In this document: one piece after another, positions 1 to 64,000 of the stretch
Numbering within the stretch: the stretch's first letter is position 1
Layout: every line of letters starts with the position of its first letter
Origin: Bacillota bacterium
GTDB lineage: Bacteria > Bacillota > Sulfobacillia > Fermentithermobacillales > Fermentithermobacillaceae
DNA length: 64,000 nucleotides
NCBI GenBank assembly: GCA_050952085.1
Contig: JBMNKH010000004.1
Location: 444,793 to 508,792, forward strand
Direction: 5' to 3'
Notes under the pieces: generated by a model
What the model was told of the DNA's origin: nothing
Database searches by the model: none
Seen by the model: the letters and a program-made list of their open reading frames with translations, nothing else
Position numbers and translations under genes: made by a program

Positions 1-836
1 GGGATATTGGACTTCTGGACGATCTCACTAAATCAGCGCAAGAAGCTGCCGCTAGGGTCCGGGACTTCGAACTTGAGACGCTTCTGTCAGGTGAATACGA
101 TTCAAGGGATGCAATTGTAACCCTCCATGCAGGTGCAGGCGGCACAGAAGCTATGGATTGGGTGAGCATGCTCTACCGGATGTATTCCCGTTGGGCGGAA
201 CGCAAAGGGTTCCAGATGGAAGCCCTCGATATACTCCCAGGAGAGGAGGCGGGACTCAAGAGCGTTAGCTTCTCTGTCCGGGGAGACTATGCCTACGGTT
301 TCCTGCGCACTGAGAAGGGGGTCCACAGGCTTGTAAGGATTTCCCCGTTTGACGCAAACCAGCGGCGCCATACTTCTTTTGCGTCAGTTGATGTGTTGCC
401 TGAAATCGAGGAAGAGGCCGAGATAGACCTCAACCCTGAAGAACTCAAGATTGACACCTTTAGGTCTTCAGGTGCCGGCGGGCAGCATGTGAACAAGACC
501 GATTCTGCGGTACGGATAACCCACATCCCCACGGGTATAGTCGTGACGTGTCAAAACGAACGCTCCCAGCACTCTAACAGGGCGGTAGCTATGAGGATGC
601 TCAAAGCGAAGCTCCTGGCACTAAAGGAAGAAGAGCGGCTCAAGCAAATCGAGGCGCTCAGAGGGCCTCAAAAGGAGATAGCATGGGGCAGCCAGATAAG
701 ATCTTATGTGTTCCAACCATACACCTTGGTCAAGGATCACCGTACCGGAGTTGAAGCCGGCAGTGTAGAAAGGGTAATGGACGGTGACATTGACGATTTC
801 ATATACGCCAAACTGAGGCAGGATGCATTAGGGTAG
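1..836 (+). CDS. prfB: Peptide chain release factor 2, 3' portion. The 5' end and the programmed +1 frameshift site lie upstream of the window.
   Basis: Frame-3 translation from the window start reads [26 protein letters not shown], continuing into [26 protein letters not shown] (GGQ motif) and the RF2-type C-terminus. Stop codon at 834-836. Confidence 0.92.
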
Positions 837-853
837 GGAAAGGAGAGCCCAAA

Positions 854-1273
854 ATGGCAAGCAAGAAGAAAGGTTTAGTCTATGCAGTTTTGATGGTATC
901 ACTAGGCGCTGCCCTTGGATGGTTCGGCAAAGGGTTTGCTGCTTCGGACATGCCGTTGCCGGGGAGCGAAGGTGACCCCTTAGTTACCAGGGCGTATGTT
1001 GAATCAAGGCTAAAGATGTCTGTGATTGAACTTGCCCCGGGGCAAATCCTGAGAGGGTATTCAGGCACTGAAATCATCCTCAGGGGCGGACAAGCTACTG
1101 TAATAGATTCAGACCTTGGAGGCCTGTGCGACGTTACCCAGGGCGTGGATCTCAAGGGTGGCGAGGCAGTCCCTGCCAACCACCTGTTGCTTGTTCCCAG
1201 GGATGACGGAAGGGGAATTAGGGCCACAACCGATGTGATTGTCATGGTTAGAGGCGGGTTCAAAACAGAGTAG
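854..1273 (+). CDS. Hypothetical exported/membrane-anchored protein (N-terminal hydrophobic segment, Gly-rich beta-type domain)
   Basis: ATG at 854 preceded by AAGGAGAG RBS. N-terminal KKK plus hydrophobic helix. No family recognised from sequence alone. Confidence 0.5.
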   Translation: MASKKKGLVYAVLMVSLGAALGWFGKGFAASDMPLPGSEGDPLVTRAYVESRLKMSVIELAPGQILRGYSGTEIILRGGQATVIDSDLGGLCDVTQGVDLKGGEAVPANHLLLVPRDDGRGIRATTDVIVMVRGGFKTE

Positions 1274-1297
1274 TACGACACGGTAGGTCCGGGGACG

Positions 1298-2389
1298 TCA
1301 CTCAAGACAAGCCAAAACCATGTCTATGTTTTGCTGGGCCAGGGAGCGGAATCGTGGCAGGTGTTGCTGAAGCGCCTGCCTTAAGTTATCCCCGTCTTGC
1401 ATGAAAGCCTCAAATTCATCCCTCATGTTGAAATTGGGCCGGGCAGGATCAGGATTTGGCAGTACCGGGCAACCGGCACCCCTGCAGAAAGCACCGATTT
1501 TCGGGTCTATCTCTACTCCCATGAACGGAACCTGGACCCTGGCTGAGAGTATCAACGTGTGCAAGCGCATCCCCAGGCAGTACTCTCCCTTCTCCAGGAT
1601 ACTCAAGGCATCTTCAGGCGAAATGCCCGAGACTGTACCCATGGGCTCTTGCCCGGACGAAACCAGCTCCCGGTTGAGGATTTGAGCAACCCCGAGGTCA
1701 CGCTGCTGCATTGCCAGAAAACACGGCTCTAGACTTTCTTGTCTCAACCAGCCTACCAGATCCACGACTTGCTGCAGGTACCACGGCGGGGTGTTCGTGT
1801 GGCGCAAAGCTATCCATACTATCCCTTTGGAAGAATCTACCCCGTGCTCTTTGAGGATTGACTCAGCCACGTGATCAGACGACGGATCCAGCAGAAAGGC
1901 CGGATCTGCAGTTACTTGTACCTCTAACGGCACTCCGAGCTTTCTCAGTTCGGCCTTGGATTCAACATCCCTCACGGTTATTGCCTTGACCCTTGATAGC
2001 GTGTGCCTGGTGAGAACCCTGCCTATCTTGGAACTGATAGGGCCAATCCCGTTTGCATACACCACTACAGGCTTCCCAACCAAGTGCGACACACGGATGA
2101 TCGAAAGATAGTAAATCAGGGACCTTAGAGAAGTAAGGTCTTGGAGCAGACTGCCCCCGCCGAAAACCACAAGATCCGCCAGGTTAACCGCTTTTAGTAC
2201 CTGGGCCGGGTTCATCCTGTGGAATGCTCTTACGCCGTAAGTGCTACCGGTTTCTTCAGGGTGTTCCGATAACACCATGAGCTCGAGCTCCGGGCGTGCT
2301 TTTCTAAGAGCTTTGACCGTGGAAGCGAGAATCGCCTCGTCTCCCGTGTTGCCAAAGCCGTAGTATCCTGATAGGAGGATACGTTTCAC
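1298..2389 (-). CDS. csaB: Polysaccharide pyruvyl transferase CsaB
   Basis: VKRILLSGYYGFGNTGDEAIL N-terminal signature of the PS_pyruv_trans/CsaB family. Probable GTG start at 2389; the longer ORF to 2431 lacks a family-typical N-terminus. Confidence 0.82.
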   Translation of the reverse strand: MKRILLSGYYGFGNTGDEAILASTVKALRKARPELELMVLSEHPEETGSTYGVRAFHRMNPAQVLKAVNLADLVVFGGGSLLQDLTSLRSLIYYLSIIRVSHLVGKPVVVYANGIGPISSKIGRVLTRHTLSRVKAITVRDVESKAELRKLGVPLEVQVTADPAFLLDPSSDHVAESILKEHGVDSSKGIVWIALRHTNTPPWYLQQVVDLVGWLRQESLEPCFLAMQQRDLGVAQILNRELVSSGQEPMGTVSGISPEDALSILEKGEYCLGMRLHTLILSARVQVPFMGVEIDPKIGAFCRGAGCPVLPNPDPARPNFNMRDEFEAFMQDGDNLRQALQQHLPRFRSLAQQNIDMVLACLE

Positions 2390-2466
2390 ATCTAAGCACC
2401 CCGCTTCCCCGGCACAACCGGTACTTCCCACCTTTTAGCTTCTGACGGGATCATAACAGAAAAACC

Positions 2467-3372
2467 TTGCTCCCCCAAGCAGCATTAGCTAGGCGTGAAA
2501 ACAGAGGATTGGATGGACTTGTTGTAGAAAAGTGGCGTAAGATACTCATGGTGTATCAGAAAAGGGTGAATGCTGACTTGTCTGTAAGAATTTTGGGCGT
2601 GGAATTCTATCCTATAACCTTTCAAGGTGCAATGAATGCCTTGGACTGGATGATGACCCGGGAAGACAATTGCACCAGGCTTGTGGTGACTGCAAACCCG
2701 ATCATGGTCATAGCTGCCCAAAGAGACCGGGCATTCATGGAAATCCTAGAGAACGCTCACCTAGTGGTGCCTGACGGGACGGGCATCCTTTGGGCTGCCA
2801 GGAAGCAAGGCGTTGAGCTGCCTGAAAGGGTTACAGGAGTTGATCTCGCCTATGCCCTCTTAAGGAAAAAACCTTCCCCGAGATTCTTCTTTGCCGGCGG
2901 CAAGCCCGGGGTGGCAGAAAAAGCTGCCGAAAACGTGATCAGGTCAATACCGGGCGTCAGAATATGCGGTACACACCACGGTTACTTTAAGCCGGAAGAA
3001 GAGGAACAGGTAGTCGAAAAGATCGCTGCCGCCAGGCCGGATGTGGTTTTCTGTGCCATGGGTTCTCCCAGGCAGGAGAAGTTCGTCTGGAAACACAGGA
3101 ACCGTTTGGGAGCTAAAGTAGGAATCGGGCTGGGAGGAGTACTGGATATACTTTCAGGGACCAAGAAGAGAGCTCCTGTTCGCATACAACAAGCGGGGTT
3201 GGAATGGCTCTGGAGGATGATTTTGGAGCCTGCAAGGATCAAACGTAACCTGGGGCTGTTGGAGTTTGCCGCCAGGATTCAGCTGCAAAGTTGGTTTGAC
3301 CGGACAAGGGAAAAAGGAGAGTTACATGATGCACACAGCAGGGAGCAAGAAGAGTCAGATACAGTTTATTAA
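2467..3372 (+). CDS. tagA: WecB/TagA/CpsF family glycosyltransferase (UDP-ManNAc transferase). Start is uncertain, possibly about 2548. The C-terminal tail is unusually long.
   Basis: TANPIMVIAAQRDRAFMEI...VVPDGTGILWAARKQG...GLEWLWRMILEP motifs of the TagA/WecG family. The ORF overruns into the transketolase start region. Confidence 0.78.
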   Translation: MLPQAALARRENRGLDGLVVEKWRKILMVYQKRVNADLSVRILGVEFYPITFQGAMNALDWMMTREDNCTRLVVTANPIMVIAAQRDRAFMEILENAHLVVPDGTGILWAARKQGVELPERVTGVDLAYALLRKKPSPRFFFAGGKPGVAEKAAENVIRSIPGVRICGTHHGYFKPEEEEQVVEKIAAARPDVVFCAMGSPRQEKFVWKHRNRLGAKVGIGLGGVLDILSGTKKRAPVRIQQAGLEWLWRMILEPARIKRNLGLLEFAARIQLQSWFDRTREKGELHDAHSREQEESDTVY

Positions 3373-4171
3373 GCAAAAGGCCCGGGAAATCAGGATTGAC
3401 ATTGTTAAGATGACCGCTAAAGCAGGGTCAGGCCATCCCGGCGGTTCCCTTTCAAGTGCAGACATAGTGGCAGCGTTGTACTTTGGGGACGTATTGAGGG
3501 TCAAGCATGATGAGCCGGATTGGCCCGACCGGGACAGGTTTGTTTTGAGCAAGGGCCATGCGGCGCCGGTGCTCTACTCGGCCCTGGCCAGACGTGGCTT
3601 TTTCCCGGAGGAGTGGCTGGATACCCTCAGGCAACTAGGTTCGCCTCTCCAAGGCCACCCAGACTGTAAGAGAGTGCCTGGGGTAGAAGTGTCCACAGGT
3701 TCTTTGGGCCAGGGGCTTTCCATGGCAGTAGGCATGGCCCTGGCAGGCAAGCTGGATAGAAAGGATTACAATGTGTGGGTACTCCTGGGTGACGGGGAAT
3801 GCCAGGAAGGCCAGGTCTGGGAAGCCGCCATGGCTGCAAGCCACTACAAACTCGACAACCTCATAGCCATCGTTGATAACAACGGGCTTCAGATAGACGG
3901 AAAGGTAGAAGACGTCATGGGCGTGTCCCCCATAGATGACAAGTTCAAAGCCTTTGGCTGGCATGTGTTCAGGGTGGACGGCCACAAGGTTGATCTGCTC
4001 ATGGATGTGTTCAGGCAGGCGCTGGATGTCAAAGGCAAGCCTGCAGTGATAGTGGCTGACACCGTGAAAGGCAAGGGAGTCAGCTTCATGGAAGGCGAGA
4101 AAGACTGGCATGGGAAGACGCCAAACGCCGGCCAGCTGGAGGAAGCGTTGGAGCAACTAGAGGCCATCTAG
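3326..4171 (+). CDS. Transketolase, N-terminal (TPP-binding) subunit
   Basis: GSGHPGGSLSSADIVAALYF...LLGDGECQEGQVWEAAMAASHYKLDNLIAIVDNNGLQIDG. AAAAAGGAGAG RBS before ATG at 3326. The six-frame ORF starts earlier, at 3266. Confidence 0.9.
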   Translation: MMHTAGSKKSQIQFIKQKAREIRIDIVKMTAKAGSGHPGGSLSSADIVAALYFGDVLRVKHDEPDWPDRDRFVLSKGHAAPVLYSALARRGFFPEEWLDTLRQLGSPLQGHPDCKRVPGVEVSTGSLGQGLSMAVGMALAGKLDRKDYNVWVLLGDGECQEGQVWEAAMAASHYKLDNLIAIVDNNGLQIDGKVEDVMGVSPIDDKFKAFGWHVFRVDGHKVDLLMDVFRQALDVKGKPAVIVADTVKGKGVSFMEGEKDWHGKTPNAGQLEEALEQLEAI

Positions 4172-4205
4172 GAAATAAGATAAGCATTGAAAAAGGTGAT
4201 ATGGG

Positions 4206-5189
4206 ATGTCTGAAATGAAGGCAACAAGGGACGCGTACGGGGAGACTTTGTTAGAGCTGGGCAGGCAGAATCCTGACATTGTGGTGCTTGACGCTGACCT
4301 GTCTTCGTCAACCAGGACTTCTGTTTTCGCCAAGGAGTTTCCTGAACGGTTCTTCAATGTAGGGATAGCAGAAGCAAATATGATTGGGATCGCAGCCGGC
4401 CTGGCCCATTCAGGCAAGCTTCCTTTTGCGTCAACCTTTGCAGTGTTTGCAACAGGCAGGACGTACGATCAGGTCCGCCAGTCTATTGCTTACTCCGGGT
4501 TCAACGTGAAGATTGCCGCTTCCCACGCGGGGATCACTGTGGGGGAAGACGGTGCTACCCATCAAGCTTTGGAAGATATCGCGCTTATGAGGGCACTCCC
4601 TGGGATGACAGTGCTTGTGCCATGTGATGCCAGGCAAACCCGTCTCGCGGTCATGGCTGCTGCTGCCCACCAAGGCCCGGTGTACATACGGCTGGGCAGG
4701 GCAAAAACGCCCCAGGTATACCCCCAGGATGCCGGGTTTGAGATTGGCAAAGGGCTGGTACTGTGGCCCGAGCCTGAGATTCAAGGCAGGTACAATGCTG
4801 TACTGGAAGGGGATCGCGTTTTCGATGTTGCTTTCGTTGCGTGCGGTATCACTGTGGGGCTGGCCCTGGAAGCGGCACGCACCCTGGAAGGCGAAGGTAT
4901 ATCGTGTTTGGTTGCAGATATGGCTTCGGTAAAGCCGGTTGATGAAGACCTGCTGGTTAAGATCGCAAGGTGCAGCAAGGCCATGGTCACTTGCGAGGAG
5001 CACAGCGTAATCGGAGGTTTAGGTAGCGCGGTGTGCCAGGTCACGGCCTGCAACCATCCTGTTCCTGTCGTCACTTTGGGGATAAACGATGAGTTCGGGG
5101 AATCAGGATCAGCTGAAGAATTGATGAAGCATTACGGGCTAACTTCCGAACATTATTGCAAGGTCGCGCGTGAGCTTACAAAGGGCTAA
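4206..5189 (+). CDS. Transketolase, C-terminal (pyrimidine-binding) subunit
   Basis: FPERFFNVGIAEANMIGIAAGLA...HAGITVGEDGATHQALEDIALMRALP. This is the split-transketolase arrangement. Confidence 0.9.
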   Translation: MSEMKATRDAYGETLLELGRQNPDIVVLDADLSSSTRTSVFAKEFPERFFNVGIAEANMIGIAAGLAHSGKLPFASTFAVFATGRTYDQVRQSIAYSGFNVKIAASHAGITVGEDGATHQALEDIALMRALPGMTVLVPCDARQTRLAVMAAAAHQGPVYIRLGRAKTPQVYPQDAGFEIGKGLVLWPEPEIQGRYNAVLEGDRVFDVAFVACGITVGLALEAARTLEGEGISCLVADMASVKPVDEDLLVKIARCSKAMVTCEEHSVIGGLGSAVCQVTACNHPVPVVTLGINDEFGESGSAEELMKHYGLTSEHYCKVARELTKG

Positions 5190-5304
5190 AGGAGATCTAG
5201 AGCAGAATTATGCAGGTTCCCGGCTTTTCCAGTTTTTTCGGGAACAGGATTGGGTCAGATTGTGTCGAATCATATAACAGTGCAGTGGTTGCTGACTCCG
5301 GCAG

Positions 5305-5997
5305 GTGACATACTCTTTGATTAGCGTAAGAAATGTTTCTAAGGTATATAACGGCAGTGTAAAGGCCCTTGACAGTGTGTCTTTGCATATAGAAAAGGGC
5401 GAATTTGTTTTTGTAGTGGGCGCAAGCGGCGCCGGCAAATCGACCCTTATAAAAATGATGTACCGGGAAGAGACTCCTTCCAGCGGTCAGGTGTTTGTTC
5501 TGGGGAAGGACCTGTCAAGAATACGCAGGCGTGAGGTCCCTTACCTCAGGCGCAGGATTGGCGTGGTGTTCCAGGATTTCAAACTCCTAGAGGAGAAGAA
5601 CGCCTGGGAAAACGTATCCTTTGCCCTTGAGGTTACAGGCACTCCCAGGCGCGAAATAAACAGGAGAGTCAGCCAGGTACTCAACCTTGTTGGCCTGCTG
5701 GACAGGCGGGATGCCTTTCCAAGCGAGCTTTCAGGGGGCGAACAGCAAAGGATAGCTATAGCCAGGGCGCTTGTGAGGAATCCTGATATCTTGCTTGCGG
5801 ACGAGCCTTCAGGCAACCTCGATCCCAAAACATCCATGGAAATCTTCAATCTCCTGGAACGTGCCAGTCTTTACGGGACAACGCTGGTTGTAGCTACCCA
5901 CGCCCAGGATATCGTCAACAAGCTGAGAAAGCGGGTTGTGGAACTCAGGGACGGTACCCTTGTGCGGGATGAAAGAAGAGGGGCGTATAACTATTGA
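5305..5997 (+). CDS. ftsE: Cell division ATP-binding protein FtsE
   Basis: Walker A GASGAGKST, ABC signature LSGGEQQRIAIARAL, Walker B ILLADEP. GTG start. Immediately followed by ftsX. Confidence 0.92.
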   Translation: MTYSLISVRNVSKVYNGSVKALDSVSLHIEKGEFVFVVGASGAGKSTLIKMMYREETPSSGQVFVLGKDLSRIRRREVPYLRRRIGVVFQDFKLLEEKNAWENVSFALEVTGTPRREINRRVSQVLNLVGLLDRRDAFPSELSGGEQQRIAIARALVRNPDILLADEPSGNLDPKTSMEIFNLLERASLYGTTLVVATHAQDIVNKLRKRVVELRDGTLVRDERRGAYNY

Positions 5998-6878
5998 GAC
6001 TCATAGGATACATGTTTTCTCAAGCTTTCCGCAGTATATGGCGGAACAAGCTTTCGTCATTCCTTTCTGCGCTTACAACAGGATTCGCCCTTTTTCTGCT
6101 TGGGACAAGTTTCCTGGTCAGCATCAACCTAGGTTTTATGTATCAGATGGCTGAAACTCAGATGGAGATCCAAGCTTATATGAACAAAGAAGCTACTTAC
6201 TCAGAACTGGCAAGCGCCGCGACCCAGATACGGGAAATGCCGGGTGTGAGTGAAGTGAAGTTCGTCAGCAAGGAAGACGCCCTGGAAGAACTCAGGGAGA
6301 TGTTCAAGGATAAAGCGTCGGTGCTTGATTCACTGGAAGAGGACAACCCCCTCCCGCCTAGCGTCAGGATCAAGACTGTAGGCGCAGAGGAGATTCCCGG
6401 CGTGGTGGAAGCGCTTAAGAGCATTGACGTTGTAGACGATGTAATGTATCAGGAAGAAGTATCAAAGCGGCTTGTGCAAGTAGGCAAAGCCGTGCAATAC
6501 CTGTCCCTGGGCGGGATGCTGGTTGTAGGTCTTGTGTCTGTGATGGTCATAGCCAACTCTATCAGGCTTGCTATTGACGCCCGGAGGCAGGAGATCGGGA
6601 TAATGAAACTTGTGGGGGCTACTGACGGTTTCGTGCTGATGCCTTTTCTGTTTGAAGGGATTTTCCTCGGGTTTCTGGGCAGCGCTCTGGGAACAGGGTT
6701 TGCCCTTGGGGCTTACAACTGGGTTGCCGGGAAGATCGCCGAGTTTATACCCTTCATGCCAATAGTAGGGTTGGATAGCAGGTCCATATGGGACATGTTC
6801 GGGATAATGGCTTTGACAGGTGTCATGGTTGGGCTTACAGGCTCAGCTTTTTCAGTGAGGCGGCATCTTAGAGTCTAG
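5994..6878 (+). CDS. ftsX: Cell division permease FtsX
   Basis: N-terminal TM helix, large extracellular loop, three C-terminal TM helices. Start overlaps the ftsE stop (ATGA coupling). Confidence 0.9.
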   Translation: MRLIGYMFSQAFRSIWRNKLSSFLSALTTGFALFLLGTSFLVSINLGFMYQMAETQMEIQAYMNKEATYSELASAATQIREMPGVSEVKFVSKEDALEELREMFKDKASVLDSLEEDNPLPPSVRIKTVGAEEIPGVVEALKSIDVVDDVMYQEEVSKRLVQVGKAVQYLSLGGMLVVGLVSVMVIANSIRLAIDARRQEIGIMKLVGATDGFVLMPFLFEGIFLGFLGSALGTGFALGAYNWVAGKIAEFIPFMPIVGLDSRSIWDMFGIMALTGVMVGLTGSAFSVRRHLRV

Positions 6879-6899
6879 AGTTACCGGAGGCACATACAT

Positions 6900-8051
6900 A
6901 TGAGGAGAGGAAGAACCGTTTATTTCTGCGTGTTTTGCCTGGTTTTGCTGGCATTGGCAGTACACGCCCTTCCGGTTGCCCGGGCAGGCATACTGGATGA
7001 GAAATATGCAGAACTTGAGCAAATGCAGAAAGAGATCGAAGAAACCAGAAAACAAATCGAGGCAAAACGGCGCTCAGAAAGCTCTGTAATCAAGGAACTT
7101 GAACAGCTTGAACTTGAACTTGAACTTGCCCAGAGAGAACTTGACTACCTGCTGGCCAGGATACAGTATCTTGCAGACAGGATAGAAGAAACTGAGAAAG
7201 AAATCGCCGAGGTAGAAAAGAAGACACAAGAAAAAAAGGACCTGTTTTGCGACAGGCTGGTTTGCATGTACAAGGCAGGTAGAACTTCATACCTTGAAGT
7301 CCTCCTCGACTCAAAGAGCGTATCTGAGTTCATGGCCAGGCTCTATTACCTCCGCGAAATTGCCCAGGACGATGCACGGCTAATAGAAGAATACAAGGCA
7401 CTCAAGCAGGAACTCACCGAAAAGAAAGAGATGCTAGAACAAGATGTGCAAGATCTTACGGTGGCAAAGGCCCAGCAAGAGCAAAAGAGGGCTGCAGTTG
7501 CCTCCCGCAGCGCCGACAGGGAGCGGTACTTGGCCCAGATCCAACAGGACCGCAAGCAACTTGAGGAAGCCCTTGACCAAATCGAGCGGGAATCCAAAGC
7601 TTTGGAACAGGTGATCAGGGATCTACAGGCCCAGGGCCACCAACGTGAGAAGAAGGAAGGGCTTGCCATGATACGCCCTGTTCAAGGCGGCTGGGTAAGC
7701 TCTGAATACGGCAACAGGTGGCATCCTGTATTGCAGTATTACAGGTTCCATGCCGGCATTGACATTGCGGTGGACAGCGGTGTTCCTATTAAAGCCGCAG
7801 AGGATGGTACTGTCATCGTGGCCACCAGGGATTCGGGTTACGGGTATTACGTGGTCATAGACCACGGGGGAGGCATATCTACCCTTTACGCCCACTGTTC
7901 AAAACTGCTTGTAAACAAGGGTGACGTGGTGACGCGAGGGCAGACAATCGCCCTGGTAGGGAGCACGGGTATGTCCACAGGCCCCCACCTCCACTTTGAA
8001 GTGCGCGTAAACGGCGCCACAGATGATCCAAGGAAGTGGGTTCAGTTCTAG
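6900..8051 (+). CDS. M23 family peptidoglycan metalloendopeptidase with a long N-terminal coiled coil (EnvC/PcsB-like, FtsEX-associated)
   Basis: Signal peptide, about 230 aa of heptad-like E/K/Q-rich sequence, then M23 motifs HAGIDIAVDSG...YGYYVVIDHGGGISTLYAHC...GPHLHFEVRVNG. Confidence 0.85.
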   Translation: MRRGRTVYFCVFCLVLLALAVHALPVARAGILDEKYAELEQMQKEIEETRKQIEAKRRSESSVIKELEQLELELELAQRELDYLLARIQYLADRIEETEKEIAEVEKKTQEKKDLFCDRLVCMYKAGRTSYLEVLLDSKSVSEFMARLYYLREIAQDDARLIEEYKALKQELTEKKEMLEQDVQDLTVAKAQQEQKRAAVASRSADRERYLAQIQQDRKQLEEALDQIERESKALEQVIRDLQAQGHQREKKEGLAMIRPVQGGWVSSEYGNRWHPVLQYYRFHAGIDIAVDSGVPIKAAEDGTVIVATRDSGYGYYVVIDHGGGISTLYAHCSKLLVNKGDVVTRGQTIALVGSTGMSTGPHLHFEVRVNGATDDPRKWVQF

Positions 8052-8091
8052 GATAGGACGCATAACCAAGCTAAGACCGGAGCATGTTTGG

Positions 8092-8128
8092 GGCTGCCGG
8101 CAGTTTCCGCCTGGCAGCCTGGTTTTTT
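8092..8128 (+). terminator. Rho-independent terminator after the ftsEX-M23 operon
   Basis: GGCTGCCGG / CTGGCAGCC 9-bp stem with 10-nt loop, followed by TGGTTTTTT. Confidence 0.6.
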
Positions 8129-8325
8129 CAACGTGGTGGAATCCGGCCAGCGTCAATATTGCCTCGTGTTTCCGCCATATCACAGCTTGCCTTTGGCCTT
8201 GTCAGATATAGAAGCGAATCATCCAGATGTGCTAGACTGAATATAACTTAGTCCGGTAGTTTCAGACTAGTCTGTTAGTTTGCTTCCACGTGTGTATCTT
8301 GGAAACCAGGAAAGCGGTGATGTAA

Positions 8326-9450
8326 GTGGATACGATATCCAGGTCAAAGGCGGTAAGGTTATGCATCATCAGTGCTCTTGTAGCGGCCTTGCTAACTGCC
8401 GGCCTTGGCGCATATGCTTTGATACAGTTCACTCCGGTGGGCAAAGTTCTCGGCATTGTACGGCTGCTTGAACAAGCCTACTACAAAGACTTCGACCAGG
8501 CACAGGTTCTGGAGGGCGCCGCCAGGGGCGTTGTGGCAGCCTTGGGCGACCCGTACTCTGTGTATATGACCCAGGAGGAATGGGCTGAGTTCTATATACG
8601 CACAAGCGGCGAGTATTCAGGAATCGGTGTGACCATAACTGAGAAAGACGGCGGGGTATGCATCGTATCGCCTATGAAGGGCACGCCTGCAGAAGCGGCC
8701 GGCCTCAGAGTCAATGATTTCATAATAAAAGTTGACGGTAAGCCTGTATCCAGCAGTGATGAAGCAGCAGCTCTCATCAGGGGGCCTGCAGGCACTGAAG
8801 TGGTGATCACCATATACCGGGACGGGGATATGTTTGACGTGGCTATTGTAAGGGAAGACATAACCATCCCTGCAGTTGACTACTCCATGAAAGAAGAAGG
8901 GATAGGCTACATTGAACTAATAACCTTCAACGAGCATTCCAGCTTTGCCATGGCAGAAGCCATGCGTGAACTCGACGCCCAGGGCGCTAAAGCATACATC
9001 CTGGACCTGCGCTACAACGGTGGCGGGTTGCTCGACAGGTGCATCGATATTGCCAGGTTGTTCGTTCCTGAAGGCAATGTGGTGACGGTTAAGGGCAAGT
9101 CTTTTGAAGAAACAAGTTACACCTCCAAGGGGCCCGGGTTGGATAAGCCTTTGTTCGTATTGGTCAACGGGGGAACGGCCAGCGCTTCTGAAATCCTGGC
9201 AGGAGCTATTCAGGATTACCAGGTGGGAACACTGATAGGCACTACCACTTTCGGCAAAGGCCTGGTGCAGAATTCGTTCAAACTCAAGGACGGTTCTGTT
9301 GTAAAAGTGACCATAGCTGAGTATTTTACTCCTAACGGCCGTTCGATTAATGGCAAAGGGCTTGAGCCGGACATAATGGTAGAAGGGGACGATGAACAGC
9401 TGGCCAAAGCTGTTGAACTGGCCAGGGCTGAGCTTTCAGGAGCGTCGTAA
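8326..9450 (+). CDS. ctpA: Carboxyl-terminal processing protease (S41 family, PDZ-containing)
   Basis: N-terminal TM anchor, PDZ (GLRVNDFIIKVDGKPV), S41 core LDLRYNGGGLL...GTASASEILAGAIQDY...TFGKGLVQ. Confidence 0.88.
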   Translation: MDTISRSKAVRLCIISALVAALLTAGLGAYALIQFTPVGKVLGIVRLLEQAYYKDFDQAQVLEGAARGVVAALGDPYSVYMTQEEWAEFYIRTSGEYSGIGVTITEKDGGVCIVSPMKGTPAEAAGLRVNDFIIKVDGKPVSSSDEAAALIRGPAGTEVVITIYRDGDMFDVAIVREDITIPAVDYSMKEEGIGYIELITFNEHSSFAMAEAMRELDAQGAKAYILDLRYNGGGLLDRCIDIARLFVPEGNVVTVKGKSFEETSYTSKGPGLDKPLFVLVNGGTASASEILAGAIQDYQVGTLIGTTTFGKGLVQNSFKLKDGSVVKVTIAEYFTPNGRSINGKGLEPDIMVEGDDEQLAKAVELARAELSGAS

Positions 9451-9481
9451 TCCAGGCACTTGTACGAAAGGGGCAATAGGT

Positions 9482-10765
9482 GTGGGCCCTCTGTTTGAGC
9501 TGGTTAAATCGGTTTTGCGTTCGTACCCGGGCATATTCTCGAACGCAGCTGTTGATGTGCTTTACCTTGTGGTGCTGGGGTTGATTGCCAGCCAGTATGC
9601 AAGGATCCAGCGGACTGAGGAAAAGCTGTACGGGACGGCGTCAAACAAAGCTTTTTGGCAGACACTCACTGCGGTTGGGCTAGGATTGCTCGGAGGGCTT
9701 CTTGCCAGCTTGTTGCTGGTGTTTGTCGGTGTGTCTGTAACAGACAGCGGCATTGCGTATTTGATGCCTGTTGCCCTGGTTCTCTACCTGTTCAGTCCCA
9801 GGCTGCTCTGCTTTTCTTATGCAGGTGGGCTTGCTGCCTTAAGTCATTTGATATTCGGATGGCCTAAGGTGAATGTACCCGCCTTAATGGCGCTTGTAGC
9901 TTGCCTCCATGCTGCAGAAGCTTTTCTTATCCTGCTGTCAGGGCACACATGCTCCACCCCGCTGTACCTTTCCCATGAGAACGGGGAGGTGGTGGGCGGT
10001 TTCGCTTTGCAGCGGTTCTGGCCCATCCCCCTGATAGTGTTGTTTCTGATTAAGGTGCCTGACCTGTCACAGGTGCCTGACTTGATATATTTGCCCGACT
10101 GGTGGCCGCTGATCAAGGCACCTGACATTCCTGGCCCTGGCGAGCCTGTATTCGCCATGATGCCCATAATAGCTGCCCTCGGCTACGGGGATATTGCCCT
10201 AGCCAGGAATCCCAGGGATAAGGCGAAAGTCACCTCAAAGAACCTCGTGTTGTTCAGCATAATACTTCTTATCCTATCGGTTGCGGCGTCAAAGTGGCAG
10301 CTGTTTGCATGGGTAGCTACCCTTTTTGCCCCTATCGGCCATGAGATAGTCATCAGGGCAGGGCTCCGTGAGGAGTACGGGCAAAAGCCAATGTATACGC
10401 CTGTTGAGGAAGGTGTGTTACTGCTGGACGTGGCAGAAGGCAGTCCCGCAAGGGACGCAGGCCTAAGGAGTGGCAACGTGATCCGCCTGGTCAACGATGT
10501 ACAGATAAGCGACAGGCGTTCGCTTGAAGCTGCCCTTGAGGGCACATCCGGGCCTCTTACCTTGTGGATTTCCGAATCCCGTGAAAGCGGAGAACTGCGC
10601 AGGGCAGAAGTGCACCGGGAATCTGACGAAGCGCTGGGACTTATCCCTGTACCCCAACCTGACGACAAGGCTATGGCCGGGTCCAGTCATGAAGGTCCCC
10701 TGCTCAGGTTCATCAGGAACATGATAAGGGGCAAGGATGACAACGGGCAGGATTCTGACAAATAG
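9482..10765 (+). CDS. Polytopic membrane protein with C-terminal PDZ domain
   Basis: Likely GTG start at 9482, after an AAAGGGG RBS. The annotated ATG at 9392 overlaps ctpA. Multiple hydrophobic helices. C-terminal PDZ: GVLLLDVAEGSPARDAGLRSGNVIRLVNDVQI. Confidence 0.6.
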   Translation: MGPLFELVKSVLRSYPGIFSNAAVDVLYLVVLGLIASQYARIQRTEEKLYGTASNKAFWQTLTAVGLGLLGGLLASLLLVFVGVSVTDSGIAYLMPVALVLYLFSPRLLCFSYAGGLAALSHLIFGWPKVNVPALMALVACLHAAEAFLILLSGHTCSTPLYLSHENGEVVGGFALQRFWPIPLIVLFLIKVPDLSQVPDLIYLPDWWPLIKAPDIPGPGEPVFAMMPIIAALGYGDIALARNPRDKAKVTSKNLVLFSIILLILSVAASKWQLFAWVATLFAPIGHEIVIRAGLREEYGQKPMYTPVEEGVLLLDVAEGSPARDAGLRSGNVIRLVNDVQISDRRSLEAALEGTSGPLTLWISESRESGELRRAEVHRESDEALGLIPVPQPDDKAMAGSSHEGPLLRFIRNMIRGKDDNGQDSDK

Positions 10766-10814
10766 CAGGTCATGGCGGTTTTCAACTGTATCCCTCCAGA
10801 CATATATAGAACAT

Positions 10815-10843
10815 TTGATTGCATTGTCCCGTGAAGTTATAAT
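10815..10843 (+). promoter_or_regulatory. Sigma-A type promoter for uvrBAC
   Basis: TTGATT at 10815-10820, 17-nt spacer, TATAAT at 10838-10843. About 20 nt upstream of the uvrB RBS GGAGG. Confidence 0.5.
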
Positions 10844-10860
10844 GAGTGAACGGAGGAATG

Positions 10861-12879
10861 GCAATGCGATCATTTGAACTGATATCTGAATTTACTCCCA
10901 AAGGGGACCAGCCTGAAGCTATCGAGACTTTGATTTCAGGGGTAAAGCAAGGCCACAAGCATCAGATTTTGCTTGGGGTAACCGGATCAGGAAAGACCTT
11001 TACCGTTGCCAATGTCGTAGCCAGGCTTAACCGGCCCACTTTGGTGATTTCACATAACAAGATCCTGGCAGCCCAGCTTGCAACTGAGTTCAAGCACTTT
11101 TTCCCGGACAACGCAGTGGAGTATTTCGTGAGTTACTATGACTACTACCAGCCTGAGGCGTACTTACCTCAAACTGATACCTATATAGAAAAAGATGCGA
11201 TGATCAATGAAGAGATCGACAAGCTCAGGCACTCTGCAACATGCGCCCTTTTTGAGCGGCGGGATGTGCTGGTTGTGGCCAGCGTGTCGTGTATATACGG
11301 TTTGGGCTCCCCTGAAGACTACAGGGACCTGGGGTTGTCCTTACGCACAGGGATGGTCAGGGATCGTGATGCGATTCTCAGGCGGCTTGTGGATATCCAG
11401 TATACCCGGAACGATATCGACTTCCAGCGGGGCACTTTCAGGGTAAGAGGCGACACCATCGAAATCTTCCCGGCAGGCTATTCTGACACGGCTGTACGGG
11501 TTGAACTGTTTGGGGATGAAATCGAAAGGCTGCTTGAGTTTGAAGTGCTCACAGGCAGGGCGCTTTCAGAGATGAACCACATCATGATTTACCCGGCTAA
11601 GCACCATGTGGTGAAAGATGAGAAGATGCGTGACGCCATCAGCTCTATTGAAGAAGAACTCCACCACAGGCTCAAAGAACTGAGGGATCAGGGCAAGATA
11701 CTTGAAGCATACCGGTTGGAGCAACGTACAAGGTTTGACCTGGAAATGCTCGAAGAAATGGGGTATTGTCCCGGGATTGAAAACTATTCGCGGCACCTTA
11801 CCGGGCGGGCGCCGGGCCAGCCCCCCTATACCCTCCTGGACTTCTTTCCTGAAGATTTCCTGGTTGTAATAGACGAATCCCACGTGACCATTCCCCAGAT
11901 CCGGGCAATGTATGCAGGGGATCGTTCAAGGAAAGAATCACTGGTGAACTACGGCTTCAGGCTGCCGTCAGCTTTCGACAACAGGCCCCTTACTTTTGAC
12001 GAGTTCATGGACAAGGTCGGGCTGGTGATATACGTATCTGCCACGCCTGGCGATTTTGAACTTGAGAGGGCAACCCAGATTGCAGAGCAAGTAGTAAGGC
12101 CTACAGGGCTGGTTGACCCCGTGGTGGAAGTGAGGCCTGTCAAGAACCAGATAGATGACTTGATCGGTGAAGTACGGAAGGTCGTAGCCAGGAATGAACG
12201 GGTCTTGGTTACCACCTTAACCAAACGGATGGCTGAAGACCTGACAGAATATTTGCGTGAAATCGGGCTCAAAGTAAGGTACATGCACTCTGATGTTGAA
12301 ACCATAGAAAGAATGGAAATTATCAGGGACTTGCGCCTGGGAGTATTTGATGTGCTAATAGGGATAAACCTTCTCAGGGAAGGGCTGGACCTGCCTGAAG
12401 TGTCTCTGGTTTGCATACTTGACGCTGACAAAGAAGGCTTTCTCAGGTCTGAGACTTCGCTGATACAGACTATCGGCCGGGCTGCAAGAAATGTAAACAG
12501 CAAGGTCATAATGTATGCAGATACCATCACCGGTTCCATGGAGCGGGCGATCAAAGAAACAGAGCGGCGCAGGACCAAACAAACTTTATATAATCAAAAG
12601 CACGGGATTGTTCCACAGACCGTCCAAAAGCAAATTCACGATGTAATCCAACACGGCAAGCCCCTAGAGCCTGAAGCTGTACTCAAAGACAAGAGTTTTG
12701 ATGAGATTCCAAAGCAAGCTGTGCCAGAGCTTATCGCTGAGCTCATGGCGGAAATGAAACAAGCTTCATCGAACCTTGAATTTGAAAGGGCGGCACTGCT
12801 GAGGGACATGATATTTGAACTAGAGAAGCAAATAGACAAGCCTTCCAAGCTAAGGAGACGCAAAGATGCAAAACGGTAA
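10861..12879 (+). CDS. uvrB: Excinuclease ABC subunit B
   Basis: [14 protein letters not shown]...GVTGSGKTF Walker A, helicase motifs, C-terminal UvrB/UvrC interaction helix. Confidence 0.95.
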
Positions 12880-15757
12880 GCTGGTAATTGAGGGTGCGCG
12901 ACAGCATAACCTTAAGAACATAAACCTGGAGATTCCCAGGAACACCTTGACGGTGATAACAGGGCTGTCGGGTTCAGGGAAGAGTTCCCTGGCTTTCGAC
13001 ACCATATATGCCGAGGGCCAGAGACGGTACGTTGAATCCCTGTCTGCTTACGCCAGGCAGTTCCTGGGGCTTATGAACAAACCTGACGTGGACCGGATAG
13101 AAGGGTTGTCGCCGGCCATTTCAATAGACCAGAAGGCAGGCAGCCGCAACCCGCGCTCTACTGTGGCCACGGTCACTGAGATATATGACTACCTCAGGCT
13201 TCTGTACGCCAGGATTGGGCATCCCCACTGCCCCCAATGCGGCAAGCCTGTTTCCCAGCAGACGGTGGATCAAATCGCAGATCAGGTGTTGTCCTTGCCT
13301 GAAGGAACCCGGTTTTCGGTGTTAGCTCCACTGGTGGTAGGGAGAAAAGGCGAATACAGCAAGGTCTTTGATGATATCCAAAAGGCAGGCTTCATAAGAG
13401 CCAGGGTGGACGGTGTTACTGCAGAGGTTTCAGAGTTCGTGGGGAAACGGTTGTCCAGGCATCAGAAGCACACTATAGAAGCCGTGGTTGACAGGTTGAT
13501 AATCAGGGATGGTATCAGGCCACGCCTTATCGACTCTATTGAAACTGCCATATCGTTTTCAGGGAACCTGGTGGTTATCGAAGTGTTTGGCGAAGACAAG
13601 CGGGACCTGATATTCAGCCAGACCTTGTCATGCCCTGATTGCGGCATCTCTATCCCGGAACTTGAACCCAGGTTGTTCTCATTCAACAGCCCCTTTGGAG
13701 CGTGTCCGGATTGTAACGGCCTGGGTGTCAACATGGAACTTGATCCTGACATGATCATTCCCGATAAGAGGAAGTCGATTTCCGACGGCGCAGTAGCGCC
13801 GCGGAACGGTACTCCAGACAGCTACTACTATCAACTGCTGGAGGCTGTTGCTGACTATTTTGGCTTTTCCACAGATACGCCCATACAAGATCTGTCGCCT
13901 GAACATGTACATATCATCTTGTACGGAGCTCCTGACCACAAGATCCCGTTCCATTACGAAAACAGGTACGGCAGGATGTATGACCGCGCAGTTACTTACT
14001 CAGGAGTGATAGCCAACCTTGAAAGGCGGTACAAGCAGACGTCAAGCAATTACATCCGCCAGTGGATTGAAGGGTTCATGGCAACTGTGCCCTGCAATGT
14101 GTGCAACGGGCAGCGGCTCAAGCCTGAAGCCTTGGCGGTTACTGTAGGCGGGCTCAACATAGCTCAACTTACCGGCATGTCGTGTGAAAGGGCGCTTGAG
14201 TTCATCCGGGGGCTAAAGCTGACGCAGCGTGAAACCCTTATCGCCCGGCAGATAATAAAGGAACTCGGCGCACGTCTGGAGTTCCTCCTAAACGTGGGTC
14301 TTGGCTACCTTACTCTAGACAGGCAGGCAGGCAGTCTCTCAGGCGGCGAAGCCCAGAGGATACGCCTTGCAACCCAGATTGGCTCTGGCCTGGTAGGGGT
14401 GCTCTATGTGTTAGATGAGCCCAGCATCGGGCTTCACGCCAGGGATAACGGGAAACTCTTGGGCACCTTGGAGCGGTTGCGAGATCTGGGCAATACAGTA
14501 ATCGTGGTGGAACATGACGAAGAAACAATCAGGTCTGCTGACTACGTAGTAGATATCGGGCCCGGTGCAGGCAAAGACGGGGGCCATGTTGTAGTAGCAG
14601 GATCCGTAGCCGATGTGATGAACTGCCAGGATTCGCTCACAGGGGCGTATCTTTCAGGCAAGAAGGAAATCCCCGTTCCCAAGGAGCGGCGTACCTCAGA
14701 TAGGTTCATAAAGATCGTAGGGGCCCGTGAGCACAACCTGAAAAACATAGACGTGAGAATCCCCTTGGGCGTGTTTACGTGTGTTACAGGAGTGTCGGGT
14801 TCGGGCAAGAGCACCCTGGTAGACATTATCCTCCACAGGAAACTGGCTTCAGCATTACACGGGGCCAGGGAACGGGCAGGTGACCATGACGGGATCGAGG
14901 GAGTTGAACAGTTGGAGAAAGTGATAAACATAGACCAGTCGCCCATCGGCCGCACCCCAAGATCGAACCCTGCTACATATACAGGTGTTTTCACTGACAT
15001 CCGGCAGCTTTACGCCATGACGCCTGAAGCTAAGATGAGAGGTTACAAACCCGGCAGATTCAGTTTCAACGTGAAAGGCGGCAGGTGCGAGGCGTGCAAA
15101 GGCGATGGTATTCTCCGCATCGAGATGCAGTTTCTTCCCGATGTATATGTGCCCTGCGAGGTGTGCCACGGGAAGCGGTACAACAGCCAGACACTTGAGG
15201 TGAAATACAGGGGCAAGACGATAGCTGATGTACTTGACATGACAGTCGAAGAAGCGCTTGAGTTCTTTAAGAACGTGCCTGTGATCCAACGCAAACTAAA
15301 GACGCTGTTCGACGTAGGGTTGGGGTATATAAAGCTGGGACAGCCTGCAACCACCTTGTCAGGCGGCGAAGCCCAACGGGTAAAGCTGGCATCTGAGCTG
15401 TCCAGGCGGGGCAACGAGAAAACCCTGTACATCCTGGATGAGCCCACTACAGGACTTCACTTTGAAGATGTGCGTAAACTCCTGAACATATTGCAGCGGT
15501 TGGTAGATGCAGGCAGCACCGTGGTTGTAATCGAACATAACCTGGATGTGATCAAGACTGCAGACCACATAATCGACCTGGGGCCTGAAGGCGGGGAGAA
15601 AGGCGGGTTTGTAGTTGCCGAGGGCACTCCCGAAGAAGTAGCTGCATGTCCCTCTTCATACACAGGCCAATACCTCAAGCACGTACTCAGCGTACTGTCT
15701 CCCCTTCAACCAGCCGCAGCTAGTGGGATGACGGAGGCCGGCGGGGATGAAACCTAG
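12866..15757 (+). CDS. uvrA: Excinuclease ABC subunit A
   Basis: Two ABC modules ([10 protein letters not shown] and [10 protein letters not shown]), zinc-finger cysteines CPxC, LSGGEAQR signatures. Overlaps the uvrB stop. Confidence 0.95.
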
Positions 15758-17630
15758 TTCTATCGACCGCATGTGGGCCGGGTTCAAAGGTAACAGGCAT
15801 GAGCTTGCAGAGCACGTGAACGGATTGCCCGGTTCCCCGGGCGTGTACGTATTCCGGGGCGAGGGCGGTGAGATTCTATACGTGGGAAAGGCAATAAACC
15901 TCAAGAACAGGGTCCGTTCATATTTCGGGTCAAACCTGCCTGTAAAGACAGAAGCTCTTATGTCCAGGGTGGAAGGCCTGGAGATTATCGTAGTGGATTC
16001 AGAGGCGGAAGCCTTCATCCTCGAATCAAACCTCATCAAGAAGCACAGGCCGCGCTACAACATACTCCTTAGGGATGACAAGCAATACCCTTACTTGAGG
16101 ATAAACCTCAATGACCAGTGGCCCACTGTATCGGTGGTAAGGAGGATGAGCAAAGACGGCGCCAGGTATTTCGGGCCATTTACCAGGTCGGGCTCTGTCC
16201 GGGAAACGCTTTCCTTCTTGCGCAGGATTTTCCCATACAGGACTTGCTCAGACAGGAGTCTTGCCCAGGCAACCAGGCCGTGTCTCAATTACCACATAGG
16301 GCGGTGTTTAGGACCGTGTACCGGCGAAATCAGCCGGGATGAATACATGGAAACCATCAATGAAGTGGTTAAGTTCCTTGAAGGGCGGCATAAAGACGTC
16401 AGAAAGCGCTTGGAAAAGCGTATGCTGGAGCTTGCTTCTAATCTCGATTTTGAGAATGCTGCAAGGGTAAGGGACAGGATTCAAGCTCTTGATGATGTGA
16501 CAGAGCGCCAGAAGGTTGTGCTCAACGATATGAAAGACAGGGATGTGCTCGGGCTGGCACGTTCGGGTAAGTATGCCTTTGTGGCCCTGCTCCCGGTGCG
16601 GGAAGGTAAACTCATGGGCAGGGAAGGCTTTGTGCTTACCGGGAGCGAGTTGGATGACGACCGGGAAGTGATAAGAGCTTTCATAACCCAGTACTATCCC
16701 AAAGCCCCCTTTGTGCCCAGGGAGATTGTGATTCCTGTTGCTTTGGAGGATGAAGACGAGATCAACCGCTATATCGGGACAAAGCTGCGTACCCCCAAAC
16801 GCGGCGTGTTCAAAGAACTCGTGGAAATGGCTTCGGAGAACGCCACGGCCATGATGGATACAAGCATGCCCAAGTATAAGAGGGAGGCCGGCGAGTACTT
16901 ACAGGCCATGGAAGACCTGGCCAGAGCTTTGGACCTGCCTGGCTTGCCCATGAGAATAGAGGGCTATGACATATCCAACATCTCGGGGAAAGAAGCTGTA
17001 GCGTCAATGGTGGTGCTATACAACGGAAAACCCGAGAAATCCTCTTACCGGCGTTTCCGCATCAAGACAGGAGACAAACCCAATGACGTTGCTATGATGC
17101 AGGAGGCTCTGTGGCGGCGGTTCAAGAGTGGCCTGGATGACCGGGTAAAGTCTGAAGGCCAGGGCAATACCTTGCTTAGGCAAAGCAAGTTTGCGGTATT
17201 CCCGGATCTTGTGATAGTGGACGGGGGGAAGGGCCAGGCCAACGCAGCAAAACAGGTGTTAGACGAACTTGGGCTCAGCATTCCTGTGGCTGCGCTGGCT
17301 GAGAAGAATGAAGAACTGTTTCTTCCCGGTGCCAAAGAGCCTATAATCTTAGCCCGCGACTCGGGCGCCTTGTTTCTGGTTATCCGTCTGAGGGATGAAG
17401 CTCACCGCTTCGCCCTGTCGTATCACCGCAAACTCAGGAAAAAGAAGACCCTGCAAAGTGAACTGTCGGACATTCCAGGGTTAGGCCCTGCGAGAATCAG
17501 GCAGCTTCTTAGCACTTTCGGCAGCGTGGATTCAATAAAAAAAGCTTCCCTTGAGGATCTCCAGAAAAGTGAGGGCATAGGACCCCATCTCGCAAGGACA
17601 ATCTATGAACACTTTAACAAACCCCAGTGA
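15747..17630 (+). CDS. uvrC: Excinuclease ABC subunit C (start may be the ATG at 15771)
   Basis: GIY-YIG N-terminal domain ([30 protein letters not shown]), UvrBC domain, C-terminal RNaseH-like and HhH. Confidence 0.92.
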
Positions 17631-17639
17631 TTTCAAATA

Positions 17640-17705
17640 ATATTAATATCAAGCCTTAACAATATTAATATAGCTATTGACATTTTGAAAGTTAGCCCGT
17701 ATTAT
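17640..17705 (+). promoter_or_regulatory. Strong sigma-A promoter with two 10-bp palindromes (ATATTAATAT) immediately upstream/overlapping -35
   Basis: TTGACA at 17677-17682, 17-nt spacer, TATTAT at 17700-17705. ATATTAATAT at 17640-17649 and 17662-17671, centres 22 bp apart. Confidence 0.55.
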
Positions 17706-17729
17706 TATTGCCAGAAGGTGGGGATCAAA

Positions 17730-18128
17730 GTGAAAAGAGAAGTGATCGGACGTTGCCCGGTATGCTCTGAAGCTTTGGAAGTGACCCAGTTGACGTGTCC
17801 CGCGTGCAATACAACCATATCAGGCCGCTTCAAGATGTGTAAGTTTTGCAGCCTTACCGAGGAGCAGAAGTATTTTGCTGAGGTTTTCATCAAGAACCGC
17901 GGAAACATCAGGGAAGTCGAAAAGGAACTCGGGATTTCTTACCCGACCGTCCGCGGGCGTCTTGAAGCATTGATAAGAGCGCTCGGATATCCGGTTGATT
18001 CAGAGCCAGGCCAGGCCAGCGCGGAGGAGTACGCAGGGAAACGCAAGCAAGTATTGGATAGGCTTTCCCAGGGTGAGATTACCGCTTCAGAAGCTGTCCG
18101 GTTGCTGAGGAATCTTGGTTCAAAGTAG
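17730..18128 (+). CDS. DUF2089-like zinc-ribbon/HTH protein (YvlA-like)
   Basis: GTG at 17730 after GAAGGTGGGG RBS. CPVC...CPAC zinc ribbon followed by a helix-turn-helix (NIREVEKELGISYPTVRGRL). Confidence 0.7.
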   Translation: MKREVIGRCPVCSEALEVTQLTCPACNTTISGRFKMCKFCSLTEEQKYFAEVFIKNRGNIREVEKELGISYPTVRGRLEALIRALGYPVDSEPGQASAEEYAGKRKQVLDRLSQGEITASEAVRLLRNLGSK

Positions 18129-18195
18129 GGATGAACGGCGTTCGCCGGTCAAGACCATGACATGACCGGGGCGCAGTAATCAAGGAGGAAGTCCC

Positions 18196-19290
18196 ATGTC
18201 CAAAGAAGAGAAAATGCTGGTTTTGCAGATGGTGGCAGACGGGCAGATCACACCTGAACAAGGCGTTGAACTGCTGAACGCATTGGAACCGGGAAAGGCC
18301 CATGGGCTGTCATATGGGATATCCCAAGGGATATCAGAGGGGCTATCTCGTGGGCTGTCTTTTGAAACGGACATCGGAGACGTTGTAAGGCAAAAGGTTG
18401 AAGAAGCTTCTGTAAGGGTAGAAGACATTGCCGGAGGCGTAGCGGGCAATATCGGGAAAGTGTTATCACAGATCTTTGGAGGCACCTCCTTTGGCGGTTC
18501 AAGGTTTGAGTTTACAGAGGAAATCAGGGGCGAATTCCCGGAAGACGGTGAGCTTGAGGTCGGCGTTTGGACATCCAATGGCAGGATTCATGTTGAAACT
18601 TGGGATGAGCCAGGTTACCTGCTTACGGTAATCAAGAAGATCCGTGCCCAGGATGAAGATGAAGCCAGGCAGGTGCTTGAAAACTGCTACGAGTTCAGTC
18701 AGGAAAGGCTATCCCTCAAGGTCAAGGCCACTGATAAGCATGGCCTGGACTTCAGGGGCCTGTCTGTAGGTTTTTCCTTGAAAGTACCTGCATCCAGAAA
18801 AGCTTCGTTAACTCTGAAGTCTGCCAATGGCCGGGTAACAGCTGACAAGCTGAATGGAAGCAGTTGCTTAATGGGTACGGCCAATGGACGGGTAGTGGCG
18901 TCCGGTTGCGGGTTTGATAAGGTCCGGCTGAGCACGGCCAACGGAAGGATAGAGTACGAGGGTACTGCCGGTGAACTGGATGCCTCAACTGCCAACGGGT
19001 CTGTCAACGCAGAGCTAAAGGGTGCAGGTGACTGGCGGTTTAGCAGTGCCAACGGACGCATAAGCATCAATGTCAGCAAGGATGCCAACGCAGCTTATGA
19101 ATTGGATCTGTCGGCAAGAGCAGGTGGCATCACAGTTGAAGGCATGGACGATGCGGAAGTGGCGGAGGATGTGGCAGTAGGCAGACACAGGAGGCGTTAC
19201 AAGGCCCGTTCCCGGGGATTTGAAAATGCCGGCGTGAAAGGGCGAATAAGAGCTACGACCGGCAACGGCAGGATCCGGGTCTTGTTTTGA
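18196..19290 (+). CDS. DUF4097 family beta-repeat protein (YvlB/LiaG-like) with a short N-terminal helical module
   Basis: Repeated SANGRV/TANGRV/TANGSV beta-strand units through the C-terminal two thirds. N-terminal motif MLVLQMVADGQITPEQGVELLNALEP. Confidence 0.7.
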   Translation: MSKEEKMLVLQMVADGQITPEQGVELLNALEPGKAHGLSYGISQGISEGLSRGLSFETDIGDVVRQKVEEASVRVEDIAGGVAGNIGKVLSQIFGGTSFGGSRFEFTEEIRGEFPEDGELEVGVWTSNGRIHVETWDEPGYLLTVIKKIRAQDEDEARQVLENCYEFSQERLSLKVKATDKHGLDFRGLSVGFSLKVPASRKASLTLKSANGRVTADKLNGSSCLMGTANGRVVASGCGFDKVRLSTANGRIEYEGTAGELDASTANGSVNAELKGAGDWRFSSANGRISINVSKDANAAYELDLSARAGGITVEGMDDAEVAEDVAVGRHRRRYKARSRGFENAGVKGRIRATTGNGRIRVLF

Positions 19291-19304
19291 AAGGAGAGCC
19301 TGGT

Positions 19305-19694
19305 ATGCAAGAGGAACGCATGCGCATATTGCAGATGCTTAAAGAGGGGAAAATAACTGTAGACGAATCGCTGAAGCTGCTCGAAGCTCTGGAACCTGAG
19401 GCGGCCGGAGAACCTGAACCGGCGGTTCAAACAAGAGCAAAATGGCTCAGGATACGCATTACCGAACGTGGAAAAGACAAGCCCAAAGTGATGGTAACCC
19501 TTCCTGTGGGGCTGGTGGACTGGGCCCTGAGGACAGGAAGCAAGTTCGCGTCCCTGGGCGGCGCAGATCTTGGCGAGATGGGCATAGACCTCAACCAGCT
19601 AAGAGCTGCGCTGGTATATGGCGGTATGAAGGGCAAGATTATTGACGTGATGGACGATGAGGAAGGGCAACGGGTAGAAATCGAATTAGAATGA
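19305..19694 (+). CDS. Small protein carrying the same N-terminal helical motif as the DUF4097 protein
   Basis: AGGAGA RBS then ATG at 19305. MRILQMLKEGKITVDESLKLLEALEPE parallels the N-terminus of the upstream gene. Confidence 0.55.
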   Translation: MQEERMRILQMLKEGKITVDESLKLLEALEPEAAGEPEPAVQTRAKWLRIRITERGKDKPKVMVTLPVGLVDWALRTGSKFASLGGADLGEMGIDLNQLRAALVYGGMKGKIIDVMDDEEGQRVEIELE

Positions 19695-19773
19695 TACGCG
19701 GATCTGTAGCGGACTGTAACTAAGGTGGATGAAGATCGGTTACAGGGAGCACCGGTTATAGGGACCGGTTATA

Positions 19774-19805
19774 GGGAGCAGGTCATTGCTCCCTCTTGTA
19801 CTTAT
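19774..19805 (+). terminator. Putative terminator hairpin at a convergent gene junction
   Basis: GGGAGCA-ggtcat-TGCTCCC (19774-19793) followed by a moderately T-rich tail. Overlaps the last codons of whiA on the other strand. Confidence 0.4.
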
Positions 19806-20649
19806 TCCGCAAACTGTCAGCTTTTTGAGCGATCCGTCTCATCCTGTGATTTACCGCTGATTTTGATATGGGCGGATTAAGGGTCTGCCCCAGTTCTTCC
19901 AAGGTAAGCGCCTGGTTGTTCAGCCGGGCCTCAGCTATTTCCCGCAGGGCTTTGGGGAGACGCTTTAGCCCGATTTCCTCATCGATCAGGAGGATATCTT
20001 CGATCTGTTTGACGCACGATTCAACGGATCTTGACAAATTGGCCTTGTCCATGTTCATCTGTCTCAGAACCGAACTCTTTACGGTCTTCTGCACCCTGAT
20101 ATCTTCGTACCTCAACACTGAGCGGGATGCGCCTAGCAGGGCGAGGAATCGCGAAATCTCATCTGCGTCCTTCAGGTAAACCACCCACGAAGAGCGCCGT
20201 TTTATAATTCCGCTCTTGAGTCCCTCGTCAGCGATGAGCTTCTTTACAAGCAAGGCTTGTTCTTCAGTTGGCAAGGCTATTTCGAGATGATGGCCGCGGA
20301 CAGGGGACAAGAGCGAACCCTTTACCAGGAATACACCCCGCAGGTAGCTCCTCCTGTTCTGAGTGTCGTCAAGTTTATCCCTTCTGAGAGGCTGAGCCCC
20401 TGACAGCTTTTGTCGCAGGTAGAAAAGTCTTCGCAGCAAGTAGGGCTTTACCTGTAATCTCTGGGTTGATGGTGGCTGTTCAAGATGTGCCTGGATCTTG
20501 CCTTCACCGGCCCCGCCTTTGCCCTCTAAGAGGCTTCTGATGGCATAATTCTCCCACGAGGCCTGAGATGCACTGGTTATCTCAACCCTGGATAATTCGT
20601 CTTTGAGTACCCTGGAAAACGTGTCTCTCTCGATTCTCATAAGATCCAA
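19783..20649 (-). CDS. whiA: DNA-binding protein WhiA
   Basis: N-terminal FSRVLKDELSRVEI, central LAGLIDADG-like SYLRGVFLVKGSLLSP...HHLEI, C-terminal HTH SKSAVNHRMRRI. Downstream of rapZ-yvcK, as in Firmicutes. Confidence 0.82.
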   Translation of the reverse strand: MDLMRIERDTFSRVLKDELSRVEITSASQASWENYAIRSLLEGKGGAGEGKIQAHLEQPPSTQRLQVKPYLLRRLFYLRQKLSGAQPLRRDKLDDTQNRRSYLRGVFLVKGSLLSPVRGHHLEIALPTEEQALLVKKLIADEGLKSGIIKRRSSWVVYLKDADEISRFLALLGASRSVLRYEDIRVQKTVKSSVLRQMNMDKANLSRSVESCVKQIEDILLIDEEIGLKRLPKALREIAEARLNNQALTLEELGQTLNPPISKSAVNHRMRRIAQKADSLRNKYKREQ

Positions 20650-20662
20650 AACGCACCTGTCG

Positions 20663-21640
20663 TTATGCAGTTACTCCTTGTTTCCTGCAATGGGAGTCGA
20701 TAAAACCTGTGATGGCAGCTGCCAGCTTCAGGGAATCGTGCCTGGCCAAATCTCCTCTTGCGAGATAATCGCCGGATATGATCTCATAACCTGCCTGTTT
20801 CAGTTGTTCCAGATCGGCAGTTACCTGATACTTGCCTTCTTCTGCATACTTCCTCAGCACATCCTCAGGAGCGCCTGCTGTGTTGACCAGTACATGGGAA
20901 AACAGTGACCCTGCATGCTTCTCAATAGCCCGTATGTGATCCAATACGGTGAAGTCATCAGTTTCACCTGGTTGGGTCATGACATTGCATATGTAAAGCT
21001 TGGACGCATTGGATTCGTGGATAGCTTGCCTTATCCCCCTGACTAAAAGGTTTGGGATAATAGATGTGAAAAGGCTTCCAGGTCCGATTATGATGCCGTT
21101 GGCATTGCGGATCTGATCTACAGCATCGTCAAGCGCCGGGGGATTTCCAGGACTCAACCGGAGATTCTTGACCCTCCCGTTAGCCAGAGGTATTGCCGCT
21201 TCGCCAAGCACAATGGAGCCGTCTTCCATTTCTGCCACCAGAGATACATTGCTCAGTGTGGCCGGCAACACCTTGCCTTTGACTGCTAGAATCCTGGACA
21301 TAGCCCTGATCGCTTCCTGGAAGTCGCCTGTCATCTCTGTCATGGCGGCCAAGAACAGATTTCCGAAATTGTGCCCTTTCAGCTTGCCCTTTGAGAACCT
21401 GTGGTTGAACAAAGCTGCCATTTCGGGCTCAGCTTCAGCCAGGGCTAGCAGGCAGTTTCTGATATCTCCAGGGGGCAGGATCCCCATGTCTTTCCGGAGC
21501 AGGCCTGAACTGCCGCCGTCATCTGCCACTGTGACAATAGCAGTAATGTCATAGTCGAAGATTTTCAGCCCTCTTAGGACAGTAGCCAGCCCTGTACCCC
21601 CGCCTATGACCACAATCTTGGGACGTAGCTGTTGTTTCAC
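20663..21640 (-). CDS. yvcK: Gluconeogenesis factor / UPF0052 protein YvcK (CofD-like)
   Basis: KIVVIGGGTGLATVLRGLK...TAIVTVADDGGSSG signature. Confidence 0.9.
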   Translation of the reverse strand: MKQQLRPKIVVIGGGTGLATVLRGLKIFDYDITAIVTVADDGGSSGLLRKDMGILPPGDIRNCLLALAEAEPEMAALFNHRFSKGKLKGHNFGNLFLAAMTEMTGDFQEAIRAMSRILAVKGKVLPATLSNVSLVAEMEDGSIVLGEAAIPLANGRVKNLRLSPGNPPALDDAVDQIRNANGIIIGPGSLFTSIIPNLLVRGIRQAIHESNASKLYICNVMTQPGETDDFTVLDHIRAIEKHAGSLFSHVLVNTAGAPEDVLRKYAEEGKYQVTADLEQLKQAGYEIISGDYLARGDLARHDSLKLAAAITGFIDSHCRKQGVTA

Positions 21641-22533
21641 TAGGCAGGACCTCCGGATTCCCCAATATGGATATCCCTGTGCTCTACAACAACCATATGT
21701 TCCTTAGACTCAAAATAGGATTTCAAGTGTTCCGCAATGGCTACCGATCTGTGCTGCCCTCCGGTACATCCTATGGCAACTGTAAGGTGCGTCTTGCCTT
21801 CTTCAATGAAATTAGGCAACAGGAAATCCATGAAGTCCGTGAGGTGACGTAAGAACCTCCTTGTGAGGGCTGAATCCAGGACAAACTTGGATACCTGCAG
21901 CTCTAGCCCTGTGAGAGGCTGCAATTCGGCTACATAATGGGGGTTGGGCACAAACCGCACGTCAAACACTAGATCTGCATCTTTGGGCAGGCCGTGTTTG
22001 AACCCAAAGGATATGATGGTGATGATTAGTTTCTTTATCTTAGTATGGCGCGATATGATTTCAAGCAGCCCTTTTCTAAACTCTGCCGGAGTAAGGTTCG
22101 ATGTGTCAACGATCGTAGTTGCCCGGTCGCGTATAGACTTAAGGCGGTTCCGTTCATCCTTGATTGCCTCTAGGATTCCCCCTTGGCCGGAAAGGGGATG
22201 CCTTCTCCGTGTAAGTTTGTAACGTTTGATCAAGGTGTCGTCATCTGCTTCCAGGAACAAGATCAAGGGATTTATCCCCGAAGATGTCATCTGTTCCATG
22301 GCGTCTGCAAGGTCCTGGAAGAATTCGCCGCCCCTGATGTCAACAACCAGGGCAATCTTCTCCCTAGGCTCTACTCCTTGGGAGCAAAGCTCCATGAACT
22401 TGGGAATCAGGGACGGGGGGAGGTTGTCCACACAGAAGTACCCAAGATCCTCCAGGGTTTTTAGGGCGTGCGACTTTCCGGCGCCAGACAACCCTGTAAT
22501 TATGACGATACTTGCATTTGGGTTCAAGTACAC
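21640..22533 (-). CDS. rapZ: RNase adapter protein RapZ (P-loop NTPase YvcJ)
   Basis: IVIITGLSGAGKSHALKTLEDLGYFCVDNLP Walker A and family-typical C-terminal domain. Stop overlaps the yvcK start. Confidence 0.92.
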   Translation of the reverse strand: MYLNPNASIVIITGLSGAGKSHALKTLEDLGYFCVDNLPPSLIPKFMELCSQGVEPREKIALVVDIRGGEFFQDLADAMEQMTSSGINPLILFLEADDDTLIKRYKLTRRRHPLSGQGGILEAIKDERNRLKSIRDRATTIVDTSNLTPAEFRKGLLEIISRHTKIKKLIITIISFGFKHGLPKDADLVFDVRFVPNPHYVAELQPLTGLELQVSKFVLDSALTRRFLRHLTDFMDFLLPNFIEEGKTHLTVAIGCTGGQHRSVAIAEHLKSYFESKEHMVVVEHRDIHIGESGGPA

Positions 22534-22609
22534 ATCGACCTCAATTCAAAGAATGACGCTACTCAAAGATACCACTAGGTCAACGTCTGAAAACTTGACT
22601 TCCGGCATC

Positions 22610-23422
22610 TCAACTCCTGGCCGGGCTAACTCCCATAGATTGCCAAAGCTTGGCGTACAAATGGGGCTTGACCAGGAAATTTAAGTCAGCACCTTCCTGC
22701 CGCGACTTGTAAATACTCTTACCCTTGTACAAGCCCAATTCCGGGATATCCACCGGTTCTTGGAGCCGCGGCTTGGGATGGGTTCCGTAACTGTCGTTGG
22801 GCATGAAAATGCTTTTTCCCCTATATTCAACATTATAATACGCCATACCTTTTCTGGCTCTGATCGGCTCATATATTGAGGAAAAATCCCTGGCAATCCA
22901 GTTAGCCATTACCAAAGGCCCGCTTTCAGGGTTTACTGTCACGTGTCCGTAGAACGGCGGGATTAGCAAAACATCCCCTTTCTCAAAATCGGCGATCACG
23001 AAGTCCTCAATCTCGCCTGTGACATCCCCGCCCTTTTGCATGAGAAAGTGAGCTTTGCCGTAAAGCACCTGGTATACTTCTGGATATGTATACAGTTGCC
23101 CTGGAGCCATGGGGTGGTAATGCCCTAAGGTCTTAATGTATTCAGAACCGATCTTGCCTGGATGGATCACTGTGATATCGTAGCGCAACCCGGCATTCAT
23201 CATAGGTATCCTGTCGCTTTCAAGGCCTGTTGCCCTATACATGTGGTAGAGAACGTCAGGCCCGCTTTGCTCAGGGTACAGCAATACTTCAGCCATGTCA
23301 CTGCGCCTTCTGGCTTCAGGTTCAGCTACTATCACGCCTTGGCCAAACTCCAGGAAGCCGTCGTCTTTTAACGCTACGGGAAAACCTGCAATATCCGAAA
23401 GATCTATCATGTTGTCGCTCAC
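22610..23422 (-). CDS. Cupin-type glucose-6-phosphate isomerase family protein (archaeal-type cPGI)
   Basis: TVIHPGKIGSEYIKTLGHYH...GDVLLIPPFYGHVTVN matches the metal-binding cupin motifs of the cPGI family. Confidence 0.68.
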   Translation of the reverse strand: MSDNMIDLSDIAGFPVALKDDGFLEFGQGVIVAEPEARRRSDMAEVLLYPEQSGPDVLYHMYRATGLESDRIPMMNAGLRYDITVIHPGKIGSEYIKTLGHYHPMAPGQLYTYPEVYQVLYGKAHFLMQKGGDVTGEIEDFVIADFEKGDVLLIPPFYGHVTVNPESGPLVMANWIARDFSSIYEPIRARKGMAYYNVEYRGKSIFMPNDSYGTHPKPRLQEPVDIPELGLYKGKSIYKSRQEGADLNFLVKPHLYAKLWQSMGVSPARS

Positions 23423-23429
23423 CTCTTGT

Positions 23430-23993
23430 TTAGTTTGTGTCCTTTAGCCTTCTAGGCTTGCAGATTATCTCGAGGATTTGTGTGTCAAATATTGCGTTGG
23501 CGTGAGCCGGTAGGAGTACCAGGGCTGTATCTGCACCCCTGCTTGTGCCTCCTACTGCTATTACAGGTTCTCCGTAAGGGATGAGGCCTGCATCCAGGGC
23601 CATGGTTGCAATCTCAACTGCTACTTTGGTACCCTGCGAAAACATCCTCAACGTGTGGGAAATCAGCCCTCCAGGGTAGAGCCCGCCGAACTTACCGGTG
23701 ACGGCCCTTTCCACGTTGGCGAACAGGTGGGTAGTGGTTAAGACTTCAGCGCCCTGCTTCTTGAGTGTTTCCCTTGCTTCTGGGCTCATTTCGTCAAATC
23801 CGGGCTCACGGAATCCTACGTGGTGGGTTACGCACACGACCTTAGGACCCTTCTCAACAAAGAAGTTTGCAGTGTAACCTGTGTTTGAAGCTACCACTAT
23901 GTGGTTTATGCCCAATTCCCCGGCCCGTTTGAGCGCCAGCCGGGCAACTTCTTCCGTGTTATGTTTTCCGGGGCTGTCGAAATACACGGTCAT
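23430..23993 (-). CDS. Pyruvate kinase alpha/beta (C-terminal) domain-like protein
   Basis: About 185-aa stand-alone PK_C-like fold (INHIVVASNTGYTA...VAVEIATMALDAGLI...VIAVGGT). Confidence 0.65.
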   Translation of the reverse strand: MTVYFDSPGKHNTEEVARLALKRAGELGINHIVVASNTGYTANFFVEKGPKVVCVTHHVGFREPGFDEMSPEARETLKKQGAEVLTTTHLFANVERAVTGKFGGLYPGGLISHTLRMFSQGTKVAVEIATMALDAGLIPYGEPVIAVGGTSRGADTALVLLPAHANAIFDTQILEIICKPRRLKDTN

Positions 23994-24071
23994 CTAAATC
24001 ACTCCTTTACCAGTCTGTCACTACCAATAATACACAATAACCAAGCAAAACAAACGATGAAAACTGTGACC

Positions 24072-24590
24072 GGTGGAGGTTGATTGATTTTGGTACCGCG
24101 TTTGTTCTGAAGGTGGTTGATTTTAGTGCCAGGTTGGGGCAAAGCTGGTTGATTTCAGTATCAGGTTCGTGGCGAAAGCGGTCGGTTCTGGTACCGGCTT
24201 TGCGCCAAGAGTGGCCGGTTTTGATACCAGGTTGAGCCGGAACTGGTCGATTCGGGTATCAGGTTTGGGGTAGAAGTGGTCGATTTTAGTACCAGGCAAA
24301 GCATCAACTTGGTTGATTTTGATACCACCTCTGCCAGTGCCTGCTTGAATTTGGTACCAGGTTGCCGGCGAACCTGGTTGGTTTTGGTACCGGGTTTGCT
24401 CCAAAGGTGGTTGGTTCCCATTCCAGGTTAGGCCAGCACTGGTTGATCTTAGGCCCATGTTTGGCGTTGGGATGATCGGATTTGGTACCAGCTGTGCGCT
24501 AAAGGTGGTCAATTTCGATACCAGGCAGGGTGGACACGGTGATTTTACCAGGTCCGGGGCTAAGTGATAGGCTTCGATATCAGCTGATAC
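24072..24590. repeat. Tandem array of about 15 degenerate units with a 33-bp period. Each unit has a palindromic core (consensus GGTTGATTTTGGTACCAGG, containing TTGGTACCAA) plus a 12-16 nt variable segment.
   Basis: Seen directly in the sequence. Units start near 24078, 24112, 24146, 24180, 24214, 24246, 24278, 24311, 24348, 24376, 24409, 24441, 24478, 24507 and 24541. Occupies the 710-bp divergent intergenic region between the PK-like gene and cdaA. Confidence 0.85.
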
Positions 24591-24705
24591 TGTTCCCTGG
24601 AATTTCCTTCTGCAAGTAACGCTGCAGTAAACAGCTAAAAAAAGGGTTCCTTAAGCAGCGGGCGAATGATATCCTATAGACATAAGGAAAGGGAGTGGGC
24701 AGTTC

Positions 24706-25476
24706 TTGCTGGAACAGCTTCGTTTCTTCACCTGGCAGGATGTGTTGCTTGCCATAGTCGATATTGCAGTTGTGGCGTACTTGTTCTACAAGATTTTTAC
24801 GCTCATCCGTGGGACAAGAGCTGTTCAGCTCCTTAAAGGTGTCGCTTTTCTGTTTGTCCTCGTGTCCCTCACCCAGTGGGCGAGGCTTTACACTATCAAC
24901 TGGATCTTGGTCCAGGTAAGGACCATGCTGCTGGTAGCCCTGCCCATTGTGTTCCAGCCCGAGCTGCGGCGAGGGCTTGAGCAGATAGGGCGCGGCAGGT
25001 TGTTTTCCCGATCCTTGCTCCGCCTTGAGGAACACGATGTGGAGAAGACAGTGGATGAACTGGTCACAGCGTGCTTCAACCTGTCCTCCCAGAAAACCGG
25101 CGGGCTTATTGTGCTTGAGAGGGAAACAGGACTTGAGGAGTACATGGAAGATGCGATCCGCATAGACGGCCTTGTAACAAGCCAACTGGTTGAGAATATT
25201 TTTGTGTTTGGGAGCCCGCTTCACGACGGCGCCGTCATCATAAGAGGAGACAGGGTTGCTGCAGCTGCAAGTTTTCTTCCCCCAACCCAGGACCCTGTAA
25301 CAGTTGAACTGGGTTCCAGGCACAGGGCGGCCCTGGGGATCACCCAGGTGTCTGATGCTGTGGCCATCGTGATATCTGAGGAAACCGGCACAGTCTCCCT
25401 GGCGTCAGGAGGAAGGTTGATCAGGGGGCTTGATGCCAAGACCTTGAGGGAAAAGCTTTTGGAAGCACTTGCTTAG
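24706..25476 (+). CDS. cdaA: Diadenylate cyclase CdaA (DisA_N/DAC domain, three N-terminal TM helices)
   Basis: DAC motifs GSPLHDGAVIIRGDRV and SRHRAALGITQVSDAVAIVISEETGTVSLA. TTG start after an AAAGGGAG RBS. Followed by cdaR and glmM. Confidence 0.88.
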   Translation: MLEQLRFFTWQDVLLAIVDIAVVAYLFYKIFTLIRGTRAVQLLKGVAFLFVLVSLTQWARLYTINWILVQVRTMLLVALPIVFQPELRRGLEQIGRGRLFSRSLLRLEEHDVEKTVDELVTACFNLSSQKTGGLIVLERETGLEEYMEDAIRIDGLVTSQLVENIFVFGSPLHDGAVIIRGDRVAAAASFLPPTQDPVTVELGSRHRAALGITQVSDAVAIVISEETGTVSLASGGRLIRGLDAKTLREKLLEALA

Positions 25477-25514
25477 CCATTGGTTATTCAAATTTCCAGC
25501 CGGAGGCCTGGTGA

Positions 25515-26729
25515 ATGATTCGGAAGGTAATAACTAACGATTATACAGCGAAAATAATCTCTGTGATTCTGGCCCTGATCGTTTGGGTCCAGGTCTTTAA
25601 CGATAAGAACCCTTTGGAGAGGCGGATTTTCGCGGTAGATGTGGTCCCCAAGGAAGTCAGTGAGGAGATCATCATCGTTTCGACTGATCCTCCTAAAGTC
25701 AATGTTACTTTTGAAGGACGTGCCAGGACCCTTGACGAGATCGATGAAGAGAGCCTAAAGGCGGTCGCTAACCTGTCTGAGGCCGGTGAAGGCATGTTCA
25801 CCGCTGAATTGTCGGTTGATGCCCCCTATGGTGTGAAAATCGTGGAAATAAATCCCCAACTAGTCAGTTTCCACGTGGACGTAATGTCCGCTGCAGACAT
25901 TGGAGTGGCGATCGAAGCCCTGGGATACCCCCACGAAGACTTTGAAAAGGGAGAGCCTATACCTTCTACCGGCACAGTAAGGGTTACAGGGCCTAAGAGG
26001 TTGGTAGAAAGGGTCAAGTATGTTCAAGGTATCGTGGATATTTCAGGCGCGCGGGAAGCGATAACCTCAGTGGTCAAGCTGTCAGCCCGTGACGGGGCCG
26101 GCAATGAAGTCTCGGGAGTCAGCATTGAACCGAATCAGGTGCATGTTACCGTGCCCCTCAATTCTCTTCCGCCGTCAAAGATTGTACCTGTACAGGCTGT
26201 AGTCGGCGGTACACCAAAGGCCGGATTTGCCGTAGGACCTGTTTCAGCCAGTCCTGCCCAGGTGAAAATAAGGGCTCCTGAACCGGTGCTGAGAAACATC
26301 GGGCATATATCTACGAAACCCATTGACGTAACAGGAAAAGACAGCACCTTCCTGCATCAGGCTACCCTTGATCTGCCCCAGGGGGTAACCGTACAGGACG
26401 GGCGTGTACTAATTACAGTTGAAATTGTTGAAGACATCACCACCAAGACCTACGAAGGTGTAATCGTACAACTTGAATCTCCGCCTGTGGGCTATGCGTG
26501 GGAGATCGACCCTGCGATAGTGGATGTAGATATTACAGGACGGAGCGATATCTTAGATAAAATAGCCAAGGACGACATAACAGTATATATAGATGCCTAC
26601 GGTAGGACCGAGGGTACTGCAGATCTGGTGGTTGCCTACAGGATACGAACTCCTGAAGGCACTGACCCGGACATGCTGCAAGTGGACATCAAACCCGCCC
26701 GGGTCAAGCTTACTTTGACCAAACGGTAA
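25515..26729 (+). CDS. cdaR: CdaA regulatory protein CdaR (YbbR-like repeats)
   Basis: N-terminal TM anchor followed by repeated YbbR-type beta domains. Conserved position in the cdaA-cdaR-glmM operon. Confidence 0.85.
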   Translation: MIRKVITNDYTAKIISVILALIVWVQVFNDKNPLERRIFAVDVVPKEVSEEIIIVSTDPPKVNVTFEGRARTLDEIDEESLKAVANLSEAGEGMFTAELSVDAPYGVKIVEINPQLVSFHVDVMSAADIGVAIEALGYPHEDFEKGEPIPSTGTVRVTGPKRLVERVKYVQGIVDISGAREAITSVVKLSARDGAGNEVSGVSIEPNQVHVTVPLNSLPPSKIVPVQAVVGGTPKAGFAVGPVSASPAQVKIRAPEPVLRNIGHISTKPIDVTGKDSTFLHQATLDLPQGVTVQDGRVLITVEIVEDITTKTYEGVIVQLESPPVGYAWEIDPAIVDVDITGRSDILDKIAKDDITVYIDAYGRTEGTADLVVAYRIRTPEGTDPDMLQVDIKPARVKLTLTKR

Positions 26730-26825
26730 CACCGGAGCTCCTGACGCCATAGCTAACAGAAGAGCAGGAGGCAACAGTACAGCCGTAGGTAACAGGGCAA
26801 TGGAAAAGAACCGGAGGGTACTTGG

Positions 26826-28187
26826 ATGAATCTGTTCGGAACTGACGGTATCCGTGGTATAGCTAACGAGGATTTGATATGTGAAGTTGCTTTCAAACTG
26901 GGCCAGGCTGTGGGCCTGCACCTTTCGCCGGGCAAGCCGGTTTGCGTAGGAAAAGACACAAGGATTTCCGGCGGCATGCTGGAAGCAGCTCTTGTCGCAG
27001 GAATCACTTCTACAGGAAGAGATGCAGTATGCCTGGGAGTGATCACCACTCCGGGGCTTTCTTTTGTTGTGAGCCGTTTCAACATGGGCGGCGGGGTGAT
27101 GATTTCTGCATCCCACAATCCTTTTGAATATAACGGGCTCAAAGTGTTCGGCCCTGACGGCAGGAAGATTTCAGAAGATACCGAGCTAGTGTTTTCCCGC
27201 ATGATACTCAGGGAATCCGACAACTACCCCCGGCCGGTAGGTGCAGAGGTTGGCAGGGTTATCGACGGAAGCCGGATGGTCAGAGACTATATCGGGTTTC
27301 TCAGCAACTTCTTGGAAGCTGGCATGGCCAGGCTAAGGGTTGTAATTGATACAGCTAACGGCTCTGCATCTTACCTTGCCCCTGAAGTGTGGAAGGCTCT
27401 CAGTGGGAATGTGAAGGTTATCAACTGCAGCCCTGACGGGGTCAACATCAACCAAGAGTGTGGTTCGACAAACCCGTCACTCCTGGCCCAGGAGGTAGCC
27501 TGGGGCGATTATGATGTGGGCTTTGCATACGACGGGGACGGTGACAGGTGTATAGCCGTTGACGAGAAGGGTAATGTGCTTAACGGAGACCACATAATGG
27601 CGATTATGGCTTCAGATATGGCTGCAAGCAGCCGGCTCGCTGGGAACACGGTTGTAGGAACGGTAATGGCAAACCTAGGGCTGGAGTTGTACCTGGCTTC
27701 ATGCGGGATAAGCTTGCTCAGGACTCCTGTGGGAGACCGCTTCGTACTCGAGGAGATGGAACGTGGCGGGTATACTCTGGGCGGCGAGCAGTCAGGCCAT
27801 ATTATCTTCGGCGACATTCTGCCGGCAGGTGACGGGATGTTAACATCCCTGAACCTGGCACGCGTGCTTGCCAAGTCAGGCCGGAGACTGTCGGAACTGG
27901 CTTCGGTTGTGAAAGAAGCGCCTCAGATCTTGGTAAACGTGAAATCCCAGTACCCTGACAAGGTTGTGAGCCTGCCCCAGGTGCAGGCAGCTGTCAGGAA
28001 GGTAAGCAAGGACCTTGAAGGCGTAGGGCGGGTGGTGGTACGCCCCTCAGGCACAGAACCCTTGGTCAGGATAATGGTTGAATCACAGGATAGCGCCATG
28101 GTTGACAAGTGCGTTGACTACCTTAAATCAGTGATTACAGAGCAAATCAGGTCGGGGGCTTCCAATTTGAAACCCCCAACCGCTTAG
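26826..28187 (+). CDS. glmM: Phosphoglucosamine mutase
   Basis: LFGTDGIRG, active-site serine loop ISASHNPFEYNGLKVF, FAYDGDGDR metal-binding loop. Confidence 0.93.
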   Translation: MNLFGTDGIRGIANEDLICEVAFKLGQAVGLHLSPGKPVCVGKDTRISGGMLEAALVAGITSTGRDAVCLGVITTPGLSFVVSRFNMGGGVMISASHNPFEYNGLKVFGPDGRKISEDTELVFSRMILRESDNYPRPVGAEVGRVIDGSRMVRDYIGFLSNFLEAGMARLRVVIDTANGSASYLAPEVWKALSGNVKVINCSPDGVNINQECGSTNPSLLAQEVAWGDYDVGFAYDGDGDRCIAVDEKGNVLNGDHIMAIMASDMAASSRLAGNTVVGTVMANLGLELYLASCGISLLRTPVGDRFVLEEMERGGYTLGGEQSGHIIFGDILPAGDGMLTSLNLARVLAKSGRRLSELASVVKEAPQILVNVKSQYPDKVVSLPQVQAAVRKVSKDLEGVGRVVVRPSGTEPLVRIMVESQDSAMVDKCVDYLKSVITEQIRSGASNLKPPTA

Positions 28188-29626
28188 ATCTTCATCAATT
28201 GGTCAAATAATGCCCTCCAGGTACGCCATGCTTTGCCAGCTTGTGCATTGGTGTAGTCCGTGAGCATTGCACGGGCTTTCCCCGGGTCGCGCTTGAATAC
28301 GTCGTATACCTGCCGTTCAAAGGCTGACTGGGAGTCCGCCCACAGTTGTTCCAGGGCATCCCTTGTCTTTTCGATCTCCGGCAGCACTTCGGCGTATGCA
28401 GCGTCGGCAAGGTCTTGGACGCTTTGGAAAGCCCACCACGCACGGCCGGGACGGTATGACAGGTCAGCTTGTGGAACGTTGAAGTGACTTGCCAGGGCCA
28501 TTTCCGGCGATATCCAACTGTAACCCGCAGGTATCTTAGTAATCCCAAGGTACCAGGGTACATACGGGCTTGTACACGGATTCAACAGAGTCCGCCATAT
28601 GCATGTGAATTCAGGCTGCTCCCTGAATTGAATCACAAAACTCTCAAGGGTAGTTGAAGTGCAAATGGTACGTCTGCCTGTCCTGTGGGGGTTTACGAGG
28701 TAGCCTTCAGACAAGTCATCATCAGTCCCCTCGTAGTGGGTGCGCATGATTGCCTTTACATCTTCAACTCCCAGCTTTTCAGGAGGTTTCACCGAAAACG
28801 CCCGCAGGTCTTCTGGTTCACGTTTGAGGATGAGCCTCAAAGCGTTCTTGTGGCGCACCATGTTCCCGTCCTGATTCTTTTCAGGGTCCTGGTAAGCTAG
28901 TGCAAAACTGAAATCGCTGTAGTCTCCCTGGCGTTGCGGGCTGTACCAGCCACGGCTAATGGCATAGCTAATGATGTCATCCGATGCAATGTAGTTATCT
29001 TTGTCTGACAAGTCCACCTGGTGGATTGTGTACCAATTGGGTATGAACATCACTTCGTCATCTGGAACCCTCTTTGCCACATAGTGCTTTCCTTGCACCA
29101 CCTGGAGCACCCAGCCTTCGTTCTTGTCCACAATCTGGTATGCGCGACCTGACGCTGTGTACCCGTATTTGTCTATCAGCGCTGCTGCTATTTCAACGCC
29201 TTCCCTGGCAGTTCTGGCCCTTTGGGCGATAAGGTGCCCTAAGCCGTACCCGATCCCTCCGTTGGTAATCTCAGGGCGGTCTTCCCTGGAAGGGGAGCAG
29301 TTGTCAGTAGCTACTGCTACGCCCCATTCGTTGATAAACGTATCGCTGAAAGATGCCTTCCAGCTAGCTCTCGTTTCTGACCAAAGGTATGCCCAGGTTT
29401 GCTCAACCTGGGGGATCTTGGCGCATCCGGCTTCGAATTCAAGCAGTTTTCCCCGCTCATGGGTTGCCCTGGGAACCAGGTGCTGCATCATGACGTTGTA
29501 GCCGGCATCGTCTTCGTTGTGCCCGAAGAGCACTTCGCCTGTTGCCGAGGCTTTCTTGCCGACAATTATTGCGCTGCAGTCTTCCAGGGCAGCTTCGTCA
29601 CGGACTTCAACAGGAATCTGGCCCAT
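28184..29626 (-). CDS. C69 family dipeptidase
   Basis: Cys nucleophile near the N-terminus (LEDCSAIIVGKKASATGEVLFGHNED) and length of about 480 aa typical of Peptidase_C69. Confidence 0.78.
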   Translation of the reverse strand: MGQIPVEVRDEAALEDCSAIIVGKKASATGEVLFGHNEDDAGYNVMMQHLVPRATHERGKLLEFEAGCAKIPQVEQTWAYLWSETRASWKASFSDTFINEWGVAVATDNCSPSREDRPEITNGGIGYGLGHLIAQRARTAREGVEIAAALIDKYGYTASGRAYQIVDKNEGWVLQVVQGKHYVAKRVPDDEVMFIPNWYTIHQVDLSDKDNYIASDDIISYAISRGWYSPQRQGDYSDFSFALAYQDPEKNQDGNMVRHKNALRLILKREPEDLRAFSVKPPEKLGVEDVKAIMRTHYEGTDDDLSEGYLVNPHRTGRRTICTSTTLESFVIQFREQPEFTCIWRTLLNPCTSPYVPWYLGITKIPAGYSWISPEMALASHFNVPQADLSYRPGRAWWAFQSVQDLADAAYAEVLPEIEKTRDALEQLWADSQSAFERQVYDVFKRDPGKARAMLTDYTNAQAGKAWRTWRALFDQLMKI

Positions 29627-29773
29627 AGTTGTGCTCCTCCTGTCTTTGTGGCTTAACTCTAGCCTAGAGCTTTCCTCAGAACCCGGATGTTGTTTTCAAT
29701 ACGCAGCTAGGCGTCTCCTGCTCACAAATAGCGATACTTAATTGACAAAGGGCCCTGTTTCGACTGCAATATA

Positions 29774-30194
29774 TATGAAAGGCGTGATGGATGTGGTTAA
29801 GCTCGGACCCCTTCGTGTAGGCCTGGATGTAGTAGTTGTATCCCGCGTGAAGCAGATGTACGAAAAGAGGCCCCGGCAATTTGTTCAAAGGCTTTTCAGC
29901 AAAGATGAGGCGACATACTGTTTGGCTGCGGCCCGGCCATGCCGGCGGTACCAACGGTTCGCAGGGCGTATAGCTGCCAAGGAAGCGGTAATGAAGGTGC
30001 TTGGTAAGGGGTGGCCTCATGTACCGTGGACCGACATCGAAATAGACCGCGACGGGTCTGGGCAGCCTATAGCCAAACTAAGGGGCAGGGCGCTGGAACT
30101 CATGGAGCGGCACAAACTGGCGCACATACAGGTTTCTATCACCCATGACGGGGAGATAGCTGTCGCCGTTGCAGTTGGGATTCCCAAGACTTGA
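29774..30194 (+). CDS. acpS: Holo-[acyl-carrier-protein] synthase
   Basis: LRVGLDVVVVSRV...RFAGRIAAKEAVMKVLG...HIQVSITHDGEIAVAVAV. The start could also be 29742 or 29786. Confidence 0.85.
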
Positions 30195-30343
30195 AGCCCC
30201 GTCGAAGGTTACTTAGAAGCCGGGCGTGCCGCCGGCCTAACCAGGCCGCGAATAACAGTGTAGTTCCGGCTTACCGGAATATGGGTCAAGCTGTTTCATT
30301 GCAGAATCCGGCAAAATCCAGGAGTCAGGCAGGAGTTGGTTGC

Positions 30344-32143
30344 ATGATTATCGTTTCTGCAGCTGAAATGCGCCAATTGGATAACATGGTTCAACGCTTG
30401 GGCGTCTCCGCCCTTATCCTCATGGAAAACGCAGGCCGAGCGCTGGCGGACCATTGTGAGAGATGGTTGGCCGGGATTCGACCCGGGACACTTGAAAATG
30501 GGCCATCAGCCCAGGGACAAGCAGTCACAGTGCAACAAGCCCTGGTACAGGGAGTCCCCGTAGAGAAATCCGTGCTAGAGAAAATCCCGGTAAGGGAAGT
30601 ACCGGTAAGAGGCAAGAACATTGTGGTCTTAGCAGGCCAGGGGCAGAACGGCGGGGACGGGTTTTGCGCTGCCAGGCATTTGGCTGCTAGGGGGCATCAT
30701 GTAAAGGTGGGCTTCTTCGGGAAACAAGACCGGCTGCCCCACGAAGCGCATCTGAACTACCAGATGCTCGCATCGTATCCTGTGGAGGTTTTTTCCTGTG
30801 AGTCTATGTCCCCCCAGGAAGTGCTGGACGCCCTGGGTAATCCGGACCTCATAATCGATGCCCTCCTGGGAATCGGAGGCCAAGGTGGCCCCAGGTTTCC
30901 CATGGATATGGCGATCAGGTGGGCCACTTCACAAATCGCACAGGTAGTTGCATGTGATATACCTTCAGGTGTTTCAGCCGACACAGGCTATGCCTATGAT
31001 CCCTGTATCCAGGCAGACCTTACGATCACCATGGGTTTTGCAAAGATAGGGCTCTTGAGTTACCCGGGCAGGATGTATGCAGGTCACTTAATTGTTGAAA
31101 ACCTTGCTTTCCCTCCTGACCTGGTAGCCCGGTATTGTGCTGAAGATGGTGATTCAAGCCAAGGGGGGCTCGTTCCAAGCCAAGAGGGGCTTGTAGGTGA
31201 AGCAATGGAAGGGCAACGTAATGGGCCTATCAAGATTCTTGCCAAAGCTGCCACCTTTGTCGAAGCAGGTCCTTTGCTGCCCTCAAGACGCGGGAACCAC
31301 CACAAAGGGATGTCAGGCCACGTCCTGGTAATTGCGGGCTCTGTTGGCATGGCGGGAGCTGCGGTGCTATCTGCCAAGAGCGCTCTCAGGTCAGGAGCAG
31401 GGACTGTTACCTTGCTTTGTCCCGGTGAAGCTTACAGTGTGTGTGCATCAATGGTACCTGAGGTAATGGTGGTGCCTTGCGGCTCGTCAGGTGTGTTTTA
31501 CCCGGAGCAAGAGTGTATTGACCTAGTATGGAGGAACCTTGAGAAAGCCGGCGCCGTGGTGATCGGGCCAGGTTGGGGGAGAGGGGATTTTCAGACAGGG
31601 TTTCTGAAGGAGATCCTGCCTGTAGTGTCGAAAAAAATCTGTGTGGTAGACGCTGATGCGCTGTTTGCCCTGAAACAGCTGGGAGGATTGTCATATCTGG
31701 CTGGTATCCAGGGAAACTTTATCCTGACACCCCATCCCGGGGAAATGTCAGTGCTTACCGGGGTCAGTGTAGAAGAGATTGAAAGGGACAGGCCTGGTTG
31801 CGCCCGGGAAGCGGCGCGTCAATCAAGCAGCATTGTGTGCCTAAAAGGCGCAGGAACATGTACTGCCGGGCCGTCAGGGAAACTGTTTGTAAATACGTCA
31901 GGCGGGCCTTACATGGCAACTGCGGGCTCAGGTGATGTGCTTACCGGAGTTATCGCCGCTTTAGCTGCCCAGGGGCTCCCTTCTTATTCAAGTGCCTGGT
32001 TGGGGGTTTTCTGGCACGGGCTTGCGGGGGAAGCTGCCCTGAGGCGGAAGGGATCGCACGGCATATTGGCGGGCGATATTACTGAATGTCTGCCTGAGGC
32101 CCGGGCTCTGATAGAACAACAATTTGACCGGTTTCAGAAGTAG
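30344..32143 (+). CDS. nnr: Bifunctional NAD(P)H-hydrate epimerase / ADP-dependent dehydratase (Nnr)
   Basis: The YjeF_N part has the LAGQGQNGGDGFCAARHL motif, and the C-terminal carbohydrate-kinase part has GDVLTG. The epimerase part has an insertion of about 40 aa. ATG 30344 follows an AGGAG RBS, so 30191-30343 is probably non-coding. Confidence 0.86.
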   Translation: MIIVSAAEMRQLDNMVQRLGVSALILMENAGRALADHCERWLAGIRPGTLENGPSAQGQAVTVQQALVQGVPVEKSVLEKIPVREVPVRGKNIVVLAGQGQNGGDGFCAARHLAARGHHVKVGFFGKQDRLPHEAHLNYQMLASYPVEVFSCESMSPQEVLDALGNPDLIIDALLGIGGQGGPRFPMDMAIRWATSQIAQVVACDIPSGVSADTGYAYDPCIQADLTITMGFAKIGLLSYPGRMYAGHLIVENLAFPPDLVARYCAEDGDSSQGGLVPSQEGLVGEAMEGQRNGPIKILAKAATFVEAGPLLPSRRGNHHKGMSGHVLVIAGSVGMAGAAVLSAKSALRSGAGTVTLLCPGEAYSVCASMVPEVMVVPCGSSGVFYPEQECIDLVWRNLEKAGAVVIGPGWGRGDFQTGFLKEILPVVSKKICVVDADALFALKQLGGLSYLAGIQGNFILTPHPGEMSVLTGVSVEEIERDRPGCAREAARQSSSIVCLKGAGTCTAGPSGKLFVNTSGGPYMATAGSGDVLTGVIAALAAQGLPSYSSAWLGVFWHGLAGEAALRRKGSHGILAGDITECLPEARALIEQQFDRFQK

Positions 32144-32186
32144 TCAGAAGGCCGGCTATAAGGAGGCCGAACCTATCTTGGCGAGA

Positions 32187-32501
32187 ATGAAAAGAGTGGT
32201 CGTAGCATTCCCTGAAGACATATTGGCAGGTATTGACGACATAGTAGTAGAAACAAATAAGACCCGTTCGTTGTTTATACGTGAAGCTTGTTGCTTTTAC
32301 ATGGAAAAGGTGAAAAAGGAGAACATGCGGGAGCAGATGATAAACGGCTATCTGGAAATGGCTGAGATTAACAGGCTCTTAGCTGAAGAAATCGCTTGTG
32401 ACTTCGACTGTTTTCCCAGATGGGGACCTGCCGACGAGTACAGTGCCCTTGCCCCTGATGATTCCCGGCATGACGTATCTGCCAGATGGAGGAAAACTTG
32501 A
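32187..32501 (+). CDS. Ribbon-helix-helix antitoxin (MazE/EndoAI-like)
   Basis: MKRVVVAFPEDILAGIDDIVVETNKTRSLFIREACCFY is an RHH beta-strand plus helices. The stop abuts the mazF start. Confidence 0.65.
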   Translation: MKRVVVAFPEDILAGIDDIVVETNKTRSLFIREACCFYMEKVKKENMREQMINGYLEMAEINRLLAEEIACDFDCFPRWGPADEYSALAPDDSRHDVSARWRKT

Positions 32502-32852
32502 TTGGAGCCTTCAAGAGGTGAGATTTACTTCGCTGATCTAAACCCTGTTCTTGGTTCAGAACAGGGTGGATTCAGGCCGGTTTTGATCATCCAAAACGAT
32601 ATTGGAAACAAGTACAGCCCTACAGTGATCATCTCTGCGATTACTTCCCAGATCCAAAAGGCGAGGCTCCCAACTCATGTGGAACTCCCTGCCAAGCTCT
32701 CCAATCTTGAACGCGACTCAGTTATCTTGCTTGAGCAAGTAAGGACAATAGACAAGAAACGTCTTAAGAAGAGGGTAGCTAAGCTTGACAGCCACATTAT
32801 GGCACAAGTGGATGAAGGCTTGGCAATATCCTTGGGGTTAAAGCCCCTGTAG
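32502..32852 (+). CDS. mazF: mRNA interferase toxin MazF/EndoA (PemK family)
   Basis: [29 protein letters not shown]...TVIISAITS closely follows the EndoA/NdoA consensus. TTG start. Confidence 0.88.
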
Positions 32853-32902
32853 TTGCAGTAAGGCTGGTTTGTGGCAGTAAATCTCAAAGGGGAGGACAAG
32901 AA

Positions 32903-33610
32903 ATGAAACCGGTAATTGGTATCGTAGCTAGTTGGAACGAAGAGAAAGAGTCGTCTGTCGTGTCCTATACGTACGTTTCTGCTGTGCTGGAAGCAGGCGG
33001 GATTCCCTTGGCCATACCTATGGTGGGCAAAGAAGAAGCTGATGAAATCCTACCCAAACTGGATGGCATTTTGTTCCCAGGCGGCGCCGATGTTGACCCG
33101 GCCCGGTATGGGGAGCGGCCTCACCTGAAACTGGGCGGTGTAAACCCAAGGCTTGATGAACTGGAATTGCATATAGCCAGGAGAGTCTTGGACATGGGAA
33201 TGCCGGTTGTGGGGATATGCAGGGGATGCCAGGTGGTTAACGTTGCTGCCGGTGGCACTTTGATCCAGGACATACCTTCCCAGCTCGGCGGGGCTATGAA
33301 ACACCAGCAACAGGCACCCAGATGGCATGGTACACACGAAGTGATCATCGAGGAAGATTCACTGGCCTTTGAGGTTTTCGGGGAAAGACGGCTGTCGGTC
33401 AACTCGTATCATCACCAGGCAGTCCGTGATCCTGGAGAGGGCCTGGTTGTTTCAGGCAGGGCTCTTGACGGCGTTACCGAGGTGGTTGAAGGCCGGAAGA
33501 ATTTTGTGCTCCTGCTGCAATGGCACCCTGAATGCATGTGGAAGCATAACCGTGTTTTCATAAGGCCTTTCGAAGCCTTAGTAGAGGCTGCCAAGAATTT
33601 CAAGGATTGA
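32903..33610 (+). CDS. Class I glutamine amidotransferase-like gamma-glutamyl hydrolase (peptidase C26 family)
   Basis: Catalytic Cys in GICRGCQVVNVAAGG, His in YHHQAV. Confidence 0.8.
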   Translation: MKPVIGIVASWNEEKESSVVSYTYVSAVLEAGGIPLAIPMVGKEEADEILPKLDGILFPGGADVDPARYGERPHLKLGGVNPRLDELELHIARRVLDMGMPVVGICRGCQVVNVAAGGTLIQDIPSQLGGAMKHQQQAPRWHGTHEVIIEEDSLAFEVFGERRLSVNSYHHQAVRDPGEGLVVSGRALDGVTEVVEGRKNFVLLLQWHPECMWKHNRVFIRPFEALVEAAKNFKD

Positions 33611-33626
33611 GTGGGGGAATCAGGCA

Positions 33627-34763
33627 ATGACAAATGGAGCCGGGGCAGGTTGCAACATTAGTTCAAGCAAGCCTAGATGCAGGGATGTTGGAATTTCTAT
33701 AGGAACGCTGCCGGCAGGGCCGTACAATGCAATTACAGATGTGCCTGGGGTTCTGGTAGGGCACTCGACCATCATAGAAGGTGAAGGCCCCCTTGTTCCA
33801 GGCAAAGGGCCTGTAAGAACAGGAGTAACCGCAATCAGGCCTCATCCAGGCAATATATTCCAGGAGAAAGTACCGGGAGCTGTCTATGTCATAAACGGAT
33901 TTGGCAAAGCTACAGGTATTGCCCAAGTCCAGGAATTGGGAGTTATTGAGACCCCTATCGTGCTCACCAATACCTTGAGCGTGGGCCAGGCTTGGGATGC
34001 CCTCTGTGAATATATGCTGGAACTCAACCCTGACATCGGTGTGACCACCGGTACTGTGAATCCCTTGGTGCTTGAATGCAACGACGGATTCCTCAATGAC
34101 ATCAGGGGAAGGCACGTGAAAAAACATCACGTATTGTCAGCGCTGAATCAAGCCGCATCAGGGCCGGTAACTGAAGGCAACGTGGGGGGCGGTACCGGAA
34201 TGTCGTGCTTTGGTTTCAAAGGGGGCATAGGTACATCTTCCAGATGCGTAGAAATTGGTGAAAACAGTTGGTTTGTAGGCGTGTTGGTTATGTCCAACTT
34301 CGGCAGCATGAAAGAACTGAGGGTATCAGGAATCCCAGTAGGGTTAGAACTGGAGAAACGCTTGGGGATGCAGCGTAAAGCTCCCCCTGGTTCCATAGTG
34401 ATTGTGCTGGCAACTGATGTGCCTGTTTCAGACAGGCAGCTTCACAGGATCGCCAAGAGGTGCGGAGGTGGGCTGGCGCGGATAGGCTCCACTTTTCAGA
34501 ACGGAAGCGGCGATTTCGCCGTAGCATTTTCCACGGCCAACCGCGTGCCCCATAAAGACCCGTCACCCTTTGTTGCCGGCAAATGGCTGCGGGATGATTC
34601 CCAGGAACTCGGCAGGATTTTTGCTGCCTCAGTTGAAGCCACTGAAGAAGCCATCCTTAATTCGTTGTTTGCTGCAGAAACTATGGAAGGCCGGGATGGC
34701 AATACCAGAATGGCGCTGCCTGTCAGTATGGTGCTTGATATCATAAAAGGCTGGAACGCCTGA
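33627..34763 (+). CDS. P1 (DmpA/OAT) family aminopeptidase
   Basis: GISIGTLPAGPYNAITDVPGVLVGHST...LVLATDVPV and a self-processing Gly-Ser/Thr-type fold typical of DmpA/S58. Confidence 0.78.
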   Translation: MTNGAGAGCNISSSKPRCRDVGISIGTLPAGPYNAITDVPGVLVGHSTIIEGEGPLVPGKGPVRTGVTAIRPHPGNIFQEKVPGAVYVINGFGKATGIAQVQELGVIETPIVLTNTLSVGQAWDALCEYMLELNPDIGVTTGTVNPLVLECNDGFLNDIRGRHVKKHHVLSALNQAASGPVTEGNVGGGTGMSCFGFKGGIGTSSRCVEIGENSWFVGVLVMSNFGSMKELRVSGIPVGLELEKRLGMQRKAPPGSIVIVLATDVPVSDRQLHRIAKRCGGGLARIGSTFQNGSGDFAVAFSTANRVPHKDPSPFVAGKWLRDDSQELGRIFAASVEATEEAILNSLFAAETMEGRDGNTRMALPVSMVLDIIKGWNA

Positions 34764-34847
34764 CAGGTGTACTCTGTGGTTTACGGCAGGATAAATTGAA
34801 AAATCGTCGAATGGTGTTTAAGAAGCAATTTCTCAGGGAGGTTTGTA

Positions 34848-35537
34848 ATGCCGCGGAAAAACAAGGATAGCCAAGCGGAGCAAAGCCAACCGGGTAGACC
34901 CGCCGGAAGGCCGTCTTATCTAAGAGGCCTGAGACCCCGGGAAAAAGCTCCAGGAGCGGTCAAGCAGGAGGCCAAGGATGAGGCCAAGGAGGTTGCTCCT
35001 GTTGAGGAGGAACAAGAAGCTAAGGAAGATGTGGAACTCTACAGGTGGATAAATTGGCTTCTGCCTAGAAGGCCCCTTGTTGCCGTTTTCGTTATTGCTT
35101 CGTTTATCGGGTCTATAGCCATTGCGTACTGGGCGGTACCCCAGTTGTTTTTTGTAGCAGTTATCTCAGTGATATTCCTTAATCGCCTGGCTCCGTATCT
35201 CTTTCCCGTCACATTCATCCTTACCGAGGAAAAAGTGGGCTACCGGACGTTCCTGGCACGGGATATCCGTCCTTGGAATGCTTTTATGGCCTATAGGGAG
35301 TTTCCCGACGGTGTGCTCCTTACACATGATATACGGACTTTCAGGGGACGTATGAAGGAGGGGATCTTTCTCTACTATTACCAAGACGGTTCTAACAAAG
35401 ATGAAATCCTTCGCATAGTCAGCTCTAAATTGAAGCCTCTCGATGAAGCACTGTCTACAGATCAGAAGGCGAAGGAAGAAAAAGGCGGGCTGCGATCAGC
35501 GATTAGGCGCATCCGCAGATTACGCTCGAAAGACTAA
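34848..35537 (+). CDS. Hypothetical membrane protein with basic/acidic low-complexity N-terminus
   Basis: AGGGAGG RBS, then ATG. Two TM helices (LVAVFVIASFIGSIAIAYWAV, LFFVAVISVIFLNRLAPYLF). No family recognised. Confidence 0.5.
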   Translation: MPRKNKDSQAEQSQPGRPAGRPSYLRGLRPREKAPGAVKQEAKDEAKEVAPVEEEQEAKEDVELYRWINWLLPRRPLVAVFVIASFIGSIAIAYWAVPQLFFVAVISVIFLNRLAPYLFPVTFILTEEKVGYRTFLARDIRPWNAFMAYREFPDGVLLTHDIRTFRGRMKEGIFLYYYQDGSNKDEILRIVSSKLKPLDEALSTDQKAKEEKGGLRSAIRRIRRLRSKD

Positions 35538-35649
35538 TCAGCACTACACTGCCTCCAGAATGGCTTTTATCAGGGCATTGTTTTTTGATCTTTGATTGGC
35601 CTTTGGTTGACTTTTGATTGGTGACAGGGGGAGCAAGGAGGGATCTGGT

Positions 35650-37545
35650 ATGGAAGACAGAAGAGTTGAGTCTATTTTGGCCACAGACGTTGGTTCTACT
35701 ACCACCAAAGCTATTCTTATTGAGAAGATAGGCGATGAATACCGGCTGGTCACCCGCGGCGAAATGCCCACGACAGTGGAAGCCCCATGGGAAAACGTGA
35801 TGATCGGTGTGAAGAAAGCTATAAGGCGGGTAGAAGAACTAATAGACAGGCCACTTCTTGATGAGGAAGGTAACCTGATTAGGCCGAAAGACGGCCAAAA
35901 AGGTGTAGATATGTACGTTTCTACGTCTTCGGCCGGAGGCGGGCTTCAGATGATGGTGGCTGGCCTGGTTAAGTCTATCAGTGCCAGTTCAGCTCATAGG
36001 GCAGCCCTAGGCGCAGGGGCGGTAGTGCTTGATGTCATATCAGTAGACGACGGAAGATCACAATCAGAGCAAATAACCAGAATCACTGAGCTGCGTCCTG
36101 ACATCATCCTGGTGTCAGGCGGCGTAGACGGAGGTTCTGTTGCATATCTGGCGTTGATTGCAGAGATTATCAAACAGGCTAACCCCCAGCCTCGCTTTGG
36201 TGCTACTTATAAGCTGCCCCTTATTTATGCGGGCAACAAAGACGCCCAGGATATTGTGATGCAAATATGTGGAGATACAATGGACGTGCATTTGGTCCCA
36301 AATCTCAGGCCGCGTCACGACATTGAGAACCTTGGGCCCGCCAGGGAAGCCATACATGATCTCTTTATGAACCACGTGATGGCTCAAGCTCCCGGATACG
36401 GTGAACTCATGGAACTGGTGGATACAACGATTATGCCCACACCCGGCGCTGTGGGAAAACTCATCATGGTTCTGGCCGAACAGAACAACCAAAGCATTAT
36501 AGGCGTGGATATTGGCGGGGCGACAACTGACGTATTTTCCAACTTCGAAGATACCTTTACCAGGACAGTGTCTGCGAACCTGGGAATGAGCTATTCAATA
36601 TGCAATGTGCTTGAGGAGGCAGGTTTCGATAATATCCTGCGATGGGTGCCTTTCAGCATGGACCAGTCCCAGATTTCAGACTGGATTGCCAACAAGATGG
36701 TTAGGCCCACCACAATACCCCAGACCGTCTACCACCTTGTGGTCGAGCACGCGCTTGCAAGGGAAGCCCTGCGGTTGAGTTTTGAACACCACAAGAGCCT
36801 TGCGAAAAAAGTCGAGGAAGAAAAAGTAGGATTTGGCCGCGAGTCCGGGGTTACAAAAGCTTCCGGACGTGACATTATCAATATGATGGAGCTTGACATG
36901 CTGGTGGGTTCAGGCGGTGTGCTGTCACATGCCCCCAGGCGGCAGCAAGCTGCACTCATGCTCATAGATGCTTTCCAGCCTGAAGGCGTCACACAGTTAG
37001 CTGTGGACTCTATCTTCATGATGCCTCACCTTGGAGTACTTTCTTCTGTATATCCGGAAATTGCTGCTGAGGTGTTTGATAAAGACTGTCTGGTGAGGCT
37101 TGGTACAGTCGTGGCGCCTGTCGGTCCTGCACCCAGGAACGGTGTTTTGGCTACCATTCACATTGCCATGCCCGGCGGAGAGGTCCAGGAGCACCAGATC
37201 ACAGCAGGTGATCTCAAGGTGATTTCTTTGGAAGTGGGCGACACTGTATCATGCAAGCTTGTACCTAACGGCGGGCGTATAGATGTGGGTGCAGGCAGGG
37301 GTACTATCTTTGAAACTGAACTTCACGGAGGGCTCGTGGGAATCGTGTTAGATGGCAGGGGCCGTCCTATAGAGTTGCCCGAGAGCGGTTCCGAGCGGAT
37401 CAAGAAACTGACTTCGTGGTTTGAAACTATGAACGCTTATCCCATGGAGCCTGTTTACGAGCTGCAGAAGCGCTTCCCGGCTAAAGAGGAAGACACACAA
37501 GGAGGGAAGAAACGTGGCGGTCTCTTCGGTTTATTCAGGAGATAG
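35650..37545 (+). CDS. GlmL/MutL-family ASKHA (actin-fold) ATPase, long form (631 aa), copy 1
   Basis: Phosphate-1 motif ILATDVGSTTTKAILIEK, adenosine motif VIGVDIGGATTDVFS, and an extra C-terminal domain of about 150 aa. ATG at 35650 after an AAGGAGGG RBS. Confidence 0.7.
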   Translation: MEDRRVESILATDVGSTTTKAILIEKIGDEYRLVTRGEMPTTVEAPWENVMIGVKKAIRRVEELIDRPLLDEEGNLIRPKDGQKGVDMYVSTSSAGGGLQMMVAGLVKSISASSAHRAALGAGAVVLDVISVDDGRSQSEQITRITELRPDIILVSGGVDGGSVAYLALIAEIIKQANPQPRFGATYKLPLIYAGNKDAQDIVMQICGDTMDVHLVPNLRPRHDIENLGPAREAIHDLFMNHVMAQAPGYGELMELVDTTIMPTPGAVGKLIMVLAEQNNQSIIGVDIGGATTDVFSNFEDTFTRTVSANLGMSYSICNVLEEAGFDNILRWVPFSMDQSQISDWIANKMVRPTTIPQTVYHLVVEHALAREALRLSFEHHKSLAKKVEEEKVGFGRESGVTKASGRDIINMMELDMLVGSGGVLSHAPRRQQAALMLIDAFQPEGVTQLAVDSIFMMPHLGVLSSVYPEIAAEVFDKDCLVRLGTVVAPVGPAPRNGVLATIHIAMPGGEVQEHQITAGDLKVISLEVGDTVSCKLVPNGGRIDVGAGRGTIFETELHGGLVGIVLDGRGRPIELPESGSERIKKLTSWFETMNAYPMEPVYELQKRFPAKEEDTQGGKKRGGLFGLFRR

Positions 37546-37549
37546 TCAA

Positions 37550-38872
37550 GTGGGCCGGATAGAACTTATAAGAAAAGTAAGGCGGCTACCCCTGCCAGGG
37601 GAAGTCCTTGTTAAGAAGGGAGACAGGGTATTACCTGATACACCTGTTGCCAAGATAGCGCTCAGGCCCGGTATTCCCTGGGTTATCCCAGCAGCCAGGC
37701 TATTGGGTATAGAACCTTCGGAACTTGGCAAATGCATGCTGAAAAATGTGGGCGACCGCGTCAAGACCCAGGACATTATCGCCAGGGCCGAACAAGGTCT
37801 GTACGGCAGGAAAGAGATTGGGTCACCTACAGACGGTGTAATCGAGGATGTGTCTAGCCGTTCAGGAAGGATTACTATCAGGGAAGAGTTTGGACGGGAA
37901 GAGCCGCCTATAACCTTCGACGTGGCTTTCGAGATCAAGTGCAAACCTGAAGAACTTCCAAACCACATGCTGAGGCAGGTAGGTCAAGAAGTCAAGAAGG
38001 GCCAGATGATCGCCAAGAAGGGCGAAGCCCAGGCGTTCTTCACCAAGACTGCGATAGCTCCCGTATCAGGAATCATATCTAAGATTTGTACCGAGACAGG
38101 CAAAGTGACAATTGCCAGGCCGTTCAAAGAGGTCGTGGTAAATGCATACGTACAAGGCACTGTCTCTCAGATTATTGAGAACCGGGGATGTATAGTTGAC
38201 ACTACCGGAGTCCGCCTCAACGGGGTGTTCGGGCTGGGCAGGGAGACCTACGGTGAACTCAAAATGCTTTGTAGCAGCCCCGATCAGGTGCTTGAAGCAG
38301 ACATGATTACGGAGGATTGCAGAGATAAGATCATCGTCGGGGGATCTTTCGCCACCAACGAAGCCCTTTCCAGGGCGCTTGATATCGGAGTAAAGGGAGT
38401 AATCACAGGAACGGTCAACTACTTTAACCTGACCCAATCCCTTGGAGTCAAGCTTGGCGTGGGCATAACCGGCCAGGAGGATATTGACATTACTGTTATA
38501 CTGATGGAGGGATTTGGCCACCTCTCAATGCGGAAGGAAGCATTTGAGATCCTGGCTTCCCTTGAAGGAAGGATGGCTTCGATTAACGGTGCAACCCAGA
38601 TTAGGGCAGGGGCCATAAGGCCTGAAATCATCGCTCCTTTTGAGGATTTTGAGGATGAGCCTGCCAAACCTGTCCAGTTTGATCCTGACTTGCGGGTAGG
38701 AATGGATGTAAGGATCATCAACGAACCCTATTTCGGGGCTACCGGGCGGATTTGCGAGATCATCAGGGAGCCTGTGGCAATCGAGACTGAAGCCAGAGTT
38801 CCTGTAGTCAAAGTTGCGCTTAGGGACGGGAATGAAGTGGTGGTCCCCAGGGCTAATGTAGAGTTATTATGA
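37550..38872 (+). CDS. Conserved partner protein of the GlmL-like ATPase, copy 1 (N-terminal barrel-sandwich-like motif; C-terminal INGATQIRAG...PRANVE block)
   Basis: GTG at 37550 after AGGAGA. Paralogous to 41374..42495 over the whole C-terminal 250 aa. Confidence 0.6.
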   Translation: MGRIELIRKVRRLPLPGEVLVKKGDRVLPDTPVAKIALRPGIPWVIPAARLLGIEPSELGKCMLKNVGDRVKTQDIIARAEQGLYGRKEIGSPTDGVIEDVSSRSGRITIREEFGREEPPITFDVAFEIKCKPEELPNHMLRQVGQEVKKGQMIAKKGEAQAFFTKTAIAPVSGIISKICTETGKVTIARPFKEVVVNAYVQGTVSQIIENRGCIVDTTGVRLNGVFGLGRETYGELKMLCSSPDQVLEADMITEDCRDKIIVGGSFATNEALSRALDIGVKGVITGTVNYFNLTQSLGVKLGVGITGQEDIDITVILMEGFGHLSMRKEAFEILASLEGRMASINGATQIRAGAIRPEIIAPFEDFEDEPAKPVQFDPDLRVGMDVRIINEPYFGATGRICEIIREPVAIETEARVPVVKVALRDGNEVVVPRANVELL

Positions 38873-38882
38873 GCAATATAGC

Positions 38883-38947
38883 GGCAAGCAGCTCATGGTG
38901 CCTGGTTATGGGTATCCAGGCTGCTTGCTGTCTGCTGTGGTATTTTT
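38883..38947 (+). terminator. Possible branched hairpin/terminator between the two ATPase modules
   Basis: GCAAGCAGC...CCTGG-loop-CCAGG...GCTGCTTGC nested inverted repeats, with TATTTTT 13 nt downstream. Confidence 0.3.
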
Positions 38948-39013
38948 AGGTTTCGATAAGTTGGTTGAAATATTGTAAAATAGAGACAATGCTATCGACA
39001 GGGAGGTGAACGG

Positions 39014-39409
39014 ATGCTTAACTTCCGCGAGCCTATTGACGAGAAGCAGCGGGATGAGCTGGTGGAAGCGATTGCGCAGAAGGTAAAGCAGTACGGCCTG
39101 GCGGTTCCCGCGATTTTCTTCTTGGAAATGAACAAGCCCCTGAGTTATATAGGTGGCCAGCTTATGCACTTTTTTTCACCGATGATTGGTGTGTTCTTCG
39201 AGACTTTTGAAGATTATGCGTACTTTTTTGATGATAGGAAGAATGTAGAGCTTCTGATTCAGCGAATTGAAGCTATCGCTATGGAAGAGGAGGAAGAAAG
39301 AAAAAAGCAGAAGGCTTTGAAAAGAGTAGCAAAGCAGAAAGAATCAGGAACATCTATGCTTGATGATGCGTTAAAGATGGAATCACAAGACACAGACGCT
39401 GAAAAATGA
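39014..39409 (+). CDS. Hypothetical 131-aa protein (central hydrophobic segment, acidic/basic C-terminal tail)
   Basis: GGGAGG RBS then ATG. No recognisable family. Confidence 0.5.
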   Translation: MLNFREPIDEKQRDELVEAIAQKVKQYGLAVPAIFFLEMNKPLSYIGGQLMHFFSPMIGVFFETFEDYAYFFDDRKNVELLIQRIEAIAMEEEEERKKQKALKRVAKQKESGTSMLDDALKMESQDTDAEK

Positions 39410-39500
39410 TCTGATGTAAGAGGATTTTTCGCGGCGGATGTCGTAATTGATCCAAGTAGTCTTATTGTGTCATGGTGCCAGTGAGGGAGGGGAAGACTTA

Positions 39501-41357
39501 GTGCAGGAGCAAAAGAATGCGTTTGAGCTAGACAGAGAGATAAACTCTGTGTTAGCTACCGACTGTGGTTCCACAACGACCAAAGCTATTCTTATCGAAA
39601 AAACCGGCGACGAATACCGCCTGGTCGTGCGGGGAGAAGCTCCCACAACAGTTGAGGCGCCTTTTGAAGACGTTACAATGGGTGCTAGGAATGCTATCAG
39701 GGAAATTGAAGAACTTACCGGTAAGACATTCCTAAACGAACAGGGAGTAATCACACCAAGGCAACCTGACGGCTCAGGGGTAGACATCTACATGTCAACC
39801 TCATCTGCAGGTGGCGGCCTCCAGATGATGGTAGCAGGTGTGGTTAAGACTATGACCGCCGAATCTGCCGCCCGGGCTGCCCTGGGTGCCGGGGCTATCG
39901 TAATGGACGTTATTTCAGTAGACGACGGCAGGAAGCCCCATGAGAAGATCCAGAGGATCAGGCAGCTAAGGCCTGACATGATTCTGCTTTCAGGAGGAAT
40001 TGATGGCGGCACCATCACTCACGTAGCTGAAATCGGTGAGCTCATCTCAGCTGCGGAACCCAAGCCGAGGCTTGGTATCGGGTACAAGCTGCCCATTATT
40101 TTCGCCGGTAACAAGCAGGCCCGGACACATATCAGCAATATCCTCGGTGAGAAGACCGACCTTAGAATCGTGGACAACCTGCGGCCTGTGCTTGAGACCG
40201 AAGTGCTTGGGCCTGCAAGGGAAGAGATTCACAACCTTTTCATGGAGCACGTTATGGCCCAGGCGCCTGGTTACAACAAGCTTATGCAGTGGACCCCCAT
40301 ACCCATTATGCCCACTCCTGGTGCAGTTGGCGCTTGCATGCAGACTACTTCACAGGAATATGACATGAGCGTCATAGGGGTTGACATAGGTGGCGCAACC
40401 ACTGACGTATTCTCAGTGTTTGGCGAGTTCTTCAATAGAACCGTTTCAGCTAACCTGGGTATGAGCTACTCTATCTGCAACGTGCTTCTCGAAGCAGGTG
40501 TGCGGAATATCATGAGATGGATTCCGTTCTCCATTGAAGAAGGAGCTCTTAGGAACAGGATCAGGAATAAGATGATCCGTCCCACCACTATCCCGCAGAC
40601 TCTGGACGAGCTTATCATCGAACAAGCTATTGCAAGGGAAGCTTTGCGTCTTGCTTTCGAGCACCACAAGAGCTTGGCAGTGGGGCTTAGAGGCGTACAC
40701 AGGCAGAGGACCATTGGAGATACCTTCGAACAGACTGGAAGTGACGAGACATACATCGACATGGCTGAGCTTGGCATGCTTATCGGCTCAGGCGGATGTC
40801 TGTCCCACGCACCCAGGCGTGCACAAGCTGCTATGATGCTTATGGACGCTTTCCAGCCAGAGGCAACAACCATGTTGGCGGTTGACTCAATCTTCATGAT
40901 GCCGCAGCTGGGTATCCTGGCATCTATCCATCCGAAAGCTTCCATGCAGGTGTTTGACAGGGACTGCCTAGTCAAGCTTGGAACGGCAATTGCAGCTGCA
41001 GGCCCCAACGGCAAAGCTGAGTTCGGCGCTCCTTGTCTGGAAGTGACCCTTGAATTTGACGGCAAGACATATGAAGAGTCTGTGCCTTTCGGTTCCGTGA
41101 AAGTTATCCCGGTTCCCGAAGACACAGTTGCATTAGCAATGATCCGGCCGTCCCGGCAGTTTGATGCAGGCAGGGGCTATGGACATGAAGTCAAGAAAGA
41201 TGTCAACGGCGGTGTGGTTGGGGTCATCATCGATTGCAGGGGACGCCCGCTTGCCCTGCCCGAAGATGTGAGAGCCCGGAACGCCAAGCTGGTAGAGTGG
41301 TTCCTTGCGATGAATATGTATCCTGCGGAATCGCTCAAGAAATATGCTGAGGTTTAG
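39501..41357 (+). CDS. GlmL/MutL-family ASKHA ATPase, long form, copy 2
   Basis: VLATDCGSTTTKAILIEKTGDEYRLVVRGE and VIGVDIGGATTDVFS. Collinear with copy 1 including the C-terminal extension. GTG at 39501 after a GAGGGAGGGG RBS. Confidence 0.7.
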   Translation: MQEQKNAFELDREINSVLATDCGSTTTKAILIEKTGDEYRLVVRGEAPTTVEAPFEDVTMGARNAIREIEELTGKTFLNEQGVITPRQPDGSGVDIYMSTSSAGGGLQMMVAGVVKTMTAESAARAALGAGAIVMDVISVDDGRKPHEKIQRIRQLRPDMILLSGGIDGGTITHVAEIGELISAAEPKPRLGIGYKLPIIFAGNKQARTHISNILGEKTDLRIVDNLRPVLETEVLGPAREEIHNLFMEHVMAQAPGYNKLMQWTPIPIMPTPGAVGACMQTTSQEYDMSVIGVDIGGATTDVFSVFGEFFNRTVSANLGMSYSICNVLLEAGVRNIMRWIPFSIEEGALRNRIRNKMIRPTTIPQTLDELIIEQAIAREALRLAFEHHKSLAVGLRGVHRQRTIGDTFEQTGSDETYIDMAELGMLIGSGGCLSHAPRRAQAAMMLMDAFQPEATTMLAVDSIFMMPQLGILASIHPKASMQVFDRDCLVKLGTAIAAAGPNGKAEFGAPCLEVTLEFDGKTYEESVPFGSVKVIPVPEDTVALAMIRPSRQFDAGRGYGHEVKKDVNGGVVGVIIDCRGRPLALPEDVRARNAKLVEWFLAMNMYPAESLKKYAEV

Positions 41358-41373
41358 AGGAGGGAAGGTATAA

Positions 41374-42495
41374 ATGGCACACGCATATACACCTGGTCTC
41401 AAAGTAACTGAAAGAGCGGTGATCACCAAGACGCGCCGCCTTCCTATCCTCGGCGAAGTGCTGGTTGAGAAAGGACAGGCGGTTTCGCCAGACACTATTG
41501 TTGCGAAAACGCACATTCCCGGTAACCCGCAGGCGGTTAACGTGGCAAATATCCTGGGCGTCGACCCTGATGATATCGCTGATTTCATGCAGAAGTCCGA
41601 AGGGGACTTTGTCAAGAAAGGTGAACTCCTGGCGGAGTACAAGTCGTTTTTCGGGCTGATCAGGCACCATGTTGAATCGCCCACAGACGGGGCCATTGAG
41701 ATGATCTCAACAGTTACCGGGCAGGTCACCTTACGTGAACCCCCGGTTCCCATTGAGATAGATGCCTATATAGAGGGAATCGTCGAGGGAGTTCTCCCCA
41801 AAGAAGGGGTTGTTGTAAGAACGGAAGGCGCTTTTATACAGGGCATCTTTGGCGTAGGCGGAGAAACCCAGGGCGTCATCAGGGTCGCGGTGGAAGACCC
41901 CAACGATGTGTTGGATGCTTCCAATGTCAGGCCTGATGACAAGGATAAGATCCTGGTCGGCGGCTCACTGGTTACGGCTGAGGCGATTAAGAAAGCCGGA
42001 GAAGTAGGCGCAAAGGGAATTGTGGCCGGCGGTATAATCGACACCGAACTAATCGAATACCTCGGCTTCGACATTGGTGTAGCGATTACAGGGCATGAAG
42101 ATATCCCGGTTACCGTAATCATCACCGAAGGTTTCGGCAGGATGAGGATGGCAGACCGGACCTTCGTGTTGCTCAAGAAACTTAACGGCTTCAAGGCGTC
42201 GATCAACGGGGCAACCCAGATCCGTGCAGGAGTAATGCGTCCTGAGATCATTGTGCCCGGTTATGAAGCTGAGGGCGACGATGAAGGTCTGGACCTTACC
42301 AAGGGACTTGTACCTGGAACACCAATTCGTATCATCAGGGAGCCTTACTTCGGTATGCTGGCTGAAATTGTCGAACTGCCGCCTGAGCTTGAGGTAATCG
42401 AGTCAGAAGCCCGGGTTAGAATTCTGAGGGCTAAGTTGGAAGACGGCACGATTGTAACTGTGCCCAGGGCCAACGTGGAGATAATCGAAAGCTAG
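41374..42495 (+). CDS. Conserved partner protein of the GlmL-like ATPase, copy 2
   Basis: AGAGGAGGGAAGG RBS then ATG. RLPILGEVLVEKGQAVSPDTIVAK N-terminus, and C-terminus ASINGATQIRAGVMRPEII...REPYFGMLAEIVELP...TVPRANVEII shared with copy 1. Confidence 0.6.
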   Translation: MAHAYTPGLKVTERAVITKTRRLPILGEVLVEKGQAVSPDTIVAKTHIPGNPQAVNVANILGVDPDDIADFMQKSEGDFVKKGELLAEYKSFFGLIRHHVESPTDGAIEMISTVTGQVTLREPPVPIEIDAYIEGIVEGVLPKEGVVVRTEGAFIQGIFGVGGETQGVIRVAVEDPNDVLDASNVRPDDKDKILVGGSLVTAEAIKKAGEVGAKGIVAGGIIDTELIEYLGFDIGVAITGHEDIPVTVIITEGFGRMRMADRTFVLLKKLNGFKASINGATQIRAGVMRPEIIVPGYEAEGDDEGLDLTKGLVPGTPIRIIREPYFGMLAEIVELPPELEVIESEARVRILRAKLEDGTIVTVPRANVEIIES

Positions 42496-42520
42496 CACGC
42501 GGACTGTCAATGTAGAAGTA

Positions 42521-42552
42521 AAAGGAGAGGATAATCCTCTCCTTTTGTTTTT
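42521..42552 (+). terminator. Rho-independent terminator after the second module
   Basis: AAGGAGAGG-ataat-CCTCTCCTT followed by TTGTTTTT. Confidence 0.8.
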
Positions 42553-42721
42553 GGCATCCAATGGCAATACTGAGTTATGTGTACGTTATCCCGGAAGTGT
42601 TTTGCTATAAGATAAAGGGATAAGATGTTTGGGTGAAGAACAAAGTTAAGCACTCGATGTGAACATTGTAGAGAAAGGGGGAACGATGAAGTAGGCTTCC
42701 TTCTGACAGCCTACAAGAGCC

Positions 42722-43669
42722 ATGGACCAGCAATTATATCTCGAATTTATGAATGAGCATGTGATTCCTCTCCGGGCCAAGTTTGATGATTTCCTGCCTG
42801 TGATATTAGGTCTGAGAAAAGCAGCCCAAATCATCATGCCTGCTGAATTGCCTGATGCCGGTATCCTAGGTGCCACTATCGACGACAGGTTCCGGCAGAA
42901 GATGGCAGGACAGAGGCTTCCCGGCGAATCGCTTACCGATTATCTAAAGAGCAGGGCGGCTACTATGCGCCGGAAGAAGAATAAGGCACAGGACCTGCGT
43001 TTCCGCTTGCAGCTGCTCAGCGATATATACAGCGATGTCGTTGAGAAGTCCAGATCGTACCAAGTGTACATGGACTGGATCGATAGATGGGGATTGAAGT
43101 GGAAAGAATTAGAAGCACGACCGACTATACGGGAGATTTACATCTTCAACGACGACGATGTCGCCGTTGAACTTGAGGAGCTTCAGGATCTCAGGAAAGA
43201 CATAAGGTATGCTTACGCTAAGCATCCTGATCCCTCCTCAGACGGCTCATTCCGGGTGTTCCCTGAAGAACATAATGCTGCTTTCTTGCGGAAAGCCGGG
43301 GAAATACTTGGATTCCCTGTTTGCTGCATAGAAAGGTACATCTTTGACAGGAATTCAGGGGTATTGAGTCCTGAGGTGAGGGCTTCATACCAGATTGCCC
43401 ATTCTGACCGTCCCGAAGATGTGGACATACATGCGTATTTCACCAAGGACTTCTTCCCGTGCCAGCCTGATTGCGAGGAAGCTGCAGCTATGGGCAGGGC
43501 CATACATGAAGCTCTCAGTCAGGTTGATCCGGACTTGGCCGGGAAATACCAGGAGCACCTGAACAGCAACATGAACCTGGTCAGGCAGTACCCTGATATC
43601 ATACAGAACCGGCTGGCTAGGTTGCAGCAAGAAGCGAAGCAACAAGGAGTTGACCCAGGTGAAGAGTAA
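42722..43669 (+). CDS. Hypothetical protein with conserved Cys pairs (FPVCCIERY ... FFPCQPDCEEA)
   Basis: Long ORF with plausible codon usage. Cys motifs suggest metal binding. Family not identified with confidence. Confidence 0.5.
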   Translation: MDQQLYLEFMNEHVIPLRAKFDDFLPVILGLRKAAQIIMPAELPDAGILGATIDDRFRQKMAGQRLPGESLTDYLKSRAATMRRKKNKAQDLRFRLQLLSDIYSDVVEKSRSYQVYMDWIDRWGLKWKELEARPTIREIYIFNDDDVAVELEELQDLRKDIRYAYAKHPDPSSDGSFRVFPEEHNAAFLRKAGEILGFPVCCIERYIFDRNSGVLSPEVRASYQIAHSDRPEDVDIHAYFTKDFFPCQPDCEEAAAMGRAIHEALSQVDPDLAGKYQEHLNSNMNLVRQYPDIIQNRLARLQQEAKQQGVDPGEE

Positions 43670-44435
43670 GCCCGGCGTGTTCCAGCGCTCGTTGTTCGGA
43701 GGCGAATCTGTGCCCGGGCAGGGTACACTGTTTGACGGATTGACCCCTGTAACTGATCCAGGCGCACGAAGGCTTCCGGAGCAGCAGGAGACTACCGGTT
43801 GTAAACCGGACCTTGGCCAGGAGTTGTCCCGGGATTTGGAGGCGAAAGCACCTGCCGGGGACCGGTTTGCAGGAATTGACGACCTTGCTCTCCTGAGGCA
43901 GCTTGTGCTTAAGTGCAGGCAATGTTCCCTAAGGCAAGGAGCCAGGGGTGTAGTGTTCGGCGAGGGCAACCCGGAAGCTGAGATAATGTTCGTCGGGGAA
44001 GGTCCTGGGAAGACAGAAGACGAAATGGGAAGGCCTTTTGTCGGCAGGGCGGGGCAACTTCTGGATCTGATGCTTAAGTCCCACGGGTTTTCAAGAGAAG
44101 AAACGTTCATTGCCAACATAGTCAAGTGCCGGCCGCCTGGGAACAGGCTCCCTTCGCCAGACGAGGTACAGGCGTGCCTTCCAAATCTCATGGCGCAGAT
44201 CAGGATAATCCGCCCCAAGATCATAGTGGCCTTAGGAGCCCTGGCTTCTCAAACTTTGATAAATCCTGGATTGAGGGTTACCAGGGACAGGGGAAAATGG
44301 TTTGAGAAGGATGGAATCAGCTATCTTGTCACGTTTCATCCTGCTGCTGTGTTGAGGGACGAAAGGAACAAGAGACGGCTGATTTGGGAGGATTTCTTGA
44401 GCCTCAAGCAAAAGCATGCAGAGTTGTGCAGGTGA
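43650..44435 (+). CDS. Uracil-DNA glycosylase, family 4 (4Fe-4S type). The true start is probably internal.
   Basis: CRQCSL...GEGNPEAEIMFVGEGPGKTEDEMGRPFVGRAGQLLD...IANIVKCRPPGNR...HPAAVLR. The N-terminal extension of about 80 aa overlaps the upstream gene. Confidence 0.8.
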   Translation: MTQVKSKPGVFQRSLFGGESVPGQGTLFDGLTPVTDPGARRLPEQQETTGCKPDLGQELSRDLEAKAPAGDRFAGIDDLALLRQLVLKCRQCSLRQGARGVVFGEGNPEAEIMFVGEGPGKTEDEMGRPFVGRAGQLLDLMLKSHGFSREETFIANIVKCRPPGNRLPSPDEVQACLPNLMAQIRIIRPKIIVALGALASQTLINPGLRVTRDRGKWFEKDGISYLVTFHPAAVLRDERNKRRLIWEDFLSLKQKHAELCR

Positions 44436-44449
44436 AAGGACACTGTTTG

Positions 44450-44974
44450 ATGCATCAGGAAAACAAGACAGCTAAACGCACTTTGGTTGTAGAAACTCCG
44501 TCAGAGACCAGGTGTCTCGGAAAACTCCTGGGAGAGCAGCTTAAGGGCGGTGAGGTAATCCTGCTGGCCGGGTCCCTGGGGGCGGGCAAGACCACAATGG
44601 TACAAGGGATTGCTGCCGGGCTTGGCATACAGGAACATGTAAAGAGCCCAAGCTTTGTCCTGGAAAGGATTTACCGGGGCAGGCTTGTGCTACATCATTT
44701 TGACTTCTACAGGCTGACCCAGGAAGACATCTTAGAGTCAGGCCTGCTCTATGATATTGACGATTCTGCAGTCGTAGCCATAGAGTGGCCCGAACGTGCA
44801 GGTGAAGCTTTGCCTGACTCGACATTGAAAGTAAACATCGGATTTCACGAGGAGTGTTTGGATTCCAGACCGGTGAAATCAGAGAATAAGTGCAGGATCA
44901 CCCTTGAAACCAGCGAGGCAAGGTGGGTAGAAGTTATTGAAACTATCTGGAGACACAGGAACGAAAACGGCTAG
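44450..44974 (+). CDS. tsaE: tRNA t6A biosynthesis ATPase TsaE
   Basis: [25 protein letters not shown]...[10 protein letters not shown]...HFDFYRL. Confidence 0.88.
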
Positions 44975-45719
44975 GGTCCTAGCCATAGAAACAAGCACAG
45001 AACTTCTTGGAGTGGCGCTTGTAGACGATACAGGCATACGATGTGAGTTTACAGTCATAGAACCTATGATCCATTCAAAGATGTTGGTTCCCCTTTACAT
45101 ACAGGCACTGGAGACGGTTGGTTGGAACCCTGAAGACCTGGATTGCCTGGCGGTGTCTGCCGGCCCCGGGTCTTTTACCGGGCTGAGGATAGGCTTTGCC
45201 ATTGCCCAAGGACTGGCTTTTGCCTTGGATAAGCCTATTGCCAAGGTGCCTACATTCCAGGTTTACCTGAGGCAATGCGCATCTTATCCGAGGGTTGGTA
45301 TAGTGCAGGGGAGAGCCAGAAGCCAGACTGTGTGCGCCTTGTATGAGAAGGCAGCACCTGAGGCAGCAGGGGATTCCCGGACCAGGTCAGGTTTTGATGA
45401 GCTTGTGCCTCCAACCGCCGTAGATTCAAACCGGTTCTTGGACTATTTGGGCGGTACTCCTTCGCTGCCTGTGTGGATTACAGGAGATGCTGCAGAGCAG
45501 TTTTCTAAGATGGCCGGTGAAGCGGGAATAGAGGGTGTCAGGCCGGTTGACACCCATCTCAGGCTGCCGGTGCCAGGGATATTGGGCCTGATAGGCCTGG
45601 AAATGTTCCTGGAAGGCAACGTGGTAGACGCGTCTTCAGCGCTTCCTGATTATTACCGGAAATCCCAGGCGGAAGTGGTGCTTGCCCGCAAGGCAAAGAA
45701 GGGTGGCCGAGTTGATTAA
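44937..45719 (+). CDS. tsaB: tRNA t6A biosynthesis protein TsaB
   Basis: VLAIETSTELLGVALV...CLAVSAGPGSFTGLRIGFAIAQGLAFAL. Confidence 0.88.
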   Translation: MKLSGDTGTKTARVLAIETSTELLGVALVDDTGIRCEFTVIEPMIHSKMLVPLYIQALETVGWNPEDLDCLAVSAGPGSFTGLRIGFAIAQGLAFALDKPIAKVPTFQVYLRQCASYPRVGIVQGRARSQTVCALYEKAAPEAAGDSRTRSGFDELVPPTAVDSNRFLDYLGGTPSLPVWITGDAAEQFSKMAGEAGIEGVRPVDTHLRLPVPGILGLIGLEMFLEGNVVDASSALPDYYRKSQAEVVLARKAKKGGRVD

Positions 45720-45744
45720 CGTTGACAAATTGGTTATCAGTAAG

Positions 45745-46212
45745 ATGACCCCAAGGGATCTTGACGAAGTGCTTGAAATCGAGCGCCAGTCGTATCCAAC
45801 GCCGTGGTCGAGGAATGCTTTCCATTCTGAACTTACTGCAAATCTATATGCCCACTACTTCACAGCCCGTATTGACGGGATGCTTGTGGGCTATTTCGGG
45901 ATGTGGGTGTTCTTCGATGAAGCCCACATCACAAACATAGCCGTTAACCCAAAATTCCGGCGGCAAGGAATCGGCGAACAGATGTTGAGATTCGCGTTTA
46001 GGAAGGCCAGGGAGCTGGGCGCTACTAAGATGACCCTTGAGGTGAGATTTTCTAACTACGGGGCACAGAACCTTTACAGGAAACTCGGTTTTCAGGACAG
46101 GGGCATACGGAAAGGCTATTATTCTGACACCAATGAAGATGCAATTATCATGTGGAAGGACGACTTGAGCCCTGACTCCCCTCAGGAAGACGAAGTCAAA
46201 TGGATGATGTAG
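45745..46212 (+). CDS. rimI: Ribosomal-protein-alanine N-acetyltransferase (GNAT)
   Basis: GNAT motif A (RRQGIGEQMLRFAFRKARELGA). Position between tsaB and tsaD. Confidence 0.8.
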   Translation: MTPRDLDEVLEIERQSYPTPWSRNAFHSELTANLYAHYFTARIDGMLVGYFGMWVFFDEAHITNIAVNPKFRRQGIGEQMLRFAFRKARELGATKMTLEVRFSNYGAQNLYRKLGFQDRGIRKGYYSDTNEDAIIMWKDDLSPDSPQEDEVKWMM

Positions 46213-46214
46213 CC

Positions 46215-47129
46215 TCAAGAGAGAGCTACCGCATTAATGTCGTCCCTGGCTTTTCCGGCTGCTCTTGCCATTGCTTCAAAGATGCCGTCTTGGCTCAATC
46301 CGGGTTGGTTTTCATAGGCGAAGATTATGCCCCTGGAGGATGAAACCACAGCCCCTGTACCGTCAGGATGAAATGCTGCCTTTACGTCATCCGGCCTTCC
46401 GCCCTGGGCGCCGTAACCGGGTACAAGGAAGATAGACTGCGGCATAAGCTGCCTCATCTTTTCCAGGTGCTCCGGGTAAGTAGCTCCTACCACTGCGCCT
46501 ATATTTGAAAATCCGGACTTGCCTATGTGTGACTTTCCGAGTTTACTTACCCATTGGGCGACTTTTTCCGCCACAGTGATAGAAGGTCTACCATGCTCAT
46601 CCAGGACCTTGAGGTCTTGCAACGCATGAGAACCTGGATTCGACGTTTTCACCAATACGAACAGCCCGCAGCCGTTTTGTTTGGCCATGTTCATGAAAGG
46701 CTCCAGGGTGTCAGGACCGAGATAGGGATTTACCGTGAGTGCGTCGGCAAACAACTCAGATTCAGGATTCAGATAAGCTTTGGCGTAGGCGCTTGCAGTG
46801 TGGCCTATATCACCCCTCTTGGCGTCAAGGATCACGGGTATACCATGCTTCCTGGCGTTTTGTATGCACAGAGAGAGGGATTTCCACCCAAGCATCCCCA
46901 TGCTTTCGAAGAAGGCGGCCTGGGGCTTGATTGCGCAGGCGTAAGTCTTAGCTACTTGGATGACTGTTGAACAGAAAGCGTCTAACAGGTATCCGTCAGG
47001 CTTGCCTGGGAATGCTGCCCTGAATTCGGAATCTGACCCGAGCAGCCGCCTTGGATCAGGGTCAACGCCAATCACAACCCGCGATCCGGTTTCTTTGATC
47101 CGCGCCATAAGCTTATCTGCAAAATGCAT
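46215..47129 (-). CDS. pyrF: Orotidine 5'-phosphate decarboxylase, long (type 2) form
   Basis: MHFADKLMARI...VVIGVDP and DAKRGDIGHTA catalytic motifs. Length about 300 aa. Confidence 0.85.
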   Translation of the reverse strand: MHFADKLMARIKETGSRVVIGVDPDPRRLLGSDSEFRAAFPGKPDGYLLDAFCSTVIQVAKTYACAIKPQAAFFESMGMLGWKSLSLCIQNARKHGIPVILDAKRGDIGHTASAYAKAYLNPESELFADALTVNPYLGPDTLEPFMNMAKQNGCGLFVLVKTSNPGSHALQDLKVLDEHGRPSITVAEKVAQWVSKLGKSHIGKSGFSNIGAVVGATYPEHLEKMRQLMPQSIFLVPGYGAQGGRPDDVKAAFHPDGTGAVVSSSRGIIFAYENQPGLSQDGIFEAMARAAGKARDDINAVALS

Positions 47130-47379
47130 TCTACCTACCCCGCTATCCAATGAAATCTGATGTCACAGGTCCTCTCACACGTTTCACTTAAACATTTCAC
47201 GAATGCCCCGGTGTGTCAATACTGTATGGGACGTGCCCAGGGTTGAGCCTGGATTTGTGCCTTGCTCGATTTGTGCCTTGAATGATCCATGCCTGTTGGT
47301 CCGCCGGCCGCAATCAAACCATTGGCACTGACCCGGAGATTTCAGGGTATAATTGGGATAAGCTTTGAGAGGTGATGGC

Positions 47380-48411
47380 ATGCTCATACTTGGAATTGAT
47401 ACGTCTTGCGACGATACTTCGTGCGCTGTTGTAAGAGACGGCCGGCAGCTTTTATCGAACATTGTTTCTTCCCAGACCGACCTCCACGCAAAATTTGGAG
47501 GGGTTGTGCCTGAAATCGCTTCAAGAAGACACTTAGAGGTGCTGATTCCTGCTTGCAGTGAAGCCCTTGAGCAGGCAGGTGTGGCCCTAAGCGATATTGA
47601 TCTGATAGCTGTTACAAACGGTCCGGGCCTTTTGGGCTCGTTGCTGGTAGGGGTCGGTTTTGCCAAGGGTCTGGCCCACGCTGCGCAGGTGCCTTTGATT
47701 GACGTTCACCATATCGCAGGGCACATATATGCTAACTTCCTTGGAGAGACGCTGCCTGAGTTCCCCGCGCTCAACCTGGTAGTGTCAGGAGGCCATTCTG
47801 AGCTGATCCTGATGGAATCCCACGGGCGTTTCACTGTGCTGGCTGAAACCAGGGATGATGCGGCAGGCGAAGTGTTTGACAAAGTTGCCAGGGAGATAGG
47901 GCTTGGGTTTCCCGGAGGCCCCTATCTGGACCGGTTGGCCGAAAAAGGCGATGCGGACAAGATCCCGTTTCCTTTGCCAAGAATCCGCGGTTCAAAATAT
48001 GATTACAGCTTTTCAGGCATCAAGACCAGGGCATTGCTTGAGTTTGAGGCAGGCGATAAGACTGAAGAGTTCAAGCGTGACCTGGCTGCCGGTTTCAGGA
48101 AAGGCGTAGTGGATCAGCTGCTGAATCCCGTAGAAGAACTGATCAGGGAAACAGGCGCCAGGAGCCTTGCCATTTCAGGCGGGGTTGCTGCCAATATGCT
48201 GCTCAGGCGGAAAAGCCAGGAACTGGCCGCAAAGCTGGACATCCCGTTGTTTGTGCCTCCAAGGGAACTATGTACAGATAATGGCGCCATGATCGCAGCA
48301 GCAGGTTACTACAAGTACCAAATGACAGGCAGCAGCCGGCCTCAAAAGGAGAACTTGTTGATGGAGTGCTCAGCCGGTCTTGAGCTGCAGTCCTGGGGGG
48401 AGGATATATGA
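47380..48411 (+). CDS. tsaD: tRNA N6-adenosine threonylcarbamoyltransferase TsaD
   Basis: MLILGIDTSCDDTSCAVV, the HIAGH metal-binding motif, and the Kae1/Gcp fold throughout. Confidence 0.93.
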   Translation: MLILGIDTSCDDTSCAVVRDGRQLLSNIVSSQTDLHAKFGGVVPEIASRRHLEVLIPACSEALEQAGVALSDIDLIAVTNGPGLLGSLLVGVGFAKGLAHAAQVPLIDVHHIAGHIYANFLGETLPEFPALNLVVSGGHSELILMESHGRFTVLAETRDDAAGEVFDKVAREIGLGFPGGPYLDRLAEKGDADKIPFPLPRIRGSKYDYSFSGIKTRALLEFEAGDKTEEFKRDLAAGFRKGVVDQLLNPVEELIRETGARSLAISGGVAANMLLRRKSQELAAKLDIPLFVPPRELCTDNGAMIAAAGYYKYQMTGSSRPQKENLLMECSAGLELQSWGEDI

Positions 48412-49748
48412 TGCAGCTTGCCCGTACACCGCCCCCATCCATGGAAGCGCTGCTGTATCATGCCCAGATGCAAGGCATACTACCCCTTACCTCTCGCTGC
48501 AACATGCAGTGTATTTTTTGCTCTAACGCCTACAATCCTGAGACGTGCGAGGTGTTTACCATACCTCCCAGGCGCCTGGAGGAGATTGAAGATAGCATAT
48601 TGTGGCTCACAGGCTCCCGGGGGCCTATCGTCATAGGTGAGTCGGTCACAAGGATTACCGAGGGCGAACCTCTTACCCATCCTGAGTTTCCGCAAATCCT
48701 CAAGCTCCTGCGGCAACACTACCCTGACAGGATCATCAGGGTCACAACCAACGCTTCATTGCTTAATCCAGAACTCATTGGGCTGCTTTCAGAACTAGAG
48801 GTTGAACTCATGGTATCCCTTAACACCGTGGGCCACAGGGAACAGGTCATGGGGGATAAACAGCCTGAAAGCACCTTGCGGAATGTGGAGGGCCTTGGCG
48901 GGAAAGTCAGGTTTGAAGGAAGCATAGTCGCACTACCCTTTGTGACCGGATGGGACGACGTGAGTAATACTGCAAGCTTCTTGAAAGAGTCAGGCGCGTG
49001 GTCCATACGGATAATGTCGCCTGGGTTTTCCCGGCTCCACCCCCTGTGGAAGGACGCAGCTTCGTTCGACGTGGATGAAGCAAGGAGTTTCAGTCAAGAC
49101 CTGCAGAAGGATCTCAAAATCCCGGTACTGTTTGAACCTCCGGGGATAACATCGGTAACCCCTGTGGTTGAGCATGTGTTGCCCAGGTCGCCGGCAAGGA
49201 GAGCTGGAATCAGGCCTGGGGACGTGATCACCGAAGTGCTGAGGCGGCGAGTGATGACACGGACTGAAGCCTTCGAGCTGATAAGGGATCACGAGAAGCC
49301 CCGGGTAGCTTATGACAGGCAGGGTGTCCTCTATGAGACTGTGATCAACAAACAAAGGTTTCAGCCGTCAGGGCTTGTGATGTATGACGACCTGGATCTT
49401 GAAGCATGGTTTGAATGGGAACGGGAATCCAGGGTGAAACGCAGGCGGGTGCTTGTGCTTACCTCAGCACTGGCAAGACCGGTTATCGAAGATGCACTTG
49501 AACTACGTGGACTAACGGCGGCTGTTGAAGGGGTACCTTCATTGTTCTTCGGGGGCAATATCGAAGCTGCCGGCCTTCTTACTGTCAGGGACTTTCTCGC
49601 CGCGTACAGTGAAATCGCCGGCCAGGGTTCTGAGTTTGGTGCGGTAACACTTCCTAAGAGAGCTTTTGACCCCTGGGGCAGGGATCTTGAAGGAGTAAGC
49701 TACAAGACCTTTGAGCAATTATCCGGAAAAGCTGTTGTGCTAGCTTGA
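48408..49748 (+). CDS. Radical SAM protein with PDZ and DUF512-like C-terminal region
   Basis: CNMQCIFC (CxxxCxxC) near the N-terminus. PDZ-like PRSPARRAGIRPGDVITEV. Start overlaps the tsaD stop (ATGATG). Confidence 0.72.
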   Translation: MMQLARTPPPSMEALLYHAQMQGILPLTSRCNMQCIFCSNAYNPETCEVFTIPPRRLEEIEDSILWLTGSRGPIVIGESVTRITEGEPLTHPEFPQILKLLRQHYPDRIIRVTTNASLLNPELIGLLSELEVELMVSLNTVGHREQVMGDKQPESTLRNVEGLGGKVRFEGSIVALPFVTGWDDVSNTASFLKESGAWSIRIMSPGFSRLHPLWKDAASFDVDEARSFSQDLQKDLKIPVLFEPPGITSVTPVVEHVLPRSPARRAGIRPGDVITEVLRRRVMTRTEAFELIRDHEKPRVAYDRQGVLYETVINKQRFQPSGLVMYDDLDLEAWFEWERESRVKRRRVLVLTSALARPVIEDALELRGLTAAVEGVPSLFFGGNIEAAGLLTVRDFLAAYSEIAGQGSEFGAVTLPKRAFDPWGRDLEGVSYKTFEQLSGKAVVLA

Positions 49749-49821
49749 GTACCGGCAGGATTGTTTGGAGTTCCAAAGAATGTTAATCATACAACAAACG
49801 TTGGTTAGGAGGGTAAGGCGA

Positions 49822-50883
49822 TTGGACGTAAGAGAGTTCCTTAAGACGGCCTCGCTGGCCCACGGGGTGTCGGGATTTGAATTCATGGACATTGCATCAG
49901 TGGCAAGAGATGCAATGGAAGGCCTGGTAGATGAAGTCCAGGTGGACGTGCTCGGCAACGTCATAGGAGTGAAGTATGGGCAAGGTCCCCAGCCCAGGCC
50001 TAAGATAATGCTTGCAGGACATATGGACGAAATCGGGCTGATTGTAACCAAGATTGAGGAAGGCGGCTTCCTCAAGTTTGCCCCTGTAGGCGGTGTGGAT
50101 CAGCGGGTTTTGCCTGCCCATGAAGTGATTGTGTACGGTAAGAGGCCGCTGACAGGCGTAATCGGGGTGAAACCGCCCCATCTCACTTCACCTGAAGAGG
50201 CGAGAAAAGCCCACAAGATGGAAGACTTGTTTATTGACACCGGATTGCCTGAAGAAGAAGTGCGGAACCTGGTCCGGGTAGGCGACGTTGTAACCTTCAA
50301 GCGCCAGGTCAGCGAGCTTATGGGCGACAGGTTTTCAGGCAAAGCTCTCGACGACAGGGCAGGGGTTGCGGTTATCCTGGTTTGCCTTGATGAGCTGCGC
50401 AAGTACAAAGTAGATGCGGATGTGTACGCTGTAGCTACCACGCAGGAAGAAATAGGCTTGAGGGGTGCCCTTGTCTCATCTTACGGTATCGAACCTGACA
50501 TCGGCATAGCTATTGATGTGTGCCACGGTGAGACGCCTGGAGTGCCTGAGTGGAGAACCGCATCTGTGGGGAAAGGGCCTGCTCTTGCCCAAGGCGGGAA
50601 CATTCATCCTAAAGTTTTTGCTGCACTTGAAAAGGCAGCCAAAGAGATTGGAGTCAAAGTGCAGAACGAGATCGCCCCTGCAGCTACAGGTACTGATGCA
50701 TGGGCAATACAGGTTACCCGGGCAGGAGTAGCAACCGGCCTGGTTTCAATTCCTTTGCGGTATATGCACACATCTGTTGAGACCCTCGCTATAAGTGACG
50801 TGGAGGATGCAGGCAGGCTGTTGGCCAGGTTTATTGCGTCTGTTGACGCAGGCTTTGTGAAGGAGTTGAAGACATGGATCTGA
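49822..50883 (+). CDS. M42 family (TET/FrvX-like) aminopeptidase, paralog 1
   Basis: SGFE...HMDEIGLIV...ALDDRAGV...TQEEIGLRGA motifs. TTG start suggested by the GGAGGG RBS. The six-frame ORF starts at 49765. Confidence 0.8.
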   Translation: MDVREFLKTASLAHGVSGFEFMDIASVARDAMEGLVDEVQVDVLGNVIGVKYGQGPQPRPKIMLAGHMDEIGLIVTKIEEGGFLKFAPVGGVDQRVLPAHEVIVYGKRPLTGVIGVKPPHLTSPEEARKAHKMEDLFIDTGLPEEEVRNLVRVGDVVTFKRQVSELMGDRFSGKALDDRAGVAVILVCLDELRKYKVDADVYAVATTQEEIGLRGALVSSYGIEPDIGIAIDVCHGETPGVPEWRTASVGKGPALAQGGNIHPKVFAALEKAAKEIGVKVQNEIAPAATGTDAWAIQVTRAGVATGLVSIPLRYMHTSVETLAISDVEDAGRLLARFIASVDAGFVKELKTWI

Positions 50884-51893
50884 GAACTCTTACATCCCTT
50901 TCAGGGGTTTCCGGAAACGAATATGAAGTCCGGTCTGCCATCATAAAAGAACTTGAGTCCATGGGGATTTCGTACGAATGCGACGTACTCGGAAACGTGA
51001 TCGCCAGGAAGGGCAACCAGGGGCCAAAGGTACTGGTTGATGCCCACATGGACGAAGTGGGACTTATCATTACCTACATTGAAAAAGACGGGTTCCTGAG
51101 GTTTCGCCCTGTAGGCGGCATAGATCCCCGGGTACTAGTTTCCAAGCGGGTGCTTGTAGGCAAGGAAAAGATCCCTGGGGTAATAGGAGCAAAAGCTATC
51201 CATCTCCAGGAACGTGATGAACGCACCCGGGTAATACCCACAGACCGGTTGTTTATCGATATAGGGGCAGAATCCCGGGAACAGGCCGAAAAAAAGGTGC
51301 AGCCCGGGGATTACGTGGTTTTTGACACTGAGTACGAAGAGCTGTCGCCGGGAATCGTTAAAGCTAAGGCTCTGGATGACAGGGTCGGGTGTGCCCTTCT
51401 GTTGGAGATACTGAAACAAGATTGGCAGAACATACAGCTATATGCCGTGTTTGCAGTCCAGGAAGAAGTAGGGCTGAGAGGGGCCAGGGTGGCTGCGTTT
51501 GCCGTTGAACCTGATATGGGCATAGCTCTTGAGGGCACAGTTTGTGCTGATATACCCGGGACAGACAAGGAATTCCAGGCAACCAGGTTAGGAAAGGGGG
51601 CTGCCCTGAGCATAATGGACAGGGGCTCCATACCTGACCGTGCAATGCTCAATCAACTTGTGAAGATTGCCGAGGACGAGGGGATACCTTACCAGTTCAG
51701 GGAAGCCACTTCAGGGGGCAATGACGCAGGCGTTATCCAGCAAGCTAAAGCAGGCTGCCCGGTAGCTTCCGTATCTGTGCCTTGCCGCTATATACATACC
51801 CCTTGTTCGGTCATGTCAATGTCAGATTTTGAAGCAGCCCGAAAATTGATCATCAAGTTCTTAGAGAGTGTTGAGGGAGGTTTCAGACCATGA
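50874..51893 (+). CDS. M42 family aminopeptidase, paralog 2
   Basis: SGVSGNEYEV...HMDEVGLII...ALDDRVGC...VQEEVGLRGA. Confidence 0.85.
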   Translation: MDLRTLTSLSGVSGNEYEVRSAIIKELESMGISYECDVLGNVIARKGNQGPKVLVDAHMDEVGLIITYIEKDGFLRFRPVGGIDPRVLVSKRVLVGKEKIPGVIGAKAIHLQERDERTRVIPTDRLFIDIGAESREQAEKKVQPGDYVVFDTEYEELSPGIVKAKALDDRVGCALLLEILKQDWQNIQLYAVFAVQEEVGLRGARVAAFAVEPDMGIALEGTVCADIPGTDKEFQATRLGKGAALSIMDRGSIPDRAMLNQLVKIAEDEGIPYQFREATSGGNDAGVIQQAKAGCPVASVSVPCRYIHTPCSVMSMSDFEAARKLIIKFLESVEGGFRP

Positions 51894-52957
51894 AAGACCT
51901 TATCAAGAGACTGACAGAGACTTTTGGGCCTTCGGGTTCCGAGGGACCCATAAGGGAAGTTATCAGGAAAGAAGTTGAGCCCTATGTTGACGAGATCAGG
52001 GTTGACGCTCTGGGCAATTTCATATGCTTCAAGAAAGGGAGCGGCGGAGGGAAAAAGGTAATCCTTGATGCCCATATGGATGAAATCGGCGCTATAGTGA
52101 CGCATATAGACGAAAACGGATTCCTGCGGTTTGCGAATATCGGAGGAGTGTCCCCTGTGATCTCTCTGGGGCAGCGGGTGTATTTCGAGAACGGTACCTT
52201 TGGTGTGATTGGATGCGAGAAGCTGGATGACATAAAAGACCTGAAACTCGAAAAACTCTATATCGACATTGGTGCCGCCAGCCGCGAAGAAGCCTCAAAG
52301 AAGGTCAAGGTAGGCGACATGGCCGCTTTCTTCCAGCCTGCGATTGACCTGGGCAACCGCATGGTAGCCAAAGCAATGGATGACAGGATTGGTTGCGTAG
52401 TTGTGATTGAAGTTTTGAAGAGATTGAAGCAAACAGCACATGACATCTACGCAGTGTTCGCAAGCCAGGAAGAGGTCGGACTGAGGGGCGCCAGGGTAGC
52501 TGCCTACGGGATCAACCCTGACGTGGGCATAGCTTTTGATGTTACGGGAACGGGTGATACCCCCAAATCCCATACCATGGATGTATCCCTTGGTAAAGGC
52601 GCAGCTATCAAGGTCAAAGATTCCAGCTTGATCTGCCATCCCGGGCTCAGGGATTACCTTGTGAAACTGGCTGAGGAGAACGGCATTCCGTACCAGATGG
52701 AAGTCCTGGAACGGGGAGGCACAGATTCAGGCGCCATCCAACTGACACGGGCAGGGATACCGGCAGGGGTGATATCAATTCCGTCCAGGTATATCCACAG
52801 CCCCTGTGAGATGGTGGATCTGGGTGACGTAGAAGCTTGCGTCAAGCTTTGCGTAGCTGCATGTGAAAGTCCGCTGGATTCTGCTGCCCCCAGAGCGGGG
52901 CAAGCAGGCCATAGAATCCGGGGAAGAATCCGGGAGGGCGTTTCCCCTTTTTCTTGA
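51890..52957 (+). CDS. M42 family aminopeptidase, paralog 3
   Basis: FGPSGSEGPIREV...HMDEIGAIV...AMDDRIGC...SQEEVGLRGA. Confidence 0.85.
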   Translation: MKDLIKRLTETFGPSGSEGPIREVIRKEVEPYVDEIRVDALGNFICFKKGSGGGKKVILDAHMDEIGAIVTHIDENGFLRFANIGGVSPVISLGQRVYFENGTFGVIGCEKLDDIKDLKLEKLYIDIGAASREEASKKVKVGDMAAFFQPAIDLGNRMVAKAMDDRIGCVVVIEVLKRLKQTAHDIYAVFASQEEVGLRGARVAAYGINPDVGIAFDVTGTGDTPKSHTMDVSLGKGAAIKVKDSSLICHPGLRDYLVKLAEENGIPYQMEVLERGGTDSGAIQLTRAGIPAGVISIPSRYIHSPCEMVDLGDVEACVKLCVAACESPLDSAAPRAGQAGHRIRGRIREGVSPFS

Positions 52958-52981
52958 GGGAAATGCCCTCTGATCTTTTTG
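52956..52981 (+). terminator. Weak hairpin plus T-tract after the M42 cluster
   Basis: GAGGG-aaatg-CCCTC then TGATCTTTTTG. Confidence 0.35.
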
Positions 52982-53132
52982 TAGCTGCTGATCCATCCGT
53001 GCCTGCTTGTCTTTCTGTGCCTGGACAGCCTGTATGAGGACGTGCTTGTGGACGACCTGTGTGGGGGCGTGCTCTTGATCCCCAGGTTCTTTGCTCTTAG
53101 CTCATAGAAGGCCAATAGAAGACCAGCGGAAT

Positions 53133-53790
53133 GGTGCACTACGTGCACCATTTTAGCCTGTTTCCCGTCTCACCAACGATAAAACGGCGTACCACGTGCA
53201 CCATTCCGGTCCATTTCCGGCCTTGCGGTCGCTGAAATGGTGCACCACATGCACCATTCTGGCCTGTTTGCAGTCTCGCCATCGACATGACGGTGCACTA
53301 CATGCACCATTCTGGCTCACCTTCAGCCTTCCGGCCCATGAAATGGTGCACCACGTACACCATTCTGACCTGTTTGCTGTCTCGCCATCGACAAAATGGT
53401 GCACTACATGCACCATTCTGGCTCACCTTCAGCCTTTCGGCCCATGAAATGGTGTACCACGTACGCCATTCTGACCTGTTTGCTGTTCCGCCATCGACAA
53501 AATGGTGTACCACGTGCACCATTTTGGCCTGTTCCCCGTCTCGCCAACGACAAAACGGTGCACCACGTGCACCATTCCTGTCCATTTCCGGCCTTTCGGC
53601 CCATGAAATGGTGTACCACATGCACCATTTTGGCCTGTCTTACTTCTCTCCGACGACAAAATGGTGCACTACATGCACCATACTGCGTCCATTCTTATCT
53701 TTCTGTTGCTGAAACGGTGCACCGCGTGCACCATTATGAATTCGTTTCCGCCTTGCTACCCCCAAAACGGTGCAGCAAGTGCACCAAGAA
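53133..53790. repeat. Array of 13 copies of a 23-bp hairpin repeat (AATGGTGCACCACGTGCACCATT) with exactly 30-bp spacers (53-bp period). CRISPR-like geometry, but the spacers fall into two alternating related families.
   Basis: Seen directly in the sequence. Repeat copies at about 53133, 53186, 53239, 53292, 53345, 53398, 53451, 53504, 53557, 53610, 53663, 53716 and 53769. The last copies are degenerate. No cas genes in the window. Lies in the convergent intergenic region. Confidence 0.8.
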
Positions 53791-53878
53791 CCTGGAATCT
53801 ATGCTGTGATCCGTGCCTAGCCCCAGTACCCGTACCCGGCTCCAATCCGGCAAGTATCAGATGAGGAGTCCGGGAGGC

Positions 53879-56098
53879 CTAATAGGTACCGGCTCCTGAA
53901 GCAGGGGAGAAGTATTCCTCAAGAGCCTTTAATACTCCCCTGGCTGCCGCTTCCTGAACGTGATCTTGCTTGAGCAGGTCTTCTTCCCTGGGATTGGACA
54001 AGTACATTACTTCAACCAAGACCGAGGGGCAGTGGGATTCCCTGTTGACGAAGAAGTTTGAATCTTTAACTCCCCTGTCAACAGTACCAAGGCTTGCTGT
54101 CAGGTGTTTCTGGATCAGTGTCGCCAGCCGCCTGGATTCAGACGTGTTCAAAGTCTGGCTGCAGATATAAGAAGTTGTGCCTGCAGTTTGGCGGTTGCTA
54201 TGCCAGTCGTTATGTATGGAAACGAAGGCGTGAGTTTTCTGCGACCATGCCGCCCTCTTAGCCAGGTCACCTGAATATTCGTCTATGTCAGGCTTCCAAT
54301 CTTCAGGAGGAGTGGCATCTTCAAATTCTCCCAACCTGGTGAGAATAACAGTTGCTCCTGCTGACTCAAGCAGGTCACGGAGTTTGAGGGCGATTTTCCA
54401 GTTTACCGTCCGTTCCTGGTAGCCTGTGGGGCCTGATGCCCCTGGATCGTTTCCGCCGTGCCCTGGGTCAACCACGATCACCTTGCCTGAGAGCCCCGGG
54501 TTGGGGAAGAAGGCTTCCAGGGAGTTGGCATTTTTCTTGAGCAGGTAGGTACCGCTTAGAGATGCGTCCATGGATAAGCTGACGCCATCGTTGGTGGCAC
54601 CGATATCCACCTTCCTAACTAAATCGCCGCGAACCAGTGAGGCTTGTCCGGCGTAAGAAGCGCCTGGCAGGAACATTGTAACCGAGCTGCCGTTCCTGGT
54701 TACAGTGGGCCATGTATATCCAAGGGTGTGCACTGTAAGCACTTCCCCGTCGTCCTCACGCCTCACATCAATTCCGGTGACTGTGGGCGCAAAGCCGAGC
54801 ACCACTTTTCCCGGCGATTGCTCTTGGACGATATATGACGGAGCTTCGGAAAACCTTATGGTAACATCGCTTCCTTCGACCTTAACCGATTCAAACTCGT
54901 AGGCGTTTATGTCGAGCCTGCCTGCTGTTTTGAAAAACTCAGAGGTGCTAATTACCAATGCGTTGTCTTCCCTGCGTATAATCTGGCAGGTTTGAAACGG
55001 ACCCTGCAGTGTAAGGGTACGGATACTTGAACTTGCGTCAAGTGCCACTGAAAAGCTTGGGGATGCACCGGCAGAAGCACCGGTGGTCAGCCACGATGCC
55101 ACCCAGCCTACAACGCCTTTGGGTGAAATACCCCTTATCCAGCGATCCCGCACTTCAAGCACACGGATTATGTCGCCTTTTTGCACCATGGAGATCACAG
55201 GGTAGTTGGTGCCAGGACCTGCCCTAAAATTCACGTCAGTAGCGTTTACCGTAGTTGAACTGTATTTCCCCAGAGACCACGATGTTTCAGATACACCGAA
55301 GGAAAGGGAAGGGTCGTTTACTGCGGAAATCACCGAATCAGGGCCGTATACCCAGCCTCTTATCCCGGCCGAAGTCTGCACCGCAATCCATGCGCCTCTT
55401 GACGTGATGTACTTGGCAGAATCCCCTGATCTCAAGGTGGCCATAACAGGCGAGCCCTTAATGGGCCTCTGATATACTGTCACCGATCCGCCCCGGGGGC
55501 CTACCACCATGTCTCCTGCCACAGGGGTAGTCTCCTCGATGACAGGGAGGGTCAATTGCAGCAGCTCCTCAAAGATCCATGCCGTGCGTCCGCTTCCCAG
55601 GGATACCCTGATCCAGTCGTTGCGCTTAGCTTCAGCAGGATATGTATGGCCTCTTTGAGTCACCCCCAGCGCAGGATAGTCTGTGCCCGGACCCTGGCGC
55701 ATGTTTACATCGGTTCTGGTTATGACTGCAGATATGCCGCGTGAACTCAGGTCGATGTCAACGAGCCACGCTGCGATCCACGCTTCTTTGCCTTTATATG
55801 ATATCTTAAGCCAATCGTTTTCGATGGATATTATGTCCAGCCAGGTACCTTCCAGCACTGTCCCTACAATGCTGTGATTTGTGCCTGGGCCTGACCTTAG
55901 ATTACACACATCTCCCACTACAACACCTTTGAAACCTGCGAAGTCAGACGGCATAAGCGGGCTATTGCCGCTGGACAAGGCCGTTTGAGGCTGACATGCA
56001 AGGCTCAGGGCCATAGCCAGGAGAAGCACGCCAGGCAACCCCCGGCCGTTTGCTCTTGAAAAAGGTCTTATCGAAAAATGTCGGATATGTTTGGTCAT
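53879..56098 (-). CDS. N-acetylmuramoyl-L-alanine amidase (Amidase_3) with N-terminal bacterial SH3 domains and signal peptide
   Basis: C-terminal KVIVVDPGHGGNDPGA...TVILTR...FVSIHNDW. Several SH3b-like units (GVVVGDVCNLRSGPGTNHSIVGTVLEGTWLDI). Confidence 0.85.
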   Translation of the reverse strand: MTKHIRHFSIRPFSRANGRGLPGVLLLAMALSLACQPQTALSSGNSPLMPSDFAGFKGVVVGDVCNLRSGPGTNHSIVGTVLEGTWLDIISIENDWLKISYKGKEAWIAAWLVDIDLSSRGISAVITRTDVNMRQGPGTDYPALGVTQRGHTYPAEAKRNDWIRVSLGSGRTAWIFEELLQLTLPVIEETTPVAGDMVVGPRGGSVTVYQRPIKGSPVMATLRSGDSAKYITSRGAWIAVQTSAGIRGWVYGPDSVISAVNDPSLSFGVSETSWSLGKYSSTTVNATDVNFRAGPGTNYPVISMVQKGDIIRVLEVRDRWIRGISPKGVVGWVASWLTTGASAGASPSFSVALDASSSIRTLTLQGPFQTCQIIRREDNALVISTSEFFKTAGRLDINAYEFESVKVEGSDVTIRFSEAPSYIVQEQSPGKVVLGFAPTVTGIDVRREDDGEVLTVHTLGYTWPTVTRNGSSVTMFLPGASYAGQASLVRGDLVRKVDIGATNDGVSLSMDASLSGTYLLKKNANSLEAFFPNPGLSGKVIVVDPGHGGNDPGASGPTGYQERTVNWKIALKLRDLLESAGATVILTRLGEFEDATPPEDWKPDIDEYSGDLAKRAAWSQKTHAFVSIHNDWHSNRQTAGTTSYICSQTLNTSESRRLATLIQKHLTASLGTVDRGVKDSNFFVNRESHCPSVLVEVMYLSNPREEDLLKQDHVQEAAARGVLKALEEYFSPASGAGTY

Positions 56099-56255
56099 AT
56101 GTATTTACCTCTCGCTTCTTATGGGGTTCGATCTTATGCTGATTTCTTACCTGATATAGTAATCGTAATAACTTGTTTTGTTCAGACGAAATTTTCAAGG
56201 CGTATGTTCCCTTTCGACAATTTTAGCAGTAAATATAACAAAGAGGGAATAAGCG

Positions 56256-56292
56256 GGAAAAACAGCTGCCGGATACACCTATCCGGCAGCTG
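56256..56292 (-). terminator. Rho-independent terminator of the iscR-nifS-nifU operon (minus strand)
   Basis: 13-bp perfect stem CAGCTGCCGGATA / TATCCGGCAGCTG with a 4-nt loop, followed on the minus strand by TTTTTCCC. Confidence 0.75.
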
Positions 56293-56409
56293 CGTGAAAG
56301 TGTCAATGCATCACTAGGGGCAATGACTGAAATGCGTCTTCTCATAGTTTGGCACTGTGTTATATTGGTGTCCCTGTTCTTGGTGCTCGTTCTCTCGATG
56401 CCCGTCCTC

Positions 56410-56829
56410 TTAGTGCCCGTGTTCTTGGTGTTCGTGCTCCTCTGTCTTGATTTCTATGTCAATCCCTTGCTTCTTGTAGTAATCCTGAATTGCAGCGTGT
56501 ACTGCTTCGGCCGCCAGGTTAGAGCAATGCAGCTTCTGCGGGGGTAACCCGCCCAGGGATTCTGCCACTTGCTTATTTGAAACTTCCAGTGCTTCTTCCA
56601 AAGTGAGCCCCTTGACCAACTCAGTCACCATGGAACTGGTGGCAATCGCAGCCCCGCACCCGAAAGTCCTGAACTTGATGTCTTCAATCCTGTTGTCCTT
56701 TATCCTCAGGGTTATCCTCATCATATCCCCGCACACAGGATTTCCGACCTGGCCAACGCCATCAGGATTTTCAAGTTCCCCTACGTTTCTGGGATTGAAA
56801 AAATGGTCCATAACTTTCTCATTGTACAT
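56410..56829 (-). CDS. nifU: Fe-S cluster assembly scaffold NifU/IscU with His-rich C-terminal tail
   Basis: NPVCGDMMRITL, FGCGAAIATSS, and HCSNLAAEA with three conserved Cys. Tail EHEHQEHGH. Confidence 0.9.
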   Translation of the reverse strand: MYNEKVMDHFFNPRNVGELENPDGVGQVGNPVCGDMMRITLRIKDNRIEDIKFRTFGCGAAIATSSMVTELVKGLTLEEALEVSNKQVAESLGGLPPQKLHCSNLAAEAVHAAIQDYYKKQGIDIEIKTEEHEHQEHGH

Positions 56830-56849
56830 GTCTTATCCCCGCCTTTACA

Positions 56850-58040
56850 TCATAAACCGCTGCCTGGGCCTAACGGCGACATGGCACGAAGTTTCCCGAC
56901 TATAGGTGGCAGAATCTCCAACACGTAATCAACATCCTCTTCTGTATTGGACATGCCCAGTGAAAATCTCAGGGATCCGTGGGCAGTCTCATGTGACAGG
57001 CCCATCGCCAGGAGCACATGGGACGGTTCCAGCGAACCTGAAGTACAGGCTGAACCTGATGATGCAGCTACGCCCATCCGGTCAAGGTTGAGCAGTATGG
57101 ATTCGCCTTCCAAGTACTTAACGCTCACGTTGACGTTATGAGGCAGCCTCAGTACCGGGTGCCCGTTGAGAACCACATCAGGGATTTCCCTGAGCAGCCC
57201 TTCAATCAGCTTGTCGCGCAGTTTGCTAAGCCTTTCTGCTTCTTCAGGAAGTTCCGCCTTGGCTAAGCGGCTTGCTTCCCCGAATCCTATTATCCCGGGG
57301 ACGTTTTCTGTGCCTGCCCGCCTCATCCTTTCGTGCGCACCGCCGGTGACCTGGGGGGTAAGCCTTACGCCCCTCCTTACGTACAGGGCTCCTACGCCTT
57401 TGGGGCCGTATATCTTGTGGCTTGAAAGGGTAAGCAGGTCAACGTTCATGTCTTTGACGTCAATAGGGATCTTACCTGCGCTCTGCACAGCGTCAGTGTG
57501 GAACAAGACCCCATGTTCCCGGGCTATTTCACCGATTTGCTTTATTGGCTCTACCGTGCCCACTTCGTTCTGGCCGTGCATGATCGAAACCAGGATTGTG
57601 TCTTTCCTAATAGCTCTTCTTACGTCATCCGGGTCGATTAACCCGTACTTATCACATGGGACAAAGGTGACTTCAAAACCTTCCTTCTGAAGAGCTTCAA
57701 AAGTATGGAGTACTGCATGGTGCTCAATCTGACTGGTGATCAGGTGATTGCCCTTTGATTTTCTCGCATGGGCAATACCCCTTATCGCCAGGTTGTCAGC
57801 TTCAGTTCCGCCAGACGTGAAAATTATCTCATTAGGAGAAGCTTCAATGAGAGAGGCCACCTTTTCCCGGGCGTCATTGATAGCTTCCCTTGCTGCGTAT
57901 CCCCACCTGTGAACACTTGAAGCGTTGCCAAATTTGCCTGCGAAATATGGCAACATAGCAGCCAGCACCTCAGGCCTCACCGGGGTGGTTGCCGAATGGT
58001 CAAGGTAGACTTGTCTTTGAGCGTTTGGCTGACTACTCAT
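56850..58040 (-). CDS. nifS: Cysteine desulfurase NifS/IscS
   Basis: VYLDHSATTPV, FTSGGTEADNLAI, PLP-Lys region SSHKIYGPKGVGALY, and active-site loop SGSACTSGS. ATG at 58040. The ORF extension to 58091 is probably non-coding. Confidence 0.92.
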   Translation of the reverse strand: MSSQPNAQRQVYLDHSATTPVRPEVLAAMLPYFAGKFGNASSVHRWGYAAREAINDAREKVASLIEASPNEIIFTSGGTEADNLAIRGIAHARKSKGNHLITSQIEHHAVLHTFEALQKEGFEVTFVPCDKYGLIDPDDVRRAIRKDTILVSIMHGQNEVGTVEPIKQIGEIAREHGVLFHTDAVQSAGKIPIDVKDMNVDLLTLSSHKIYGPKGVGALYVRRGVRLTPQVTGGAHERMRRAGTENVPGIIGFGEASRLAKAELPEEAERLSKLRDKLIEGLLREIPDVVLNGHPVLRLPHNVNVSVKYLEGESILLNLDRMGVAASSGSACTSGSLEPSHVLLAMGLSHETAHGSLRFSLGMSNTEEDVDYVLEILPPIVGKLRAMSPLGPGSGL

Positions 58041-58488
58041 GGTCTGTGTCCTCCTTTTTTCCGGTGTGTGCGGCCCCCTCAACCAAGTCATGCAAAGTTA
58101 TTGAATGGAGGACGCCTTCGATGGCATTGCCGACTTTCTCCCAAACCAATCTCGCTCTGCAATCCTCAGGGCAGTCGTAGTCAGAGAAATCGTCGTGCAT
58201 GCACTTGACAGGCGCGACAGGGCCTTCGGCCACCTTCACGATTTCACCAACGGTGATCCTGTCCGCCGGCCTTGCAAGCTTATAGCCACCACCAAATCCG
58301 CGCTTGCCTTGCACCAGGCCGTGTTCCCTCAGCGGGATTACGATCTGTTCAAGGTAACCCTGGGAAAGTTTTTGGGCAGCGGAGATTTCGGCAAGTGACA
58401 CAAAATCGTCTTCTGACCTGGCCAATTCGTACATAAGCAATACCGCATAATGCCCTTTGGTCGACAGCGAAAAAGACAGTTTTCTCAC
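58033..58488 (-). CDS. iscR: Rrf2 family transcriptional regulator (IscR/CymR-like)
   Basis: VRKLSFSLSTKGHYAVLLMYELA wHTH N-terminus, with probable GTG start near 58488. Three Cys in the C-terminal part (CMHDDFSDYDCPEDC). Confidence 0.8.
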   Translation of the reverse strand: MRKLSFSLSTKGHYAVLLMYELARSEDDFVSLAEISAAQKLSQGYLEQIVIPLREHGLVQGKRGFGGGYKLARPADRITVGEIVKVAEGPVAPVKCMHDDFSDYDCPEDCRARLVWEKVGNAIEGVLHSITLHDLVEGAAHTGKKEDTDHE

Positions 58489-58519
58489 CTCAGTTGAAAT
58501 CCAGCTTGTATCACAATCT

Positions 58520-58542
58520 AATCCTATTATTCTACTAGGATT
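58520..58542. promoter_or_regulatory. Candidate Rrf2/IscR operator, a 7-bp inverted repeat
   Basis: AATCCTA-ttattctac-TAGGATT, 32-54 nt upstream of the iscR start. Confidence 0.4.
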
Positions 58543-58674
58543 ATAACAAGTCAAGTACATCCGGTTAGTTGAATTGGTTTTGGAGAACATCCTAGAGGAG
58601 GTATTATAACGCTTAGAAGCGAAGAACAAGGTATGAATGTAGGTTACACCATATTAGTATCGTGAGGGGTTAAC

Positions 58675-60132
58675 GTGGCTAACATGAACATTGATGAGAA
58701 GTCCCTTCGTGCAATAATCAGCAACCTGGAAAAAGATGTGGCAAGAAGACCTAAAGATATCGCTACCAGACTCCAGCTGGCCTTGTCGTACATGAGGCTT
58801 GCCGAGCGTGACCAAGCCCGGGAACATCTGGAGAAAGTGATCGAACTGGATAAGCGCAATGTGGAAGCCCATTATTACCTAGGGATCCTTTTGGCTGATT
58901 CAGGCGATTTGGAAGAGGCTAAACGCTTCTGGATGAAGACCGTTTCCCTGGATAAGTCCCACGCGCCGTCCCACTACTTCCTTGGTAAAGTCTGCGCTTA
59001 TGAGGGCGACCTGGACGCTGCTATCGCCCATACTGAGAAGTCCCGGGATGCGGACCCAGGTAATGTGCTAGCCAGGGCGCAGCTTGGGGAGCTGTACCTG
59101 GCAAAGGGCAGGATCAGGGACGCTTTGAACGAATGGCTTGAGGTCTTGAAACTGGAGCCTGCCAACCTCCAGGCGTTGCACAACGTGGGAGCCATATACA
59201 CAGACCTCAAGATGTATGATGAAGCTATTGATGTGCTTGAGCGTGCTGAACGGTTAGGCTCAACAGCCCCGCTGTTGTTCTACAACAAAGGCCTTTGTTA
59301 TTTGGGCAAGGGCGAACACGCCAAAGCAATTGAAGCGCTCACCAAAGCTAAAGAACTTGAGCCGGAAAGTACCGTGACCATAACCACCCTGGGAGAAGCT
59401 TATGCCATGTCTGGAGACACTGACTCAGCCATGGCTCAATGGGAGGAAGTGCTCCAGGCCAATCCGGATGACCTGTTTGCCACTTACAACCTAGGCCTTG
59501 CTTATCTTGAGAAAAACCAGGTAGATAAGGCAGTGGAAATGTGGGAAAAGTGCAAAACTTTGAATCCTGCGTACCTTCCTGCACGGCAAAACCTTGCTAC
59601 CCTGGCGGTCAATGCAGGGAATTTTGACAAGGCCATAGATGAGTGGACTGCTATCAGCCTGATGGACCCTGCCAACCCACAACCGCAGATGGTGTTGGGA
59701 GACCTATACTACAGGTCAGGAAAGATGGCTGAATCCAGGCAGATAACTGAGGAACTCCTTGATAAGCTGGCGCAAGTTGAACCCAAGGATAAGGATTCGC
59801 GTAAACTCAGGTCAGACACTGAGTTCCTGTATGGCACTGTGCTGATTGCCTCGGGTAATCCAGGGGACGGCCTCGATCATTGGGTGAAAGCTATGAATTA
59901 CAATCCCAATTTCGCCCTTGAATCCAGCGGGTTTATATCCAGGGCAATATGGCCTGAACTCATCCAGTTTGCCGGGGATTACGCAAAGACTGAAGACCAC
60001 AAGAAGGTATTGAGCTTGGTAAACAGTTTTGTCAAAGAAGATGCCAAGCCTCCTAAGGGCGTAGCTCCAGTCCCCAAACTAGAGGAACGGGGGAAGGTAG
60101 GTTTCAGGTGGTTCTCACGGGGAAAGAAGTAG
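58675..60132 (+). CDS. Tetratricopeptide repeat protein
   Basis: At least 9 TPR-like units (AxxYxxLGxxYxxxGxxxxA pattern) across 485 aa. Confidence 0.8.
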   Translation: MANMNIDEKSLRAIISNLEKDVARRPKDIATRLQLALSYMRLAERDQAREHLEKVIELDKRNVEAHYYLGILLADSGDLEEAKRFWMKTVSLDKSHAPSHYFLGKVCAYEGDLDAAIAHTEKSRDADPGNVLARAQLGELYLAKGRIRDALNEWLEVLKLEPANLQALHNVGAIYTDLKMYDEAIDVLERAERLGSTAPLLFYNKGLCYLGKGEHAKAIEALTKAKELEPESTVTITTLGEAYAMSGDTDSAMAQWEEVLQANPDDLFATYNLGLAYLEKNQVDKAVEMWEKCKTLNPAYLPARQNLATLAVNAGNFDKAIDEWTAISLMDPANPQPQMVLGDLYYRSGKMAESRQITEELLDKLAQVEPKDKDSRKLRSDTEFLYGTVLIASGNPGDGLDHWVKAMNYNPNFALESSGFISRAIWPELIQFAGDYAKTEDHKKVLSLVNSFVKEDAKPPKGVAPVPKLEERGKVGFRWFSRGKK

Positions 60133-60968
60133 GAACCGGTTCAGGTTTGCAGCACATTGAAGTGATTGCACTGGTGGGCCCGAGCGGCACAGGCAAGTCC
60201 CACCACGCAATGTGGATTGCCCAGGAATACGGCTGCCAGGCAATCATAGACGACGGCTTGCTTATTTCCGGTTCAAGGATCGTTGCGGGCAGATCGGCCA
60301 AAAGGGAGGAGACCAAGACCGCGGCGGTCAGAAGGGCAGTGTTTACTTCTGCCGGACATGCTCTGGAAGTCAGGTCTGCCCTTGAAGACCTGGACATACA
60401 AAGGGTCCTGGTGCTTGGCACCTCCGTTTCCATGATAGAGCGCATCATATCCAGGCTGGGGCTCTCTGAACCTACGCTTACACTGGATATAAGGGATTTG
60501 GCCAGTGAAGAAGAGGTCAGGGAGGCCTTGTGGAGGCGGCGGCAAGAGGGCAAGCATGTGATCCCCGCCCCGGTTTTTGAGGTTAAGAAGACTTTCTCAG
60601 GGTATCTTGTGGACCCCCTTAAGATTCTTGTGAAAGCCCGGGAGAAGAAAGCTGCCGTATTGGAACGAAGCGTGGTAAGGCCCACATACAGCTATTTTGG
60701 CAATTTCTACATCGCCGACAATGTTGTGATGCAGATAGCGACCGAGATCTGCTACGAAGTCGAAGGTGTCAAACGGGTGCTCAGGGTCTTGGTACTGACC
60801 ACCGGTGACGGGGCTATCCTTCAAGTCGAATTGGTGCTTAGCTACGGCGTTGAAGTGTTCTCTGTCATGAGAGAAGTCCAGTCAAAGCTTAAGCAGAAGC
60901 TTGAGTATCTTACCGGAATTTACCTGCTGAGCGTAGACGTAATCACCAAGAAAATCGGATTGGATTAA
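60108..60968 (+). CDS. Fusion protein of an N-terminal P-loop NTPase-like domain and a C-terminal Asp23/Gls24 (alkaline shock) domain
   Basis: Walker A VGPSGTGKSH. The C-terminal region resembles the Asp23/DUF322 family (YIADNVVMQIATEICYEVEGVKRV...VELVLSYG). Start ambiguous (GTG 60108 or later TTG). Confidence 0.55.
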   Translation: MVLTGKEVGTGSGLQHIEVIALVGPSGTGKSHHAMWIAQEYGCQAIIDDGLLISGSRIVAGRSAKREETKTAAVRRAVFTSAGHALEVRSALEDLDIQRVLVLGTSVSMIERIISRLGLSEPTLTLDIRDLASEEEVREALWRRRQEGKHVIPAPVFEVKKTFSGYLVDPLKILVKAREKKAAVLERSVVRPTYSYFGNFYIADNVVMQIATEICYEVEGVKRVLRVLVLTTGDGAILQVELVLSYGVEVFSVMREVQSKLKQKLEYLTGIYLLSVDVITKKIGLD

Positions 60969-61026
60969 GCTTGGCCGGAGCAAGCGACGAGCAGTGTTGA
61001 AATAGTATTGTTAGGGGAGGGGAACC

Positions 61027-62400
61027 ATGAAACCGGCCTACGGGCTCGAACTTGTCCAAACACAGAAGCTCGTCTTAACGCCTGAGCTGCATCAAGCTAT
61101 CATGATTTTGCAGATGAACGTTCAGGAGCTCTCTGGCTTGATCCTGGAGGAGATTGAGAAGAACCCTCTCTTGGAATTGATTGACGAGACCACGGAAAAA
61201 CTGCATGAAGACGAAGATGAAGAAGACTGGATGGCCTACTTCCTTGACTCTTCAGACCTCGGCCTGGGAGGGAGAGTCAGGGGCAGCTCTTCAGCCAGGC
61301 GCCTGGATGAATACAACCCCTTGCGTTACACTTCTGCCCAACCCAATGTTTCAATCAGGGGGCATTTGTTATCCCAGTTAGGGGTAATACGTCTGGACCC
61401 TAAGGAGCAAAGCATTGCCCGTTTCATCATTGAAAGCATAGATGACAACGGGTATTTGCAGTCTACACCCAGGGAGATTGCCTCGGCCACAGCAAGTTGT
61501 CCGGAACAGGTTGAGAGTGTGCTCAAACTGGTCCAGAAGTTCGACCCACCTGGCGTTGCTGCCAGGAACCTCAGGGAATGCCTTGAACTGCAAGCTGAAG
61601 CCAAGGGCTTGAGCCCGCTTGCGCTAGAGATCATAAGGCACCACCTCGACGACCTTGCCCGGGGCAGGTACAGCAAGATATGCCAAAGCACAAATGCTTG
61701 CCTTAAGCAGGTGCTAAGGGCCAGGGACTCTATAGTCAAACTGCAGCCCAAACCCGGTGCGGCATTTTCAGGAGGCCATGTTACTTTCATAGTGCCTGAT
61801 ATTGCAGTGAAGAGGATCGGTGACGAGTTTGTGGTGATCCTAAACGACAGCGCCTTGCCGTCTATCAGGTGGAACCCTTATTACAGGAAACTGCTTATAT
61901 CCGGAGAGAAAGACGCCCGGAGTTACCTGATCAAGCAGATGAAAAGGGCCCGTTTCCTGTTAAGAAGCATAGAGCAGAGAAGGATAACCATATCCAGGGT
62001 GATGGAGAGCATCGTGGGACGGCAACGGCGGTTCTTCTTGGAAGGTCCGGGGCATCTTGAGCCTATGACCCTCAAGGATGTTGCAGACGAACTGGATATA
62101 CATGATTCTACAGTATCCAGGGCGGTATCCGGAAAGTATGTGGATACGCCTTTCGGGGTGTTTCCATGCAAGATGTTTTTTTCTCCTGGAGTCGAGTCCT
62201 ACGGGCAAGAGGTTTCCCAGTACAACATAAAGAGAATGATTGAAGAAATGGTGCGCAATGAAGACCCAGGGGCTCCGTTAACCGACAGCCAGATTGCCCA
62301 CGGCCTTAACTCGCAGGGCGTAGAGATCGCCCGGCGCACAGTTGCCAAGTACCGGTCCCAACTGGGAATTCCTCCTTCAAACCGCAGGAAGAAACTGTGA
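61027..62400 (+). CDS. rpoN: RNA polymerase sigma-54 factor
   Basis: N-terminal activator-interacting region LTPELHQAIMILQM. C-terminal HTH and RpoN box ARRTVAKYR. Confidence 0.92.
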   Translation: MKPAYGLELVQTQKLVLTPELHQAIMILQMNVQELSGLILEEIEKNPLLELIDETTEKLHEDEDEEDWMAYFLDSSDLGLGGRVRGSSSARRLDEYNPLRYTSAQPNVSIRGHLLSQLGVIRLDPKEQSIARFIIESIDDNGYLQSTPREIASATASCPEQVESVLKLVQKFDPPGVAARNLRECLELQAEAKGLSPLALEIIRHHLDDLARGRYSKICQSTNACLKQVLRARDSIVKLQPKPGAAFSGGHVTFIVPDIAVKRIGDEFVVILNDSALPSIRWNPYYRKLLISGEKDARSYLIKQMKRARFLLRSIEQRRITISRVMESIVGRQRRFFLEGPGHLEPMTLKDVADELDIHDSTVSRAVSGKYVDTPFGVFPCKMFFSPGVESYGQEVSQYNIKRMIEEMVRNEDPGAPLTDSQIAHGLNSQGVEIARRTVAKYRSQLGIPPSNRRKKL

Positions 62401-62554
62401 TTACAGTAGCTGATTGAGTGGCGATGCAAACCTTTCAAAAAAGGCATGTTATTTGACGTTTGCGCGGTTAGAGACTACAATTATCTCTGTGTAACTCATG
62501 ATCTGAATTATCTGTAAACTAAGTTCTCCGGCTGCATTTTTAGCTGCAATCGAG

Positions 62555-63904
62555 GTGGAAAAAGTGATTACTGTCATAAAGAAAATGATCGGAGGAGTGC
62601 CGGTTCCTGGCAAGAAGGAACTGTCTGAAAAGTCTCCGATAGAGTTCGCCGGAATCCCCGGGGAACTCGTACTTTTTATGTCACAACATATAGGTGCCCC
62701 GTCTGTGGCGTCTGTGAAGCCAAAGGATCAAGTCAAGCGGGGACAGATCATAGCTGAACCGGGTGGGTTCGTAAGTGCCGCATTGCATGCACCCACGTCA
62801 GGGGTGATAAAAGCTATCGAGCCAAGGTATCATCCCGTGCTTGCCCGTATGTCGGAAGCTATAGTCCTTGAGCCAGACGGCAAGCACGAACCCGCCGAAA
62901 ACATGTCACCTACAGCTTCTGACCTGGACGGCATATTGCCTGAGCAGATCAGGAAGTTGGCCAGGGAAGCAGGTATTGTGGGGCTTGGGGGCGCAGCTTT
63001 TCCTACTTCTGTGAAACTTGCCCTTCCTGAGGACAAGCATATAGACACTTACCTGCTCAACGGGTCTGAATGTGAGCCCTACCTCACTGCAGATCACAGG
63101 GTCATGCTTGAACAAGCTGACAAGGTGCTCTTTGGGTTTAGGGCACTGATGAAGGCGTCAGGGGTCAAACGCGGGATTATGTGCATAGAGGATAACAAGC
63201 CTGATGCCATTGAAGCCATCAAGCAAGCTATGTCATCTTACGACGGATTGGAACTTGCCGTGCTTAGCGCCAGGTATCCCAGGGGTGGGGAAAAGCAACT
63301 GGTACATGCTGTCTTGGGCAGGGAAGTGCCTCCTCCTCCGGGGCTGCCCTATGATGTAGGGGTCTTGGTATCTAACGTGGGTACTGCCTATGCCCTTGCC
63401 GAGGCCATACTTACCGGCCTTCCGCTGGTGGAAAGAGTTGTGACTGTCACGGGAGAGGGTGTGGCAAAGCCGTCCAATTTCAAGGCGCTGCTTGGTACCC
63501 CCTTGTCGTACCTGATTGAAAGGGCAGGAGGGTTTACAGGTACTCCCGGCAAGGTGATATTAGGCGGGCCCATGATGGGCCGTGCCCTCAAGAGCATCGA
63601 CGTTCCGGTGCTCAAGGGGACTTCTGGAATACTGGTGCTCACAAAGGAGCAGGCAGTAGAAGAGCCCATCCTTCCTTGCGTCAAGTGCGGGAAATGTATT
63701 GACGCGTGTCCCATGGGGCTTCAACCGTTGTGGATCTCGGCCCATGCCGAGCGGGGGCTTATGGAAGAAGCTGAATCTTTCAGGGCGATGGATTGCATCG
63801 AATGCGGATGTTGTTCTTATATCTGCCCTGCAAAGAGACCGTTGGTGCAGTGGATAAAGATGGCCAAAGCAGACATAACATCGAGGCGGAAAGCTCAAAG
63901 GTAG
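62555..63904 (+). CDS. rnfC: Rnf electron-transport complex subunit C
   Basis: GIVGLGGAAFPT (NADH/FMN-binding fold), two ferredoxin-type clusters CVKCGKCIDACP and CIECGCCSYICP. Start may be GTG 62564 or ATG 62585. Confidence 0.9.
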   Translation: MEKVITVIKKMIGGVPVPGKKELSEKSPIEFAGIPGELVLFMSQHIGAPSVASVKPKDQVKRGQIIAEPGGFVSAALHAPTSGVIKAIEPRYHPVLARMSEAIVLEPDGKHEPAENMSPTASDLDGILPEQIRKLAREAGIVGLGGAAFPTSVKLALPEDKHIDTYLLNGSECEPYLTADHRVMLEQADKVLFGFRALMKASGVKRGIMCIEDNKPDAIEAIKQAMSSYDGLELAVLSARYPRGGEKQLVHAVLGREVPPPPGLPYDVGVLVSNVGTAYALAEAILTGLPLVERVVTVTGEGVAKPSNFKALLGTPLSYLIERAGGFTGTPGKVILGGPMMGRALKSIDVPVLKGTSGILVLTKEQAVEEPILPCVKCGKCIDACPMGLQPLWISAHAERGLMEEAESFRAMDCIECGCCSYICPAKRPLVQWIKMAKADITSRRKAQR

Positions 63905-63940
63905 AGCTGGGTTTGTCTGGAGATACGGAGGGTATAAGCA

Positions 63941-64000
63941 TGGAAGATAGATTGCTGGTAACACCGGCACCTCATATGAAAAGCACCAAGACAGTGCAGG
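63941..64000 (+). CDS. rnfD: Rnf complex subunit D, 5' end only
   Basis: MEDRLLVTPAPHMKSTKTVQ matches the RnfD N-terminus (LxVSxSPHxxS). Truncated by the window edge. Confidence 0.65.

Follow-up and report, generated by a model that had tools for sequence, protein, structure and literature searches.

Genomic context of the array

The window, that is, the whole 64-kb stretch of DNA analysed here, is an ordinary housekeeping segment of a chromosome. The genome records closest to it are metagenome-assembled genomes from anaerobic digesters that belong to Candidatus Fermentithermobacillaceae, and the host is an uncultured bacterium of this family from such digesters. Two operons diverge from a gap of 712 bp. 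The leftward operon starts on the minus strand with a gene for a pyruvate-kinase C-terminal-like domain (PF02887; hereafter PK_C, 23430–23993) and continues through GPI, rapZ, yvcK, and whiA, with uvrCAB, ftsEX, and prfB located beyond. On the plus strand, cdaA (DAC domain, 24706–25476), cdaR (YbbR), and glmM occupy 24706–28187, and acpS, tsaEBD, three M42 peptidase genes, an amidase gene, and rpoN lie further to the right. Pfam annotation of the ORFs revealed no replication, partition, transposase, cas, plasmid, or phage genes in the window, and the GC skew was positive across its entire length with no switch. Elsewhere in the window, paralogous genes encoding approximately 640 aa each (35614–37545 and 39447–41357) carry a MutL-type domain of the glutamate-mutase-associated kind (PF13941), and the ORF after each of them is unannotated or weakly annotated.

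Conserved promoter-proximal blocks are present on both sides of the gap. On the left, the block cactaccaataatacacaat (24019–24038, minus strand) is largely conserved in related species, and from its sequence we infer that it represents the extended −10 element (TGnTATTAT, minus strand) of the PK_C-GPI-rapZ-yvcK-whiA operon. On the right, the block gggttccttaagcagcgggcgaatgatatcctataga (24644–24680, plus strand), whose GGTTCC and GCGAATGnTATYCTATA parts are kept in related species, is likely the cdaA promoter (TTCCTT, 17 nt, TGnTATCCT). A promoter consensus scan called neither of these two blocks. The motif GGTTCC-N12-14-GCGAATGnTATYCTATA is largely conserved across the family (in the window and in loci L011–L018), approximately 25–60 nt ahead of the cdaA start; it probably serves as the promoter of this gene, possibly together with a regulator site, and its GGTTCC part makes a poor sigma-A −35 element.

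The part of the gap between the two blocks, the only one in which relatives differ in sequence and length, is filled here by a repeat array. Because gggttccttaagcagcgggcgaatgatatcctataga is located to its right, this array precedes the likely cdaA promoter and is outside the cdaA leader.

Units and higher-order structure

The array comprises 14 clear units and one or two decayed ones at a spacing of 32–33 bp (24082–24602). Fifteen units are arranged head to tail on the plus strand within 24082–24569, each consisting of a 19-bp core (GGTYGRTTYTRGTACCRGG) followed by a 13–14-bp spacer. When the whole 64-kb window was scanned with the degenerate core GGTYGRTTYNRGTRYCAGG, allowing up to three mismatches, 13 matches were obtained between 24082 and 24525, all on the plus strand and 32–33 bp apart. 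Approximately 1.6 matches per 64-kb window are expected by chance, and a count of 15 was reached in 0 of 100 shuffles. The core scan and the self-similarity of the array confirmed the original prediction, made from the sequence alone, of approximately 15 head-to-tail units with a period of about 33 bp; the flanking genes, the gap, and two minus-strand ORFs of 129 and 86 aa were likewise as it had described.

Self-similarity was highest at a lag of 98 bp (0.54), followed by 33 bp (0.47) and 65 bp (0.46), and the unit lengths cycle through 33, 32, and 33 bp. The true period is thus a 98-bp higher-order repeat of three unit types (33+32+33), present in five copies. The first copy (units 1–3, 33+32+33 bp) spans 24082–24179, the second (units 4–6) 24180–24277, the third (units 7–9) 24278–24375, and the fourth (units 10–12) 24376–24473, all on the plus strand; the spacers of the third copy are the most diverged. 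The fifth copy (24474–24602, plus strand) is decayed, with units 13 and 14 still clear, units 15 and 16 barely recognisable, and the register lost. The spacers recur every third unit and do not vary freely, contrary to the original description of a variable segment following the core.

Tandem Repeats Finder did not report the array in the window, which we attribute to its degeneracy, the copies being only 44–69% or, on another estimate, 55–70% identical. Identity between the 98-bp copies was higher in the core than in the spacer (0.67 vs 0.45; Mann–Whitney p = 5e-5), and the conservation maximum coincided with the core phase. The plus strand of the array is G+T-rich, with a GC skew of +0.14 to +0.38. 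A palindrome in each unit proved to be an overstatement: exact GGTACC was found in five units, TGGTACCA in two, and TTGGTACCAA in none. With 10.5 bp per turn, each 98-bp step also rotates the units by approximately 120 degrees, and the palindromes therefore do not all fall on one face of the helix, contrary to what had been proposed.

A second, unrelated tandem array is located at 53130–53790, in the interval where an M42 peptidase gene and an amidase/SH3 gene converge. It consists of 12–13 copies of a 23-nt palindrome (AATGGTGCACCACGTGCACCATT) at a spacing of exactly 53 bp, and two types of 30-nt spacers tend to alternate, resulting in a 106-bp higher-order repeat. These spacers are mutually related, so that it is not a CRISPR array. 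It was equally long in six strain contigs, and the contigs of two assemblies end within it. At 56365–56439, a 15-bp unit (TTGGTGCCCGTGCTC, 70% matches) occurs five times, between the start of the amidase gene and the end of a class-V aminotransferase gene.

The cdaA site in strains and related species

Nine metagenome contigs that encode an identical PK_C protein had a gap identical to that of the window over its 712 bp. Four contigs represented a slightly different strain, with 4 differences each over 6.5 kb and six distinct variable sites overall. Two of the six sites were inside the array, namely 24196 (G>A) in the second higher-order copy and 24292 (C>T) in the third, and these positions correspond to core columns that vary between A and G and between C and T, respectively, among the units. 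Neither changed the length of the array, which was constant in all 13 strain contigs, obtained from independent samples.

Seven related species, with CdaA proteins 75–93% identical to that of the window, keep the divergent PK_C/cdaA pair with a gap of 182–273 bp, and in metagenome contigs of the closest relative type (L024) this gap is about 275 bp. A search with unit profiles detected no array units at the cdaA site in any of the seven species or in the contigs of the closest relative type. One to three 'proto-units' recognised by eye at the cdaA site of L012 and L013 were not confirmed by the unit profiles. In about 73 kb of sequence of the window species there was one array, and the unit-profile search found no solitary units in about 269 kb of family DNA. 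Among the related species examined, the array is found at the cdaA site in the window species only.

Homologous arrays at other loci

Copies of the core were then sought elsewhere, a check that had been proposed for distinguishing a unique locus from a dispersed family, and arrays were found at three unrelated intergenic loci in other genomes. One of them (L023), retrieved by a two-core pattern scan of metagenome contigs, has three units and one truncated unit at a spacing of 33 bp. It follows a secreted-protein gene, beginning 11 nt past the terminator, and is upstream of an unrelated gene; a search with the neighbouring protein yielded a single relative, at 41% identity. The cores of L023 and the window match at 14–15 of 19 positions, compared with only about 6 of 14 in the spacers.

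The other two loci were recognised through the 129-aa ORF of the window array, whose comparison with 1.8 billion representative proteins returned two 152-aa ORFs and one chance FN3 protein. The two 152-aa ORFs have an 11-residue period (KPGTKIDHL...), and the repeat peptide back-translates to the core. Their contigs are L032, with an array between PNTB and an ABC transporter gene in AnMBR.bin312, and L033, with an array between an Opp ATPase gene and a tRNA gene. The cdaA site of AnMBR.bin312, located on the same contig as its array, is empty (L016). The tRNA gene of L033 (9828–9900) is on the same strand as the array, approximately 220 bp further downstream, and has a strong sigma-A-like promoter (TTGACT, 16 nt, TATTAT).

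Using the L033 element as a query, nhmmer matched the window at 24074–24387 (E = 2.7e-25), and no other likeness to the window was found at L032 or L033 beyond the array. Over about 410 bp, the L032 and L033 elements share approximately 89% identity; their ends are sharp and their flanks unrelated. Their divergence was 11.1% in the core and 11.3% in the spacer, which indicates no extra constraint on the core in this comparison. Read from the sequence, both consist of blocks of approximately 170 bp, each containing at least three 33-bp units of two alternating types, a 'stop' unit (GGCCGRTTTTGGGGCCAAT...), and a linker of approximately 45 nt that carries a hairpin resembling a terminator, followed by T residues in a run. 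In L034, a low-coverage assembly (about 1.2×) of the L032 locus from a second sample, three such blocks are present vs two in L032.

All four arrays (window, L023, L032/L034, and L033) are intergenic, located between called genes, and have directly oriented units at a constant spacing of 32–33 bp. The family unit is a 19-bp core with a 13–14-bp recurring spacer and a period of 33 bp; the spacers recur every second or third unit, and the units form higher-order blocks of 66/99 bp or approximately 170 bp. The core strand is the sense strand of the downstream gene at all four loci and is co-oriented with the upstream gene at the three loci where the latter runs towards the array. In L023, L032, and L033, the arrays begin 11–32 nt past the terminator of the upstream gene, as read from the sequence. 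The occupied loci differ between related species. A common genome-wide satellite with no positional preference had been named as evidence against the original prediction; dispersal and lack of positional preference were essentially borne out, but not the commonness. Judging from the sequences recovered, the putative range of the family is Candidatus Fermentithermobacillaceae and related digester Bacillota.

Comparison with known repeat elements

The closest described analogues of the family are the STAR elements of staphylococci and the BOX elements of pneumococci, to neither of which it has sequence similarity. STAR elements (Staphylococcus aureus repeats) consist of a short core and recurring spacers, are interspersed between genes as direct repeats, and have no known function or means of spread; their loci differ between related species and expand or contract individually, and their spacers are locus-specific and stable within a lineage (PMC3532100). 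The present family is similarly intergenic, combines a core with recurring spacers, occupies different loci in different species, has spacers that are specific to a locus and stable within a lineage, and shows a change in block number at one locus. It differs in its 19-bp core, 13–14-bp spacers, and strict 33-bp period (STAR has a 14-bp GC-rich core and spacers of at least 40 bp), and in its nesting within higher-order blocks of 66/99 bp and approximately 170 bp. STAR elements are abundant within one genome; in the window species, the approximately 73 kb covered contains one array.

BOX elements (boxA-boxB(n)-boxC) are modular, with an internal module whose copy number varies, occur in a narrow lineage only, and have been judged parasitic; they have extensive secondary structure, and large copies yield spurious ORFs on both strands (PMC3049150). 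The family described here shares with them the modular intergenic organisation, the repeated internal module, the narrow lineage, the secondary structure, and the spurious ORFs. In contrast to BOX, the tail of the L032 and L033 elements, as read from the sequence, resembles a diverged internal linker and not a separate boxC-like module, and the window array has no recognisable head or tail. Relative to STAR and BOX, the strict 33-bp period and the nested higher-order structure are particular to this family.

Other repeat classes are less similar. Mycobacterial interspersed repetitive units (MIRU) are units of 40–100 bp with small ORFs overlapping the neighbouring genes, scattered as intergenic tandem arrays oriented with the flanking genes. 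The present family likewise has units of tens of bp in tandem at several intergenic loci and with gene orientation, as in MIRU and bacterial minisatellites, but it has no small ORFs overlapping the neighbours, and the window array showed no copy-number polymorphism in the 13 contigs. Like REP/BIME, the elements are short, palindrome-containing, intergenic, and often located just after genes; unlike REP/BIME, the units are all direct and do not alternate.

A RAYT-like gene with inverted REP copies is located 4.3 kb from the L032 array. This region (L032, 4780–5850) contains a 258-aa Y1-transposase gene, which scores 70 bits with the REP-associated tyrosine transposase model (cut-off, 80), with a pair of inverted copies of a 30-nt repeat (GGAACGCGCGAACCGTCCCCCCGTTTCAG) on either side, in the classic transposase-plus-repeat layout. 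The RAYT-flanking REPs and the linker of the array blocks have the short words AAACGGGGG and CTGAATTTGG in common, and the REP GGACGGTTCGCGCGTTCC occurs neither in the window nor in the other arrays. Mobilisation of the array by the RAYT was rejected: the flanking REP differs in sequence, the two short words alone being common with the linker.

The exclusion of a CRISPR array in the original prediction was upheld. The criteria used were repeats of at least approximately 21–23 nt, unique spacers of at least approximately 26 nt, and cas genes; the array has a 19-bp core, 13–14-bp mutually related spacers, and no cas domain among the annotated ORFs. Nothing similar to the array was found in plasmid, phage, and viral collections, and a phage or plasmid origin was rejected. 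A literature search on the core sequence yielded nothing but cloning primers containing KpnI sites, and we know of no convincing counterpart among the operators of CtsR, AbrB (TGGNA-N5-TGGNA), FapR, and GntR-type regulators. Overall, we do not class the family as an iteron, a centromere, a CRISPR array, a REP/BIME element, or a riboswitch-like RNA.

Origin of the array and alternative explanations

We consider that the array is probably a decayed, species-specific copy of a previously undescribed interspersed intergenic direct-repeat family, carried as a neutral or selfish passenger with an incidental effect on cdaA. The element would have arrived or been seeded at a permissive site between the two promoters once the lineage had separated from the nearest relative sampled, and may then have been amplified in 98-bp steps through unequal recombination or slippage. 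The copies would subsequently have diverged, down to 55–70% identity, until they were too unlike for further recombination. Copies too diverged to keep changing fit the invariant length of the array in the 13 contigs, and it may now persist simply as a neutral or selfish passenger. Its effect on cdaA would be limited to placing the divergent promoters approximately 450–520 bp further apart and adding palindrome-rich DNA upstream. Neither a transposition signature, such as terminal inverted repeats or a target duplication, nor a mobilising enzyme was found for the array.

The array is probably not a dedicated control element for cdaA. The originally suggested operator array, taken as tied to this gene, is not supported, given the homologous arrays at three unrelated loci and the site being empty in all related species, in which cdaA regulation thus does not need the array. 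The passenger reading has evidence against it as well: the core is better kept than the spacer both within the window array and between L023 and the window, which pure neutral decay would not lead one to expect. The shared orientation with the downstream genes, the starts just past terminators at three loci, the single array in about 73 kb of the window species, and the missing transposition signature also count against it.

This core conservation, seen both within the array and between loci, is what would be expected if the array were a protein-binding platform, in which a lineage-specific DNA-binding protein recognises the 19-bp core (GGT-N7-GGTACC, a partial dyad). Such a platform might serve as an operator array, a nucleoid-organising site, or a regulator sink, and could here modulate both divergent promoters. 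The constant 32–33-bp unit spacing in four arrays, the position exactly between two promoters, and the fact that both strain SNPs hit core columns already variable among units are in line with this explanation, which we nevertheless regard as unlikely. The cdaA site is empty in all related species, the three other arrays lie just past terminators and not between divergent promoters, and L032 and L033 differ from each other as much in the core as in the spacer. None of the loci has a candidate gene for a binding protein next to the array, and the sites rotate round the helix at 10.5 bp per turn.

An array of sigma-54 promoters was also rejected as the basis of such a platform. Only units 1, 4, and 10 fit TGGCAC-N5-TTGC with at most one mismatch, the −24/−12 pattern had 8 matches in the window vs 8.7 expected by chance, and the fit is not kept in the family, units of L032 and L033 reading TTGGC or TGGGC at the −12 position. 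The window does encode RpoN (sigma-54) with all three Pfam domains (61027–62400), and no sigma-54 activator gene was found among its annotated ORFs. We hold it decidedly improbable that the core is the site of a lineage-specific nucleic-acid-binding factor, with the platform captured between the cdaA-cdaR-glmM and PK_C-GPI-rapZ-yvcK-whiA promoters. If the platform explanation were true, c-di-AMP synthesis and cell-envelope and division genes would be coupled to a core-binding factor.

Alternatively, the G+U-rich strand might be transcribed, either as a 3′ extension of the upstream gene or as separate small RNAs, its repeated hairpin-plus-U-tract modules providing back-up termination or stabilisation or serving as a sponge for an RNA-binding factor. 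Given their co-orientation with the downstream genes and, in three cases, their position just past terminators, the arrays could be transcribed and functional. The co-orientation with the upstream gene in 3 of 3 cases, the terminator-like hairpins followed by T runs within units and block linkers, and A-to-G changes at core position 17 that keep G-U pairing on this strand only all agree with such an element. The folding z-scores (−2.3 to −4.7) point in the same direction, but both strands fold about equally well relative to shuffles, and these values are as expected of dyad-rich repeats. Hairpins in the window array are patchy from unit to unit.

For the helix formed by ACCAGGTT and AACCTGGT, we analysed 29 unit junctions from the four loci against shuffles that keep the column composition; 76.2% of the cells were paired vs 74.7% in the shuffles, and 84 of 500 shuffles were as good, i.e., there was no covariation beyond column composition. 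Searches of Rfam at gathering and relaxed thresholds gave no match for the window, L023, L032, or L033, the best relaxed hit being GA-cis with 20 bits (cut-off, 34.7). A structured non-coding RNA family was not supported on these two grounds. Furthermore, no promoter-like site was found upstream of any array, no co-oriented gene reads into the window array, and the conserved cdaA promoter block lies downstream of it. A transcribed RNA element is therefore quite unlikely in our judgement.

A decayed or cryptic protein-coding repeat with an 11-residue period (e.g., PGTKINQ on the minus strand) is very improbable and effectively refuted. The consensus unit is open in five of its six frames, the minus strand carries the ORFs of 129 and 86 aa, and gene callers placed ORFs of 93–152 aa in these arrays (window 24123–24512, minus strand; L001 9590–9871; L032/L033 10001–10459). 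However, every third unit is 32 bp long and the 98-bp period shifts the frame, no Pfam match was obtained for the 129-aa and 86-aa ORFs, and their homologues are limited to ORFs in other arrays of the same DNA repeat, all of which supports the non-coding reading of the original prediction. A chimeric query of the translated array ORFs against a set of 5.8 billion proteins found no protein at E ≤ 0.01. A repeat-containing protein was also rejected in view of the lack of a continuous frame conserved across loci; conservation follows DNA blocks and not codon positions, and the start and stop positions of the ORFs differ between arrays. The 93–152-aa 'hypothetical proteins' are artefacts of the stop-poor C+A-rich strand.

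Replication-origin iterons or a centromere-like partition site of the sopC/parC type can be dismissed as effectively refuted by context and extremely improbable: the head-to-tail units, each with a short dyad, superficially resemble F-plasmid sopC, which consists of twelve 43-bp repeats, but the array has no partner genes (no initiator or rep gene and no ParA/ParB or ParM/ParR domains, nor any plasmid or phage genes, anywhere in the window), no AT-rich unwinding region, no DnaA-box cluster or GC-skew switch nearby (DnaA-box-like matches are at background level in the window, with none in the array), no match in plasmid, phage, or viral collections, and a chromosomal housekeeping setting at a site not conserved in relatives, with copies at unrelated loci. 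Both the iteron and the parC/parS-type readings in the original prediction are thus not supported.

Significance

The arrays make up a hierarchical, previously undescribed family of intergenic direct repeats from an uncultured, deep lineage of Bacillota commonly found in thermophilic digesters. The family accounts for the spurious 93–152-aa 'hypothetical proteins' called in these genomes, and such arrays should not be taken as regulators of whatever gene adjoins them downstream. If a binding partner exists, the array would be a rare regulator platform newly acquired at the c-di-AMP cyclase operon, but the evidence favours a passenger.

Follow-up and report, generated by a model that had tools for sequence, protein, structure and literature searches.

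Three tandem M42 peptidase paralogues converge with a gene for an SH3-repeat N-acetylmuramoyl-L-alanine amidase (SH3-Amidase_3) in the window, by which we mean the whole 64,000-nucleotide stretch of DNA analyzed here; nifU/nifS also lie among the neighbors. The third peptidase gene (51890–52957, + strand) and the amidase gene (53879–56098, − strand) are separated by a convergent gap of 921 bp (52958–53878 by ORF calls), in line with the 920-bp gap described in the sequence-only reading, an earlier note made without database searches. One or more terminator-like hairpins with a T-run follow the M42 operon (52932–52985, + strand). The repeat array, which spans about 660 bp (53130–53788, + strand), is located between this hairpin and the amidase stop codon, beginning 173 bp after the stop codon of the peptidase gene and ending 91 bp from that of the amidase gene. 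If transcription of the amidase gene continues to the shared terminator, the 3′ untranslated region of the transcript would include the array. The non-repeat DNA that leads from the terminator to the array (52990–53129) has no counterpart in relatives and contains a 27-bp repeat present 1.9 times (53022–53073) and an 11-bp repeat present twice (53104–53125). An exact-protein look-up returned no record for the M42 protein of the window because the gene has a variant 3′ end in this strain.

The array is composed of 13 head-to-tail copies of a unit of exactly 53 bp, each consisting of a 23-bp repeat, approximately AATGGTGCAC-NNN-GTGCACCATT, and a 30-bp linker. Repeats start at 53130 + 53n, and the linkers, or “spacers”, are uniform in length (30 bp in 12/12), so the copy number, period and spacer length noted earlier were all recovered. 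TRF detects the 53-bp period and also one of 106 bp (85% matches). All units run forward on the + strand, with a higher nhmmer score for the unit profile on the + than on the − strand in 12 of the 13. The same profile detected no further copies elsewhere in the 64-kb window, and the motif had no matches in shuffled sequence.

The consensus is a palindrome with 10-bp arms around a 3-nt centre and a predicted DNA hairpin of −9.8 kcal/mol, in keeping with the short imperfect stem-loops of REP/BIME elements. The individual repeats are more varied than first described: all 13 differ in sequence, with a mean pairwise identity of 84% (65–96%), and the exact consensus 23-mer is absent from every one. 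The 8-bp palindrome GGTGCACC, previously assigned to all copies, is present in just four. Perfect 10-bp arms, likewise assigned to all, are found solely in copy 1 (AATGGTGCACTACGTGCACCATT, 53130–53152, DNA hairpin −9.8 kcal/mol; this and all other copies on the + strand), and the other copies carry one to four arm mismatches. A single mismatch is present in copies 3 (AATGGTGCACCACATGCACCATT, 53236–53258), 5 (AATGGTGCACCACGTACACCATT, 53342–53364), 6 (AATGGTGCACTACATGCACCATT, 53395–53417), 8 (AATGGTGTACCACGTGCACCATT, 53501–53523), 9 (AACGGTGCACCACGTGCACCATT, 53554–53576) and 12 (AACGGTGCACCGCGTGCACCATT, 53713–53735), and two are present in copies 10 (AATGGTGTACCACATGCACCATT, 53607–53629) and 11 (AATGGTGCACTACATGCACCATA, 53660–53682). 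Copies 2 (AACGGCGTACCACGTGCACCATT, 53183–53205) and 4 (GACGGTGCACTACATGCACCATT, 53289–53311) have three each, and copy 2 folds no better than its shuffles. In copy 7 (AATGGTGTACCACGTACGCCATT, 53448–53470), the pair T8–A16 is altered on both sides and there is one T.G mismatch. The terminal copy 13 (AACGGTGCAGCAAGTGCACCAAG, 53766–53788) has four mismatches and is degenerate. Both distal copies had been called degenerate and placed at 53716 and 53769; they begin 3 bp earlier, at 53713 and 53766, and only the last is clearly so. As a separate observation made with restriction-modification in mind, GTGCAC occurs 3 times compared with 5.2 expected from a Markov model, which is not a striking avoidance.

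The linkers fall into two families. Family A comprises units 1, 3, 5, 7, 8 and 10 (pairwise identity 60–93%), and family B comprises units 2, 4, 6 and 9 (63–97%), with unit 11 as a weak member. Linkers of A and B share 37–53% identity, and on this basis the two families are related. The families and the higher-order repeat of about 106 bp stand as originally proposed, but the alternation breaks once, at units 7 and 8, which both belong to A. The youngest block, units 3–7 (A-B-A-B-A; 53236–53500, + strand), is a 106-bp higher-order repeat, with dimer 3–4 being 92% identical to dimer 5–6. This repeat is nested within an older duplication, in which the dimer A′-B′ of units 1–2 (53130–53235, + strand) is 88% identical to its partner, units 8–9 (53501–53606, + strand). 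The resemblance of units 1–2 to units 8–9 is evidence that duplications occurred within the array, one nested in another, and that units were not simply added at one end. Other arrays of the same kind, introduced below, contain a 318-bp duplication (L004) or runs of similar monomers (L003 and L048), and the duplicated lengths among the arrays are 53, 106 and 318 bp. The amplification unit is the 53-bp unit of palindrome plus linker, and the arrays grow by internal tandem duplication of one, two or six units.

The orthologous amidase/M42 locus was located in four related species, whose amidases are 86, 79, 72 and 65% identical to that of the window. In these species the gap between the two genes is only 67–144 bp and neither array nor palindrome is present (0 of 4), and a comparable hairpin lies between the converging genes. 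Absence from the orthologous site in all four shows that the window array was gained recently, by insertion between the stop codon of the amidase gene and the terminator that this gene shares with the M42 operon. A contig from the same species (99.9% identical) carries an identical array. On a contig from a diverged strain there is a register-breaking deletion of 44 bp, which may be an assembly artefact. Most short-read contigs with the amidase gene stop within the array, which evidently breaks short-read assemblies.

The same palindrome at the same 53-bp period recurs in about a dozen other arrays and in single copies, in MAGs of Candidatus Fermentithermobacillaceae and allied Bacillota and in metagenomes. 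MAG LFST01 (DTU015) carries arrays on at least two contigs and single copies at two more places, a second MAG (DUVI01) carries a 12-unit array, and metagenomes supply at least 10 further arrays, including a pair on a single 42-kb contig and another pair on a 599-kb contig. All copies seen lie outside genes. Both flanks are visible for 12 arrays or single copies; each of the 12 has a gene's 3′ end no more than about 200 bp away, and none is placed between divergent gene starts. The neighbors are unrelated housekeeping genes, with no neighboring gene in common. The 88 ORFs around 14 related loci included neither a Cas family nor any gene family that recurs; when ORFs of at least 40 aa within 3 kb of the arrays were compared all against all, only ABC-type ATPases were shared, and none of the 25 most frequent Pfam families listed for about 190 kb of flanks was recurrent. 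A tblastn search with an IS200 TnpA sequence, a test of low power, gave no match to a Y1 transposase. A literature search for the repeat sequence returned unrelated primers only.

Units at these different loci, in several related genomes, share descent. Every related array is as degenerate in its repeats as the window array, and the units are head-to-tail in all of them. The palindrome is preceded by AA and followed by TY, the latter opening a semi-conserved tail, TY....G.TTTYC. Comparing linkers in register between loci, we found 58 pairs with at most 12 mismatches in 30 positions versus none in shuffles, and a positional linker profile is common to all arrays, including that of the window. 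The window linkers resemble those of other arrays through this shared profile only, their best distances being 13–17 of 30 against a null mean of 16.5. A specific homology of window family A to units of L048 and L070 was accordingly rejected, the distances being no better than the profile gives. Other metagenome families have the same core palindrome with different flanks (TAG before, CTA after). Two 51-bp arrays with this core (L052 and L060) were considered as a sister family and dropped; 51 bp is 17 codons, the arrays are open in frame and they may be coding.

The 53-bp register is maintained much more strictly than drift predicts, and this is the sole unusual feature of the array. Across the arrays there are about 4 length changes versus at least 434 linker substitutions, while a typical intergenic region from this lineage has 0.2–0.3 gap events per mismatch. 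The arrays thus have an at least 20-fold deficit of indels, although the sequence of their linkers is by now close to random. The one large length change, in L104, is +10 bp. Within the palindrome, arm positions G4, G5, A9, T15, C19 and C20 hardly vary, and the centre triplet is unconstrained across the family. Transitions and transversions number 53:11 in the arms versus 80:54 in the linkers, indicating that transversions are purged from the arms. Taken together, the near-invariant positions and the purging of transversions show that the palindrome is under constraint and not merely drifting. The strict register may reflect a phased protein-binding array or units measured by an enzyme.

We conclude that the array is an intergenic repeat of the REP/BIME or minisatellite (“false CRISPR”) kind and not an immune array. 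Probably (a probability of roughly 0.6) it belongs to a previously undescribed, lineage-specific family of extragenic palindromes, AATGGTGCAC-N3-GTGCACCATT, that has been amplified into BIME-like or minisatellite-like head-to-tail arrays. The host range of the family is Candidatus Fermentithermobacillaceae-like Bacillota. The observations favor this BIME/REP-like option, one of three offered by the sequence-only reading: the same palindrome and period occur at unrelated intergenic sites, these sites have no neighboring gene in common, and four species lack the array at the orthologous locus. Dispersal of the units over many intergenic sites, which that reading had named as evidence against CRISPR, is what we see across related MAGs and metagenomes taken together.

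Several features are shared with the REP and BIME-2 elements of Enterobacteria and Pseudomonas: (i) short (20–40 bp) imperfect extragenic palindromes near gene ends, seen here at unrelated intergenic sites across several MAGs and metagenomes, (ii) clusters formed by tandem reiteration together with flanking DNA, and (iii) differences in copy number and presence between relatives (PMC3733652, PMC3333891). BIME-2 elements are themselves tandem and variable in copy number (PMC3333891), and head–tail dimers as well as untagged REP-like families have been described (PMC3733652). There are also differences. The REP/BIME tag GTAG or CGTC is absent here; BIMEs alternate REP and iREP, whereas our units all have the same orientation; and BIME-2 copies at one locus are well conserved (PMC3333891), whereas the units within an array here are old and strongly diverged, yet in exact 53-bp register. 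Compared with classical REPs, copies are mostly in arrays and few are single, and their density looks low (one array and no single copies in 64 kb). No cognate RAYT is known for this palindrome family, no Y1 transposase was seen in the flanks searched, and the host is an uncultured Bacillota lineage.

The MIRU minisatellites of Mycobacterium tuberculosis have units of a few tens of bp, comparable to those of the arrays here; they are not built around a strong palindrome and have no sequence relation to our arrays. Like these arrays, MIRUs are intergenic tandem repeats at many loci, have been proposed to share transcripts with the genes beside them and differ in copy number (PMC3635867). A further parallel is with false-CRISPR and STAR repeats, which combine repeat-spacer geometry and related “spacers” with several loci per genome and no companion cas genes (PMC5294841). 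The STAR signature T[G/A/T]TGTTG[G/T]GGCCC[C/A] is absent, the repeat here being a 10-3-10 palindrome.

For such a palindrome family, the units could be duplicated by unequal recombination or replication slippage between palindromes, and new loci may be seeded from existing copies, possibly by a hairpin-recognizing HUH/Y1 (RAYT-like) enzyme. The window array would then be a passive passenger in the 3′ portion of the amidase transcript, and its hairpins could there impede read-through or 3′ exonucleases.

A different explanation, which we consider possible but rather unlikely, is that the array is bound by a protein in phase, as sopC of the F plasmid is. Here the palindrome would be the site of a dimeric protein, and 53 bp, or five turns of 10.6 bp, would present all sites on one face of the DNA for cooperative assembly of an insulator, a chromosome-organizing element or a decoy. 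The sopC locus provides a precedent: its 12 direct repeats, each 43 bp long, all contain a 16-bp inverted repeat to which SopB binds (PMC3177203); both have about 12 direct repeats at a fixed period (43 versus 53 bp) with an inverted repeat in each (PMC3177203). This explanation accounts for the register kept through near-random linkers with its at least 20-fold indel deficit, for a single large length change of one helical turn and for the purging of transversions from the arms. The conservation is symmetric and position-specific (G4, G5, A9/T15, C19, C20), with no covariation and no strand bias, as direct read-out of double-stranded DNA predicts, rather than pairing. However, sopC is a single locus beside sopAB with near-identical units, whereas here there are many loci with diverged units and without par genes. 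No ParA/ParB or recurrent DNA-binding gene adjoins the arrays, there are several arrays in a genome, at sites unrelated to one another, many of the copies are heavily degraded, and the +10 event was seen just once. Absence from the orthologous site in the closest relatives is not what a conserved chromosomal function would predict, and the 44-bp deletion in the diverged strain, unless an assembly artefact, breaks the register.

In a broader version of this idea, the arrays would be phase-locked scaffolds whose 53-bp register (five helical turns) is kept by selection. Selection could act through a cooperative dimeric protein on one DNA face, making the arrays a multi-locus chromosomal analogue of sopC, or through a hairpin-guided HUH enzyme that measures fixed hairpin-to-cleavage distances on both sides, such that only exact 53-bp units stay amplifiable. 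We regard this version as speculative and unlikely.

It is improbable that the array acts as RNA, as in the structured RNA or terminator array that was the remaining option of the sequence-only reading, with transcribed hairpins in the amidase/M42 3′ region serving as weak bidirectional terminators, 3′ exonuclease barriers or a processed or sponge small RNA. Its location in the convergent gap, ahead of the shared terminator with respect to amidase transcription, would suit such a role, and all family members that can be evaluated adjoin gene 3′ ends. Flanking A and T runs lengthen many hairpins to AAAATGG...CCATTTT, one unit has a terminator-like score, and effects on transcription termination and on mRNA stability have been reported for REP hairpins (background in PMC3733652, PMC3333891). 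The substitutions, however, do not follow RNA pairing: wobble-type mismatches are about equally common for either strand (76 versus 66), without bias between G.T and A.C, and there is no enrichment of compensatory double changes (16 observed versus about 13 expected). The orientation of the arrays relative to the adjacent gene is inconsistent (6 versus 4), a promoter scan found no promoter-like site, and a function as RNA would not explain why the register is exactly 53 nt. Rfam returned no matches at gathering thresholds for the whole window and none even at E ≤ 1 for positions 52900–53900. Type III toxin–antitoxin RNA repeats (ToxI-like), which require near-identical repeats upstream of a toxN-like gene, were rejected as a candidate; the units are diverged and there is no conserved downstream gene.

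An orphan or decaying CRISPR array with cas genes lost or elsewhere, also suggested in the sequence-only reading, is very improbable. The likeness is in geometry, namely a regularly spaced palindromic repeat of 23 bp, spacers that are all 30 bp long and degeneracy of the last repeat. In CRISPR arrays, however, repeats are near-identical, whereas here there are 13 distinct sequences with a mean identity of 84% and a centre triplet that is free across the family. The spacers are of internal origin: they form related families with a shared conserved box, are homologous in register between loci in related arrays, and multiply by internal duplication. There is no conserved leader, and no locus with more than two exact repeats was found in 185,579 species genomes. 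The reported lack of cas genes holds, with no Cas family among the 60 ORFs of the window, and PADLOC and Pfam gave no relevant Cas or defense proteins in the window or around the 14 related loci. The proposed comparison of family A and B spacers with phages and plasmids produced no protospacers: blastn of the array against phage and plasmid collections gave no match, and in IMG/VR neither the repeat pattern nor the linker cores of either family matched, while a paired-palindrome pattern retrieved unrelated repeats only. “False-CRISPRs”, with similar spacers and without cas genes, make up about 27% of predicted CRISPRs (PMC5294841).

The probability that the His-rich ORFs (MVHVVHH...) are real genes is negligible: although ORFs of 107–141 aa cover parts of the array on both strands and coding would likewise select against indels, 53 is not a multiple of 3, all frames are interrupted with no array-spanning ORF here or in L003, and such long ORFs are expected by composition given a palindrome that is stop-free in all frames and A-poor linkers (18.5% A), in line with their original dismissal as repeat artefacts.

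The array is a clean CRISPR look-alike, and arrays of this kind should be masked in CRISPR annotation of Bacillota MAGs. With this family, REP-like palindromes that form arrays become known from an uncultured thermophilic Bacillota lineage. The approximately 100 diverged units of the family at a fixed register form a natural data set for asking whether the arrays are selfish or reflect constraint from a spacing-sensitive protein or enzyme. If the phase-locked scaffold were true, it would represent a new functional class of bacterial intergenic array in this uncultured lineage.

The 921-bp convergent gap between the M42 peptidase cluster and the amidase gene holds 13 copies of a 23-bp palindrome (window 53130-53788, + strand), whose starts fall at 53130 + 53n, so that all linkers are 30 bp long. 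The sequence-only reading was essentially right about this element: its copy number, 53-bp period, linker length and convergent location all stand. It had also described one repeat sequence with perfect 10-bp arms in each copy, which holds for copy 1 alone; the remaining copies carry 1-4 arm mismatches, all 13 differ in sequence (mean identity 84%), and the consensus AATGGTGCACCACGTGCACCATT has zero exact occurrences among them. Searching the whole 64 kb with up to 3 mismatches gave 11 copy positions, all in the array and none elsewhere (12 hits are counted because both strands of copy 1 match), dinucleotide shuffles gave zero matches at this threshold, and a profile built from ~100 units found no match in the window outside the array. 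The two linker families noticed earlier are real: units 1, 3, 5, 7, 8 and 10 form family A, and units 2, 4, 6 and 9, with unit 11 as a weak member, form family B, the two being 37-53% identical. Tandem Repeats Finder recovers both the 53-bp period and the proposed higher-order period of 106 bp (85% matches). Dimers 3-4 and 5-6 are 92% identical and dimers 1-2 and 8-9 are 88% identical, a pattern of unit identities that shows growth of the array through nested internal duplication.

We regard the array as a REP/BIME-like or minisatellite element, with a probability of roughly 0.6; of the options first offered, a BIME-like palindromic element fits best. A scan of 185,579 species-representative genomes with AAYGGTGYACYRCRTRCACCATT returned six stretches: four in the MAG "Candidatus Fermentithermobacillaceae bacterium DTU015", one in a "Bacillota bacterium" MAG, and a single copy, about the chance expectation, in a Chitinophagaceae MAG. 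Three loci outside the window (L003, L004, L005) are arrays of 7-12 units with a period of exactly 53 bp, as in the window, and two (L002, L006) are lone palindromes immediately 3' of stop codons. A metagenome scan for paired palindromes at a distance of 26-46 bp yielded over 115 loci, including about ten more arrays of the window's family, recognised by their AAT...ATT flanks. The other matches are different families with the common core GGTGCAC-N3-GTGCACC, many of them marked by the classical-REP signature TAG...CTA, and some arranged in tandem with periods of 46, 53 and 66 bp. GTAG/CTAC-tagged REP-type palindromes with this stem form strict tandem arrays of these same periods in other metagenomes (L038 5748-6000, L020 5841-6020, L013 3500-4000); the stem sequence thus recurs in classical REP families. 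The window family lacks the tag and does not alternate in orientation and is therefore not a GTAG-REP family in the strict sense; both its head-to-tail layout and the missing tag have precedents among recorded REP-like families (PMC3733652). BIME-2 elements are likewise tandem and differ in copy number between strains (PMC3333891).

Unrelated genes flank 14 family loci (HydF, MFS, MatE, ABC transporters, P5C dehydrogenase, SPOR, PHP and others); neither a Cas family nor a recurrent family nor a transposase was detected in these flanks, and no small ORF is common to array flanks. Wherever both flanks are visible (12 arrays or single copies), the element is within ~200 bp of the 3' end of a gene, and in no case does it sit between divergent starts; its orientation relative to the adjacent gene is inconsistent (6 one way, 4 opposite). 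In species at 86, 79, 72 and 65% amidase identity, the orthologous amidase/M42 gap is 67-144 bp long with neither array nor palindrome, and in the closest relative it holds a hairpin terminator alone; a 99.9% identical JGI contig of the same species carries the identical array. Together these comparisons show that the array is a recent, lineage-specific gain, which entered between the stop codon of the amidase gene and the terminator shared with the M42 operon. A PmbA/TldD gene pair lies between the amidase and M42 genes in relatives at 65-79% amidase identity (L155-L161, ~6300-9100) and is absent from the window's species (52958-53878) and the 86% relative, so more than one remodelling event has taken place at this junction. 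The 140 bp from the M42 terminator to the first palindrome contain a 27-bp x1.9 repeat (53022-53073) and an 11-bp x2 repeat (53104-53125), do not match the unit profile and have no counterpart at array-less orthologous loci.

The gap is bounded by a tandem trio of M42 peptidase genes on the + strand, which ends at 52957, with a terminator-like hairpin and T-run 3' of the operon (52932-52985), and by a 739-aa SH3/Amidase_3 gene (- strand, stop at 53879); further out on the amidase side are nifU, nifS and an Rrf2 regulator. No promoter-like site was found in a scan of the 921 bp, and the remaining window genes are housekeeping (uvrABC, prfB, rpoN, tsaD and others). Relative to L141, a 99.9% identical JGI contig, and to related species, the third M42 gene has a 9-bp indel cluster (52878-52889) that deletes the stop codon (elsewhere after ...SPLDF) and adds a 24-aa tail (355 aa vs 331 aa), which explains why an exact-protein look-up found no match. 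Five copies of the 15-bp tandem repeat TTGGTGCCCGTGCTC (56365-56439) span the nifU 3' end, where the C-terminus is His/Glu-rich (...EEHEHQEHGH); NifU lengths of 124, 128, 132, 139 and 149 aa among relatives suggest a variable, repeat-driven tail.

The register is kept too well for a selfish minisatellite under simple drift. Recognisably related units have accumulated at least 434 linker substitutions and zero length changes, with about four length changes in the whole data set, and nearly all of ~115 intervals between neighbouring palindromes are 53 bp or multiples of it (exceptions: 52 bp twice and 63 bp once). An ordinary intergenic region of the same lineage (nifU-amidase), 311, 263, 239, 220 and 183 bp long in five species, shows 0.2-0.3 gap events per mismatch, which makes the indel deficit in the linkers at least 20-fold. 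Selection for helical phasing of putative protein-binding sites is one inferred, rather unlikely cause; 53 bp corresponds to 5 turns at 10.6 bp each, and the sole large length change is +10 bp: a 63-bp unit (L104 11061-11123, also L115) that arose by tandem duplication of the 10-bp linker piece GATGTTTTCC (x2), one helical turn. Against a hard constraint, a strain ~1.3% diverged (L147, Logan ERR6160958; 6 substitutions in the array, all transitions) has a 44-bp deletion, aligned to window 53570-53613, that fuses palindrome 9 with palindrome 10 and disrupts the 53-bp register; this deletion could be either genuine or an artefact of short-read assembly. The other inferred cause is an amplifying enzyme that would gauge how far its cleavage sites on either side lie from the hairpin.

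The stacked units give the directional profile AATGGTGCAC nnn GTGCACCAWT TY....G.TTTYC, ~15 free positions, AA, and all arrays are head-to-tail. G4, G5, A9, T15, C19 and C20 are nearly invariant, and the three central bases vary as freely as the variable linker. The arms are constrained: their divergence plateaus near 0.15 per site while linkers go on to 0.29 and higher, and transversions are purged from them (Ts:Tv 53:11 vs 80:54 in linkers). An RNA-level role could coexist with either a REP/BIME-like or a phased-binding array. Mismatched G.T and A.C arm pairs are equally frequent (66 vs 76), so no strand is favoured as RNA, and pairs altered on both sides are not in excess (~16 observed vs ~13 expected under independence), so selection on pairing as such is not visible.

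The suggestion of an orphan or decayed CRISPR array fails on four of five defining features. Cas families matched none of the 60 window ORFs, as the sequence-only reading had stated, and arrays have no leader or terminal sequence in common. Its proposed check of the linkers against phage and plasmid sequence gave no match for the array or linker cores, IMG/VR included. Linkers of different loci and genomes are much closer in register than shuffled controls (58 between-locus pairs with at most 12/30 mismatches vs 0), and two arrays on one contig (L016, L049) have similar units in common; the linkers are not spacers of foreign origin. Unit-for-unit homology of the window array with other arrays was dropped, since its best linker distances are 13-17 against a null mean of 16.5 and the family profile alone is in common. 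"False-CRISPRs", which resemble CRISPR arrays but have related spacers and lack cas genes, account for ~27% of naive CRISPR predictions (PMC5294841). A protein-coding repeat is rejected, since the 53-bp period is not divisible by 3 and all frames are interrupted, the ORFs crossing the array being artefacts, as first read. Two arrays with the GGTGCAC-N3-GTGCACC core in metagenome Ga0065721 (L052 2572-3850, 24 units; L060 940-1650, 14 units) have a 51-bp period and near-identical linkers, almost constant in L060 while the centre triplet changes (CCG, CTG, CCA, CCC); these may be coding repeats, as 51 bp is 17 codons and ORFs of ~410 aa read through both.

The properties of the array match those of REP/BIME-2 or MIRU-type elements, with which we file it as a putative new family of a known kind that would work as they do. 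The element is thus of an ordinary type found in a new lineage; its one quantitative peculiarity is the indel deficit.
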